This document shows, in pieces, positions 1 to 64,000 of a DNA stretch of 64,000 nucleotides. Made by a program: the position numbers and the translations under genes. How positions within the stretch are numbered: the first letter of the stretch is position 1; every line of letters starts with the position of its first letter. Source of the DNA: Phaeosaccion multiseriatum (taxonomy: Eukaryota; Protista; Ochrophyta, other classes); contig OZ218953.1 in the NCBI GenBank assembly GCA_965112735.1, positions 248,001 through 312,000 of the forward strand. The letters run 5' to 3'. The notes under the pieces were generated by a model. It was given only the letters and a program-made list of their open reading frames with translations, had not been told where the DNA came from and searched no databases.

Positions 1-203
1 GGTCCCAAGGCCCGCCTCCGCACTTGCAGCCATCCTTGCCCCTCTCCTGCCTGTTGCTGTTGCTGCTGCTGGTGCTGCTGCTGATACTGCTGCTGCTTCT
101 GCTGCTGCTGCTGCTGCTGCTGGCTCCTCTCGCGCTGCTGCTTCTGGCGTCGCTCCTGTCTCAGGTGCTGCACCCACGAAGAGCGGGCCGCTGCCTGTGC
201 CAT
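1..203 (-). CDS. Possible 5' end of a gene running off the window (MAQAAARSSWVQHLRQERRQKQQ..., Ser-rich)
   Basis: ATG at 203 on the minus strand with an open frame to the window edge, divergent from the gene starting at 326. No recognisable domain. Confidence 0.3.
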   Translation of the reverse strand, partial: MAQAAARSSWVQHLRQERRQKQQRERSQQQQQQQQKQQQYQQQHQQQQQQQAGEGQGWLQVRRRALG

Positions 204-325
204 ATGCCGGGCATGTGTGATGGAAGGTTCATGTTCATGTGTTGGGTATTCAAGTGCCTGGCGACGATGCGAGACTACTCGCTCCCTTGCTCCCTTTCTC
301 TTTCCTCTCTCTTGATGTAGTCTTG

Positions 326-1524
326 ATGTTCGACTTCAGTAGGGGGCTTCAAAGCAGATTACAGGAAGCGGCCACGGGACTGGGACTTGATCAGCTCGGC
401 AACCTCGACGCTTTGCAAGCGCAACAGGAGTCAGAGGGTGCAGAAGGAGTAGGAGGTGGTGGAAGCGCTCGGGTTTCCTCGAAGACGGCTCTCGCTGCTG
501 CTTCGAAAGGCGACAGACGCGCCTCGGCGCCGAATATGCGAGACAATGGTGGGGAGAACTCCGACGAGGAAGATTGGACCCGACCTAGGCGGGGGGGGGC
601 GACAGGGACGTCGTCTCTCCGTGCGGCGCGTGAAGGAGGAGTGGGGGGGGGGGAGGGGGGGGGAGGAGGAGGAGGAGGAGGGGGAGGAGGAGTAGGAGCA
701 GAAGGTGGTTCTGCGCTTTCGGATGATGAAGATGACGGCGACGACCCAATTCTAGCCGAGATTCGCGGCACGAAAGGGGCGGGCAAGCAGCAGCAGAAGA
801 TGGAGATTTCGGGACCAACTGCGGGAGAGGGAGACGTAGAGGGAGGGAGCACGAGGGAAGAGAGGAACGGGGGTGGTGCACGCTTTGCGGCGCAGGCCTC
901 TGAGGTTTTGGGGGGCATTTCAGAAACCGGCCAAGCCATCTCCGGGAGAATCTTAAGTCTCCTGCCGGGCAGAGAAGGGACAGGAGCAGCGGTGGCAAGC
1001 GGAGCTCCTGCTAGTACTGGCGCCGGGGGGTCGTGGCTGCCAATGTCGATCGGCGGTGCAGCGGAACCTGCTCCGGCGGGGGGTTTGGGCCTTTTCGGTC
1101 GCATCCGGAGCCAACTCGTCAAGCAGGAGCAGGTAAGGGTGTGCCTCGCAGGGGCGTGTGCGTGTGCAGGAGGCCTGGTAGACCTCCTGCTTACGTGCTC
1201 CTTCCCCCTTCTTCCTCCCCTCCCCCCCTCCTCCCACCCCGCTGGGGGTGGCAGCAGCCTCAAGCCCAATCACTCAAGCGCAATGCACCGGGCGACGTCC
1301 CTACCACCACCACGGCGAGCTCTCTGCTCACGGATGAGGAGCGTGCGCAGCTTAGCAGCCTCTCTGCGGGCGCGTCATCCTCCGCTGGAAACATGTGCTG
1401 CTGCGGAGGGCGGCTACGCAAGAGGGGAAAGGTTGTGGTTTTTGTTGCAGCGGTGGCAGGCGTCATGCTGCTGTACCTGGTTTTTTCAAGAGGCGGATTG
1501 ACGCGATTCTCCCCCTCGAGCTAA
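326..1524 (+). CDS. Hypothetical tail-anchored membrane protein (2 exons)
   Basis: Exon 1 is 326-1132 (MFDFSRGLQSRLQEAA...). A phase-0 intron GTAAGG...CAG runs 1133 to ~1254/1257. Exon 2 ends ...NMCCCGGRLRKRGKVVVFVAAVAGVMLLYLVFSRGG..., i.e. a basic patch followed by a single C-terminal TM helix. Confidence 0.65.
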
Positions 1525-1658
1525 GAGTATACAAGTATTTACTTGGGTCGTCTGGACAGTTTTCGTAGCGGGAAGACCGCTTGAATTCTCTACCGCAGCC
1601 TACGATTTCCTCTCTCGCGGAATGAAACAAGCGTGTGAGTCTCTGCACTGCCCATCGG

Positions 1659-3602
1659 TCAGCCCGCCTCTGCACCGTGCGCATTGCTTCTCCGCTGCCC
1701 CGTGCCCAGGTTGCGTTTCACTCGCTGCTTACTCTGACTCTCCACGCTCGCCAAGGCTCGCTGTAAAGCCGCCAGGGAGGGCCGAACGCCACTGAACTTG
1801 GGCTTCTCTCGTCCGTGCGGCTGACGTGCCCCGCTCCCAGGAGCCCTGCCTCCGAGCGGTGAAGGCCCTCCTCCTCCTCCTCCCCCTCCCCTCATGCGCT
1901 GGCGGTGGGCGTTGTGGTGCGACCCGATCTTCGCGGCTGCACTCGTGGCCGTGCTCTCCGGTGCCCTCCTTCTCCGACTGCTGCTGCTGCTGCTGCTGCT
2001 GCTTCTGCTGGCCTCTTCTACGGGCACCCCTGCGATCTTCCTGAGGAACGTCACACCCTTCATGACTCTCTGGACGGCGTGTATCCGGCTGCTGTCCGTG
2101 GCCATGAGCCCGATTACGCCTCCCGCCAGACTGTGCGGACATTGCACAGAGGTGAAGAGAAGAGCAGTTGTTTGAGTGTGGCCCTCTCCCACAGTAGCTA
2201 GTACGGTGCGATTGCATACCTGTTGACGAGGGTGAAGATGGTGCCTGTTCTGGAGTGGAGGTCGAAGGAGACGCCTTCCATACGGCAGAGCTTGAAGAAG
2301 GACGCGTGCCGTACGGTGCACAGCCCCGGATGGTGTATGTAGTCCACGTGCACGTAGTGATTCGGCCCGGCCTGCCCACCCGCCCTCGTCGCGGTCTCCG
2401 CCTCCACCCCTGCAACCCCCTGCTGCCCTCCGACCGAAGCACCCGTCAGTACGCTGAGCGCAGAAGCGATAGCCGGCCCCCCTCTCCGGTCACCGAGCGG
2501 CCCCGCCCCGCCCTCTCCGGCCGCAGAGGTCTCGCTGCGGGACAACGCCAGGAAGAACATATGCGAGCAAGCGGGGCGGCTGAGGAAGAGCTCTACCCCA
2601 GTGCCCCAGAGCCGCTCCGTGCTTCTCTTGGCGTCCCAGAAGGCGTCGAAGTACACGCTCACGTATCCCATCACGCCCTTGGCGGACAGGGCTTTGCCCA
2701 TGGCCACTGCGGCGCTGCGGAGGGCCCCGCTCGGGACGGCTTGTTGGGGGTACATTGAGCCCACTCGTGCGTGGTGCTCGTCCACAAGCAACTGCGTGGT
2801 CACATACACACGTACACAGCCACACACACACACACACGCGCGCGCACATCGCCTGAGACAGACATTCTTGGAGCAACGGCCCCGCAAGGCCCCTTCCGCC
2901 CTCCACACCTCTGACGCACCTCTGCCTCGCTGAGCACCTCGACGCCTCCCTGTGGGTCAATGAGAAGACTGGCCATGGGGCGGCCCAGTAGGTTCGGCGC
3001 CTGCGCTTCGATCACACCCCCCATGCGCATCATGTGGCAGTGGTACTCGCGCCAGCTGCTGTACACCTCAGGACAGCACACCACGGCACTCCTGGGAGAG
3101 AGTGAGGTCAGTCGACGCAAGCGTGTGCGTGTGAGGGTGAGTGGAAGAGAGGGTGCCGTGCTTTCGGACTTCAACTCACGTGGAGAGTCTCGCAGAGAGC
3201 TCTTTGAGGACTCTGGCTCTGACTTGTAATTGCACCTCCGAGCTGTTCCACGTTTCCACTGCACCGTCTCTCTGCAGCAGGGGGGGGGAGGGGGGGGGGC
3301 GGATCAGCTTGTGGGTTGTTCTTGTTAGCGGTACGTAGACATGCAGGACTTACGGCTTGTCCGTTGAGCAGAGCAGCTTTCTCCTTCCTCAGCTGCTGTA
3401 TACACGGAAGCTCATTCACGTCCAGGTACGCCACACCGCGGTGCTCAAACGCAATGTCGATGCGGAAGATCCACCGCTGAAGGGGTCACGAAGGATTTGG
3501 TAAGAGGGGGCTGTACGGGACGTGACGGCACGTACGCACACTCACACACAGACACACACACGCACACACACTCACACACACATACACACACACACTCACT
3601 CA

Positions 3603-3679
<77 letters not shown>

Positions 3680-6092
3680 GCACGTCGACGTGTCCTGCCA
3701 CGAGCTTGGTGAGCGCCACCAAGAAGCCCTTCTCGTCGTAAATATCATGGCAGCCGATGGGCACGTTCACGTCGGCCCCTGCGAAGACTTTCTTGGTCGC
3801 GCTCACCGTGGAGAGCGCCTCGCACACGGCAGGGTCGGCAGAGAGCAGGGGCAGGCGCAGTGCGAGGGCCAGTCGCCGCTCCTGCCAGCCCACCAGACCA
3901 GGCACGATGAAAGCCGGCCGACCCTTCACGAGGGTGGCGATACGTGCCATGGCCTGCGACGCGGTGGGAGACGGAGGGAGCTCACAGTCAGGGCTACGTC
4001 ATCGGCACACCATCTCTGCTTGGTGTGGAGAGGGAGAAGCTTACCCGGGGCGAGTACAGCAGGAGAGACGCCAGAGGCAGGTGGGCAGGGAACAGACTGT
4101 GATGCTCAGGCACCACGACATGCAGGCGGTGGGCCACCCCCTCCACCCCGGCCAGCTCCAGGATCTTCTGGTGGTATTGCAACACGGCCTGCGGGAGGGG
4201 GCTCGGCGACACATACACCACGTGCGTGTTCTCGTCTTGCGCCAGGGTGGAGAGGCGCGAGAGCTGTAGGTTCTGCACAGAGTCGAAGTTGCGCTCTCCG
4301 AGGCGGAAGGCCTCGTCCATGGCCAGCGAAGGGAGGTGGACAATCACCTTCTCCTGTGGGGATGGACACAGTCGGCAGGCGGGGCCGTAAGTAGAAGGGT
4401 AGTGCGCCTGCCTCTCCACGCTGCACCACCGCACCTTGTGTTGGCTCAGATCAGTCCAGTTGCTGCGGAGGCTGTCCTGCAGGCTGCTCCACTCCTGTGC
4501 AGCGGTTTCCTTGTCCAGCTGGAGCAGCCACGTGGCCCTCACTCGCCCCAGATGACCTCTGCTCAGCGCCTGTATGTACGTCGCCGCTATCCGCTGCCGC
4601 ACATGAGCTTGAAATCTCCTGAGGCTGATGTACCGCCGCATGCACGCCTGGATAAGGATGGCTGCCGCTGCTTTCCGCTTGAGACCCGGCTGAGGCATGC
4701 GCAGATGCTTCAGGAGAGGCTCCACCTGGTGGGGACAAGAGAGGTGTCACGGCGTCACGGAAGGGAGACGAGCATGCGTGACACCGAAAGGGGAGAGAAG
4801 TACATTAACTGCATGCATAGACAGTCTGGAAGGCCATATCGATCACCCACTTGGTCGATGTTGGCCACGGTGCTGAGTACAGTCTTGACGTCCAGGCGCT
4901 CCATGTCGAAGGAAATGGCCTGCGCCAGCTTTCGTCCGTCGATAATGGCCATGGGCACCTTGTTCCTCTTCATCAGGCTTTCCAGCATGGACGTGCATCT
5001 ACAAGGCGCAGAGGGGAGGAGAAGCCTTGAGGAGGGGGCTAGCCCTGCCTCAACCTGTGTCGTCCTTCTCACCTGGAAATTGAGCCCCAACAGTCTGCGT
5101 AGGTTCTCTGGAACGAGGCGAACTCGGGTGTCTCGTGGACGATCTTCCCCTTCCAGATGATGAAATGGTGCAGAGAGAACTCGTCCAGGAGGTCCAAGTA
5201 ACCGCGAATCTGGTCCATTTCGGTCTGTGTCAAGAGAAGGAGGACGAGGAGAGAAAGTGAGAGGGCGAGCGAGTTGTTGGCGGGATGGAGGGGAGACCCT
5301 TTCCACACAGACCTTGACCAGGGCCTCCGAGGAGGAGACGGACACCTCCGTAGAAGCTCCTTTCCCACTGGGTGCTGCTCCGTCCAGGGCTTGTTCGAGG
5401 GGGGGCGCATTCTGAGCCGGACTATCTGACAGCGTGGGGGGGACTGTCGCCCCACCTGCCGAGTCATGCCCCTGCTGTTGCTGGTTCGCATCACAAGCTT
5501 CCTCGCCTGCGCCGGTGGGGTACATAACTTTTTCGGACATGTCATCTCCGCTGTCGTGGCAGTCGCTCAGCTTGTCGCTTCGGTCGTAGTAGTCTCCCTT
5601 TCGCTGCCCTCGAGGAAGGCCACCCTCGGAATCGCCGTCATCGACACGTGTGTCATAGCGTGCCACGGCATTCTGGCCACTTCCCGTCACAATCCGACCC
5701 GCCGATGCCTTCGCTGCGGCACCCAGGGTACCATTCACGAGCGCTACAGCCCCGTGCTTGAACGATTGCCGCATCACCTGCTCTGAGAGAGCACATGATG
5801 GGTCGGCCTGCTGCTGCTCCTGCTGTTGCACCGCACTATTGCGCTGCTCTCTCAGTCGGGCCATGCTCTGCCGTCTCCCGCTTTTGCCAAAGATTTTTTC
5901 TTTCCTAAGCGAGCTGTTGTGTCTTGGCTTGGTCGCCCCTTCCCTGTCTCTCGCGTTGCGGTGGGCGTCGCTCCGCTGCGGGTCTGTCGGCGAGCTATTG
6001 CCTTGCAGAGGAAGGGTGCGAGGTACTTGATCGAACAGATCCACAGCGCCCTGCTGCTGCCGCTGCTGCTGACGCGGTGGGTCGGGCGGCAT
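1659..6092 (-). CDS. IQCH: IQ motif-containing protein H (IQCH)-like, multi-exon
   Basis: Exons encode LLDEFSLHHFIIWKGKIVHETPEFASF, IQ motifs (AAAILIQACMRRY, AATYIQALSRGHLGR), VIVHLPSL...QNLQLSRL, HVVYVSP, WIFRIDIAFEHRGVAYLDV and GGVIEA; these blocks match my recollection of the IQCH family. The start (MPPDPP at 6092) is approximate. Confidence 0.8.
3536..3677. repeat. (CA)n microsatellite in an IQCH intron
   Basis: Near-pure CA run immediately adjacent to an exon boundary. Confidence 0.95.
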
Positions 6093-6849
6093 CCCCACTC
6101 TCCCGTGCCGGTAGGCCGAGATGTGGTTGAAAAAAAGAAAACGAAACTGTGAGGCACCGCCATCTGTGAGGTCGCGCGCGCTCAAGGAACTCAAACTCAA
6201 ACTTGTGGCGGGGGTATTTTTCCCTTTTTTCTTTTTTCTTCTTTTTTTCCTTCGGGCCAGCCCTATTAAGCACGATATTCGCCTTTTTTCTCCGTCTAAT
6301 AACATTAAAAATTATAATCGCTTTAGGTACAGACAAAAGCTAAAGGATTGTCTACGATAATATATACTTCGCCGAGTGAACCAATCATTCGGCACTAATC
6401 CAAAACAAAAATTGTGCAGAGCCTCCGATCTCTGCACATAGGGCTGGCTCCTGCTCCTTTGGTTCGCTACAACCCTCCTTTCCACTGCTGCGCTTGCAAG
6501 AAAATAGCCCATCGCAAGGAGGGGGGTCTATGTTGGCTTTTGGTGCTGTGCGATAAAAGGGAAATTGCGGCCGCTCTCCCGGCTCCTCTCCTGGACCGAA
6601 AGGCGGAGAGGAAGATGGGAGATTGGGAGTGAATGCGAACCTGCTGCTCTACCCCCTGCTTCCCAAGAAAGCAAGGCGCCTATGAGTCGTTGCTCCGGGG
6701 TGGTGAGTAGAGAAGTTGGGTACTGGAAGGGTCCCTGCCGGGGTACGAAGGGTCCAACCCACCGTCACCCACCAGCCTGCCGTCCCCCGACCCGTCCATC
6801 CCCCCGCCACTGGTAGGAGCCGTTCTTGAGTTCTCCACCCCTAGTGGCT

Positions 6850-9800
6850 TCGAAACAGACGACGACGTATCCTCAGCGGCTGTTGGAGCAGAGGTTGGAG
6901 CATCGGTTGTTGCCGTCGATATCGTCTGAAAAAAGAAGGAAGAATCAGGACAAGCAAAGCATAGCGTGAGACAGCAAAGTCCAGTTTGCGCACGTCCAGC
7001 CAGGGGTCAGCCTCCGTCGAATTCCGTCGAATTACCAAGGCACACTTCGGAGGACAAGACATGGGTGGCCCAAGGAAATCACTCTCATTAACACCTACCT
7101 CCGTAGGCGCCGCTGTTGTCGGAGCTGGCGTTGTTGCTGCTGTTGGTGCAGCGGTGGGTGCCTGGCGAACGGAGAGGACACAGAGAATCGAGAGTACGAG
7201 TAAAAGACAGGACGGGGGGGGAGGGATGGATGAATGGATAAGAACACATGAAAAAAACACAGAGAGCAAGCTGGAAGGCCAGCCGCATGAGTACCTACCT
7301 CCGTAGGCACCGCTGTTGGAGCTGCTGTTGGGGCTGCTGTTGGCGCTACTGTTGGTGGAGCGGTTTGGGCCTGACAGAAGAAAAAGAGGGGTCACAAGAT
7401 GAGTTTTTTTAGTCATAAACCCCGCAAAAATATCAGCAGGCGGGCTCAACAGCGATGTGCTCAACAAACATCTGCGTCAAGCCTCAATACACATGTTCAA
7501 ACGAATCAACACGTCAGAGCCGAGGAGGATGGGCCCAAGGCAAACAGCACCGTCGCGTACCTCCGTTGGAGCCTCCGTTGGAGGCTCCGTAGGAGAAAGA
7601 GTGGGAGGTGATGTGGGTGGAGAAGTCGGCCGAGGAGTACGAGGGGCTCGCGTTGGTTGAGTGGTCGGTGCCTGGCGAAGGGAGAGGGAAGACAGAAAAG
7701 ACAAGAAAACACCCGAAAGACAAGGCAGGGGCATGGGGCGAGGGTGAGTGAGTGAGTGCACCAGTGAGTAGCGCCAACCAGCCCAGAGGCAAGTATCCTC
7801 CGGATACCTACCTCCGTAGGAAAAACAGTAGGCGGATTGATTGGTGGAGAAGTTGGTGGAGAAGTCGACAGAGGGGTGGGAGCTCTTGTGGGGGGTGATG
7901 TTCGCTCAGGCGTAGGAGGAGTGGTGGGAGCTCTTGTGGGGGTTGATGTTGGCACAGGCGTGGGAGGTGTGGTGGGAGCCCTTGTGGGGGGTGATGATGG
8001 CACGGGCGTGGGAGGAGAGGTGGGAGCCCTTGTGGGGGGTGATGATGGCACAGGTGTGGGAGGAGAGGTGGGAGCCCTTGTGGGGGGTGATGATGGCACA
8101 GGCGTGGGAGGAGAGGTGGGAGCCCTTGTGGGGGGTGATGTTGGTGAAGTGGTCGGCGGCTAGCGAGGACAGAAACGATAGAGCAAAGAGGGGAAGCGGA
8201 ATGGTTTGAGACAGCCACAGCAGGCGGGGGTGAGTGAGGGAGTGAGTGAGTGAGTGAGTGAGCCGCAGCAGGGTCAACCAGCCCCAACCAGCCCAAGGCA
8301 CGCATCCTCCCGAGCTTACCTCCGTAGGAAGAGGAGTAGGTGGGTTGGTTGGTGGAGAAGTCGGCCGACGAGTACGGGTTGCCGTCGGTCGAGGGGTGGG
8401 AGCGCTTGTAGGGGGCGATGTTGGCACAGGCGTGGGAGGAGTGGTGGGAGCCCTTGTGGGGGGTGGTGTCGGTGAAGTGGTCGGCGGCTGGCGAAGGGAG
8501 AGGGAAGAAAGAAACGAGGAGAGAGTAAGCGGAAGAAGGAAGGGGAATGGATTGAGACAGCCGCATGAGCCGAGGGTGAGTGAGTGAGTGAGCGAGTGAG
8601 TGAGCAGCAGCAGGGTCAACCAGCTCCAGGCAAGCATGCTCCCGAGCTTACATCCGTAGGAGGAGGAGTAGGTGGGTTGGTTGGTGGAGAAGTCGGCCTA
8701 CGAGTACGGGTTGCCGTCGGTCGAGGGGTGGGAGCGCTTGTAGGGGGCGATGTTGGCACAGGCGTGGGAGGAGTGGTGGGAGCCCTTGTGGGGGGTGGTG
8801 TCGGTGAAGTGGTGGGCGGCTGGCGAAGGAAGAGGGAAGATAGAAACGAGAAGAGAGTAAGCGGAAGAAGGAAAGGGGATGGATTGAGACAGCCGGAGGA
8901 GGAGGTGGCAGGACAAGAATCTTACTCCATGAACGAACACTACAAGCAGGGATGTGCACACACACACATACACACACACACACATAGCAACAGGACGAAA
9001 CGGATATAATCGCTACAACTCTGGACGCAGGGCTTTGTCCAACACTTACTCGCGTAGGCGCCACAGTCGGAGGCCGCGTAGGTGCCACAGTCGGACGTCG
9101 CGTAGGCGGGACCGTGGGTGGCTGAAGCGACACAGACAGAGGAGGCACATCAAGGCGTTACTACCCAGCGTGGCACAACGCAACTCCCCCCCACACAGCG
9201 GAATGCACACACCAGCACCGAGGTTCGGGCCCTTCACACACACTCACACTCACGCATATACACACACAGGGAACGGATCCAATCGCTCTAACGCAGAGTG
9301 AGAGCAAGGCTTTGTCCAACACTTACTTGGGTAGGCGGCACAGTCGGAGGCCGGGTAGGTGCCACAGTCGGAGGCCGCGTAGGTGCCACAGTCGGAGGCG
9401 GCGTAGGTGCCACAGTCGGAGGCCGCGTAGGTGCCACAGTCGGAGGTGGCGTGGGCGGGACTGTGGGCGGCTGAAACGGCACAGACACAGGAGGCACGTC
9501 AAGGCGTTAATACCTAGAGCGCTGCACGAGGTACAAGACAACTAACTGTATTCGATCCCCGAACACAACTCTGCAAAAAAAGGGCCAGACAGCGGGATGC
9601 ACACAACAGCAAGCAGCACCTCCTCCCCTCACCCCATGAACGGACACTACAAAAGGATGCCCCGCCATGCACACACATCTTGCTACTTTGGACAGCACAC
9701 CGATGGCTCTCAGTCCGTAAACAACAGCCAATACTAACTTGAGTAGGCGCCACAGTCGGAGGCCGCGTAGGTGCCACAGTCGGAGGTCGCGTAGGCGGGA

Positions 9801-10145
9801 CCGTGGGTGGCTGAAGCGGCACAGACAGAGGAGGCACATCAAGGCGTTACTACGGAGTGTTGCAAGACGTAAAACTGGAAGGGATGCATGCACACGCCAG
9901 GAGAGGCACGAGTCGAGGTTCACGCCCTTACACACACGCATGCATACACACACATCGGACAACATACTGGAACGAATTCAATCGCTCTCACTCTGAGCGC
10001 AGGGCTTTTGTCCAAACATACCTGAGTAGGCGGCACAGTTGGAGCTCGCGTAGGTGCCACAGTCGGAGGTGGCGTAGGCGGGACCGTGGGTGGCTGAAAT
10101 GGCACACACACAGGAGGCACGTCAAGGTGTTAACACCCAGAACGT

Positions 10146-10188
<43 letters not shown>

Positions 10189-11091
10189 CATCACACACAT
10201 ACACATGTGCGACCGGAACTGAGCCAGTCGCTCTCATCTGAGCGCAGGGCTTTGTCCAAACTTACCTGAGTAGGCGGGACCGTGGGCGGCTGAAACGGCA
10301 CGAGACAGAGGAGGCACGTCACGGTGTTAACACCCAGAACGCACACACGCACAAACACACACACACATATGTGCGACCGGAACGGATCCAATCGCTCTCA
10401 CACTTTCGCCTAAAACTTACTTGAGTAGGTGCCACAGTCGGAGGTGGCGTAGCTGGGACCGTGGGCGGCTGAAGCGGCACAGACAGAGGAGGCACGTCAA
10501 GGCGTTCAGAAAAGTGCATTCGAGGCTCGAGCTCACTCCGCCAAAAAAAGGCCGAGAGAGGGGTGCACACACCAACAGCAGCAGCTGCAGAGTGTAATCA
10601 CACCAGGCTGGGTTGTTTCACCACACACACATGTACCAGACCACAGGAAGGAACCGATCCAATCGCTAAAAGTGAGAGCAGGGCTGTGCCTAACACTTAC
10701 TCGAGTAGGCGTCGCAGTCGGAGGCTGCGTAGGCGTTGGAGTGAAGAAGCTGGAGACTGCCCGGTGCATCTCCCACTGCGCCGTCATGCGCTCCGTCTGC
10801 ATCGCAGTGGGGGAGGGGGGGGGGGGGGGGGTGAGGTTGCGCGCAAGGATTTTCGGCGGCGTGTCTTTGTTGCATAATACCTGTCCTGGCGTGAATTTGG
10901 ACCGGCACGCGTCGTAGCTATAGTCCATGTGGTTGTCTATAGGGTCATAGCCCGGCATGTTTGGACATGTGTCCATCAGTAGATTTGGACTGCCTGCGGG
11001 GCAGTACCCGCCCTGGTTCGCTTCAGCTTGAGCGGGGGTGTCGGCCACCAAGTCGCCTTCCGCGGAGCAGCCTGCTCCAGGGGGAAGAGCG

Positions 11092-11139
<48 letters not shown>

Positions 11140-12142
11140 GAAGCAGCAGCAGCGGCGGCGGCGGCAAGGGGTGAAAAGGGGCCCGACAGTGGGAGCGCAC
11201 AACGCACAACTCAATGCCGGGGGCGTGCATGGCATGCCTAACTCACCTCCATCCCACGTGTGATATAAGCCCATCCAGTGCCCCACTTCGTGCGTTAGGA
11301 TGCCGCCTGAGGGGGAGGACGGCATGTGGGTCAGAACGAGACGCAAGAACAAAAGCAGATAGATTCCCCATCGTTCTGTTGCTGTCGCTCACCTTCGTCA
11401 TACGCGGCCTCGTACTCTCTACGGCCGGGTAGAGTCCGGTAGTTGATGAGAACCAAGTCCTCAAAGGGCACCGTGGCACTCCCTGAGGGTTGTTATGGAG
11501 AGAAGGGGGCTGAGTGAGCATATGAGAAGTGTGGCAGAGACCAAGACAAAAGACTCGCAGGCACTCACCCGGCTTGTTGACAGTCACGCCCAGGTAGTCC
11601 AGGTCCTTCACAATCACGTTCAGCACGTGCCCCGGCGTTACCGTATTGCCCACATTGAACCGCCCTAACGAGTCCAATTCTGCCGCCGCGCTGAAAGCGG
11701 CGTCATCTGCGACGCGGTACGTCTCTAGCAGATTGAAGGAGAAAATGCCCGCAAAATCCGCGTTCAGCACGGCCACCTGGTCAGCAATCTCCTGCGCGCT
11801 CACCCATCCCAGCTGTCCATCGCTGGCCGTGACGGCGTGGATGTTGAGATCGACCTGAATCGATGACTGCAGCTGCCTATTGTTTGACTCCCTGTTGGCG
11901 CTCTTCCGATAGGTTTGGTACTCCTCCATCTGCCTCATTTCCTGCTCGCGCTCTTCCGCACTCGCTGGCCTGAAGTTGCAGATGGTGCTCTCTGGTGCCT
12001 GCCCCTCCCGCTGGAAGAAAAAATCTGAGCTTTCGCGGAAGGCCCCCAGGTGGTGCTGCACCTCGCGATGCCCTGCTACTCCCGAGAGCGGCCCCCCTGC
12101 GGCCACCACCACAGAGAACAAACATTCAAGCCGTCTCTTCAT
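6850..12142 (-). CDS. Secreted M43 (pappalysin/ulilysin-like) zinc metalloprotease with C-terminal Pro/Thr-rich mucin-like stalk
   Basis: N-terminal signal-like segment MKRRLECLFSVVVAAGG. Zinc motif THEVGHWMGLYHTW (HExxHxxGxxH), followed by DLVADTP and the Met-turn NHMDYSYDAC...FTPGQ. Many small P/T exons follow. The last exon starts at 6925, but the 3' end is uncertain. Confidence 0.88.
7099..10468 (-). repeat. Tandem array of duplicated exon-intron units encoding PPTV(A/P)PT and PTRAPTSPPT repeats
   Basis: Twelve small exons. Six share a near-identical acceptor region (consensus ...AACGCCTTGAYGTGCCTCCTCTGTCTGTGCCGCTTCAG). Two 168-nt exons (8320-8487 and 8652-8819) are near-identical together with their flanks. 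Confidence 0.9.
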
Positions 12143-12804
12143 TGGCGTGGGCAGCGTCCGCCGCCGCAGCGGCACGTTCCTTGTGCAGCTCGTACTTTCG
12201 CTGCCTCCCGCTCATCGAACGCCCTTCATCCACGTCGAATCTTTGCTGTCTCCCTGTTCCTCCTAAGTGCAGCCTTCTTGCCTTGCGCCGCAGAAGCTGC
12301 TATCGTCCTTTTTATACCTCGTGGTACGACGTGTGGTGTGGTTCATCATCTCGATCCATTCTCTCAAAGCAAGCGACTTAGAAAGGAAAAATGAATTGTT
12401 TTCGGAATTCTCCGCACCACTAAACGTGGCCTGACGCTCGATAGTATCGGGAATGCCGGTCACTGCGTATGATAGGCGGAGTGTGGTGTGGTGAGCAGTG
12501 GGGAGACGGCCCCAGACACGCCTAGCGGCCTAGCTACGCCTATTTTGGGAAGAGAGAGGGCGGCGACGCCCCCCCCCTATTTCCCGCCTATTCATAGAAT
12601 TTCTAGGCCGCCGCTATGTATGAAGGACCCCAACTGACAACGGCAATCCGGATTCGAACATGCCCTTTTTCCCTCTATTTTTTTTTCTATGCTCTAGGCC
12701 CTAGGCCGAGCGGCCTACGCCCGCTCTAGGCCTAGGCCGGCGGCCGTTGGCCGCTCTAGGGCGGCCATTTTTTCTCCCTAGGCCGGCGGTTCTAGGCCTA
12801 GGCC

Positions 12805-12962
12805 TCGACCTATCTGATTAGTAATTAGCTACGGCCGGCCGGCGCAGCCGGCCTGATTACTGATTATGACCGGCGCCAGCCGGCCTGAGTACTGATTATG
12901 CGCCAGCCGGGTGCTGATTACTGATTACGGCCGGCGCACACCGTAATCTTGTCCAGGGTCGA
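12805..12962. mobile_element. Degenerate copy of the MITE-like element (left TIR reduced to TCGACC)
   Basis: Shares internal CTGATTACTGATTA/GCCGGCG subrepeats and the right end CGGCCGGCGCACACCGTAATCTTGTCCAGGGTCGA with the 13842-14031 copy. Confidence 0.6.
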
Positions 12963-13840
12963 AGGGGAGGGAGGGAGGGAAGGAGGGAGGGAGGGAGGGA
13001 GGGAAGGAGGGAGGGAGGGAGGGAGGGAGAGAGGGAGGGAGGAAGGGAGGGAGGGAGGGAGGGAGGGAGGGAGGGAGGGAGGGAGGGAGGGAGGGAGGGA
13101 GGGAGGGAGGGAGGGAGGGAGGGAGGGAGGGAGGGAGGGAGGGAGGGAGGGAGGGAGGGAGGGAGGGAGGGAGGGAGGGAGGGAGGGAGGGAGGGAGGGA
13201 GGGAGGGAGGGAGGGAGGGAGGGAGGGAGGGAGGGAGGGAGGGAGGGAGGGAGGGAGGGAGGGAGGGAGGGAGGGAGGGAGGGAGGGAGGGAGGGAGGGA
13301 GGGAGGGAGGGAGGGAGGGAGGGAGGGAGGGAGGGAGGGAGGGAGGGAGGGAGGGAGGGAGGGAGGGAGGGAGGGAGGGAGGGAGGGAGGGAGGGAGGGA
13401 GGGAGGGAGGGAGGGAGGGAGGGAGGGAGGGAGGGAGGGAGGGAGGGAGGGAGGGAGGGAGGGAGGGAGGGAGGGAGGGAGGGAGGGAGGGAGGGAGGGA
13501 GGGAGGGAGGGAGGGAGGGAGGGAGGGAGGGAGGGAGGGAGGGAGGGAGGGAGGGAGGGAGGGAGGGAGGGAGGGAGGGAGGGAGGGAGGGAGGGAGGGA
13601 GGGAGGGAGGGAGGGAGGGAGGGAGGGAGGGAGGGAGGGAGGGAGGGAGGGAGGGAGGGAGGGAGGGAGGGAGGGAGGGAGGGAGGGAGGGAGGGAGGGA
13701 GGGAGGGAGGGAGGGAGGGAGGGAGGGAGGGAGGGAGGGAGGGAGGGAGGGAGGGAGGGAGGGAGGGAGGGAGGGAGGGAGGGAGGGAGGGAGGGAGGGA
13801 GGGAGGGAGGGAGGGAGGGAGGGAGGGAGGGAGGGAGGGA
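12963..13840. repeat. ~880 bp (GGGA)n homopurine microsatellite
   Basis: Slightly degenerate over the first ~85 bp, then perfect GGGA repeats. Confidence 0.97.
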
Positions 13841-13841
13841 G

Positions 13842-14031
13842 TCGACCCTGGACAAGATCATCTGATTCTGATTACGGCCGGCGCAGCCGGCCTGATTACT
13901 GATTATGACCGGCGCCAGCCGGTCTGGTTGCTTACAGCCGGTGACCAGCCGGCCTGATTACTGATTTTGCGCCGGCCGGGGGCTGATTACTGGTTACGGC
14001 CGGCGCACACCGTAATCTTGTCCAGGGTCGA
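13842..14031. mobile_element. 190-bp MITE-like element with perfect 17-bp terminal inverted repeats
   Basis: TCGACCCTGGACAAGAT (13842-13858) and ATCTTGTCCAGGGTCGA (14015-14031). The interior is non-coding with subrepeats. Confidence 0.7.
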
Positions 14032-14433
14032 TAGGCCTAGGCCGGGGGGGCTGCGCCAAAAATAGGCCTAGGCCGGGGACCTGCGGCCCCCTCTAGGCCT
14101 AGGCCGGGGGCCTGCGGCCCCCCTAGGCCGGCCAAATTTCGTCTCTAGGCCTAGGCTTCTAGGCCAGTCTGGAGCCGATGATTCGTGTTGTCTCTTTCCG
14201 CCTCGCCTGGATGCCCTGCCTCCGAGGAGTGCATGCCCAGGCCTACAGGCATGCTGCTATGCTGCTGCCACTGGATGCTGCTGCCACTGGCTGGGCGACC
14301 CCACGCACGCGCCCACGGTCACCGGGAGGCTGCCCTAGCTAGAGGCTGCCTAACCAGGCCGCGTAGGACTAAAAAGTGAGCGGCCTACGATAGGTGGCTG
14401 GTACGGCTAAAAGTCTATTGTATTAGAATTGAT

Positions 14434-17400
14434 TCAAATTCCGTTCTCCAGCTCCAGCTTGTGGTGCGTGTAGGTGTGGCCCTCCGTCTTTCCCATGCCG
14501 TCCACAGTGTGGCACGAGTCGGAGCGCAGTACCCACTTGGTGGTAAGCAGGCCCTCCACACCCACGGGCCCTCTGGCGTGAATCCTCCCTGTGGAGATGC
14601 CCACCTCTGCCCCGAGCCCGAAGCGGAAACCGTCGCTGAAGCGCGTGCTGGCGTTGTGGAACACGCAGGCGGCGTCCACTGTCTGCAAAAAGTGGTCCGC
14701 GGCGGCTTGGTCCTCTGTGACGATGGCCTCTGTGTGGCCGCTGCCGAACTTGTGTATGTGCGCGATGGCCTCCTCGGCACTGCCCACCACCTCCAAGCTG
14801 ACGCCAAAGTCGCCGTACTCCGTCTTGAACGAGGTGGGGTCTGCGCTGCCTAGCGAGGGCACCAGGCCGAACGACAAGGCCCTGGGCCCTCCGTTGAGCT
14901 GCACGCCCGCCAGATTGAGGCGCGTGAGTAAGTTGGACATGAGTTCTCCCCCCAGCAGCGACTGCGGCCGGCAGACCGGGGCACAGAGAGGCAAATTCGG
15001 GCGGGGGTCGGTTAGTAGACAGCGGAAGCTCTTCCACAGCGCTTTTCCTCTCCTGTTACCTCGTGTATGAGAATGGTCTCGCAGGCGTTGCAAGCAGCCG
15101 GGTAGTTGGTCTTGGAATCCACCGTAATCGCCGCCGCCTGAACAAAAAGGGGGGCGAGCGGGGGCACGTGCTAAACTTAACGTCTGCCTCACTAACAGAG
15201 AAAGGACAGCATAGCACACAAAAAACATGACGTACTTTCTCACTGTCCGCGTCCTTGTCAATATACACATGGCAGATGCCCTCTGCGTGCCCCATGACGG
15301 GGATCTTGGTGCCCTCCTTGATGCTCGTCACCAGCGCTCCGCTGCCGCGCGGGATGACGAGGTCGATGACGTCATCGAGCTTGAGCAGCGCTCCGATGGC
15401 GCTGCGCGTGGTGATGAGTCCGATGGCACTTCGCGGCACGCGGCCCTTGCTGGCCTCATGCACGGCGTCCACGATGATGCCGTGCAGGGCCCTGTTGCTG
15501 TTCACGGCCTCCTTGCCGCCCTTGAGCAGCAGGCCGTTGCCGCTCCTCAGAGCCAGGGACGCAATCTGCCGCACACAACAAAAGGCGGCGACCAATGTCA
15601 GACAAAACGCCCCGCTGGCTGCTGCTGGACAGATCAACCAGATAGACAGACAAGGCAGACAGACTGTGCGCACCTGCGGAAGAGAGTCCGGGCGGCTCTC
15701 GAAGATGATGAGCAGCACGCCGATGGGCACCGTGACCTGCTTGAGCACTAGGCCCTTGGACACCTCCAGGTTGCTGATGCAGCGCTCCAGGGGCTCGTCC
15801 GTGTCCGCCAGGGACGAAATGCCCTCGGCCAGCGTGGCCAGCTTGGTCGGCGTGAGCGCCAGCCTGTTGAGGAGAGGGGCTGCACGATTGGGGACGGACG
15901 GGACAAGAGATTTGTGCCTCGCTCCCTTCTCCATATCTCTCTTTGTGTGTGTGTGTGTGTGTCCTCCCTCACCTTCCAAGTTGTTGGCCTTGGCTGCGGC
16001 CAGGTCCTTCGCGTTTGCCTGCAGGATTTCGTCCTGTCTGGCCAACAGCTTCTCCGCCACTGCCCGCAGCACGTCGCTCCTCTCGTCGCTGGTCATTGCA
16101 CACAGGGCTCGTCCACCGGCCCTCGCGGCTTCGGCCTGAGCGCGCATCTCTTCCGTTTCTTTGCTCTGCGCTTGATCGTCGGCTGCCGCGGCGGCCAGGC
16201 TCGCCGATGCGGTCATACTACCGAGCGCTGCCGCTGCTGGCGCAGTAGGGGGCGTGGGCTGAGCGAGGAGGGACATGGGGGAGGCCATCAAGGCCTCCGT
16301 CGCGGACTGCTTCTCCTGCTCCTCCTGCAACTCCTCCGCCTCATCCAGAGCTTCCAGATCGGGCGCATTGACGCAAAACAGAGTGCCCACCTGGTCCGGG
16401 CCGTGGTTTGGTTGTTTGCGGGAGGCAGCAATGGTAGTCAGGCAAGTGAGACAAACAATTTTTTGCCACCCCAAGCTCCCTCCAAGGCCTATCTATCATT
16501 GACTACCCCACCCACTTTCTGTCCCGAGAGCACATTCTCGATGGAGTGCGGGTTGTGGCCCGAGGCGATGACGACGGAGGTGACTCCCCCGCCCACCGCC
16601 CGCCGCGCCGCCTTGATCTTGGCCTCCATTCCGCCGCGTCCGCTCGCGCTCTTGGCACCAATCTCTATTCTCGTTGCACCCGTGAAGGTGTGCACCACCT
16701 GCGTTGTTGAGCCAAAGCCAAAGTGTCAATAGTGCCAACGTATCCTCTCCATTCTCAGATTGAATCTAACCTTGGCCTCAGGCATGGAGGGGTGGCGGTC
16801 GTAGACGCCCTCCACGTCCGTGAGCAAGATCATGAGCTGGCAGTTGAGCTGCTCCGCCACCAGCGCGGCCAGCCCGTCGTTGTCGCTAAAGTGCCCCCCA
16901 TCGTCGTAGCCCTCGTTGCCAGACACGGCGTCGTTCTCGTTGAGGATGGGGATGATACCCATCTTCAGCATGGTGCTGATGGTGTGGCGCAAGTTACGTC
17001 GGCGCGCAGGAGTCCGAAAGTCGAACTCTGTCACAAGAATCTGAGCCATACATTTTGTAGGGAGTAGCGGAGTAGGGTTGGTTGGGATTTGTGCTCCACT
17101 CCTCCCCGCCCCGCCCCACAGCCACAAGTACCTGGCTGGTGGCAACGTCGCACTGCGAGAAGAGCGTGTCGTAGAGGCTCATGAGGCCCAGCTGCCCCGC
17201 CGCTGCGCAGGACGAGTCGTAGCTCCGCACGCCCTGGCGGCCGCTGCCCTCCTTCATGAGCGTGAGCGTGTCCAGCCCGTCCAGCACCTTGCCCATGCTC
17301 GTGTTCAGCATACTCTGCGCCCCCAAAACAAGCCCACAAGCGGCAGCGCGTCAAGCAGAATCACCGCCTGCCGAGGAGGGCGTGCGCAGGCGCTCCGCTC

Positions 17401-17704
17401 ACGTTCAGACCCCCCCACGTACCTGCTTCTTGAGCATTTGGCGCCCGATGCCCATGGCGCCACTGGACACCAAAATCACCTCCTTGCCGTGCCTCTTGAG
17501 CCACGCGCATTGCTCCACGATGGCGCCCAGCCTGTGCAGACTGGGATACCCCCGCGCATCCGTGACCACGCCCGTCCCGGCCTTCACCACCACGCGGTGC
17601 GCCATGGTCACATTCTTCCGGCTCTCTGCGGATTGCCCTGTTTTCACAGAGGTCCGCAGGGGCATGGGGAAGAGGATGGGAGATTCGGGATTCATGGGCT
17701 GCAT
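14434..17704 (-). CDS. P5CS: Delta-1-pyrroline-5-carboxylate synthase (bifunctional glutamate 5-kinase / gamma-glutamyl phosphate reductase)
   Basis: GK motifs: RVVVKAGTGVV, VILVSSGAMGIG, CAAAGQ, IPILNENDAV, DNDGLAA, GRGGMEAKI. GPR motifs: PIGVLLIIFESRP, LLKGGKEA, IDLVIPRG, HAEGICHVY, GSGHTEAI, NASTRFSDGFRFGLGAEVGISTGRIHARGPVG. An upstream exon near 17.9-18.0 kb (MAGRAWGRVFARSRAR..., presequence-like) is possible. Confidence 0.95.
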
Positions 17705-18561
17705 GACACATAAACACAACTGGATGATGTGTGGAGCGCGCCAACACGAACGCGCTCATGTTCAATTTGTAAGTCAATGAAAGTCGACCTCGATACTCAG
17801 CCTTCGAGCTCTCTCTTCGACTCTCTATCAACGCAGTGCTTTGCACCAAGGGAAATGATGTGTTTTTATGTTTTTATATGCTCAGTCCCGTGCGTCTACA
17901 ATCTGCACCATCTTATTGGGCTCGACGCCACATGCCCTACACGCGCACGGGAGCGGGCAAACACTCGGCCCCAGGCACGTCCAGCCATAGGCTCCAGGCC
18001 GTCATCTTTGAGCCCTGCGCCGCCTGCCCTGAGCCGCCTGCCCTAGCCGCTGGGCAAGTCTGCGGCCGGACACATTCCTGAGAACCGCCACACGTCAGTC
18101 CGGAGGCCGCCACTGATATGCGCAGCTGGCTTCTGAGTTCAGGCAGGAGGCCGCCTCTGGCTCCTGGCTTCTGAGGCTTGGGGGAAAGAGAGAGAAAGCT
18201 TGCCTGGGACGGAGCGCAGTATCATTGCGACGGTGCAAAGTCAAGAGGCTGACGCACGCCTGTTCTGCTGCTGTTTCTCTGACGAGCCATCCCTGCGGGG
18301 GTGCGAAGTGAAGTGTCCGTATTTCCTCTCGTGGGGGGACTGGTGATGGCGCTCTCCCCATGCTCGCCTCAGTCTCGACCCCTCACGTGCTTCTGCGGGC
18401 CCCGTAGCATACTATTGCCCGGTAGCAAGTAGCAGGCCGGCTGGCGCCGCAAGTAAGTGGCAGATAGGACGAAGGTCCATCCCTCTCGCACTGAAAATGC
18501 TGCACTCACGATGAATCTTTCACTCATGCGATGAATCTTTCAAAGCCCTTTAGGCCTCCGC

Positions 18562-19084
18562 TCAGAAGGAAAGGGGCTCTGACGCGGCTTTCCCAAGCCC
18601 TTGCGGGTCAAAACTGAACCTAGGCAGGCCAATGAGTGTGGTCACCGTCTTGAACTTGCCCTTCAACGTCTCGAACGAAAGCATCACGTCAGCATCCTGG
18701 CTATTGATACGTGGAACCTGAGAAGCATGCTGCACTACTCCATCCATGCCCTTTACGGCCTTGGGAGGGAAAGTTCCGGGGTCTGTGACAAAAGAAACAG
18801 AAACCAGCAAGTCAGCTCCTTCCTTCCCCGCCCCCCTCCTATCTGTCTCTAGGCAATGCGATACCATCAACTCTCTTCCCCCCGCCGCACTCACGTCCGC
18901 TTTCGATGGCCAGCCATGTGGCGCAGCACCCCTCGTAGAACGCCGCTTCCGTTGCCAGTTCGTAGCCCTTGCTCTCCCCCCAGCCTCGGGCTTGGCCCCT
19001 GCCCTTCGCCCGCCCGCTTGCGAATCCTTCCTCCCTGCCCTTCTCTGCCGCCACAGAGTCCAGATCCAGTATAGAGTCGAACAT
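18562..19084 (-). CDS. LTO1: LTO1/ORAOV1-like (Yae1_N, deca-GX3) CIA adaptor, 2 exons
   Basis: MFDSILDLDS...GREEGFASGRAKGRGQARGWGESKGYELATEAAFYEGCC gives a GxxxG ladder. Exon 2 has ETLKGKFKTV and ends in an aromatic residue (PLSF). Confidence 0.8.
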
Positions 19085-19228
19085 ACCTGCTTGCTTGTAT
19101 TTCCTTTCTCACGAGACCACTTTACTATTAGCCATTGGGGGATATATTGTGTTTGTAAAGATGGAAGAGAGAAAAGAAGAAGACTTCTTGGGCTTTGCTC
19201 TGGAGGAGCGAGTGGCCCACGCCAAGGC

Positions 19229-20389
19229 ATGCTCACTCACGCAGCGGATGAGAATGGGCGAGAGATCTTGTACATGGGCGATGAACAAGCTCCTTACACT
19301 GGGGACAACAGGATCGTCATGATGGAGTGGGAGAAGCCCTACATGTGAGTTGATGAGGGGGTGGGAGGGTCGGAGGGGAGGACGGGAGAGTGTCGTCAAA
19401 TAGAGCGGGAGACACACCTATTGTCAGCTGGCAAGAGAGGCCAGATGAACGGCCCCAACCCCCGCCAACCCACCCTTCCCTTCTTCCCTTCCTTTGACCG
19501 GCTCACACCACACCCAGGGAGAGGCTGGTCGAGGCTGCGATGATTACACGCGAGAGTGACGTGTTGGAGATAGGGTGAGATTGGGTAGGGGACTTGGGGC
19601 GTCGTTAGTGTTGCTTTGTCTTTCTCCTCCTCCTCCCCTCCTTCTGTGTCCCTCCCTTCTTCCTGTCCTTCCTCACTCCTTTCCCGTGCACGTATTATTT
19701 GTTGCCTCAGGTACGGGCTGGGTTATTCCGCGGCTGCCATCCAGCGACAGCGACCGGCCTCGCACACCATCATCGAATGTGATGCGACTGTATTGGTGTC
19801 TCTCAAGAGATGGGCATTGCTGCAGGAGGAGGAGAGGGGGCAAAAGGTCATTGTAGTCGAGGGCTTCTGGCAGCAGCAGCTTCCCGGCCTGGCCGACTCG
19901 TCCTTCTCTGTGGCTTTCTTCGACGACTTCCCCCTGTCGTACAAGGAAGAGCAGCAGATGAGCAGCAGCAGCAGCAGCACGGACGCTCAATCTCCAGGCG
20001 CGACGCGCTGGCGAGATTTTGTCACTGCGTGCGTGCCCAAGCTGAGGCAGGAGGGGAGAATCACGGGTTACATGGCCACCCCTCTCGACGCGTCCTTACG
20101 GTCAATCCCAAGGATCGAGGTAACTCAGCTGCAGCCGTTTGCCGTGTCGCCGTCAGACAACTGTGGCTACTACCCTTGGTCGCACGCCTGCGTGCCTATT
20201 CTCAAGGTTCTCGCCAAGCCGGACGGGCACTCCTCAGGAGAAGGGGGAAGAGGAGGAAAGAGAAATGCTGCGGAGGCTCCAGAGGACCCCGCAAGACGCC
20301 AGCGACGAAAGCTCCTCCACGCACTTGTAGTGGAGAAGCTCATGGGAAAGGGCGAGGAGGTGCTTTTCGAGGCCACAGCTCCATCATAG
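19229..20389 (+). CDS. GAMT/RMT2-family class I SAM-dependent methyltransferase (3 exons)
   Basis: The spliced product reads VMMEWEKPYMERLVEAA...VLEIGYGLGYSAAAIQ...HTIIEC...VVEGFWQ...FFDDFP, which is typical of guanidinoacetate MT / Rmt2. The start codon is ambiguous (19161 vs 19229). Confidence 0.8.
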
Positions 20390-21741
20390 GGTAAGATGGA
20401 ATCAAAGGGAAGCCACCACCCCTCTATGCGATGCGTGCAAGACCGTCGGTTTGTTAAACTGTGATTCTGTCTGCTTCAACGGAGTGCATCCTCTGAGCGC
20501 ACCGCAAGCCCCCGGTGCCCGCTCAGAGGATACCCCGCGGGGTAAATGACGCGCCAAGAGTAACGCAGCTTACAACTGTACTGACCGCTTTTGACTGGTT
20601 TGGTTGAGTAGTGCCAACGCAGACAGATACCGATCAGACAACTCCTCATTGCGATGACGACGAGTGAAACTGATAAGTTGTCGTTCTCCCCCCAAACACC
20701 TCTTCCACCTGACGTGCTTCCTGTGCGATTGGGCCAGGCCCTTGACACGCAGCGGAGTGTGCCCACAAGGCCGCCGGGCGTGAGGGCATGATGGGCTTGG
20801 AGGGATGTGACTCCCGTTGTCTGTCTGTCAGCACGACAGAAAGGAAGGAAGACCGCCATGGCCAGTAAGGTCCAACGACAACGGCCTCCAACACGTGGCT
20901 GTTGCTAAGTGTGGAGGTCTCGGTACACCATCAGCTGCTGTTGACTTGTATTACAGCAGCCGCTGCCCCGCTCGACTTGACCAAGTACTTCGTCAAACCC
21001 AGTGCCTTCACCCACACTTATGGGCCACCGGACATCGTGAGGGACTGGGAGCTGATCTGATGGTCTCCAAGATAAGCATCGAGCATTTGGCCCAATTGCT
21101 CCTGTCACTCTCGGTGGTGGCCTGATGGCTGGACTTCTGCAGCAGCAGGGTTTCCCCCCAGCGCACTCACTGGACTTGTTACAGAATGGAGAGGGCGGGC
21201 GTCCGACGCGGTGGGTGGCTTGGTGGACAAGGGCGGGCTCGGGCTCGGCTCGGGAGAGGGCTTGGGGATCAGGGTGCCATTGTGCCCGGTGCGAAGGCGG
21301 GTGAGGGCCAGGGTGAGGCCCGTCCACTTACGCGATAGGCCCATGGCAGGTACAGGACCGCCCACAGACTCCAATGTGCAGGGTGGCTCACAGAGTCCAA
21401 TGCCAGGAGAGCTGACGTGCACGGCACCGAGGATTGAGCATGTTTGCTATAGTTGGTGCAAAGGAAAAATCAGTTCACCCTCTCTTCTCCGACTCCCTCT
21501 TCCTATGGGTATAAAATTTTCCTCTCCTTGTGGGCTCACCCCGGCTGTGAGAGTGGGGAGGACATACGAGAGTAGGGCGCCGCCATGCCCATTCCCTCCC
21601 ATGAGCTTCTTTTGTCAGTCAGATCAGCCCCTCTAAAGAGCACTGACGGGTTAAAGCTGTACAATACAGGGATACATTGATTTTAAACATACATTGCTAG
21701 CCGTTGTGCTGCTGCTGTTGGTGCTTCTGCACTGCCCAGCC

Positions 21742-23543
21742 CTACGAAGAGTCGAGCAGGTTGAGCAGGTAGTTGGCCGCCCTTTCTTCGTGTCCTTCGC
21801 ACACCTCGTACGCCTCCCTCACTCGCTCGCGATCGCAGCCCGTGATGCCCATCAGCTGCGTCGGGCGTGAGAAAAGGGGGGCGAGTGCAGCGATTAGGCC
21901 CGGCGCCACACCTCTACTCTTGGGATACATGCACAAGGCTGCGAGGCACACTACTCACCCGGGTGATGACCTCCTCATCCACGGCGGAAGCGCCCCCCAG
22001 ATGGCCGCCACCGCTGGGCCCGGCGGCATGGTCCGTCTCCATCGCCCTGGGGGCCGAGAGTAACAGAGGCCGACCGATGAAGGGGGGGGTTGGGTGTGTC
22101 CGCAAGCATGCATGTGACTGCTTTCTTACCTGTGCTCCGCCTCTCCCGCCGGGGCCGCAGCTGCTGCCCCATCTTCACCATCTTCCTCGTCGGGCCCGCT
22201 GCCCGTGCCAGGCTCCTCCTGGCTGTGCACCACGTTGAGGAATGCCTGCGGGTCGTTGTGTATGGCGGCCACGAGGAGGGGGTCCTGCTCGCCGAGCGCC
22301 TGCAGCACTTCCTGTAGGGCGTTGGGGTTGCTCTGCTCCTCCACAGATAGCACAAGCAAGGCAGCGCGTCAGTCGATTGGCCACACTTGGCGGCCACACC
22401 CCGGAGCATGAGCAGGCGCACCTGAACGACGCGCTGAATCTCGGGGAACTGGGGGTGCCTACGCAAATGGTCGAGTGAGCGGAAGGAGGGTGTCCACAGG
22501 GAGTCCTGCCCTTCCGGGTACCCCTCTCCTACGGCCCTCTCGTGTACCACGCTGCCCCCCTCTGGCTGCAGGGGCGCCTGTGGGAGGCCCTCCATGAGAT
22601 ACTCGGTGGCCACCTCAACGATGCCATCCGCGGCCTCCAGGGCTGCTTTGCACTGTTGCAAGGAAGAGTATGTGGGCATTACGTGTTCGATAAGCCTGGC
22701 GGGCTTGCAAACAGGCACGGACCTGCTCCTTGGGGAAGCCCATGGACATCAGCTGCTCAAGGAGCTCATGTCCAGGAGCGGGGCTCTCTGCCGGAGCAGC
22801 AGCAGCAGCAGGGGCAGCGCCAGGGGCAGCAGGAGAAGGATCGCGCCCACCCGACTCTGCCGGTGGAGTCGCTGGAAGGAGAGCAGCGTTGAGTTGAGTT
22901 GAGTTGAGGGGATGGAGAGGGAAGGGGCTTTCACATACATGGCGACTTCTTGGGCTTATTCTTCTTGGACTTAGCGACAAAGCAAACAACCTTATCGTCT
23001 CGCTGAATGTCATACTCGCGCAGGGCCTTTTCATCATCGGACAGAACGGTGCCCTGCAAGGGACAAGGCGAGGGAGGAGGAGAGTGACGGGGATGAGGAG
23101 CAGTCGATGGAAGCAACCGAGATGCCTGACGACCAGACCACTGACAGACACTTGTTCGCCCCGCTTGGATCTTGAGGAGGCTCAAAAAGAGGCCGCTGGG
23201 CACGCTCCATGCCACTGGCCAGACAGAGAGTGCTGTAGAACACACACCGTGCTTGACTTCCGCAATATCTCAAACGGATCTACACGGAAGCACGCAATAG
23301 GCTCTTGCAACTATACCTTGCACACGAGCTTTTGTTTACTCGCACTATAGTCCTCTCCCCGTTCCTTCTGGATCGCAGCCTTCAAGTCCCACACCTTCCG
23401 CAAAAAAGGGGGGAAAAGAGGTCAAGCAAGCATTTAAGCAACGAAGGGAAAAGCCCAAGCTTATCTTTTACCTTGTCATCTTCCCGGACCTTCACCTCGA
23501 AGAAGTCTCCCCCAATCGTCTGTATCCTTACAGCCAAATCCAT
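21742..23543 (-). CDS. RAD23: RAD23-type ubiquitin receptor (UbL-UBA-STI1/XPC-binding-UBA)
   Basis: UbL: VRIQTIGGDFFEVKV...VWDLKAAIQKE...QKLVCKGTVLSDD. UBA: LEQLMSMGFPKEQCKAALEAA...ATEYLMEG. XPC-binding: LDHLRRHPQF...QSNPNALQEVLQALGEQDP. C-terminal UBA: EAYEVCEGHEERAANYLL. Confidence 0.92.
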
Positions 23544-23707
23544 GGCGGCAGAGGAAAAAGAGAAAAGAGAGAAGGGGGGGGGGCGGAGGGCGGGCGGGGC
23601 TTCGTTTTGTTGACTTACCGACCGACCCTCGCTTTCACGATTGCTTTCACCTCAAAGCTCGTCTGCTTGAGACGCCTGGCCTTGAATTTTGTTGCGTCGG
23701 CTGCAAA

Positions 23708-24133
23708 ATGGCGAGTGGATTGAAGAGCCGGAGGAGAGGCAGGGCAGCAACGGAACCACCAGACGAGGACTTGGCGTACTCAGAGGAGAGGGCAGGACGA
23801 GACGAAGAGGACGCCGACAGGGTCGAGCCTGGGTCAGTTTTCGACGGGGATTTGCTTGGGCAGGACTTGTCCCGCAACTTGATCCAGCGCATGTACTTTC
23901 TGTTCCAGGTGGAAACGGGGGTGTTCGCCTGTAGTATACCAGAGCAAGTCATCATTATCAGTTGTATTCTATCGTGTCTGTGGTTTAGTCTATACTACAC
24001 GTGTCGTGCCGTACTGTGGGTTGCGAGGCTTCTCCTCAGCGTCCCCTTCGTGGAGGAGCAGTGGCTTCGTGTGCTGCAGAGTGGCAAGGAGCTGGGCTCG
24101 AGTGTGGGCGTGAGCTTCAGGTCTATGTGGTGA
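23708..24133 (+). CDS. Small membrane protein, serine palmitoyltransferase small subunit (ssSPT/DUF3317)-like
   Basis: Single-exon 141 aa ORF. QRMYFLFQVETGVFACSIPEQVIIISCILSCLWFSLYY resembles the ssSPT pattern (aromatic-Q-x-x-T-(G/A)-x-aromatic ... E + TM). Confidence 0.5.
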   Translation: MASGLKSRRRGRAATEPPDEDLAYSEERAGRDEEDADRVEPGSVFDGDLLGQDLSRNLIQRMYFLFQVETGVFACSIPEQVIIISCILSCLWFSLYYTCRAVLWVARLLLSVPFVEEQWLRVLQSGKELGSSVGVSFRSMW

Positions 24134-24443
24134 TGGGTCTCCGATCAGATACCTTGGGGACAAGTGGAGATAGAGCTATGCACCCGAGGGCTGCATAGTG
24201 TTATTCGCCCCATGGGGTGCACAGTTCCACCTGCGTAGTACGTACAACTGGTGGGAGTATCGCGGCTGTTGTGTTCAGAGAGGCATTTTGTGGTTTGCAC
24301 CGGTTGTTGTGCCCAAGGCTCAGCAGCAGAAGGCCTGGAGCACGCACAAACTATTGTATAAACTATAATTAGTTGACTTCAAGAAGCGACTTGGCGCTTG
24401 TAGCTTGCGCAGCCGGCAGACTGCCCATGCCTGGCGCCACAGC

Positions 24444-27400
24444 TTATCCCACCTTGATGGTGTAACTTTCGTCATCGGTATCCACGGCTTTAGCGACCCC
24501 CGCTTGCCCGGGTTCGTGTGACGCTTGCGCGCTGCTCTCTTGCGCCAGTCCGGGCTTGCTCCACGAGCTCTCCCCCGTTTCCTCGTTCCAGTAGAAAGGG
24601 AAGCCGCTCTCCGCATCCCGCGCCTCCCGCCACCCGCGTGGAAGCAGAGAACCACTTCCTCCTCCTTCTTCTTCGCCTCCTCCTCGTCCTCCTCCTCCTT
24701 GTGCTGGGACGGGCAAGAGAGTGGCGCTCAGCTGCTGCTCCTTCTGCACGAGGCGAACGAGAGCACTGCGCCTGCGCTCGTATTTCTGCACAACACAGGC
24801 GGCTCTGTGTTCCACCAGTAGCTGCTGGCTGGCCTTCCGACCCTGCCTCCCCCTCACGCCTGCTTGGATGAGGACAGCGGCTTCAGCTTCTGTGAGAACG
24901 TGCTCTTGAGCGGTTGCATCGTTGGGCGACACCCAAGAACTCTCCCCAGTGACTCCGTTGTAGTAAAATGCTACGCCGCTTTCGGGGTCGTGGGCTCGTT
25001 CCCATCCCGGAGGCAGAGGCTCGGACTCTTCGTCTTGCTGCTGCTGAGCCTGGGAGACACCGTCCATGGCTCCGTCTTTGGCTGCGTCTTTGGCGGCCTT
25101 GGTGGAGGTGGCCAGCCTGGCCAGCACAGAGCGCCTCCGCTCGAAACGCTGCAGAGTCACTGCGGCGCGCTCCTCCTCCTCCTGTCGCTGCTGCTGCTCC
25201 TGCTGTTGCTCCTGTTCCTGCTGCTTCCGCTGCTGCTCTTTCGCTGCCTTGTGCTGCTCTCTGCTTTGTCGCCTGCTTTGACTGCCGCGGGTTGCTGCCT
25301 GTATGGCCGCCGCCGCCTACGAGGGGGAACAGTGTTATGGCATGCATGTGGTGAGAAGACCGTTCATGGGGGTCAAGCCAATGCGGTGAGTCGCTCACCT
25401 GGTTTTTCTGGCTACTTCTTCTTTTCGCGGCCGCCTGGATCTTCGCAGCGGCGACGGCCTGCTCGTTCCTGAGAGTGTCGCCCTCCTCAGCCTGCCTGAC
25501 TCGCCCTTGCAGCGTCTCCTCAGCCTCTCGGCTCCTTCTCCTTCGGCGGGTCAGGGCTTGAATCTTCACGGCTGCCTGCTCCTGTTTTGCCTTCTTCCGT
25601 CTGTTCTTCTTCGTTACCGCGCCTTGAATAGTGGCTGCTGCCCGCTGCTGCTCCTGCTCCTGTAGATGCCGCTTGCTTCTTCTTCTCGCGACCCCCTGGA
25701 TCCGTCGCGCCGCGACCTCCTCCTGCTGCGCCTGCCAGTCCCTGCTGCCGCTCGTAGGCTGCTGCAGGGCCAGGTCATCGCACGAGCATGATGGGTAGGG
25801 TAATATGGGGTGGGGGCTAACACGTTACAATTCGCGAGCAAATGACAACTTTGTGATGGCACGCACCTTGTTGTCCCGCACCGAGCGGCTCCTCCTGCGT
25901 GCGAGTCCCTGTATCTTGGCTGCGGCGCGCTCCCTCTCTGCCCTCACGAGCAGTCTGCGCTTCCTCTGTGCTGCTTGTATCCGAGCCGCTGCCTGCTCTT
26001 GCTTGGCCAGCTGCTTTCTCCTCTGTCTGCTCAAGGCCAGACCTTGTATCTTGGCGGCTGCGCATTCTCTTTGCGAAGTCTCTCGGCGCTGCTGCTGCTC
26101 TCGGTAGCTCTGCCTCCGTCTGGCCACGCCTTGGATCTTGGCGGCCGCTCGCTCGCGCTCGGAGGGGGCTTGAGCGCTGCTGGAAAGTCCCACGGAGGAT
26201 GGGTCTCCGTCAACAAGCGCGGGTTCGAACATGCATTTGAATGCGATATCGCACTTTCCTGATGGGCCAGCAGCGCTGATAGTGTCCGCCTGGACGCACA
26301 GCAGCACCCACTCGCTCCCGCCCCTCGCGCTTTCGATGCAGACTCGGGCCATGCGGGGGCCAGCAACGGTGGTAGAAGCAAGGAGTGAATCCTTGCCAAT
26401 GCCCTCGTCCCAAACCTCTACCGTCAGACCTTGAGCGAGTAGGCAGGCACCAGACAGGAGCTGCGAGTCACTACCTAGCTCGAGGTCTTCCTCCGGCCAT
26501 TGCGCGTCTTCGCTGGCGTCTTCCAGTACGCTCGTCTGCACCACATCCGCGGCACAGCCAATGGCGACATACGGGTCCAACCCGCCGCTCTTGGTGGGCA
26601 AAGCACGCACCTCCACCTCTGAGAAGCGCAGCACTCCATGAGCGTCTCGCAGTAGGGCCGCCTCCTCGGGGGTGCACAACGGCGCAGCAGGAGCAATAGG
26701 AGCAGCAGCAGGAGCAGCAGTAGGGACTGCAGCACTCGCACCCAGAGAGGGTTCCGAAGGTGCCGCACCACTACCACCCGTCGCTTGGCTCCCGGCAGGC
26801 GAGCAAGGAGCCGTCGACCTCCCCTCCTCGCTCAGCGCACTGCCCTTCCTTTCGACATCTTTATCCAGGTGGAGGAGCGAGCCTTCCACCTCGCGCCCCC
26901 CTTTACCCATACCAGTTGCTTCTTTCGCGTCCTTCTCTTCAATGTCATTTTCGTATTCCTCGTCCTCGTCCTCGTCCTCTTCCTCCCCCACCCCCTCCTC
27001 TTGGTGCTCTCCCCCCTTCTCCTCCTTCGCCTGCTGCTGCGGCTGCTCCTTCTCCTCCTCCTCCTCCTCCTGCTCCTCCTGTCGCTCCTCATTCTCCTCC
27101 TCATCCTCCTCCCAGTCCTCCTCCTCCTCCTCCTCCTCCTCCTCCTCCTGTGCCTCCTCACTCTCCTCCTGTTCCTCTTTCTCCTCGTGTTCCCCCCCGT
27201 GCTCTTCCTCCTCCTGCTGCTGCGTGTCTCTCCCCTGTTTTCGTGCTGCTGTATCGTCTGAGGAGGAGCTTCCTCGCTCTCCTGATATCCCATTGTTCCA
27301 ATCCTTAAGCTTCCTCAGCATCTTTAGGCGATGCGGCCGGAAATTTATCCCTATATCTGCTTGTGCAGAGGGGGGGAGGGGGAGAGGGAGACATTACATG

Positions 27401-28514
27401 CAGAACCGTTCCGGTGGGTGCTAGATTGAAAGGAGAGGCGTCAACACCTCGTACCTCTAAGGTCCTCCTCTGTGCAGACAAGCAAGTCTTGCAAGCGCAC
27501 GCCCCTTGTCAGTATTGCCGAGGCGTACTGCTCGAGTTCCCAGTCCTTCAGCAGCCGCATGAGGTGCTTCTGGGCGTTGCGCCCCCTCCCTGTCGCGCGT
27601 CCTTCCCCGCTCTTGTCCTTCTTGCCTCTCATGTCTGCCCGGACCCTCCCCAGCAGGAGCGCAGTCTCTCGCTCCAGCCAGGCGATCTGAGGAGTCCTCC
27701 AGGCGTCGGGCGAAGTGGGGGATGCTGAAGCCATGTCCAGCCCCGAGCCATCCCACGCAGAGGGGCCATCGAGCTGCGTAGTGGTGGTGATCAGTAGCTG
27801 CTCTTGCCCTTGTTGCTGCTGCTGCAGCTGCTCTGGCTGCTGCTGCCGCAGGGCGGCGGCGTCATAGTGCAAGAGGTGGTGGTGATGGTGGTGATGGTGG
27901 TGATGGTGGCTATGCCTTGTGCTCAGAGGCCGAGCGCGCAGGGCACTGGAGCGACCCGCAGACACGCTGCGCTTTCTTCGAGCTGTCGGACTGCCCCCGC
28001 GTGCTATTTGTCGTCCGTCTCGTGTGGCAGACCGAACAGACCCTTGCGCAACACTGTGGGTGCCGTCGAATGCAATTTGCTGCTGCTGCGGGGGAGAGTG
28101 GCTCTCCACTCCTCCAGAGGGCAAACCGGAGGAGAAAGGCCGCCGAGAAGAAAAGGAAGACGAGGGCCTCGGCCGTCGCCGTCCTCCCCTCTCCTCCGGC
28201 CCCGCCGAGAAGACCAGAAAGGAGCGAGTGTCTGAAACACGCGAGGGACAAAATGTCAGAGACAGTCACGACGCAAGAGAAAGGGTGCACGTCACCGAGC
28301 TCCTACCAGGGGAGAGGCTTGCTGCCGCAGTGTAGGCCGCATCATTCGTGCGAATCTGGGCTCACAACATGACGTGGGGCAAGAGTGAGTGAGAGTGTCA
28401 GCGGTGATTTCTCTGGCCTATCCGACTCACCTGGATCCTCTCCGACCACACTTTGGCCTTCTTCATCCCGCGACAACGCGTCTCATCCGCACGCTTGACC
28501 GGGCTGGTGCTCAT
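24444..28514 (-). CDS. Multidomain protein: SAM, acidic region, C2, multiple IQ motifs, two WW domains
   Basis: SAM: LLKDWELEQYASAILTRGVRLQDLLVCTEEDL...IGINFRPHRLKMLRKL. C2: GGLDPYVAIG...VQTSVLED...LTVEVWDEGIGKDSLLA. IQ: AAAKIQGxARRR, repeated. WW: LPPGWERAHDPESGVAFYYNGVTGESSWVSP and LPRGWREARDAESGFPFYWNEETGESSWSKP. Both gene ends are approximate. Confidence 0.8.
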
Positions 28515-28700
28515 CTCGATTCTCCCAGGGCTGCTCCGAGTTCTTTACATAGGCGGCAACCCCCCTCAAAAAAAAAAAAAAAAAAAATTCAAATGTAACG
28601 CCATCCTTTTTCGTTCATCGCGTTCCATTCGTGAGAGGCATCCCATCATCATGCCTCAGAGCCTTAAATCCAGCTTTGCCCATTTCCTAGGTTACACTAA

Positions 28701-30506
28701 CTAGTATATGTCCCAAAGACTGACACGACAATCCTTCGACGCCACTGAGAAAAGGCCCTGCGGTTGCTTAGCTCCCTCGTGCGGCACCCCGGCAGGAGGA
28801 GACATGCCCCCTGCCCCCACCCCTGCAAAGGCGATGGCGTAGATGCTCTCCTCGTGATGCTTGAGGACGGCAAGCGGCTTGAGCTGCTGGAGATCGAACA
28901 GCCGCACACGGTGGTCCCAGCCCCCCACCGCGAAGAGCCGCTGGTCGGGCCGTATCTCCACACAGGCGCAGCCCGGCCGGCTTTCACTCAAAGGGAAGGC
29001 CTTGACCACGTCGAGCTTGCCCTGTGAGAGAGACGGCAGGGTTGGGCAGAGTGAGACGACTCCGGGTACTCAATCGTGGTGGGCGGGGCGGACGAGCAGG
29101 GCGCAAAGTGTGTACAATACCTTCTGCATGTCGAGCTTGAAGGCCTGCACGTCTCTCCCCGCACACCCCGATACGCCTTTCCGAGTCTTCCTGTCGACGT
29201 CGAGACACAGCGCTGCAGAGCAATAGAGCACCATGCATTGGGTGGGGGAGGAGCGACATGAACGTGAGAAGCGAGCGTTGCAACACGTGCTACAGCGACG
29301 GTACGCACTTGGCTCTTTGTGGATCCTCTGGTGAATGAGGGGCCTGCGCGTGCTGCGCATGTCATGCACCACCACAGAGCCGTCCTCGTAGCCCGCCACC
29401 GCCAGCAGGCTGTTGCTGCCGCCGCGGCCCACGGGGGAGGCGCCCAGCAGCCGGCAGCACATGACCATGCCTGCAGTCGATGGGAAGGACGGTGGGACAG
29501 GGGAAGTAAGTCAACAACCTCATCAGTACTACTGCTGCTGCTGCTGCTACCGGACCTTGTTTGGCCTCGTGTGGGGGCAGCAGTAGGGGCGAGACTGGAT
29601 TCTCTCCGCTCTCGCGCACGTCCACGAGGCGCAGTCTGCTGTGGTGTTCGTCAGGCAGCAACAGCATGTGCTCGGCCAGGGAGCCGGACGAGCCATTCTC
29701 CTCCTCCTCCCGTGCGCGGCCATTCTCCTCAGATTGGCTCTTTGCATCTCCCACACCCACGCCCTCTTCTCCCATACATGTTGCTGCGCTGTTCTGTGCT
29801 TTCCACCGAACCGTGGCCATTTGACAAAAGTGGAAGGCCCCCGTACGTATTGTCATGAGGGGTGTCTGCGGCGGCTGCTGAGGATCCGCCCCACTGGCGA
29901 GGACACGCTCCATGTCCCACAGCTTTACCAAGCCGTCGCGGCCCTGGCTACGCATCGGGGTCAGGGACCAATTCGTATACAGGGAAAGGGAGGAGCTAGT
30001 AAGCGCTAGCAGGAGGGGGGAGAAGTCGTGCTTCCCCCTGTTCGTCTGCCAAAACAAGCGGAGACGCTTCGCCCCACTTGGTCTCTGAGCTACTCGTCCT
30101 CGATGAAAGTGGGGCGTCCCCGCTGCCTGTACAAGTTAGCACGCACCTGACGATCTTCCCTCCCAGCTCGTCGACCCTCAGCACTCCGGTTTTGTGCGCA
30201 GGAAATGAAGCCACCTTTTGGGTGTGTGTGTAGAGGTATAAGGATTGGGAACCCGAGAAGAATACATACATAGGAGCAGGTCGAAACTTAGCAAAAGACT
30301 GACCTTCCGAAACTTAGCAAAAGACTGACCTTCCTACGCCGCTGAAAGTCCCAAACATGGACAGTGCCGTCCGGAGACCCAGTGAGCAGCAGGCCCCGAG
30401 GTTGAGTCCACCAGAGGAGAGTTTGAGAGACCGAGTGACCGCGAAGCACCGAGAAAGGGGTGGGCTTTTGCTGCTGCCGATGCTGCTCCTGTTCGAAGGA
30501 GAGCAT
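28701..30506 (-). CDS. GNB1L: WD40 protein GNB1L/ASA1/DSE1-like
   Basis: PFSVLRGH, SQGRDGLVKLWD, TGAFHFCQ, GMVMC, AGYEDGSV, IRPDQRLFAVGGWDHRVRLF, KPLAVLKHH and SKDCRVSLWDIY*. Confidence 0.85.
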
Positions 30507-30873
30507 CGGTTCCTCAAAGCCCTTATGAAACCCTTAAAGAAACAACTGTCAAGGGGGGGAGAGGGGGGCCATCTCTCCTTACGGGAGCTCCTCTGCTGGC
30601 CTACCTTACGTGAGCTCCCATCTCTTCCTCCCCCTCTTCCCTCTACTATCCTAAGAGGTGAAACTTGGTGGATCTTAGGTTACAAGGCTGTGGAGGAGGA
30701 GACAAAGAGGAGTGGAGGATAGGAGACAACCAAAACGAGAAAAAAAAAAGAAAAAAAAGGCAAATGGACGTGTTTCTCATCCAAAAGTCACAGATGGCCT
30801 GCCGATTACACAAACCCGCGTAAATAGGATAACCCCCCCCCCCGCACACTCAAGCACTCTCTCATCTTAGAAG

Positions 30874-33058
30874 ATGGGGGGCGGGAAGGACAAAAGAGGG
30901 AGGAGTAGGAGCCCTCGTCGTGGATTCCACGACTCGAGAGAAAGGGATGGCCGCAGAGGAGGTGAGAGCCGCATTCTACCTGAGGGTGTCCCTTTTTCAC
31001 CCCTCCTCCTCCTCCTCCTCCTCCTCCTCGTTCTCTTTTCCACTCTCCATCCCCCTTTCTCTATTGCACCACACTCGTGCCTTCTATTGTCCTTTCTTGA
31101 TTGGCGTCTTTGGATGCCTTGCACAACAGTCGAGAGTCGCAGGGATGGCGAGAGCTTAATCACGCGAGGCGGTGTGCTACTTGAGGGGCTCAGGGAGGGC
31201 ACCACACGGACTATGGTTTGTGCTGATTGGATGTGGAGTCGAGGTGTCTTTTGTGGTGTTCCTCTGCTCCTGCTGCTTTCCACCGCTGCTTGTCGGCAAT
31301 CTGAGCAGCAGGAGCATCAGCACCAGCAGCCACAGCATCAGCGCCAGCAGCGCCAGGCCTTGCGTCTGCCCACTTCCTTTTTCCTCACCTCCACGCTTGC
31401 AAAAACCTCCACACGTTCGCACGCACGCACGCACGCACGCATGCTGCTGGCCCGGCGGGTGGGCCTACCTTTGTCTCCTCGCTGCTGCCCACCGCCTCGC
31501 ATAGGTCAAGGCCGCGCTGCGGGACTTTGCCGTTTTGTCTGTGCGCCTACCTGAGGGAGAGGGGGAGCCCGGAGAGGTATTTTCGGCGCGAGAAGCGACG
31601 GCGGAGGTGGTGCTCGCCGAGGACACAGCACGTGACGTCCTCAGTGCCTATGGTGAGTCCACGGTGCGGCGCACGGCAGTCAAAGTCAAAGCCAAAGAAA
31701 GGTCTCGCTGCTGCTACTACTGCTGTTCCTACTTCTGCTGCTGATGGCCCCTCCCTATGCTGCTGCCTCTCGCAGGGCCTTGTGGGATAGAGACATTGCG
31801 CGTGTTCGACACCGTCGTGCGCGTGTCTGCCTTGAAGCCCCGCCGATCCGAAGACGGCAGCAAAGACAGCAGCGGTAGTAGTAGTGTACGTAGGAAGCGG
31901 AGCCGGAACTTTTCCCACGGCACCAAGGAGGACAGCGGCCGCGAGGACCGGCGATGCGAGGACCGGCGCATCATCGAGCCCTACAGCGACGACATCTACG
32001 AAGGGCTACACGAAGGGGAAGGGGAAGGGCCGCGCAGAGACGAGCTGTGGGACAGGGGGGAGGACCACGAGGCCAGCGGCTGGAGTGCCAGAAAAGCAGA
32101 CTGGCTGTGTGGAAAGGTGAGTGAGAAAGGCGGAGCTCCTCGCACCCATGTTTTCCCCGCTGACACGACGTCCCGCTCTCGCTTGCTCTTGTCCGCTCTG
32201 TGCAGTGCTCCACGCACAACTTCTCCCGCCGCTCCGAGTGCTTCACCTGCGGTGTCCCCCGGGGCACAGACTCCCAACCCGTACGACGCGGGGACTCTCC
32301 CTCGTCGCAGCTCGTGTCTCTGGTGCCCACCAACGTGCTCATGCTTCAGTCTCTCTCCGTGCACTCCACCGCGGATTCCATCCGTACAGAGCTCAAGCAG
32401 TTCGCCCCCATCAAGGACGTTCGACTGTTGACTGACCCACAGTCAGGCGCTTCACGCTGCCTGGCCTTTGTGGAGTTCGGCAGCGAGCAGCACGCACAGC
32501 ACACGCTGGAGAAGAGTTCGGGGAGGGACGGGAAAGTCAAAATCGGCTCCAGACTTGCCCGAGTGGACTTTGCGTGTCTACAACCGGGGGTGGCGGGCAG
32601 CAGCGGCGGCAAGCAGGGGCAGACTCTCTTCACGGCAACCGGCCTGGAGACGGCTCAGCTGGTGCTGGAGGTGCAGGATCAGGTGCAGCGGCAGCTCCAC
32701 GATCAGGCGGTGGCTCAGCACATGCAGGCACAGGCGGAGCGCATTTCGTCTGCCACGGAGCAGGCCAGCCGCGCCAGAGAGAAGCAGGCAGAAGCAGGTG
32801 AGAAACAGGGTGGAGGGAGCTGGGCTGTTGTGTCGCACTCAGGGTCGGAAAGTTGAGGAACCGAAGGGACATATTGGGGAGTAACCCATACACACGCTCA
32901 TTCGCGCTTGCATTTTTTGCTTGGTACTTCCTACTTGCTTGAAGCCAAAGCGGAGGAGAAGGATGAGGAGTCGCTGGCGGCCATCGCGGCTGCGAAGGAG
33001 CGCAAGAGAAAGCAAGCCGTGGAGGGACAGTCTCAGGTCAGTATGTGTGTATATGTAT

Positions 33059-33094
<36 letters not shown>

Positions 33095-34098
33095 GTGCGC
33101 TCTCTGCACCCTCCGTATTGCGCCCGCGGCGTCTCCTGTCTCAGCTCGCATTGCCCCGTCCTCCCCTCCCTTCATCTCACCTCTCCTCTCCTCCCCTCCC
33201 CTAAATGCGTGTGGCGCAGTGGCCGCGGGTGTTCGAAGAGGCAGGGGCGGCGTACATGTTCGACACGTCCAGCGGCTACTTCTTCGACAGCATGGCCTCC
33301 ACGTACTTCGACCCCAAGACCAAGCTCTACTACAAGGGTGGGGCGTGGCTGCAGCACCGCAAGGAGGGGAACCCGCCCTTCGCCCCTGCCGTAGCGCCAG
33401 GAACGGTGGGTGGGGCGGGCGATGGAGCCGGCACTGCGCCTCAGCAGGTACATTCACAGGAGGCACAGCAGCAGCAGCAGCAGATCCAGCAACAGCAGCA
33501 GCAAATCGACTCCCCTCTGGTGCCGATCCAACAGCCTGGTGGGCAGTCGGACCAGCAGCGGGAGTCTGCCCGAGCCAAAGCCGTGGTCAAGGCAGCGCTC
33601 AAGGCCAAGCCCATCTCGTTTGCCGTCAAGCTCGGGACCGGAGCCGTATCGGGGGGAGGAGCAACAGGGTTGGGAGGCAGCAGCAGCGCCACGGGGCGGC
33701 CCAAACAGCAACAACAGCAGCAACAGCAGCAGGCGAACCCGCTCCTCGCCGAAAAGAAGCGTACGAAGGACATTAGCAAGTGGAACAACCGCAGAGACGA
33801 GCCGGACACGCCGAGCTACAAGGAGCAGCAGCAGGAGAAGAAGAGGAAGCAAAGGCTCCTCGAAAAAGAGCAGCGCGCGAGAATGGAGACTGTGCCGGGG
33901 GGGGGGACGGTGCTGTCGCGCGGCATGGCAGGCACCGCCGCTGCTCGGCCCGGCCAGCAGCAGCCACCGACGCAGACACAGCAGGTGGTGGCGTGCTTGC
34001 TCTGCCAGAGAGGCTTTGCGTCACCTGAGCAGCTGGCGAAGCATGAGGCCAAGAGTAAGCTGCACAAGGAAAACCTCAAAAAGGCCAGGCAGCGATGA
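30874..34098 (+). CDS. RBM5/RBM10/SUA-like RNA-binding splicing regulator (RRM, RanBP2 ZnF, RRM, OCRE, C2H2)
   Basis: RS-like N-terminus. RanBP2 finger DWLCGK|CSTHNFSRRSECFTC. RRM PTNVLMLQSL...CLAFVEF. OCRE YMFDTSSGYFFDSMASTYFDPKTKLYY. Also KDISKWN and C2H2 CLLCQRGFASPEQLAKHEAKSKLHKENL. Confidence 0.85.
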
Positions 34099-34302
34099 CG
34101 GCTCTGGGCCGCAGCCTAAGTCGTATCGTAGTACATAATAAAAAAACGTATCATTGATTGGTGTCGTGTTAGGCCCCTCACTAACGAGGCATTTTGCTTA
34201 CTCCACCCACCGGGACCTTCAGTAGCATTATTAAACCGAGGAAAGAATCAAGATATCTTTGTGTAACCTTCATTCTCTCTCCGCTCCTGGCCGCCCAAAG
34301 CG

Positions 34303-34976
34303 CTAGCGAGCCGCCCCTGGCTCTCCTGTCCGTGCACCTGCCACCCTTAGAGGCGCCGATCCTGCCCCTGCCTTAGATGTGGTTTTCTCCCCCGCCAAAG
34401 CTATTTGCATTTCGATCAACTGCTCCTCTCCTTCATTGTTCACTGAAATCTTTACAGGCCCGCCCACCGGAATGTATTTCTGGAAAAGCGTGAGCAAAGG
34501 GTTAAGGCAGGCATACCAAAGGGGGGGGGGGGGGGAGGGAGCGAGGAAGAGAGAAAGTGAGAGGGAGAGGGGACGGGTTCAGAGAGGAAAGCCCGACCAG
34601 TACGGTGATGAATCACCCCTCACCTTGACGCAATCCAGCACGTCCCTCTGCATCTTCTCCATAGCCTCCTCCGAGAGCAGCGCATTTCCCCTTTGGTGGG
34701 CGAGGATGATGCTAAAGGATCGAGGACGGGAGAGGGGCGAGGAGCAAGGCGAGCAAGGTTAGCAAGCCCTGCAAGGCGATGAAGAACATGTGTCTGCCAC
34801 AGACAACCCCTTGCGACCCCACACATGCACACACAGACACATGCACATACACACAGAGATACACACAGAGACACACACACATACCTGAGCCTTTCCTTCG
34901 CGACCCTGCCTGAGGCTGAAGCGCCGCCTGGCTGCGCCCTCCCAAACAAGTTGGAGAGCTTCCCCACCCAGCTCAT
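34303..34976 (-). CDS. minE: MinE cell-division topological specificity factor (organelle division), 3 exons
   Basis: Exons 34976-34885, 34711-34624 and 34479-34303 splice in frame to MSWVGKLSNLFGRAQPGGASASGRVAKERLSIILAHQRG...MEKMQRDVLDCVKKYIPV...IEMQIAL. This contains the MinE hallmarks AKERL-x-II-x-A and KY(I/V). Confidence 0.88.
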
Positions 34977-35346
34977 GGTGAGCGTGCCCCTGCTTTCCCT
35001 TTATTCTGTTTCGTATTACAGATAGATCAGTTTCCTCTAGAAGGAGAACACCCCTACCACTACCACACCCCCCCCCCCCGTTTTGTTTTGTTTTTGATCT
35101 CTTCTCCGACAGAGAGCTTGATTTTCGTCGTCGAGGCGCAAAGAGCTAAAGGTTAAACTTAAGGGAAGGTATTTGTGATTCTTTTATAAGCCAGGTGGAA
35201 GAGAGGTGGAGTGGAGAGGCAGAGGGTATATTATATAAGAGGGAGTGGGAGGGAAAAAAAAAAAAGAGAAGGGAGGAAGCCAATTGTGAGTTGAGGGACC
35301 AACACGCGAGAAAAGCTGTCACAGAAACTTAGTTGAAAGAAGGAAA

Positions 35347-36984
35347 ATGACACATCCCCCCCCCCCCAATAGCAGCATTAACAGCAGTAGTAGAAGCAGA
35401 AGAAGCAGAAGTAGCGGTGGTAGGCGCGGGAGGGCGCTCGCGCTGGCCCTTATTGCTCTGTCGGGACACCCCACCACGAGCTCAGCCTTCCTCACACCGA
35501 GCTGCTCGAGCAGAGCGAGTCCGTCGAGGACGAGACTGAGTGCGCTACTCTCACCGGATGACCTAGCCGCGCTGCAGGGCAACCTTTTCCCGTCAGGGAC
35601 AGATGGGCTGCTCGGTCGGTACTTGGGGAGAAAGTCTTCAGTCTGTCTGTACGGGTACCGACCCCTTCTCCCCTGCTACTCCTTCTGTTGAGCCTCCCCG
35701 ATTAAGGGGGCTGCTTTTGAGTGGGGAAAACCCGATTCTAACCCCAGTATTCGGACCTTTCCTCCTCGCACGTAGGGCCCAAGGGGAAGGGAAGCGGCAT
35801 GCCCGGGGAGTCCAAGATTTATATTGGGGCCAAGATTGACGTTGGTCATCCCGAAGAAATCGTTGGAATCTGGCAGGTACGGTGAAGGGTGTAGGGTGTG
35901 AGTCGGAGGAGACTGTCGTTGTCGCCGTCGTTGCTCGCTCGCCTGACCGATACTTTATAGATATCAAGATCCCCGCTGCGCTCACCTTGCTCGTTCTTCC
36001 CCCCACACCAGATATACAATGCCCTGACGTCGTCGGCTCCAGGCCTTGTGAATGACCAAGAGAAGGAGGTGTCAGACAGACTCGTTCTCAGGGCAGACGG
36101 ACAGGTGAGGCTTGTGCCGGGAAGGGAAGAGGAAGGGGGGGTCTTTCTTGACACTCAGCCTGCTGCTGCTGCGTGATGCAACTCAGGTGGTGGGAGGGCC
36201 CTCGGTCGACAACTATTTCAACAGCTGGAGCGACCCAGATGGTCTAAAGGCAAGGGGTGGCAAGTGGGAGATCTGGAGGGATGAACAGGATCGCCCTAGG
36301 TTGGCGCTGAGTCTCGCCATGGAGAGGAATTCGGCTGGAGACACATCCCGTGAGCTGCTCCTCGACGGGAAGGTGGTACTAGTTAGGTAAGGAGATCCTC
36401 TTTCTTTCGTCCCACAGCTTCACTGCTCTTCTCGTCGACCCTTCACTGACTTTCTTCCCTCCTCCCCCCCCTTCGCACACACCCCGCCCTCCGCCCCCCC
36501 CCTCACCTCTTTCGTTAACGTGTTTGTTTAGAGAGCATAACCCCTACGAAGGTTAGTTCAACCAGTTCAATGGCCGAGAGGGTGAAGGGTGTGTGATCTT
36601 GTGGAAGATCGGCTCACGCGTACGTCCTCCCCTCTCCTCTTCGCCCCCTCTGCTCAACACTGTCACAGGGAAGATGGAACTGATCGCCCGCTCGTTTGGG
36701 AGGGTGACGGAGACTCACCAAGACACCGACAGCGGCAAGGACAGGGACTACCAAGTGGGGTCGTTCAGCATGTTCAAGGTACGAAGGGGAGGGCCTCCTT
36801 CCTGCCTTCCTGCCTGCCCGGCTTACCTGCACCCTCCCCCCCTCGGTCCCTCTCCCGTGCCTGCCCTCTTAAGCTCAACACGAAGGGCAAGGAGTTCATC
36901 GCCTCTGTGGGCTCTCCCACCATCCGACCCGACACGCAGAGGGATGGAGACCAGGGCCCGAAGCCGTATCAAGGTGTTTTCTGA
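35347..36984 (+). CDS. Putative plastid-targeted protein of unknown function (multi-exon)
   Basis: Hydrophobic ALALALIALSG, then SSA|FLTP and a Ser/Arg-rich transit-like peptide (ASAFAP-type bipartite signal). Several GT-AG-bounded exons; the last ends ...PYQGVF*. Confidence 0.6.
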
Positions 36985-37312
36985 GCCACGAGTAGTTTTC
37001 GTAGTCGTACAAGACGCAAGCTGTCTTCGGCAATTTTGCTGAGCAACATGATATTGTATATAATTGCACTTGAGGAAGGCGATTTGTCACTCGCAAGTAA
37101 AGGCAATTCCATGCCTAGAGCCTTTCCTTTCCCCTCTCCGCACTATTCGGAAGTGTACCCTCTGGGAACGTGCAGGCATGACAAGAAGGAGAGGCAAAAC
37201 AGACCGCACCCTCCTCCTCAGCCACAGCGAAAGGCCTGCCCCTGCCCGGGCTGCAACTTGCTCTAACAAGGCCCACCGGCTCAGTAGCCCAGTGCCTCAA
37301 TGCCTCTCCCCT

Positions 37313-39996
37313 TTACACATCGATGACCCTGGCGAGCTTCTGCACCTTGTTAAGCAGTAGATCCCCCTCCTTGATGGTGGACAAGTACTGCGCGTTCTTG
37401 GAGTCCGGCCGATTGGTCTCCACCACTCCTGACACCTGTGAGGGCACCAAAGGGGAGGACAGACACACGGCCACACGCATCAATTGAGACGCTCATTCCC
37501 AATAGAAAGGCAGCGAACTATGGGGCATGAGCCCACCCACCCCATTACCTTGTCTATCTTGGCGTTGAGCCTGCCCGCTGCGATGAATCTGCTGAGCTCC
37601 TTGTCGAGGAAGGGCACGCTCACCCCGAACTGCGTGGCCATGGACTCGAGGATGACGCTCTTGTAGGCCTCGAGGAACTGCGTGTAGGCAAGGATGCGAA
37701 GCTCGCGCACCAGGTAGGTGGCGTGCCTGCACACGCACACACACACACACACACGCACGCGCGCAGACGAAATCGAGTGAAGCGACGAGAGCTCAGCGGT
37801 TAGAGAGAAGGGAACAAACGCCTGTTCCGTGCGGGGATGCACAAAGCAAGCAAGACAGGAACGTGGGGAATACCGACAGCAGAGCACCAAGCGGGACCCC
37901 AGCAAGCTCACTCTGGTAGGAATGGGGCAAGTTAAGCCACGACAATGGACTGCACACGCGGCACCGGCCTCACCTGCTGAAGTACCGATCCTCCACCACC
38001 TGCGTGTGCACCGTGACGAGTGCGTGCAGGAAGGCCTTGTAGTCGCACTCGTACAGAGAGGTGACGAGGGCCTGCACGGAGGGAAGGGCAGGCATGACGG
38101 ACAGCACCTCGGGCCCGTCGATGATCTGCAGAGTGCCAAACACACAGACGAGAAGGGAGCAGCAGCGTCGGCCTCTCGTCTTCAGAACAGCAAGCGGGAG
38201 GCACAGAGGTGTCTTGTGGCACCTACCTTCTGTTTGAGCGAGGTCCTCGGCAGGGAGAGGATGTTGGTGATGACAGCGTACTTGACGAACTGCTCGTACG
38301 AGCACAGCTCCGTGCACGTGAAAGTGGCCACGCACTCGAGCAGGAGTGCCGCCGCGCCCGTAATGTCCCTCCTAATGACCAAGAACAACGCCTCGTACAC
38401 CTGCCAGGCACAGGGCGGGGCAAACAGCAACGGGCGGGAGAGAGAGGGAGGGAGGCAGGGAGGGAGGGAGGTGTGAGGCCGAGGAGGCGTGGCGCATGTC
38501 CACGCTGCGTGTGTATCAGGAGGAGCTTGACTACGAGTGCCGCACCTTGAGGCGATTCCGCCTGTCCCAGTCGCCGCCCGTCTCCACCAGCTTCTTGCAC
38601 CTGTCCAGCCCCTCTCGCATCTCCTCCATGTCCACATGGAACAGCCCCACTCGGATCTGTGTGCATAAGCAGCAGGCAGACAGGCAGACAGGCCGGCAGG
38701 AGAGAAGGCACGAGGAGACTCAGCGCAGCCAGCGAAGAGTCCGTGCTCCATGCTCGCCCGTAAAGGAAGAGCCCTACCTACCCCCCTCCCTCTCTGCCCT
38801 GCTCACTCTCTCACCTTGGCCATGCAAGCGTCGATCTTCTTGCCCGTGCTGATCTTCTCCTTCTCCAAAATAGCCGTGTACGCCTAAACCGAGGAGAACG
38901 CCAACGAATGACTGAATGTGAGCCGCACGCTCTGATCCGCTTGCCAAGCACGGTCACAATCACGCGGGCGCAACCACGTCGAGCGGGTCCCCACCGCACG
39001 TACCTTGTAGGCCCCGTCCTTGTCCCCTATCCTGGCCAGGCAGGAGGCTTTGGCGAACATAGCGTCCAGCACCTCCATGTCTCCCGCGTCCTAAGATGGA
39101 GAGCGCCGAGGGTTAGAGGCAGTGGTGAGTGGATGGGAGAGAGCGAGAGCACCAGGTGCCCAGCACAACTGAGTCTGGTTGGTCGGGTCGGCCCCCTTCT
39201 GTCGCGAGGCAACCATCACGGCCCCCCTCAGTGCAAGCTCGCATGGTGCTAGACAGGGGACACCTCGACCGATCGATGAAGCATATGCAAGCGAGGAGCC
39301 GCTCCGCCGCCTCCGCTGTCACTGACCTTGATCGCTCCCTGCATGTCCTCCTCTATCTTGGCGAGCTCTGCCTCGTTCTCCTTAGTGAGCTTGTCCAGCA
39401 GGCTGCGGTCCAGGGTGAAGGTGCTCGGGTGCAGCTGGCATAGGCTGGCGTACCAGGGGGCCATGCTCTTCTCTGTAATCACTTTCATCACTTCGTCCTT
39501 CGAGGCCTGGTCCCCTGACAGCGCAGACCCGAGGTGGGTGGGTGGGGAGGGGGTTACTGAGGGGGGGGGGCGAAGGCATTGAGGCGTAGGGACCTGCGGC
39601 CGGAGTCCAGTCCTTCACCTCACTCCCTTCAACGTAGAGGGCAGAGGGCGGAAACTAACACGCCCTCCACACGCCCGCAGTGGGGAAGGGGGGAAGCAGC
39701 ACTCACTCTCTCGTCCCCCAAGCCCCTTTCTAGGACTACGAATGAATGGCCTGGAGATGCGAATGAATGCGTTTCTCCTCTTCTCACCTTTGGTCACGGC
39801 CACGAAGCAAGCCTGTGCGACCTCCATGTCCGGGATCTGCACCACCACCTCCTCCTCCTCCTCCTCAGGCTCATCCGCTGCTGCCACTACTGGCGCGGGT
39901 GCCTTCGACGATTGTTGGCTGAGAACGATGACAGTCGTACAAAGGAGGGAGTGAGAAAACTGTTTTAGGAGAGCGCTTGGAGAATCCACCAGACAT
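37313..39996 (-). CDS. RPN7: 26S proteasome lid subunit RPN7/PSMD6
   Basis: [95 protein letters not shown] and [17 protein letters not shown]. The start is approximate. Confidence 0.95.
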
Positions 39997-40603
39997 GGCA
40001 ACAGCGACTTGACCGTGCGTGGGCAAAGACAGCACAAGAGGCTGCGCAGCAGAGAAGCAACACGCCTCAGACACTCTATGAGCACATTCGATGCATCTGC
40101 AGGAAGAGTTCGGGCTGATGCTGCCGCTGCTGAGCTACCCGGGCTGAGATGGACTGTGGAGATCGATCAAAAAAGCAGGGAACACCGAGATTTTCTGCCC
40201 TGCTAGCTGATAGAAGCGCGTTCTCAGCCCCCCCCCCCCCCCCTCCCGCTCTCACGTCCTCACTCACTCGTCCACCTCCATGCTGTCTCCACTGCCGCCC
40301 GCCATGCTGTTCAAGAGAGTGAGACGAGGGAACAGAGGGGGGACGTTAGGACAATCCTTACGTAACGAATCTCAGGCATATGGGACAGATGCAGATGTAG
40401 AGGGGAGGCATGAGGACAACGCTCAAACATAACAACAGAGGGAAAGAGCGAGCAGAGAACCAGCAGAGAGCCCGACGTAGCAAGCCGTAGAACACGTCGA
40501 AAGGAGCGGCGTCGGGAGAAGGAGACTCTGAAGAGCACAAGTGGCAAAATAGATTAAATCCTCAAGGGGGAGGGAGGAAGGAGAAAAAGTAGTAGCAGGC
40601 GTT

Positions 40604-41580
40604 ATGACGGAGAAGGGTGATAACAAGACGCCGGAGTTTGAGCCCCCACAGGTACGATGCAGTTGTCGTGGTGCTCGCTGTGCTGGAGATCCGTGACCTT
40701 ACCTCGTCCTCCTCTTCGCGTTGCGTGCCACAGGCGTGTGTGCAGCGCGTGATCAAGTCCGTGCTGCCCGACAATGTGCAGATCGGTAAGGACGCGAAGG
40801 CCGCCTTCTCGCGGAGCGCAGGCATCTTCATCATGTACCTCACGGCTTGCGCAAACGACTTCTGCAGGTGAGGCGGTGAGGCAGTGAGGCGGGCCTGGCG
40901 GCACTAAAGCCTTGAGCACGTTGCAATTGCTCACCTTCTACTACCCTCCTGCCTTTTCAGGGAGTCTAAGCGGCAAACGATCTCAGCAGCGGACGTGATG
41001 CAGGCGATTAGGGAGCTTGAGTTCACGGAGCTAGAGGAGCCACTAAAGGTAAGCTACGTTCGCTTGGTCGGCGGTGACTGAAGTGGAGGAGACTTGTAGA
41101 TGTTTTGTCGGGGGAGGGGGAGGGAACCCTCTCTGCTGTGCATCAGTCTCTGCGCCGCTGTTCTTGTTTGGACAGGACTTAGAGGTGTCCATCAAGGTCC
41201 TCTCTCTCACCCCGTCTCCCTCCCTGTCTCTCGCCCTCCCTGCAGGACTACCTGGAGCACTTCCGAAAAGAAGCCACTCTCAAGAAAAAGGCGGCCAAGA
41301 GCACGCCCAGTAAGAAGGAGAAGAGTGACAAGGTGAGGCGCCGGTGGGAAAGGTGCTCTGGCTTTGCTTTCTGTATTCTCACTCAACCTGTCCCGCCACT
41401 TGCTCGGTCACGCAGGACGGGGAAGGTGACGAGGAGGACGAAGAGGCAGGGGCAGCCGAGGCAGTGGCCGCGCACCTCTCAGGGGAGGTGGACGCGATGG
41501 ATGAGGGGGTGGACGAGGGGAAAGGCGCAGTCGTGCAGGAAGACAGGGAGATGACAGACGCGGCAGCTACAGAGTCATGA
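40604..41580 (+). CDS. POLE3: Histone-fold protein POLE3/DPB4/CHRAC17
   Basis: Spliced product MTEKGDNKTPEFEPPQACVQRVIKSVLPDNVQIGKDAKAAFSRSAGIFIMYLTACANDFCRESKRQTISAADVMQAIRELEF..., followed by an acidic tail. Confidence 0.88.
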
Positions 41581-42217
41581 AGGGCGGGCGAGGCAGCTGA
41601 AGTGGGCAGCTACTTTCTGCTGCGCTGACAGCGCGAGGCGGAGCGCGAGCAGGGCCCGCTCCAATATGTACAAATGGCAGTGAATGGCAGGGGAATTGTC
41701 CCGCCTGATGGACCTATCGCCGCTCTCTGACGCACCCATGTTGCGTCAGAGGGTCAGGCAGCTGAAGTGTACGCCCTACAGGTCACGCTCTGGAAGGGTC
41801 TCCGCACACCTCCATGGGACCGGGGCCCCAGGGGGGGGGGGGAGCTCTCCCAGGGTTAACGCGTTTGGGTCTTCACATCTTACGGCAGATAGCATATGAG
41901 CTGTGCTGTGCGGCTCCCTCTCCCCCCCGCCGCCGTAATCGTAAATACAAGAGTTTTTATGTCCACCCTCTCCTTCCTCTCGACATCCCTCTCTGTGGAG
42001 TTCTCCCCTCGTTGTGAAAGTGGTTGGGGAAGTGAGACGTTGTTACCAAGAGAGAGGTCTGAGCAGACGATGAGCCCCCCTTGTGTCGCGGTCTGAAATT
42101 GTACTCAGAATGATATTTTAAGTCCTTGTGCTCTGTGCTCGGGCTTGCAGCTCACTCGTGTCCAGCGCCGCACCCTCCCGCCCCCCCCAACACTCCCCAC
42201 CCCCCACAATCTCCACT

Positions 42218-42400
42218 GCTCTCCCTCTCCCTCTGTTCTCTCTCTCTCCCTCTCCCTCTGTTCTCTCTCTCGTTCCCTCTCCCTCTGTTCTCTCTCTCCC
42301 TCCCCCTCTGTTCTCTCTCTCTCCCTCCCCCTCTGTTCTCTCTCTCTCCCTCTCCCTCTGTTCTCTCTCTCCACCCCCCCCTCTCTCTCCCTCCTCTCGC
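42218..42400. repeat. Pyrimidine-rich minisatellite (~25-bp unit CTCCCTCTCCCTCTGTTCTCTCTCT)
   Basis: About six imperfect copies immediately downstream of the HUWE1 stop codon. Confidence 0.85.
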
Positions 42401-42430
42401 CTCACCCCTCGCTCTCGCCACTGCCCTGTC

Positions 42431-45400
42431 CTATCCAAAGCCGAATCCCTCTGAGCCCTCCCTCAGCGCCAACAATAGCCTCTTCTGCGTCATCTCCTCG
42501 CTATCGTACACGGGCAGGTTGAGCTGGTTGAAGCAGGTGTGTGCCTGGGGCAGCAGGTGTGACCCCCCAAAGGTCTTGGTGATGTTAAACTTCTGCAAGC
42601 CGCGCATGCCCTGCAGATGCCCGAAGCCCTCCAGCGGCACCTTGCTTGTGCCGGTGACGAATTGCAAGAACAGAGCCTTCTCCTCCTGCCCAAAGCTGCG
42701 CAGCACGTTCCAGAACCACACGATCTGTGGGTCCGAGGCCTTGAACACATTGTACTCCGTGTTGCTCTGCAAATCGTCAAGGTCAATGTCGGGCATGCCG
42801 CTGATGAGCAGCTCCAGCTCCTTGGGCGTGAAGATGGAGATGAGCTCTGGCGGCACCAGCTCATGAAAGCCGTCCAGAAAGGCCTCGATCTGCTTGCGAA
42901 TGCCCTCCGTCATTCGGTGGTGCGTGACTAGGCGCACGTAGTCCAGCTTAGTGTCGTCCGTCACTGCAATGTTGCGCCCCCCGGGCACCAGGTCCACCGT
43001 CTCCACCTGCCCGAACTTGCTCCTCTCTGCACTGAAGGTGAGCTCCAGGCCGAGCATGTCTAGCTCCATAGAGAGGATCGTGGTGAGGTTCTTGTAGTAC
43101 TCGGGGTCGGTGGCCTCCATGTCTCCGTAGGCCACAGGCACACCCAGAATGTGTTTGTAGAAGCTCTGCGTGAAGTGCGCGTCCAGCAGCTGCCCGTCGG
43201 CGATGGCCTTACCCACGATGCGCCCCACAAACTTGAGATAGAACAAGTGGTCAGGATTGACGCCGCTCAAAGGGTTGGGTTGGAAGGTCACGCCGTCCGC
43301 CGCCGAGATAAAGAGCGCGTAATTGGCGTTAAATATCTCCCTGGCGAGGATGCTGTACCACTCCCTCGTGAGCCCGCCTGCGTCGATTCCCTCCTCCCCC
43401 TGGAAGGTAATGTGCAGCCTGCCTCTCATCTCCTCTGCCGTTCTGATCCTCAACTGATGGAAGGACTGCTCAAACACGAGGTTTCTGGGCACGTTCAGCC
43501 GGAGCACGCCATACCTCCGCGTGCTATGCTGGCGCAGACGCCTGAGCTGTGCCCTGAAGAAGGCCCGCTTGTTGTCGAAGTCGAGGTGCCTGCGACACAC
43601 AGGGTCCTGTACCATGGCTGCGAGGCTGCGGTCGAGGAGCTGTGGGTTCTGGTGCAGCAGCGCGTTGAGCAGCGCCTTGTGCGAGGACACGAAGTCCGCG
43701 AGACGCCGCCCACCTATGAGTGTAGTGTGTTGTGGTATATTGTGGTATGAAAGAGCCAGAGAGTCAGTACATATGAACAGATGTATACAGGCGAACAGAA
43801 CAGCGAAGCTCGAATCACGTGAGTGAGTACAGTGTAGCATACACATGCGAGCAGAAGCGCACACATCGAGCCCTCTCAGTCTCGCTCTCACCTGGCTTGG
43901 CAACGATCTTGGAGAGATCCTCCTCCACAAAGGGCCTCATATTCTTGGGAACGTTCCTCCTGAACTTGGCCCCAGGGAGATCCATCAGGAGGCGGGTAGT
44001 CCCCTTGAGCAGGTTGGCGGAAGAGGAAGTGGCCGCTAGAGTCCGCGCCTCGTCCTCCCCAGACGGGGCCTTCTCTTCGTCCTCCATCGCCGCGGCACCC
44101 CCCGCCCCTGCTGCCTCTGCTGCCCCTGCTGCGCCTGTTGCCCCTCCTGCCCCTCCTGCCGCTTCATGCTCGGCCGCCGAAGCCGAGGCCGCCGCCGCCA
44201 CCGCCGCCGCAGCTGCAGCGACCGCAGCCTCCTCGTCCTCCGCCTCACTGCTCGCCCCTGCCTTGCCCTTGCCCTCCTCGGCGTCGTCCTGCTCCTCCCA
44301 AGTGTTGCGGGCATTGACCACAAAGAACACCTCTACCACAGGCAGGAAGCGCGCCAAGAGCCCCGCCATGGCAGAAGTGTACTTGGACTTGCCCACGCGG
44401 GGAGGCGCATCGCCGCTTGCGCCTGCCCCTGCCCCTGCCCCTGATCCTGATCCTGACACCGATAGGGATGCTTCCGCCTCCCCAACTGCATCCCCAACTG
44501 CTACTGCCTCATCGCCGACGACTTGGGTGTCTTCCTCTTCCTCCTCCTCCACTCCGGGCGTGACCCCCTGCAGCACGCCCACCACCCTCAGGCAGTCGGA
44601 CAGGGCGTCCCACAGCGCATCGAGGCCTAGGCTGGAGCTGGACAGGGCCTTGTCCAGCGCTCGAGAGCCCTCGGGGGACGCGTCGGTGCTGGCCAGAGAG
44701 CACAGAGTCTGCAGCACGCGGAGCAACTTGAGCTCACTCGAGCTGCCGGTGAGGGTTAACGCGGCTGGAGACGGGACACTGCCTGCTGCTGTTGTTGTTG
44801 CTGGCTGGCCCGGTTCCGGCGCCTGTGCCTGCTGCTGCTGCTCGACAGGGTCCTCCTCCCTAGCTCTCTTGCCTTTGCCCTTGCCCTTGCCCTTGCCCTT
44901 GCCTCCATCAGATGCACTGACTTGTGCTGCCTCTGCCGCCTCCGCCGCCGCCTTCTTCGCTTTCTCCCCCTGCCGTGTGGAGGCCTCGAGCGTGAGGCTG
45001 AGCTGCTTGGACAGACCCTCGAGTTCGGAGATGGAGCTCTTGCCAAGGGCCTCCGCAACAAGCCCAAGCTCCTTCAGCAACTTGCTGCGATTTGCAGGGA
45101 CCTGTGTGTGTGTGTTTGTGTGTGTGTGTGCGTGAGCGTGTGTTCGATGGCAACAAACGGGCAAGCACAGGGGTCAGGTCAGCGTCTCGAAGAGAGCAGC
45201 GCATGTGTGGACAAGATGGGGGAGAGAAAGACCGAAAGCAAGCAACAAGAGATTGACACCTTCCTCTCCCTCACCTTTGCAAGGTGAAGCAGGACCGTGC
45301 GGATGCGCTGGAAGGTGCTCTCGCTGCACGTCTCGAGGTGCAGGAGGGAGCACAGCAGATGCAGTCTTTCGGGCGAGATGCGGGGCGTGGGGATCGGCAC

Positions 45401-48400
45401 CCACTCTGAAGCGGGTACGGCAGCAACACTGGCGTCGCCTGGTGCAGCGGTTGCTACTGCTCCTCCTCCTGCGGCTCCTGGGGCTCCTGGGGCTCCTACC
45501 GCTGCTGCTGCTGCTGCTGCTGCTGCTCCTGCCACTGGGACTCCTGGCGCCCCTGCCTCTTCCACCTCCATATCTACTGTTGCCGCGTTGCCCCCTCCTC
45601 CATCAGCAGTTGCAGCCGCCGCGGACGGAGGAGCAGCAGAAGGACCTGCCGCAATAGAAGCCCCAGTAGAAGCTGCTGCTGCATCGCCCACAGTGGGGGT
45701 CGACGGCAGCTTACTCAGGGGATTTACGAGGACCTCGAGCAGGTGCAGCAGCTGGTCGAGGTTGGATGAGCTCATGGTGTAGAGCCGCGTGTCCAGGAGG
45801 GCCAAGAGCTGCTCCAGCAGCACGTTGTCAGACTTAGACTCGCCTTGTGCCTGTGGCTGTCCGTCGCCATCGTCCATGTCCACCACATCCGTTGCTGCTG
45901 CAGCTGCAGCAGCCTGGCTCGCCGCTGGCTTCTTCCCCTTCCCCTTGCTGCCCATGAGGCTTCCTTCTCCGTCCAAGTCGCTACTCGGGGCGGATTCTGC
46001 GCTGGTGGTGGCTCCTTGAGAGGGCACAGCGGCAGGCGAAGTCAGCATGTCGTGAATGACTCGGCTCGAGTTCTTGGAGAGGTACCAGAGGTAGTCCAAC
46101 GCTCGATGCGCAATCACGGGGTGGGCCTCTTCGTTCCCATTCTCCGCTTCGTTCAGCACGCTGTGGGCAGAGGCAAAGGCCGACAGAGGCCCCGTCCCGG
46201 AAGAAGGCGGGCAGCCAATGAGGCCCACGGGCGGCAGCATGAGGTCTCCTGTGGAGGGGTCCCACCCCCCGGCCACAGCGGCGGCATGAGCATCCGCTTC
46301 CTCTGGGGTGGGCAGCAGCCGTCTCTCATCACCCTCTCCAGAACCAGAGCCAGCAGCAGGGGGGGCTTGTCGGTCAGCATTGTCAGCATCACTTCCTCCG
46401 CCACCCGCCCCCCCCCCTCCCGGAGGACCACCGCCGCTGCCCCCTCCTGCCTTGTTCTCATCGCCAGAGTCACCATCATCGTCTCCTCCTCCTCCTCCTC
46501 CACCCTTACCCCCTTCTGCCACACGCAAGGCTGTCTTGTCCTTCTTGCCGGTCCGCACAGAGCGTCTTGGGTGCGCAGAGTGGGGCGAGGCCACATCCAC
46601 AGAGCCCTCGGCAGCACCCCCCCCCCCGGAGAGAGCCTCGATGGCCACAGAGCTGCTCTCCATGGCACCGGGGGCGGAGGAGAGGTAATGGCGAAGGGCG
46701 GTGCGTAGCCCGCTTCGGTCGGCATTCACCAGACAGACCAAGGCGTGCACAACAGCGAGGCGCATGCGCGGGTTCGAGGCGCAAAGGTTCAGTAGCAGGC
46801 GGGCTAGTTGGCGCTGGGGACGCATCGGGTTCATGAGGTGGAGCAGCCGAATCAGCACGGCCATGCCGCTGACGGTCAGCACCGGCCGGTCGGCAAGAGA
46901 CCTATTCCCTGCGTCGCCGCTGCTGCCGCTGCCCTGAGGAGGCAAATCAGCCGGCTCGAGCCGCATTTGTCCCACGCGATTGACTCCGGCCTCGGCAAAG
47001 AGGGCATCCGAGCGGTGGCCTCTCGAGCGGCCTGTAGCGGGGCAGGGTTAGCGAGGCGCAAAAGAGGAGCGGCAGCAGAGAATGTGAAACGGTGGTGATG
47101 AGGCAGTGCTGGGGGGATGGGGGCAATGGAGAGAAAACAGCCGATGAGGGAAAGGGAAATCGTTCCATTCCAAGCACGAAAAACACCAAGGGCCTTTCCT
47201 TTCGTCAGCACCCCTCCAAGCGCCCCCCCTTCCCCTCCCTCCCCGGCCTACGATCGTACCTGCATAGCCGGCCACATGAAGCCTGCCGCCTCTGTTCCTC
47301 CGTCGACTGGCCCCTTCGGCCCGTGCCTCCTCCGCCTGCGCTTCTGCCCCCTCCATACCAGCCGCCGGTCCTCCTCCTCCTCCTGCTGCCGCTGCTACCA
47401 CCGCAGCTACAGCTGCATGGGCCGCTGCTGCCGCCCCTCTCGCCCCTCCCCCGCTACTGCTCGAGCCGCCTGCCTCTGCTCCTCCTCCTCCTGCTCCTCC
47501 TCCTCCTGCTCCTCCTCGGCCTCGAGATCTAAGCAGCATAACCTCCGCAACGAGGTTGGGTGGCAACGTTGCCAAAAACTGATCGTCTGCAGACAGGAGA
47601 ATTTCCTGCCGCAGATCAGGCGAAAGGGACGCCACGAACGAGGCGTTGTCCATCTCCTGTGCATTGGAGGGGTCTGCCGGAGCCTCTGCTTCCCCGCCAG
47701 CCTCCCGGTTGGCACCCCCTCCCCTGGACCGATTGCGCCTCTCCTGGTCCAGAACCTCCTGCCGCACATCCTCCGGCAAGGCCGCAAGAGCATCTGGGTC
47801 CAGTCCGGCGGCCTCCACGAGCTCCTGCTGGGCCTCTGCGCTGCGCTCGTACTCTCTCACCACCTCCTCCTGCATCTCGGAAGGCAACTGCGCGAACACC
47901 TCGGGATCCATCCCAGGGGGGCACACTGGCCCGTCTGCTGCTGCTGCAGGAGCACCAGCACCAGCAGTTGGTGATACAGCAGGAGCGGGTTCAGCAGCAC
48001 CCTCTGCAGAAGCAGCAGGGGCATCCGCGGCTGTGGCCGCAGTTCCGGAGGAAGGCGTGCCACTGTCGTCCCTCATTGCCTCCACGCCAGCTTGCTCTGC
48101 TCCGCTCTCCACCCCGTCCTCCTTGGCTTCGTCTCCGGTCTTGGCCTCAGCGACCTCCGGATTGGGCCGCCTTCGCGAGCCTGATGGAGACAGCGACAAG
48201 CTGGATGCTAGCGCCGCAACGGTTTCGCCTTCCGAAGACGACCCGGAGCCAGACTGAGCCGCACGACCTCCCGTCACTCCCCCCACCTCTTCGTCGTCCT
48301 CTTCCTCATCCTTGCCGTCCTCGTCCTCGTCATCATCATCGTCGCCTCCACCGCCGTCATGGTCGTGATCGGCGTCCTTCACCTCCTTCACTTGCTGCTC

Positions 48401-51400
48401 TCCTTGACCCTCGCCGTCAACCTCCATTGCAATCGACGTATCTGAGCGATCCACAGAGGTGTCTTCCTTGGCCTCAGCAGGGCCAGTGATGACATCAGGC
48501 ACAGAGCTTGCCCCTTCGACTCCCTTCGACTCAGCCTGGGCGCCCTCGGCCTTGTCTTCCTTCTCCTCCTTGTCCTCTTTGTCCTCCCCTTGGTCCTCCT
48601 TCGCGTCGGTCGCGTCTGTCGCCTTGGAATCGGCTGCTGACGCACCTTCACCCTCAGAGGAAACTGTGGAATGAGAAACATCGGAGGTGACAGGAGCTGC
48701 AGCCGAAGCCTGTGACGTATTATCACCAGTCACACTCAGGACCACACCATTGCTGCCTGTTCCGTGGATGTCTGTAAGTGGTGCATCTGTCCGAGGAGCA
48801 CCACGGCCGGCGGATGCTGCTACTGCTGCTGCTGCTGTTGCTGCTGTTGCTGCTGCTGCTGCTTCGCTCGCCCCGCTTTCTGAAGGTCGTTCCTCTGCAA
48901 CGTCCAGCCTGGACAACAGAGCAGACTCCACCATCTGGAAGAGATTGGTGAACTGCAAGTGCGGTGCCACTGCTGCTGAGGCTGAGGCTGCACCACCTCC
49001 CGTCGCAGCACTCGCACTCGAGCCCCCCGCAGAGCCATCTGCCCCTTCTGCTGATGCTGGTGCTGCTGGTGGTGGTGGTGGTGCTGATGCTGGTGGCGGT
49101 GCTGCTGCTTCCCCTTCTGCAGGTGCTGCTACTGCTGCCCCTTCTGCTGGTGGTGGTACTGCTGCTGCCCTTTCTGCAGATGCTACCGCGCCTTCTACTG
49201 CTGTTGCTAATGCTGCTGCTTCCCCTGCTGTTGTCTCTGCTGCCTCTGCTGCTGCTGCTGCTTCTCGCTCTGCTGCCTCTGCTGCTGTTTGTACTCGTAG
49301 TGAAACTGGTCCTGCCCCCCCGGCATGCCTCGAGTCGCCAAAGAACACCTCCAATGCGGGTTCGATCCTCGATCTTAGCGCCTCGTCCATCATGACGTCC
49401 TCCAGCTCCAGGCCGGGCGGCAGTGACAGGCCAGGAGGGAAGGCAGGGAGACGACCCGTGGCCCCCACCCCCCCCCCGGCATGCCTGTGGTGGTGCCGCC
49501 GCTGGCCTGCTGCGCATCAAATGAGGGGCGAGGGAGTGAGTGTGTGAGGGGCGGAGAGGAGGCAGAAGATATGACAAGGAGACGAACAAACACACACAAC
49601 AAATGCCCACCTCGGCTCAATCCGGTGAGGCTGTTCCCTGCCACGCTCATGGGGTCGGCACCGGGGGCAGCAGCGGCTGCGGCCGAGTCCCTCAAGGCTT
49701 GTGCCCCGCTGAGCAGCGGATGGTCCACAGAAGTCGTCACCTGCTGCATTGCCGCACTGACTCCCGACGGGAAGATTCGGCCGCTGTGGGTATGTCCCGG
49801 GGGGGGGTGGTTGTGGCCGGCAATCATTGCCCCGGGCCCCCCCACGAGCCCTGGCAGAGGGGGCAGGGTCGCTCCTCCGGCTCCTGCGTCGGGAATCCCG
49901 CTAATACCTGGCAGGTTCCGCACGACCTGAACAATGCTTGGGTGGCTGGAGTGGTTGGGATGTGAACTCCCTGTCCCTCCGCCCCCTCCCCCTGCCCCCC
50001 CGGCTGGCAGGCGAGTGAGGTGGAGACCGCTGGATTCGATGACGTCTTGAACTGTGCGTATGAGGCGGCGCCCTCCCTCCATAACCACCTGCTGCGTGTT
50101 GCCGTGGCGGGAAGACGGATGCATTTGCATGATCTGGCCGACGCGGATGTGCCCGGCGTCAACCCTATCCACCTCCGTCAACTCCTCCTCCTCTTCGTCC
50201 TCCTCGTCCTCCATCTCATCCTCCTGCATGTACTCCATATGGGGCACCAACTGAGGGACGTCCCCTCCGTGCCCAACGTAGGTCCACCCATGCGCATCTG
50301 TTTGCCCTGATTCGGCACCGTCTTCCTCCTCCTCTTCCTCCTCCTCCTCATCGTCGTCCTCGTCCTCGTCCTCATCCTCCTCCTCTTCCTCCACGTCCTC
50401 CTCGTCTTCGCCGTCCTCCTCTGCATTCATGAGCCCCCCCACCTCGTCGTCGACAGAAATTTCCTCTCGACCCCCTCCTCTCCCGTCTTCTTCGTCCCCG
50501 CTACTCTCTGACTCGTCCTCCCCGTCTTCGTCCTCGCGTTCGCTGCCGGTGTCATCGCCGTTGCTGTGCCGATCGTCGCCCTCGTCGTCCTCCCCTTCTG
50601 ACCCGCTCTGCTCATCACCGTCTTCATCTTCATCCTCATCCTCGTCCTCGTTCTCCCCTTCCCCCATTTCGTCGTCCGAGTCACTTGCAAGCATGAGGGC
50701 CCCAGGCACCCCCGGTACGCGCATTAGACCCACTGCCGTCAAGTCATCAAGATCGTCGGAGAAGTCCTCACTGCCCACCTCGTCGCCCTCGGACACGCCA
50801 TCTGACAAATCATATGCGTTCTCCGCATCCATTTCCGCCTCTTCCCTTTCCGCCTCAAACTCCTCTCTCCTCCTCCTCCGCCGCCGCCGCCGTCTCCTGC
50901 TGCTTTCTTCGGAAAGGTGACTGAGAGAGATCGAGCCTTGAACAAGCATGTCCTCTGCATCTCCTTCGTCCATGGAGCTACGCGTTCCGCTAAATCCTTC
51001 ATCCAGCATGGCATCATCGTCGGCAAAGGCAGATGCGCTACCTGCTGCTCCCGACCCAGTCGACGCACCCGGTGTGGACGGCAGTGATCCAGAAGAAGAG
51101 GCTGCACGAGAAATATTCCCACTCCTTCCAGCAGCTGCTACGGCAACAGCTGCAGCCACTCTCTCCCCATCCGGTCCTGGAGGCATCGGGCCTGATCCAC
51201 TGCTGCTGCTGCTGCTGCCGCCGCCACCGCCACTACTATCCCTTCCACCAGCACTGGCACCGCCACCATGCCTACGGCGAGACGTGGAGCGAGGCCTATT
51301 CCCCCCCGCTTGGCCTCCTCGCTGGCTTGAACGACCACCACTACCACCACCACTCCCTCTTCCTTCCCCGCCAGCAGACGACGAGCGACCACTTGCCCTA

Positions 51401-54400
51401 CCCTCTCCTCCCCCTCTTCTCGTGGTGCTGCCGTCTCTGTCAGTAGCCACAGAGCCCTCCGCTTGCTGGCCCCGTCTCCCTGCCACTGCCGCACGTGCTG
51501 CCTCAGGCGAGTCTGCAGCACCCTCCACGACAGCAGCAGCAGTAGCAGCAGTCGTACTAGAAGAGGGGGCAGCGGCAGCAGTGGTCGCAGAGGCCGTCCT
51601 TCCTGCGATAATCCGGTCGCTGGAGCGCTCACTCACTTCCAGGGCCCTCTTGCGCACCTGCTCGCACACGCTGACTCTGGAGAAGATCTCCAGAGGCCGG
51701 ACCAAGAAGGCGCAGCTCGAAGGGGCGCGAGAGGCGGTGAGGTCCACCCTCCCGAGAAGCGTCATGAGCACATTGACAATGTCCAGGTCCAGGAGGAGCC
51801 GCACCACGTCGAAAGACACGTGGCTGTTGCTGTCCCTCGTGCGCTGCTGGAGAGGGCTCTGGGGGGGGCGAGGCGAGGCCAGGCCCATGAGCACCTCGCC
51901 CCACGCCTGTAGGGCCCAGAGGTCGCTGTCCTTTCCCCCGATGAGGGCACTCATGTTCATACTCATCATGCCCTTCTCTTTCGACCCCGAGTCCTTTGCA
52001 CAGAGCAGCGCGTGAACAAGCTCCGCCAGTACTCGCCTCCGACCCTCCCCCGCGCGCGCACAAAGCGCAACGAGAAGACGAGCTGCCATCTGAGCCAAGC
52101 GGCTGGACACGGCCGCTCGGGCCTTGGTCACCTTCTTCTTTTCCGCAGAGGAAAGACCTGGAGTTGCTGCACTACCCCCTCCAGCTGACCCCGCTGATCC
52201 CGCTGACTCATCTCCCCCCCCTGCAGAGTCCACCACCGTCTCCTTGAAGGCGCTCGAAGAGCGCGGCACAGGCAGCACCGCGTGCAACAAGAAGGCCACG
52301 AAGGTGTGCGAGGGCTGCGAACAGCCAAACACCCCGTGAGGCAAAGACGCAAGCTGAGACACGGCCTCGGGTGCAAGCCCAGGCACGCGAGGAACAGGCC
52401 CTACTGCCGCTGCTGCAACGGCCTTGGCAGCAAATCGATGGGTGGCGTTTGCGCAGACGGGAAAGGCCCACACCAGGTCTCCCACGACCTCGAGCAAGTC
52501 AGTGACACTCACAAAGCCGATCCTCTCCGTCTGCACGACGGCCTCTGCAAGGATTGAGAGGGCTGTGACTGGAGCTGAGGCGGGCCCACTGCTGGCTGCA
52601 GACGCCGTATTCGCAGCAGCGGCGGCAGCGGTACACGCCGCAATGGCAGCGGCGGTCGCCATCGAGCTAGTCGCTGTCTCCTCAGGAGTCGCGCTGGCCA
52701 CTTGACGCCTCCTTTCAGCCTCCCTCTGCGCCTCTGCCCGGCGCAAGAGGATAATCTTAGACAGCAAAAGGTTCATCGTCTCGGTGCGATTCAGCGTAGC
52801 CTCCTGTGCCACTGCTGCTGCTGCTGCTGTTGCCGCTGCCCCTGATGCTGCTGTTGATGATACCGCCATCGGGGAGGGCGGAGGGGGCGGCATGATCTTG
52901 CTGTCGGCACTACTACTACCACTACTACTGCTGCTGCTGCTGCTGCCCCCCTTCTTGCCTCTTTTCGTGCCAGTCTCAGCCGCAGCTCCTCCTTTCGGCC
53001 CTGTCCGCCCTCCGGCACTAGCAGCAGCGCTGGGAGTTACGCCCCGCACCTCGCCGACTGCCGCCCCGCCCTTGACCACAGGCTTCAGAGTCACCAGACT
53101 CCTGCTGCTCGAGGGGCCTCCTCCCTCAGGAGCAGAGGCCTTCGTCACTCGCAGCGTGGCAGCAGCGGCACGAAGAAAGGCGTCTCGGTCTCTGATGAGG
53201 AGAGGCGCCAACTGCACGAGGAGAGCAAACAAAGGGACGGCGCCCGGCCGCTTCCCCTGCCCAGCTGGCGCGCCCTGTTGTTGGCGAGAGCGCTTGTCCA
53301 GCTGGGCAAAGGTGGTGCGAAACTTCGTCTCCATTGTTGCCTTTTCGGGGGGAGGGGAGGGGTTCAAGAGAGACAGTTGGGACACGACAGAGTGAGATAA
53401 GCAGCACCTTCCGGGAACGCAACTATTCCACAAGCGTTCCTCAACAAGGCCCCTATACCAGAAAAAACTTTAATTGTACCTGAAGCGTCAGAGGATCCTC
53501 CAAGAGATGCTTGAAGAGAGAGGTCACGAGCGCCGTGTGTCCCGGAAAGGTGCACGCCTTGGGCAGCCCCAGCAGAGAAGCTCTCCCCCCCAGGGCCATG
53601 AAGCGCTTCGCTCTGGTGTAGTCCTTCACAAAGTGCACCAGCAGCTTCAAAATGGCCTGCGTCACTTGCTTGGGAATGGCCACAGAAGTGGACACTGCTG
53701 CTGCTGGCGCTGGTACGGACAAGCGCAGGCAAGGGCCCGGAAGGGATGACGAGGCATCGTCCGTCATCGGCACGCTTCCATCGTCACTCTGCTGCTGTTC
53801 CTGCTGCTGCTTCTTCCGCTCGCTCTTCTCGTCTGCCTCTCCTTTCTCCTTAAGCGCAGCCAGCATCTCCACGGCAAGGTTCAGCAGCCGGTCCGAATGT
53901 GCCTCGCTGAGCATGGGTACGACTTTCGGGATGTCGCTAAACACGTCGTCTTCCTCAGCAGCAGCAGCAGCAGCGGCTGCAGCCTTAGAGGGGGATACAC
54001 CAGACGCCTTCGCCTTCCCCTTGCCCTTGCCCTTGTGGTCCGGTTTCTTCCCTGGAGTACGTGCAGTTTGACTGCCCGTCTTCTCATCCTCTCCACTGTG
54101 GCTCTCAGACTCGACCGCCTTCGCTGTGGCTTCTTTCGCGCCTTCCCCAGCAGCAGAAGCAGCAACGCTCTTCGCAAGACTTTCAGCGTCGAGAACAGGT
54201 AGGGCCATGAGCTCCAGCAGCAGAAGGCAAGGAGGCAGGTATGTGGGCCACTCCCCTAGACTGCCATCTTTCCCTCCCTCCATGATGCCCGTCAAGGCCG
54301 CCTCCACCAGCGTGAGGAGGGTATGCGGTAAGTCCTGCTCCTTCAGCAGCCCCCGGCACTGTGGTAGGGCGTGAATCAACAGCAACACCACGTGGAGCAT

Positions 54401-57400
54401 GCCCCCCAGAGCAGCCAGCGTGGCCTGCTCCGCCACCCCGCCGGGGGAAACGCCGGCTCCGAGTGCAGACACTCTTTCGATGGCCGTCCGGACAATGTCG
54501 TCTCTCATTTCATCGGCCTCCTTCTCCTTCTCCCCCACACTGCCCCCGTCAGGAGAGGTCATCTGACAAGTAAGAACGAGGAGCGGAGTGGGGCGAGACG
54601 GAGGAGTAAGTAATGGCATGGGGTGATGCAGACATGGACAAGTAAGAGCAGACTCACCCGCTCCGCCTTCTTGCGTCTGATGTCTTCAATAAGAGAGGTG
54701 ACCACCACGAGGCTGGTGCTCTGCCTCCTGTCTGGCGGCGGCGCTGTGGCAATTCCCGGGGTAGGTGGGGTTGTTGACTCCTCTGCGGGCCCTGCTGCTT
54801 CTGCGGCAGCCGCCTCCACTGCGCTCTTCTCAACGAGCGGGAAGACCACTTCTCGCAGTGTCTTCTGGAGGGCCTTGAGAGATCCATCCGCCTGATTTCG
54901 ACGCCGATAAAGAGGCACGGGAGGCACCAACCGCGTCAGAGGAGGCACAAAATAAGGGAAAGAAAAAAACGAAAAGGAGTTCACTGACCGACCCAACGCA
55001 CCTTTTCGCACGCCGCCTTGAGCTCCTTGGCCATTCGCTCCCTCTCGGCTTTGAGCTCCGCCTCTGCTTGGGCCGCCGCCTTCTCCTTGGCCTTCTCAAA
55101 GTCCGCTGCTAACTTCTTTCGCGTCTCCTCTTCCTCCTCCCTCTTCTTCTTGGCTTCCTCTTGCCGCTCCTGTTCCTCCGTGACTGCCTGTGCGGCCACT
55201 TCGGGGGCAGCATCTAGCCGTTCCGCTTCCACCGTGGCTGCTTCTGCTGACACTTCGGGAGCTTCCTCTTCCTCCTCCTCCTCCTCCTCCTCGGGCTCGC
55301 TACTCTTCATTTCCGCGTCGCCATCCTCGTCTTCCGCGGCGGCGGGTGCTGCGGTTGCGTCACCTGCAGCAGCATCAGCAGCAGGAGCACTACCACTAGG
55401 AGCATCAGCACTTGCAGCACTAGCACCGACAGCAGCAGGAGCACTGCTACTGCTACCAGCGCCACCGGCACCGGCACTGCTACTAGCCGCACTGGCACCA
55501 CCAGATCCGGAGGAAGAAGATGACGCCGCCGCCGGCGCGGGTGCAGGGTGTGAGAGCAGATACTCCATGGCCACCTCCACTCGGTTGGACTCGTGCGCAC
55601 GCAGCGCCTCCAGGATGTGCTCTCTTCCAAAGCCCATCTCCATCAGCGCCGTGATGGTCGCCTCGGAGGGCACAAAAGCCGGCCGTGCTGGCTCTGCCAG
55701 CAGCCCGGCGCCTCCCTGTCCCTGCGGGGGTGGAAACCTCTCGAGCTGCGCTTGTAACCGCTGCAGAGGGCCCACCATGAAGCGATGACCGCCGAGTCGG
55801 TGAGGCGCGCGTCTCCCTGCGCCACCAAACTGCAGCCCAGCTCCGAGTGCCCCCCCCGGGCCCCCCAATGCGCGTTCCCGGGCGCGCTGGCTGCGTTGGC
55901 ACAGCTCCAGACTGGCCTCCACCTGCAGAGAGGCAACGAGGTCCTGCGCCACGGAAAACAGTTTCTGCAGCACGTCGGGGGGCAGCTTGTGAAGGCGACC
56001 GTGCGAGAGAAGCTCGCCGATGGTGGCCGATATGGCCATGTGAAGCTGCCGGGAGAAGGCGTCGGGCTCGAACTCTGAGAAGCCTGAGCTTGAGCTTGAG
56101 CTCGAGCTCGAGCTTGCTCTCGCGTCGGCAGGTAGGGCCGCGGCCTCGGCCTCACTGTTGGCTGCTGCAGCGTCGCCTGCCACCACCTCCATCCCCTGCG
56201 GCTGCTCCGCTCCTCCGGCCCCTGCTGGGGATGGCTCTGCCGGAGGGGGTGCTTGTGCGCTCTCCCCCTCTTGGGCCCCTCCCTCTGGCCCTCCCTCTGG
56301 CCCTCCCTCTGGCCCTCCCTCTGGCCCTCCCGCTGCCCCTCCCGCTGCCCCTCTCGCTGCCCCTCCCACTGCCCCTCCCGCTGCCCACCCCGCCACCTCC
56401 AATGCAAGTGCACCCAGTGCAGCCGAGGGCCCTGTATGCAGCAAACAAGACGTAAAGGAGAGAGGAGCGGGGGATGTGGAGTCAGAAGATTGATTTGCGA
56501 ACGGTCTCCCAAGTGTATTTGGAGCAAGTGGGGTCAGAAGGAGGCGCAACGGTTTTCAAGCTCTCTCCCTTCGAAAAGAGTTTCCGTTTTGTGGACTCAC
56601 CTGATGCTGCGGCTCCGGAGCCTGCGCCTGCTGCGGCGGCGCCTGTGCTCCCACTAGCACCCTGAGCGGAGGCGGACACCATCACCCTCCTCTCTGCGTC
56701 TCTCTTGGCTTGCAGCACCATCGCGCTGGTGTAGGGACTCGTAAAGATGAGCGACCTGCTGCTGAGGCGGCGCAGCATGGACAGAGAAGCACGGACATTT
56801 TCCAGCATCTCGGGGAAGATTGTATTGTGCTTCTCACAAGCGGCTGGTCCGTGCTGCTCGGTGCCGTCTACGGTGGTGTCCATCGTGCTCTCGCTCTCGG
56901 CGGAGGCGCAGGACTGCGTCTCGAGCATCAGTTGCAGTAGCGCCCCCGACATGACAATAACTTGGCTCAGCGAATCTGTCGCTGGGAAACGGTCCTCCTC
57001 CTCCCTCTCCAGCTCCTGCGGCCGCTTGGGCGCCACGATGAGCTGCTGCATCTTCCACAGAATGAAGGTGTTGAGAAAGTGCCTTCGCTCATCGAACAGC
57101 ACCGCGGCTGCCAGCTCCATGGCGTTGCTCACATACATGGCAGCGGCCAGTGGGTGTAGCTCATCCGACGACGGCGTTTGCGACACTCGCTGCACGACTC
57201 GCAAACCCTCTCCCATGAGGTCCCTGAGAGCATGCACCACCATGTCCGCCACTTGCGGCGCGTGTTGCGTCAGAGACACCGCAGCTACATCCTCCCTCGC
57301 GTGGTGCCTGGGGCTGCCCGCCAGCAGCACCTTGCCCAGCACGGAGAAGATCTGCCGCAGACCGCCGTGCAGCCTCCCCAACACGTGCGCCCCCGCCGCC

Positions 57401-59085
57401 CGGAGCCCGACTACAGACATCTCTACACTATTGGCCGCCCCCTTCCCAGACCCTAGCTTCTCGACACGGACAAAGTCCTCCTCCTCGCTTCCTTCTGCCG
57501 GTCCTGCTGCTGCTGCTGCTGCTGCTGCTCCTGCTGCTCCTGCGGCACCGAGACGCACATCAAGCACTTCCACAATGGGCTGCCGTCCTCCAGCGCGGCT
57601 CGTTTCACTGACCCATCCAAACTTGGTCCTGAAGCGAGCCACACCGGAGACTGCACTGAACCGCCTCTCATATGCCTCGAATATTGCTCCCATCTCCATC
57701 ATGTGGATGATGTTGCTCGTGTCGATGTCAAGCCCCTCCCGCACCACCGCCCCGTCTGGACACACGACCCGCATCATATACACCGTGGGAGGCTTCCAGA
57801 TACCCTTGGTCCGAAGCAGCTGCTTCTCCTCAATCTTGCCCCTGCATGCTTCTAAATGAGCTGTGCGGTGCAGTGCGGCCAAGCGTCGAAAGGTGTCTCT
57901 CGAACCAGTGGCAGCACCTGTGAGGGTGTCGGCCCACATTCGATCCGCCCCAGAGACGGTGCCGGCCCTGGCGCTGCTGTGAGCTGCTCGTATCACAACC
58001 GCCAGCATGCCCGACAGCCACTCCACCACTACAATCCTCTTGAGGTAAGCAGCGAAGCGCTCTAGCATTGCGGGCAGGGGCTCCGAGCTGAGCTTGCGGC
58101 GTAGGTGGAGATGCAGAGGTGCTTGGGGCAGGCAGCTGAGGATGAAGGTCGCGTCGAGGTCGGGGTCCTGCTGCACCGCTCCCTCATCGTCGTCTGTGTC
58201 CATGACGGTTATGGCGGTTATGGCCTTGGCCTTGCCTTTGCCCGCCTCGGGTACTTCCAGAAAGAAATTGGATGCCGCCTTGCCCTTGCCCTTGCCCTTG
58301 CCCTTTGGCGCCTTGGGCACGTCCACAGCCCCACCTTCGCTGCTGCTGCTGCTGCTGCTGCTGCCGGCTTGGAGCTGGCGTAGCTCCCGCTGCTCCTGCC
58401 CCAATTTTATTAGGTGTTCATCCATCTCGGCCAAGAGCCGTTTCAGAAGCTTCTTGGGTTGGACGCCACTCACTTGCTTCACCGTCTGACTGACCGCGTG
58501 AGAGGCAGGGTAGTGCGCCAACGCCCCATTGGTTACGGCGCTCACATTGGATAGGAAACCCCGCGGCCCAGGCAAGCAAAGCGGGTACATGTCCAGCAGA
58601 GCATCCAAGCCCCCGGCCTCGAAGAAGGGCTCTACATGCTCGGGCTTGCTCAAGATGGGCTCCAGAATCATTGCGGTGTGGGTCACGAACTGCCCCACCA
58701 GGCATCGCTCCTCCCCCAAGGCCGCCGTGGCTCCCTCTGTTGCCTCCCTCGCATCCAGCGATCTGCCCGCCGCCACCACCGCCACCGAGGCGTGCACAAG
58801 CGCCTTGATGCACTGCGGCTTGAGCGCAGGTACGTGCCGCATGAGCTCATCCAACCCCGTGCCGAACATGCTCGTGAGCTCGCCCTGCAGGCATCGAGAC
58901 ACGGGGAGGGCGTACTCGGGCGACGAAAACACCCTCATCAGAGAGGGGAACACGTTTGCTGCGGCCACGGCGGTTGCACCCGCTGTGGTGAGGGAGAGCG
59001 CCGACAAGGTCTGGGGAATGACCATAATCAGCTCCGGTACCGATGGTAGTAAAGACGGGCCTCCTCCTGCTCCTTCTCCTCCATC

Positions 59086-59121
<36 letters not shown>

Positions 59122-61649
59122 GAGGCCCTTCAGAAAGGCGCCTGCGATGCCGGAGCTGTGCACAAAGCCCACGCACGTGGGATCGGCGTTGATGATGTCG
59201 CCGACCAGCACTGCGGCGAGGGATACGAGAATACCACCGACAGACCTGAGGTTGTCAAACACATCAATGAGCGCCTCGCTGAACTCCTTGGTGCGCAGGT
59301 GCTGACTGCCCACAGTGTGACCCATGCCCTGGCAGTGGAAAGCGACCGTGAGCAGGTTGAGCAGAGAGTGCATCAGAACCCGCTGGGAGGGACTGGGCTG
59401 TGCAATAGTGCCGGCGGGTGGTTTTCCACTTCCTACAACTGCTGCTGCTACTGCTGCTTCTGTTTCTCCTGTGTCCGCCGGTGCTGCAGGCTCTCCCGCT
59501 TCCCGTGTCTTCCCCCCTCGCCTGCTCAGCGGCCTGCCTCCTGGTGCTTCCACCAGCTTCCCTTCGGCGCCCACTAGCTCCGCGGGTGGCGTCTCCTCCA
59601 CGGCAGCAGCCTTTGCAGCAGCAGCAGCGCTTCGGAGTCGAGAAACCTCAGTATGGAACGACGCGACGAGTACATCCACCGCTCCAATCTCCTTGAAAAC
59701 TGCATGCGCGCTTGAATGGTTCACGATGGCCCCTTCGAGGACCTGCACGGCCAGCGCCACAATGTACCGCCGCTGGAAGAGAAACTCGCCGCAGAGTACT
59801 TCCTTGTTGCTCTCGCTTCCAGGTCCTCCGTCAGCAGACTCGAGAGATTGTTGGATGACGCCCAACAGAGCAGGAATGAGCCCACAATCGGTGAGCGCAG
59901 CGGCTCCAGCCTGAATGGATACCACTGCAGACACCAGCGTCAGCACCATTTCCACCCACAAGAGCTCCTTCGCAAGGTCGTCCGCTGCAGCTGCACTGCG
60001 GGCGGTGCTTGGCATCACCTGTCCCTGCCCGCCGCCCCCTGCTGCCGCCTTTACGAATGCCATACCTAGCGACAAGCCCTCATCATCATCACCCCCACCG
60101 CCCCCCTTGCTCTCCTCCACTCCTTCGTCCCTCTCCTCCTCTCTCTGCGCAGGTAAAATCCTCGACCCAAGCTCCGCCAGTCCCGCCACTGCACCGCGAA
60201 TGAGCCCCGGCAGCAAACCCGTGTACTGCCCCCTCGCCACTCCCAGCTCCTGAAACACACTCCCGTTTCGAGGAGTCGCCAGACCGCCGGGGCTGTTTGC
60301 GAGCCTGGACCCAACCAAGGCAGTAAGGCAATGAATCGCAAGCAGGCGCGCCTCCATGGGCACCCGCACTTTCTCTGCCGCTGTCCCTTCCGCCACTCGA
60401 ACAAGGTCCACCAGCTCCTGCGTGAGCTCTGGGTGTGACTGGTAGTAAGTGGTGAGGCTCTCGCCTGAGGGGTGGCAATGCAACAGGCCGGCGAGGGCCT
60501 GCAGGCGCCGGAGGATGGCCTGGCCGCGACTCTCGTGGGAGGCAAAGCCCTTGGCCAGGCGAATGCGCGCCAGAAGCGCAAAGAGCCTCTCCTTCGGAAC
60601 CTTGTAGTCCCGCACCATTTCCCGGTACAGCTCGGCGCAAGACAGGGGGCTGTCACACACCCTTTTCAGGTGAATGTACTCCGTCGTCGTTCCGCCCTCA
60701 ATGCCTTCCCGCACAAAGTCAAAGCAAACGTCTCCGGGATGCGCAGGCAGGCCCGTCGTGTCCTCCAGGAGACAGGCCAGCAGGCCCAGTCCTTGTCCGC
60801 GACTTCCCCAACCATTCGCGAGCGTCATAAGCTTGGTGCCTGCGGCCTGTGCGTTAATTGTCATTGTATTGGGAGGACCGGGGGGGCGATCGGGGGTGAG
60901 GGGCAAAGGCTGAGCATACCGTCCTTCATGGACCCCTCCTCTCTCTCTACTCCTTTTGTTGCCTATTCTACTTCGGGACAGATACCACCACACAACCCAC
61001 CTTGTCGTTGTGAATGGCGCAGACTTGGCTGTTGCTCTCCGGCTGCTGCAGCGTGTGCATGAGGGCAGGCATGCAAAGCATCGCCACGCATTCCAGCGCC
61101 TTGGAGGCTACCTCATCGTCCGCAGCTCCGAGCAGGGCCACGAGGCAGTTGGTGGAGCTGTACACGTGCTTGTTGGTGGCGTGTCGCAGCAGGACGGCTG
61201 TAAAGCAGAGACAGGCCAGGACCAGGGCCCGCTGCTCTTCTTCACCCTTTTCCTCCGCGGAATCGGCCACCCCCCCCCCCTCTGCCAGCAGCTCTTTGTC
61301 GAGCTCTGCGTCGCTCTTCACCAGAAGCAGAGAAGGGCACGTGCGCAACGCAGTGCGCATCACATCGTCTGCGCGCGGACGATAACAACACGACGATTAG
61401 TACAAACACGAGACCCACAACTTGTACCCTCCAGCCCCAGGTCTCACCTAGCCTGTCCAGCTGCGCTATCCAGTCGTAGAGATCCGGCAGGTCTTCGAAG
61501 TTGAAGCTCCCTTCGGTGCCAACGCCCTGCAAGATGTCCTGCAGGCCCTTGTCCGTCCCGCACTCCGTTATTGCCTCCTTCAAAGCTCTCAGCCCAGGAG
61601 ACCAAATGGGGATGACGGGCACCCCCACGAGTTGGTGCCTGACATGCAT
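42431..61649 (-). CDS. HUWE1: HUWE1/UPL1/Tom1-type HECT E3 ubiquitin ligase (~19 kb, multi-exon)
   Basis: N-terminal DUF908/913-like region (DLYDWIAQLDRL, NKHVYSS, VPKERLFALLARIRLAKGF). UBA (ITALMEMGFGREHILEALR...AMEYLLSHP). UBM/DUF4414 (GMDPEVFAQLP, DALAALPEDVRQEVL, MDNASFVASLSPDLRQEILL). HECT (LDFDNKR, GEEGIDAGGLTREWY, FVTGTSKVPLEGF, LPQAHTCFNQLNLP, EGSEGFGFG*). Confidence 0.96.
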
Positions 61650-61993
61650 GGTTGAGCGAGCAAGGTGCGCACCCCTCCGCCCTTGCCTCTACTTCGTGCT
61701 GTTGGCTCTACCGTGTTCCCTCCGCCATCACCCCCTCCCGATCCGCCGCCCTGCCGTTTACGGCCCTTGTCTCCAGCCGCTAAAGAACGAGGCAGAAGTA
61801 CGTCGTCCTAACGTCACCACCCCTCGTCTTTCTATCTGATCCCTCTCCCCTTCTTTTGTACGATTCGAGGACCTTCCTCCCCCGCGCTCTTGCCAACTGA
61901 ATTGAAACTCACAAAAAACTCTGTCCTCTCCTCCCTCCCTCCCTCCCTTCTCTTCCTCTCACTCCCTCTTCCCTTTTGATCATTCCTCCTAGG

Positions 61994-62268
61994 ATGTCTG
62001 AGCTTCGAAGATCTACGCGCAAGAGGCAGTCCGCCCGAATCGCGAGCTTGTACGGAGAGAATGACGCCTACCAGGCGCCTCGAACCTTCTCCGACTGCCT
62101 CCGTATGCGAGCGCGAGCGTGGAAGAAGGTCAAGGTGAAGACGGGGTACTTTGAAGTGGAGCGGTGGCAACGAGACGAGACGCAGGAGGCGAACCAGCAG
62201 CAGCAAGAGGGAGGTGGTATGGGTGCCGGTGGGGAAGCCGCCGCCGCTGCCGCCGCTGCCGCCGCCGC

Positions 62269-62301
<33 letters not shown>

Positions 62302-62446
62302 AGCTGCTCCGCCACCCGAAGGGCGGAGTCGGCGCCCCCGGAGAGACAGCAGGAAGAGAATTTTGGGAGAGGAGGAAGGAGAGGAAGGCGAGGGAAATGC
62401 TGTTGGTACCTTGGGGCCGTCAGGCGAAGGAAAGGAGCGATCTTAG
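61994..62446 (+). CDS. Small hypothetical nuclear protein, possibly BCL7-like
   Basis: MSELRRSTRKRQSAR...RARAWKKVKVKTGYFEVERWQR resembles the BCL7 N-terminal motif (VRKWEKKWV...RIYKWVP). A low-complexity Ala/acidic tail follows. Confidence 0.45.
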
Positions 62447-63040
62447 TCGCTGGAGAAGCAGATACACGCTGCACTCATCTCGCCCTGGACGAGTGTGAGG
62501 ACCACTTACAGGCGACTCTACGCCGCAGCAAGAGGGGAGCTGATGCGGTGGCTTGGCGTCCCTTTCTTCTCGTCACTTCCTTGTCTCTGGGAGAACAACT
62601 CCCCCTGTCTTACTCTGCTGGGAGACCTGTAGCGTCCCAGAGCGAGAAATGCATGCCAAGGAAGCCTTCCGCATCGGCAAATGTACACCACCCAAGCTTG
62701 GAGAATCAGAAGTAGAGTGCTTCTTTCTGTTTGGGGGGAGCGGCATTGGACTGCAGACGGCGATGCTTCCATCGCTTCTTCACAGCGTACAGCTCTGAGT
62801 GCCCGAGTAGCGATTCATCAGGAGCATAGACGGACTTCTTGCAAGACCCGCTGCTGGGGATGGTAGGGAGCTATCGAGGAGGCGTGCCGGCCCGGCTCGA
62901 GGAGCAGAGGAGCGGCGGGAGGCGCAGGGTCTCTTGGGCTTCTGGGTCCGATAACCGCTACCTTTGGGCTGCTGGCCGCAGGACTCCCCTAGCTTCCTGT
63001 TCATGGGAGGCCAGAGAAGTCCTGCCTGGGGCCGAATACT

Positions 63041-63190
63041 CTGACGTGCTCTCTGCTATCTGCTATCGCCGGCGCAAGGCCAGGCCAGGCCGGCATGCTA
63101 TCTGCTATCGCCGGCGCCAGCCGGCGTGCCATCTGCTATGGGCTGGCGGCCGATAGCCGAGAATGTGGTCGATAGCACGTCAGGGGTCGA
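63041..63190. mobile_element. Possible degenerate MITE-like element
   Basis: Inverted repeat CTGACGTGCT (63041-63050) / AGCACGTCAG (63174-63183), right end GGGGTCGA, and internal TGCTATCTGCTATCGCCGGCG repeats. Confidence 0.45.
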
Positions 63191-63402
63191 AGATACACAC
63201 ACACTCGACGAACACTCAATAGAGAACGTAGAACCCCAAGAGAAAATAAAAATAAAAATGCCTTCGCCCATAAGGCCGCCGAAGCAGGCCAGTCACAGTT
63301 GCCGGCAGAAACTACCAACTCACCCCCCTTGCTTTTCTCTTCTCTTCAAAACAAGTCTCTTCTCTTCAAGACAAGATAAGAGATAAGTAGACCAAATAGG
63401 GC

Positions 63403-64000
63403 ATGGGCGTGTTCCTCAAAGGACGTGGTGTCCTACTGGGACTTCTGCTGCTGTTGCTGGCAGGTGAATAACATAACCGCTTTACGAACGGAGGGGAACC
63501 AACACAAACTCTCCCCACTTGCTCCACCATTTGTCCCCCGGGCCAAGTGGGCGGGACAAAGTTACTGCGATAGCTGCTTTGGGGCCACCGACTCCTCTTC
63601 CCTCACTCTTTTTACGCGGTCTCTACTGACCTTCCCCAGCGTTCCGCGGTTCCTCTCTTGTTTCAGCGCCTCTTCTCCTGCGGCCTCTCTCACTCGACGT
63701 GCCTGCCGTTGCTGTTGCTGTCAGGCGCTTGCTCGGGTCTCATTCACAAGCTCGAGGTGTCCGAGGACCCTCGCGACTTTTTCCAAATCGAGGATTTCGG
63801 CTTCGTTGCTGGCGGATCGTGGACGCTGGCCGTCTCTGATTTTAGCGTGTATGCTCGTCCGGAGTACAAGGTGAGGGCCTGGGAACGAGCAAGAGGCTTG
63901 GTGGTTGGATGCTGATAATCTTATGTCAACAACACGTAAACTAGGTTGGTTTCGTCATGATCAACGCGACAAGCGAGAGCGGGATTGAGCAGGACATTGA
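63403..64000 (+). CDS. GPR107/GPR108 (lung 7TM, GOST family)-like protein, 5' part only
   Basis: Spliced product MGVFLKGRGVLLGLLLLLLAGACSGLIHKLEVSEDPRDFFQIEDFGFVAGG: a signal peptide followed by the IH-x-L...D-x-R...FGF-xx-GG motif. Truncated by the window end. Confidence 0.75.

Follow-up and report, generated by a model that had tools for sequence, protein, structure and literature searches.

A pappalysin-like protease gene of Phaeosaccion multiseriatum with an unanchored Pro/Thr tail probably built from phase-0 exon-plus-intron cassettes

Introduction

How does a protease gene come to carry a long Pro/Thr-rich segment that is cut into a dozen small exons, and is the length of this segment tuned by splicing or by recombination? 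The question is raised by a gene in the window considered here (the whole 64-kb stretch of Phaeosaccion multiseriatum DNA that was analysed), for which the original prediction proposed a tunable stalk that positions a secreted protease. In our overall reading, to which we assign a probability of roughly 0.7, this is an intact M43B-like protease gene with an unanchored Pro/Thr tail, and the division of this tail into phase-0 mini-exons reflects its assembly from exon-plus-intron cassettes and its later amplification in the same cassette form. Duplication of exon and intron together is an already known route to such tails. The finding that is new here is that one type of intron acceptor end, together with the exon start that follows it, is shared with other loci of the genome.

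Results and Discussion

Gene Model

The gene lies on the minus strand, from 12142 to 6680, and comprises 18 exons and 873 codons. It is intact, every exon being open and bordered by canonical splice sites, with the frame kept. Five protease exons (E1–E5) are followed by twelve tail exons (S1–S12) and by one last exon. The exons on the two sides of the tail array are as follows.

E1, 11569..12142, minus strand: 574 nt, phase 0 to 1, with the ATG start at 12142.
E2, 11393..11482, minus strand: 90 nt, phase 1-1, placed by GT-AG borders and phase bookkeeping.
E3, 11247..11306, minus strand: 60 nt, phase 1-1, with the zinc-binding motif HEVGHWMGLYH.
E4, 10881..11071, minus strand: 191 nt, phase 1 to 0, with the Met-turn NHMDY, the next Tyr, the S1' Asp, and FTPGQ.
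E5, 10701..10796, minus strand: 96 nt, phase 0-0, in which the catalytic domain ends (TERMTAQWE) and the first tail proto-units (TPTPTQ PPTATPTR) appear.
Last exon, 6680..6925, minus strand: 246 nt including the TAG at 6680-6682, phase 0-0.

Upstream of the ATG at 12142 an in-frame stop is found 20 codons away, with no intervening ATG. E1 encodes an N-terminal hydrophobic stretch, a pro-segment whose only Cys lies in TICNF, and the N-terminal half of the catalytic domain. The E2 segment LINYRTLPGR..YDE is collinear with ISYKTLPGR..YDE of a paralogue on contig 13, and the splice between E4 and E5 is validated by the collinearity of the joined sequence with the unbroken FTAGQFERMVAQWE of a paralogue. 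A short T/A/P stretch opens the last exon, and the sequence after it is unique, non-repetitive, hydrophilic, and slightly acidic; the 81 residues of this exon have no Pfam match and no paralogue in the genome.

The coordinates, lengths, and translations given for the twelve tail exons in the original prediction were reproduced in full, each exon being a multiple of 3, in phase 0, flanked by AG...GT, and open in frame 0. With the upstream exons modelled, the phase is 0 on entering S1 and stays 0 through the stop, such that E5, S1–S12, and the last exon form 14 consecutive symmetric (phase 0-0) exons. That any subset of the tail exons can be removed without a frameshift, as had been pointed out, is simple arithmetic. 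None of the introns between E5 and the last exon, 13 in all, has a length that is a multiple of 3, and splicing is therefore required to keep the frame. The introns of the gene are short (84-268 nt; 131-268 nt inside the array), and strong, near-identical splice sites predominate: six donors read GTAAGT, and the acceptors have long pyrimidine tracts. Two donors are off-consensus, namely GTTAGT after S4 and GTACGC after S10.

Identity of the Protease

The gene encodes a probable secreted zinc metalloprotease of the pappalysin type (MEROPS M43B-like), as judged from several lines of sequence comparison. The HEVGHWMGLYH of E3 fits the extended zinc-binding motif HEXXHXXGXXH of the metzincins, as defined in PMC6949598. 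A phmmer comparison of E4 with the PDB gives mirolysin with an E-value of 2.5e-5, ulilysin with 2e-3 (2.1e-3), and pappalysin-2 with 0.8. The segment NHMDYSYD of E4 matches NYMDYTYD of mirolysin column for column, with conservation of the residues known there as Met284 of the Met-turn, the "switch" Tyr286, and Asp289 of the S1' site (roles from PMC6949598). We have also considered a replacement of the Met-turn Met by Arg and rejected it, the mirolysin numbering placing the Met-turn at the conserved M of NHMDY. The catalytic residues of the gene are intact.

The N-terminal half of the enzyme is very divergent from known sequences. E1 has no match in the PDB and none in a word-index protein search, and neither the protein itself nor an ortholog was found for it among 1.84 billion representative proteins, where an exhaustive phmmer search returned 12 weak matches, the best at 5.5e-8, some of them carrying M43 (PF05572). 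The best single-exon score for PF05572 is 13.2 bits (E4) against a cut-off of 23, the domain being split over four exons that were scanned singly; all searches were made exon by exon. The genome holds two paralogues of the protease, of which the one on contig 13 is 33% identical to E1 (E 2.2e-14).

The hydrophobic leader of E1, read by eye, is a probable signal peptide, and the enzyme is probably made as a zymogen. The Cys of the pro-segment (TICNF) precedes an Asn and not the Gly of the conserved Cys-Gly switch (PMC6949598). The contig-13 paralogue has Cys-Gly (YCGA), and Cys-Gly is also the switch motif of ulilysin and mirolysin, from which the present gene differs in its Cys-Asn. These two unicellular pappalysins (M43B) are bacterial or archaeal enzymes that have no mucin-like tail, while the gene considered here has one.

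A Tail Rather Than a Stalk

The tail comprises approximately 470 residues, of which 39.6% are Pro, 27.2% Thr, 6.6% Arg, and 5.7% Ser, and is net positive. It is a long tandem repeat of 24- and 48-nt units that is dominated by Pro and Thr and fits the composition of mucin-like (PTS) domains; by analogy with these, it is probably heavily O-glycosylated. A Pfam scan of the large tail exons gave nothing except a sub-threshold match to "PT repeat". Acidic residues are almost absent save at the exon ends, where the last residue matches the exonic side of the donor (CAA, CAG, CGA, GAG, or GAT before GT), giving Q or R in the first cassette family described below and E or D in the second. In our reading, it is the splice signal that dictates the residue at the exon end.

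The idea that this segment is a stalk holding the protease in position finds no support in this gene. The check for a GPI or transmembrane anchor on the last exon, which had been suggested with the idea, was run and gave no anchor: the protein ends in the hydrophilic 81 residues, and no TM- or GPI-like segment follows the last Pro/Thr exon, the mean Kyte-Doolittle value of 19-residue windows between 6925 and 5900 never exceeding 1.6, whatever the frame. As far as can be read from the sequence, the protein is without a membrane or GPI anchor, and the segment is a tail and not a stalk because there is no anchor at its far end. In the contig-13 paralogue a stalk precedes a stretch that, by eye, is hydrophobic and TM-like, and the stalk idea thus seems to fit the protease family, not this gene.

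A Private Family of Cassettes

The first six tail exons and their introns form the family-1 array, as follows.

Family-1 array, 9050..10468, minus strand: S1–S6 with their introns.
S1, 10421-10468, minus strand: 48 nt, two units of 24 nt.
S2, 10266-10289, minus strand: 24 nt, one unit, a hybrid of first and last unit types.
S3, 10022-10093, minus strand: 72 nt, three units of 24 nt.
S4, 9739-9810, minus strand: 72 nt, three units of 24 nt.
S5, 9327-9470, minus strand: 144 nt, six units of 24 nt, three more than S3.
S6, 9050-9121, minus strand: 72 nt, three units of 24 nt.

The unit of 24 nt encodes the octapeptide PPTV(A/P)PT(R/Q/P), and the first, internal, and last unit types hold a fixed position in each exon. 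Both the unit and the near-identical 3' ends of the introns had been recognized in the original prediction. We find that the introns upstream of S1 and S3–S6 are 70-92% identical over their last 50 nt, ungapped, with that of S2 shifted by a 1-nt indel. On the donor side, where the comparison rests on MAFFT alignments, the first ~55 nt are common to the introns after E5, S1–S3, S5, and S6, while the intron after S4 is divergent there. The intron downstream of E5 thus already bears the family-1 5' end. A (TG)n tract occupies the intron centres.

The blocks S3-S4 and S5-S6 are collinear at 83% identity, intron included. Units of S4, S5, and S6 share exact runs of 36-42 nt, and for most family-1 units the exact runs are 17-42 nt.

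Neither the exon units nor the intron sequence of family 1 was found anywhere else in the 67-Mb genome. A search with the 24-nt unit gave 9 matches at ≤3 mismatches and one with a 30-nt acceptor motif gave 4, with 0 expected in shuffles in both cases, and all of these matches lie inside the array. No orphan or inverted cassette units were found elsewhere in the 64-kb window, and when the family-1 acceptor/exon junction was run as an exact pattern against metagenome contigs, 0 matches were obtained.

A Second Family and the Junction of the Two Arrays

The remaining tail exons and the intron that precedes them are listed here.

Hybrid intron S6-S7, 8820..9049, minus strand: 5' part and middle of family 1, matching the intron after S4, and 3' part of family 2, according to the alignments.
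Family-2 array, 7561..8819, minus strand: S7–S10 with their introns.
S7, 8652-8819, minus strand: 168 nt.
S8, 8320-8487, minus strand: 168 nt.
S9, 7812-8159, minus strand: 348 nt, containing 5.7 copies of a 48-nt unit at 7871-8144.
S10, 7561-7671, minus strand: 111 nt.
S11, 7299-7370, minus strand: 72 nt, a linker of the generic "APTAAPT...PTE" type; S11 and S12 together span 7099..7370.
S12, 7099-7161, minus strand: 63 nt, of the same generic linker type, with the acceptor end of the genome-wide cassette family described below.

Family 2, which had been proposed as a separate family with its own P/T unit and intron ends, is indeed distinct from family 1 in both respects and consists of S7–S10 and, more weakly, S12. 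To judge from its composite sequence, the intron between S6 and S7 is the junction of the two arrays. The S7 and S8 units are 96% identical over 249 nt, intron included, with an exact shared run of 114 nt, and TRF reports 2.1 copies of a 332-nt period at 8192-8895. These alignments, and the block alignments of family 1, cross exon and intron alike, in agreement with the proposal that the two were duplicated together. The sequence record shows the array to have grown by tandem duplication of exon-plus-intron units, with slippage inside exons in addition.

A Genome-Wide Linker Cassette

The acceptor end of family 2, followed by an exon start that encodes "APT", is found again at no fewer than 14 other genomic sites. 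When 150 of ~18,000 candidates were scored with a profile of this acceptor end, at least 14 further sites emerged, and all 11 of the profile sites that were inspected are phase-0 APT exons. An exact 16-mer across the acceptor has 4 occurrences genome-wide, each of them at an APT exon (~0.06 occurrences expected by chance; 1 for the reversed control), and a DNA search gave several further matches spanning the acceptor end. Over the last 30 nt of the intron, the identity to cassettes on contigs 9 and 3 is 67-77%, as compared to a mean of 40% for control acceptors; this likeness between genes is short (~30-70 nt) and pyrimidine-rich, and some of it could be convergent. At the level of sequence, these results establish a genome-wide "APT" linker cassette, in which an intron end ...TTCGCCAG is followed by the exon start GCNCCNAC, and the tail of the protease evidently draws on this phase-0 cassette.

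Proposed History of the Array

On the sequence evidence, the linker cassette of the genome supplied family 2, and the private family 1 originated at the 3' terminus of E5 with the intron that follows it. Whole cassettes were added by tandem duplications whose breakpoints fell within introns, the latest events being S7/S8 and the block S3-S4 / S5-S6, and slippage or unequal exchange within exons altered the number of 24-nt or 48-nt units. In the history that we propose, all exons would be constitutively spliced, and the length of the tail would be set by germline recombination and not by regulated splicing. By analogy, the glycosylated, Arg-studded tail may retain the enzyme in the extracellular coat of the alga, for instance through adhesion to anionic polysaccharides, and would not hold it on a stalk.

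Alternative Explanations

A change of tail length by recombination is plausible from the sequence, and the unequal crossover invoked in the original prediction is credible, given the exact runs shared by S7 and S8 and by S4, S5, and S6 and the recorded block duplication and gain and loss of units. The stronger proposal, namely that the cassette number is polymorphic among strains and that the length is under selection for the reach or retention of the enzyme, we consider doubtful. It can draw on the recency of the S7/S8 and two-cassette duplications, on the expansion of S5 and the collapse of S2 to one hybrid unit, and on the SmPoMuc genes, which have the same architecture and 1 to ~20 copies between genes and individuals (PMC2576457). 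Against it, most of the exact runs of family 1 (17-42 nt) are poor substrates, nothing links length to function, and, with no fixed end to the tail, distance would be of no consequence; the data come from one haplotype of one strain, and a copy-number polymorphism, if present, could be neutral.

Regulated skipping of subsets of the twelve symmetric exons would give isoforms differing in tail length, as in the PEVK segment of muscle titin, for which regulated skipping has been demonstrated to determine the length, in an organism whose introns are long. The frame-preserving nature of every skip among the 14 phase 0-0 exons from E5, the mere 24 nt of S2, and the off-consensus donors of S4 and S10 speak for such tuning. 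However, the symmetry is fully accounted for by descent from the genome-wide phase-0 cassette, most splice sites are ordinary in their strength and near-identity, and the gene is unmatched in the protein collections searched and in the metagenome scan. Short introns such as those of the array are generally recognized by intron definition, under which exon skipping is uncommon, and regulated skipping is disfavoured for this reason. We regard it as improbable.

That the locus is a decaying pseudogene or an artefact of assembly, with a collapsed or expanded repeat, is very improbable. The locus is highly repetitive, and no homologue or transcript was found in public data; but every one of the 18 exons is open and has canonical splice sites, one frame runs through 873 codons, the catalytic residues are intact, and the divergence between repeat copies (70-96% identity) is large enough for an unambiguous assembly. 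The repeated insertion of introner-type mobile introns into a once-continuous Pro/Thr-coding exon, which would suit the highly conserved intron ends with their variable middles and the presence of the family-2 acceptor end in many genes, is scarcely tenable and was rejected, since the family-1 introns are private to this gene in the 67-Mb genome, the family-2 intron end is accompanied by an APT exon start in all 14 of the junctions read outside the gene, such that intron and exon travel together, the position-specific first, internal, and last units imply that whole exons were copied, and the block alignments run across both.

Comparison with Known Systems

The assembly and amplification of the tail as exon-plus-intron cassettes, which we favour, has a close counterpart in the polymorphic mucins of Schistosoma mansoni (SmPoMuc), where a 27-nt repeat exon stands in tandem with its flanking intron, with (GA)n separators (PMC2576457). 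Both systems encode the mucin-type repeat in a tiny exon (27 nt there, 24-348 nt here) that recurs along with the adjoining intron. Dinucleotide microsatellites, (GA)n in SmPoMuc and (TG)n in the present gene, stand between the genomic repeats, similarity among the units is maintained, and the repeat number is the variable dimension. The SmPoMuc units are ~1 kb long, >93% identical, and belong to a multigene family, whereas those of the present gene are 155-510 nt long and 70-96% identical, fall into two families with multi-unit exons, and occur in a single gene fused to a protease. In addition, the SmPoMuc genes are documented to vary in copy number, to recombine ectopically, and to undergo alternative or aberrant splicing, while the present case is known from the sequence of one assembly.

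The analogy with brown algae drawn in the original prediction is apt. Genes of the ROCO and NB-ARC-TPR types in Ectocarpus, likewise an ochrophyte, contain runs of symmetric phase-0 exons, often of 72 nt (one LRR or TPR per exon, with one LRR per 72-nt exon in ROCO), that arose by exon duplication or shuffling with conservation of the splice sites (PMC3341825), and there too the same type of exon is found in many loci. The difference is that the Ectocarpus exons encode folded repeats (LRR/TPR) of intracellular candidate receptors, as opposed to the disordered Pro/Thr tail of a secreted enzyme, and that intronic orphan or inverted exons are documented there, while the 64-kb window holds no orphan units.

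The PEVK segment of titin (PMC6469411) is similarly long, of low complexity, proline-rich, and extensible, and is encoded by many small duplicated exons that can be removed without a frameshift; in the present gene the short introns argue against skipping. Vertebrate secreted mucins (PMC13345508) share a Pro/Thr/Ser-rich tandem-repeat domain whose length is given by the repeat number, but their VNTR lies in one large exon, while here the repeat is cut into 12-14 exons by co-duplicated introns.

Conclusions

The locus alone reveals no new mechanism. What it preserves, cleanly and legibly throughout, is the growth of a disordered mucin-like segment by duplication of cassettes with expansion of units on top, and it can help annotation, arrays of 24-72-nt exons being easily missed in such genomes. 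A cassette common to many genes of one ochrophyte genome provides material on exon shuffling, and on the link between phase symmetry and disorder, outside animals.

A more far-reaching possibility, which we put forward as a speculation with the odds against it, is that the alga maintains, across its genome, a pool of portable phase-0 APT cassettes, each a short Pro/Thr/Ala exon moving with the end of its upstream intron, and that these are swapped among unrelated genes for secreted proteins by ectopic recombination. The tail of the M43 protease would then be among the products of this pool and would have been amplified privately, with its regularly spaced Arg residues acting either as glue to anionic wall polymers or as cleavage sites of the enzyme itself (Arg-P1'), making the tail a self-releasing tether. 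If this were true, the pool of APT cassettes would be a working exon-shuffling system outside animals.

Gene Structure

The window covers 248001-312000 of contig 4 in a genome of 67 Mb and 22 contigs. In the present model, the M43B-like (pappalysin-type) zinc protease is encoded on the minus strand with GT-AG introns of eukaryotic type (12500 to 3000 read), the exon borders being set by junction strings found in the sequence together with phase bookkeeping. The gene runs from its ATG at 12142 to a TAG at 6682-6680 (minus strand), with 873 codons distributed over 18 exons. An in-frame stop lies 20 codons 5′ of this ATG, with no ATG in between.

E1 to E5, minus strand: five upstream exons, mostly enzyme-coding; phases 0>1, 1>1, 1>1, 1>0 and 0>0
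S1 to S12, minus strand: 12 small tail exons
Last exon, minus strand: 246 nt, closes the gene

The 12 tail exons are recovered with the coordinates and lengths of the original prediction, each having AG/GT flanks and an open frame 0, and from E5 to the stop the gene is a run of 14 phase 0-0 exons. Of the 13 introns between E5 and the last exon, none has a length divisible by 3 and several contain in-frame stops, so the Pro/Thr frame holds only if they are removed.

Intron E3-E4 contains a long tract of the trinucleotide (CTG)n/(GCT)n (11095-11190, minus strand). On the 3′ side of the last exon, the sequence reads as an AT-rich spacer and, beyond it, the beginning of the following gene. This gene (3000-6110, same strand) encodes a protein with a Gln-rich N-terminus and a region with an IQ-like motif, and one of its introns is filled by a (TG)n microsatellite of ~150 nt (about 3540-3690).

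The Enzyme and Its Paralogues

Comparisons of the spliced model were made exon by exon. The metzincin motif HEXXHXXGXXH is present in E3 as HEVGHWMGLYH. Among M43B enzymes of solved structure, E4 by itself matches mirolysin (E 2.5e-5), ulilysin (2e-3) and, less strongly, pappalysin-2, its NHMDYSYD aligning over NYMDYTYD of mirolysin. In the latter, Met284 forms the Met-turn, Tyr286 is the switch, and Asp289 confers the pappalysin preference for Arg/Lys at P1′ (PMC6949598). The score of E4 alone against Pfam PF05572 is only 13.2 bits (cut-off 23) because the domain is divided among four exons.

The hydrophobic leader at the start of E1 is, judged by eye, a probable signal peptide. The pro-segment in E1 has one Cys (TICNF), the contig-13 paralogue having YCGA; the cysteine switch of the pappalysin family is Cys-Gly (PMC6949598). 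E1 is highly divergent: an exhaustive comparison with 1.84 billion representatives gave only 12 weak matches (best 5.5e-8), some carrying PF05572, and there was no match in the PDB or by word-index protein search. The E1 query thus found neither the protease nor a close ortholog in public protein collections, the 1.84 billion representatives included, from which we infer that both are absent there.

Two further M43 genes are present in the genome:

Contig 13:90001-100000, about 2211-5702 within it, plus strand: M43 paralogue
Contig 5:3978001-3988000, about 4200-6593 within it, plus strand: M43 paralogue

In the contig-13 paralogue about 4 exons encode the catalytic domain, and a proprotein-convertase P domain scores 21.7 bits (cut-off 21). 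A single ORF then supplies a Pro/Thr/Ala stalk, a TM-like hydrophobic stretch (by eye) and a basic tail, so that the gene seems to encode an anchored form of this enzyme family. In the contig-5 paralogue one 437-codon ORF carries, after the catalytic part, PPTLAPVTVT repeats and three Cys-rich modules that end in ...CRFCGF, are separated by Pro/Thr linkers and have no Pfam match.

The E4/E5 splice, where E4 ends in ...FTPGQ and E5 starts with TERMTAQWE, is independently validated at the sequence level by the contig-13 paralogue, which has FTAGQFERMVAQWE unbroken; collinearity with this paralogue likewise shows the spliced form to be the conserved one. The intron itself (10797-10880, minus strand) is 84 nt long, a multiple of 3, with no in-frame stop as read from the sequence; its donor, GTATTA, is unusual, and it contains a long poly-C run. 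Its retention would add 28 in-frame residues near the end of the catalytic domain.

Composition and Possible Role of the Tail

From the end of E5 through S12 the tail has 470 residues, of which 39.6% are Pro, 27.2% Thr, 9.4% Ala and 6.6% Arg (exon-by-exon count), with 31 Arg and no Lys (7099-10748, minus strand). Acidic residues occur almost exclusively at exon ends, the last residue being Q/R in family 1 (S1-S6 with their introns) and E/D in family 2 (S7-S10 and, more weakly, S12); this residue matches the exon portion of the donor site (CAA, CAG, CGA, GAG or GAT before GT). The last exon encodes a short T/A/P run and then a unique hydrophilic, slightly acidic sequence to the stop, with no Pfam match and no paralogue in the genome.

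The tail had been proposed to be a stalk. This is not borne out, since the C-terminus is hydrophilic and a scan of all frames from 6925 to 5900 gave no TM-like window of 19 residues. By its sequence the enzyme is secreted, long-tailed and unanchored, the word stalk being apt for the contig-13 relative. A glycosylated cationic tail would retain the enzyme in the extracellular coat, where anionic polysaccharides may be its binding partner.

The protease retains the Asp linked to Arg/Lys preference at P1′ in pappalysins and is predicted to cut before Arg/Lys. With its regular Arg, the tail may either adhere to an anionic matrix or be a substrate of the protease to which it is attached, such self-trimming being conceivable. 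Arg is regularly spaced in the tail (PTR); the APTA linker cassettes read in other genes have few or none.

Growth of the Array

Exons S1-S6 contain 2, 1, 3, 3, 6 and 3 units of 24 nt, which are position-specific: the first DNA variant is CCRCCCACGGTCCC..., the continuing variant CCTCCGACTGTGGCACC..., and the closing unit ends in CAA or CAG in S1-S5 and in CGA in S6, as in E5. S2 (24 nt) is a hybrid of first and last unit. The introns after E5, S1-S3, S5 and S6 have the first ~55 nt in common and those upstream of S1-S6 the last ~45 nt (70-92% identity, ungapped), while their middles are a variable (TG)n microsatellite. Two proto-units at the end of E5, with the family-1 intron 5′ end already present after it, indicate that E5 was the origin of family 1. 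The blocks S3-intron-S4 and S5-intron-S6 are collinear, with 83% identity across exon and intron; the sole large gap (72 nt) is three additional internal units in S5. As the introns after S4 and S6 also have a further ~33-nt core in common, the last step in family 1 was a two-cassette block duplication with breakpoints within introns. Family-1 sequence was not found elsewhere in the 67-Mb genome. The 24-nt unit and the acceptor motif gave 9 and 4 matches, respectively, against 0 expected in shuffles, and repeats within the window are confined to the tail array.

In family 2, identity between the S7 and S8 units is 96% across 249 nt including intron, and the exons differ at 4/168 positions with an exact common run of 114 nt. 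TRF describes S7/S8 as period 332 nt x 2.1 and finds in S9 an internal 48-nt unit x 5.7. Intron S6-S7 is a hybrid, with 5′ end and middle of family 1 and 3′ end of family 2, and marks the junction of the two arrays. The proposals that exon and intron were duplicated together and that two families with different units and intron ends exist thus agree with the S7/S8 and S3-S4/S5-S6 identities through introns and with the hybrid junction; the duplication history read from the array is solid.

Splicing or Recombination

Past length change by unequal exchange is demonstrated at the sequence level, being recorded in the array itself; of the tunable stalk that had been suggested, this historical part stands, while the stalk does not for lack of an anchor. 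Unequal exchange today is plausible at S7/S8, with their 114-nt identity, and less so at the other units, with runs of 17-42 nt.

Tuning by regulated exon skipping is unlikely. All tail exons being phase 0-0, any subset can be removed in frame, as predicted, by arithmetic. However, this symmetry is inherited from the cassette, the splice sites are mostly strong and alike (six GTAAGT donors), and the array introns are short (131-268 nt). Short introns favour intron definition, where exon skipping is rare. Retention of array introns would break the frame. The titin PEVK region is a model of length tuned by splicing. It was taken as the comparison system for tail-length tuning (PMC6469411). In human genes, phase symmetry is linked to protein disorder as a general trend (PMC3632108).

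The closest precedent for the array is SmPoMuc of Schistosoma mansoni, in which a 27-nt mucin exon and its flanking introns form ~1-kb, microsatellite-separated tandem repeats of variable copy number, with recombination and alternative splicing documented (PMC2576457). In Ectocarpus, of the same broad lineage as the present alga, each 72-nt phase-0 exon of ROCO/TPR genes encodes a single repeat, and shuffling is seen (PMC3341825). Human mucins, unlike this tail, keep their VNTR unsplit in a single large exon (PMC13345508).

A Genome-Wide Linker Cassette

The family-2 acceptor end and exon start (...CCCTTCGCCAG then GCACC...) is found again elsewhere in the genome. An exact 16-mer across this acceptor has 4 copies in 67 Mb, each at the start of an APT exon (Pro/Thr/Ala-coding, phase 0), against a chance expectation of ~0.06 (own arithmetic) and 1 copy for the reversed control. 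A DNA search with S12 and its intron end gave junctions on contigs 2, 7, 9 and 13, and a sequence-only profile of eight acceptor regions gave at least 14 further places on contigs 2, 3, 10, 13 and 15 (150 of ~18,000 candidates scored). All 11 places inspected are an intron followed by a phase-0 APTAAPT...-type exon; where the next donor is visible, the exons measure 105, 57 and 48 nt, all multiples of 3.

Over the last 30 intron bases, family 2 and the contig-9 and contig-3 cassettes are 67-77% identical, compared to a mean of 40% for acceptors of other window genes taken as controls. Some of this likeness may be convergence of pyrimidine-rich ends; a 14-nt string, CCATTCCGCTTCCC, is common to the contig-3 intron and intron S8-S9 (by eye). 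The host genes are unrelated, the contig-9 one carrying Somatomedin-B and PPC-like domains, and the pattern is consistent with the linker exon having spread along with a portion of its intron, i.e., by exon shuffling. Pro/Thr linkers are not always split, both M43 paralogues having theirs in single exons.

Several loci were noted in passing. The contig-9 secreted-protein gene (3340-4900, plus strand, within contig 9:3582001-3592000; Somatomedin-B 35 bits, PPC-like domain) has two APT linker exons parted by a cassette-type intron, then a long poly-Glu acidic region. Many overlapping S12-exon matches in one unbroken stretch at contig 6:1135785-1136437 look like a long single-exon APTA-type array. 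On contig 7, at ~1586500 and ~1445300, an APT-linker exon, its upstream intron and flanking exons are present twice, as near-identical copies that are oppositely oriented and separated by 140 kb (97% identity over the final 30 intron nt, flanking exon text nearly the same as read); on this likeness, a gene with a stalk was recently copied by segmental duplication.

The cassette-built tail is a known kind of architecture and one of many such loci in the genome, and the portable, genome-wide linker cassette is a more interesting lead than the tail array itself.
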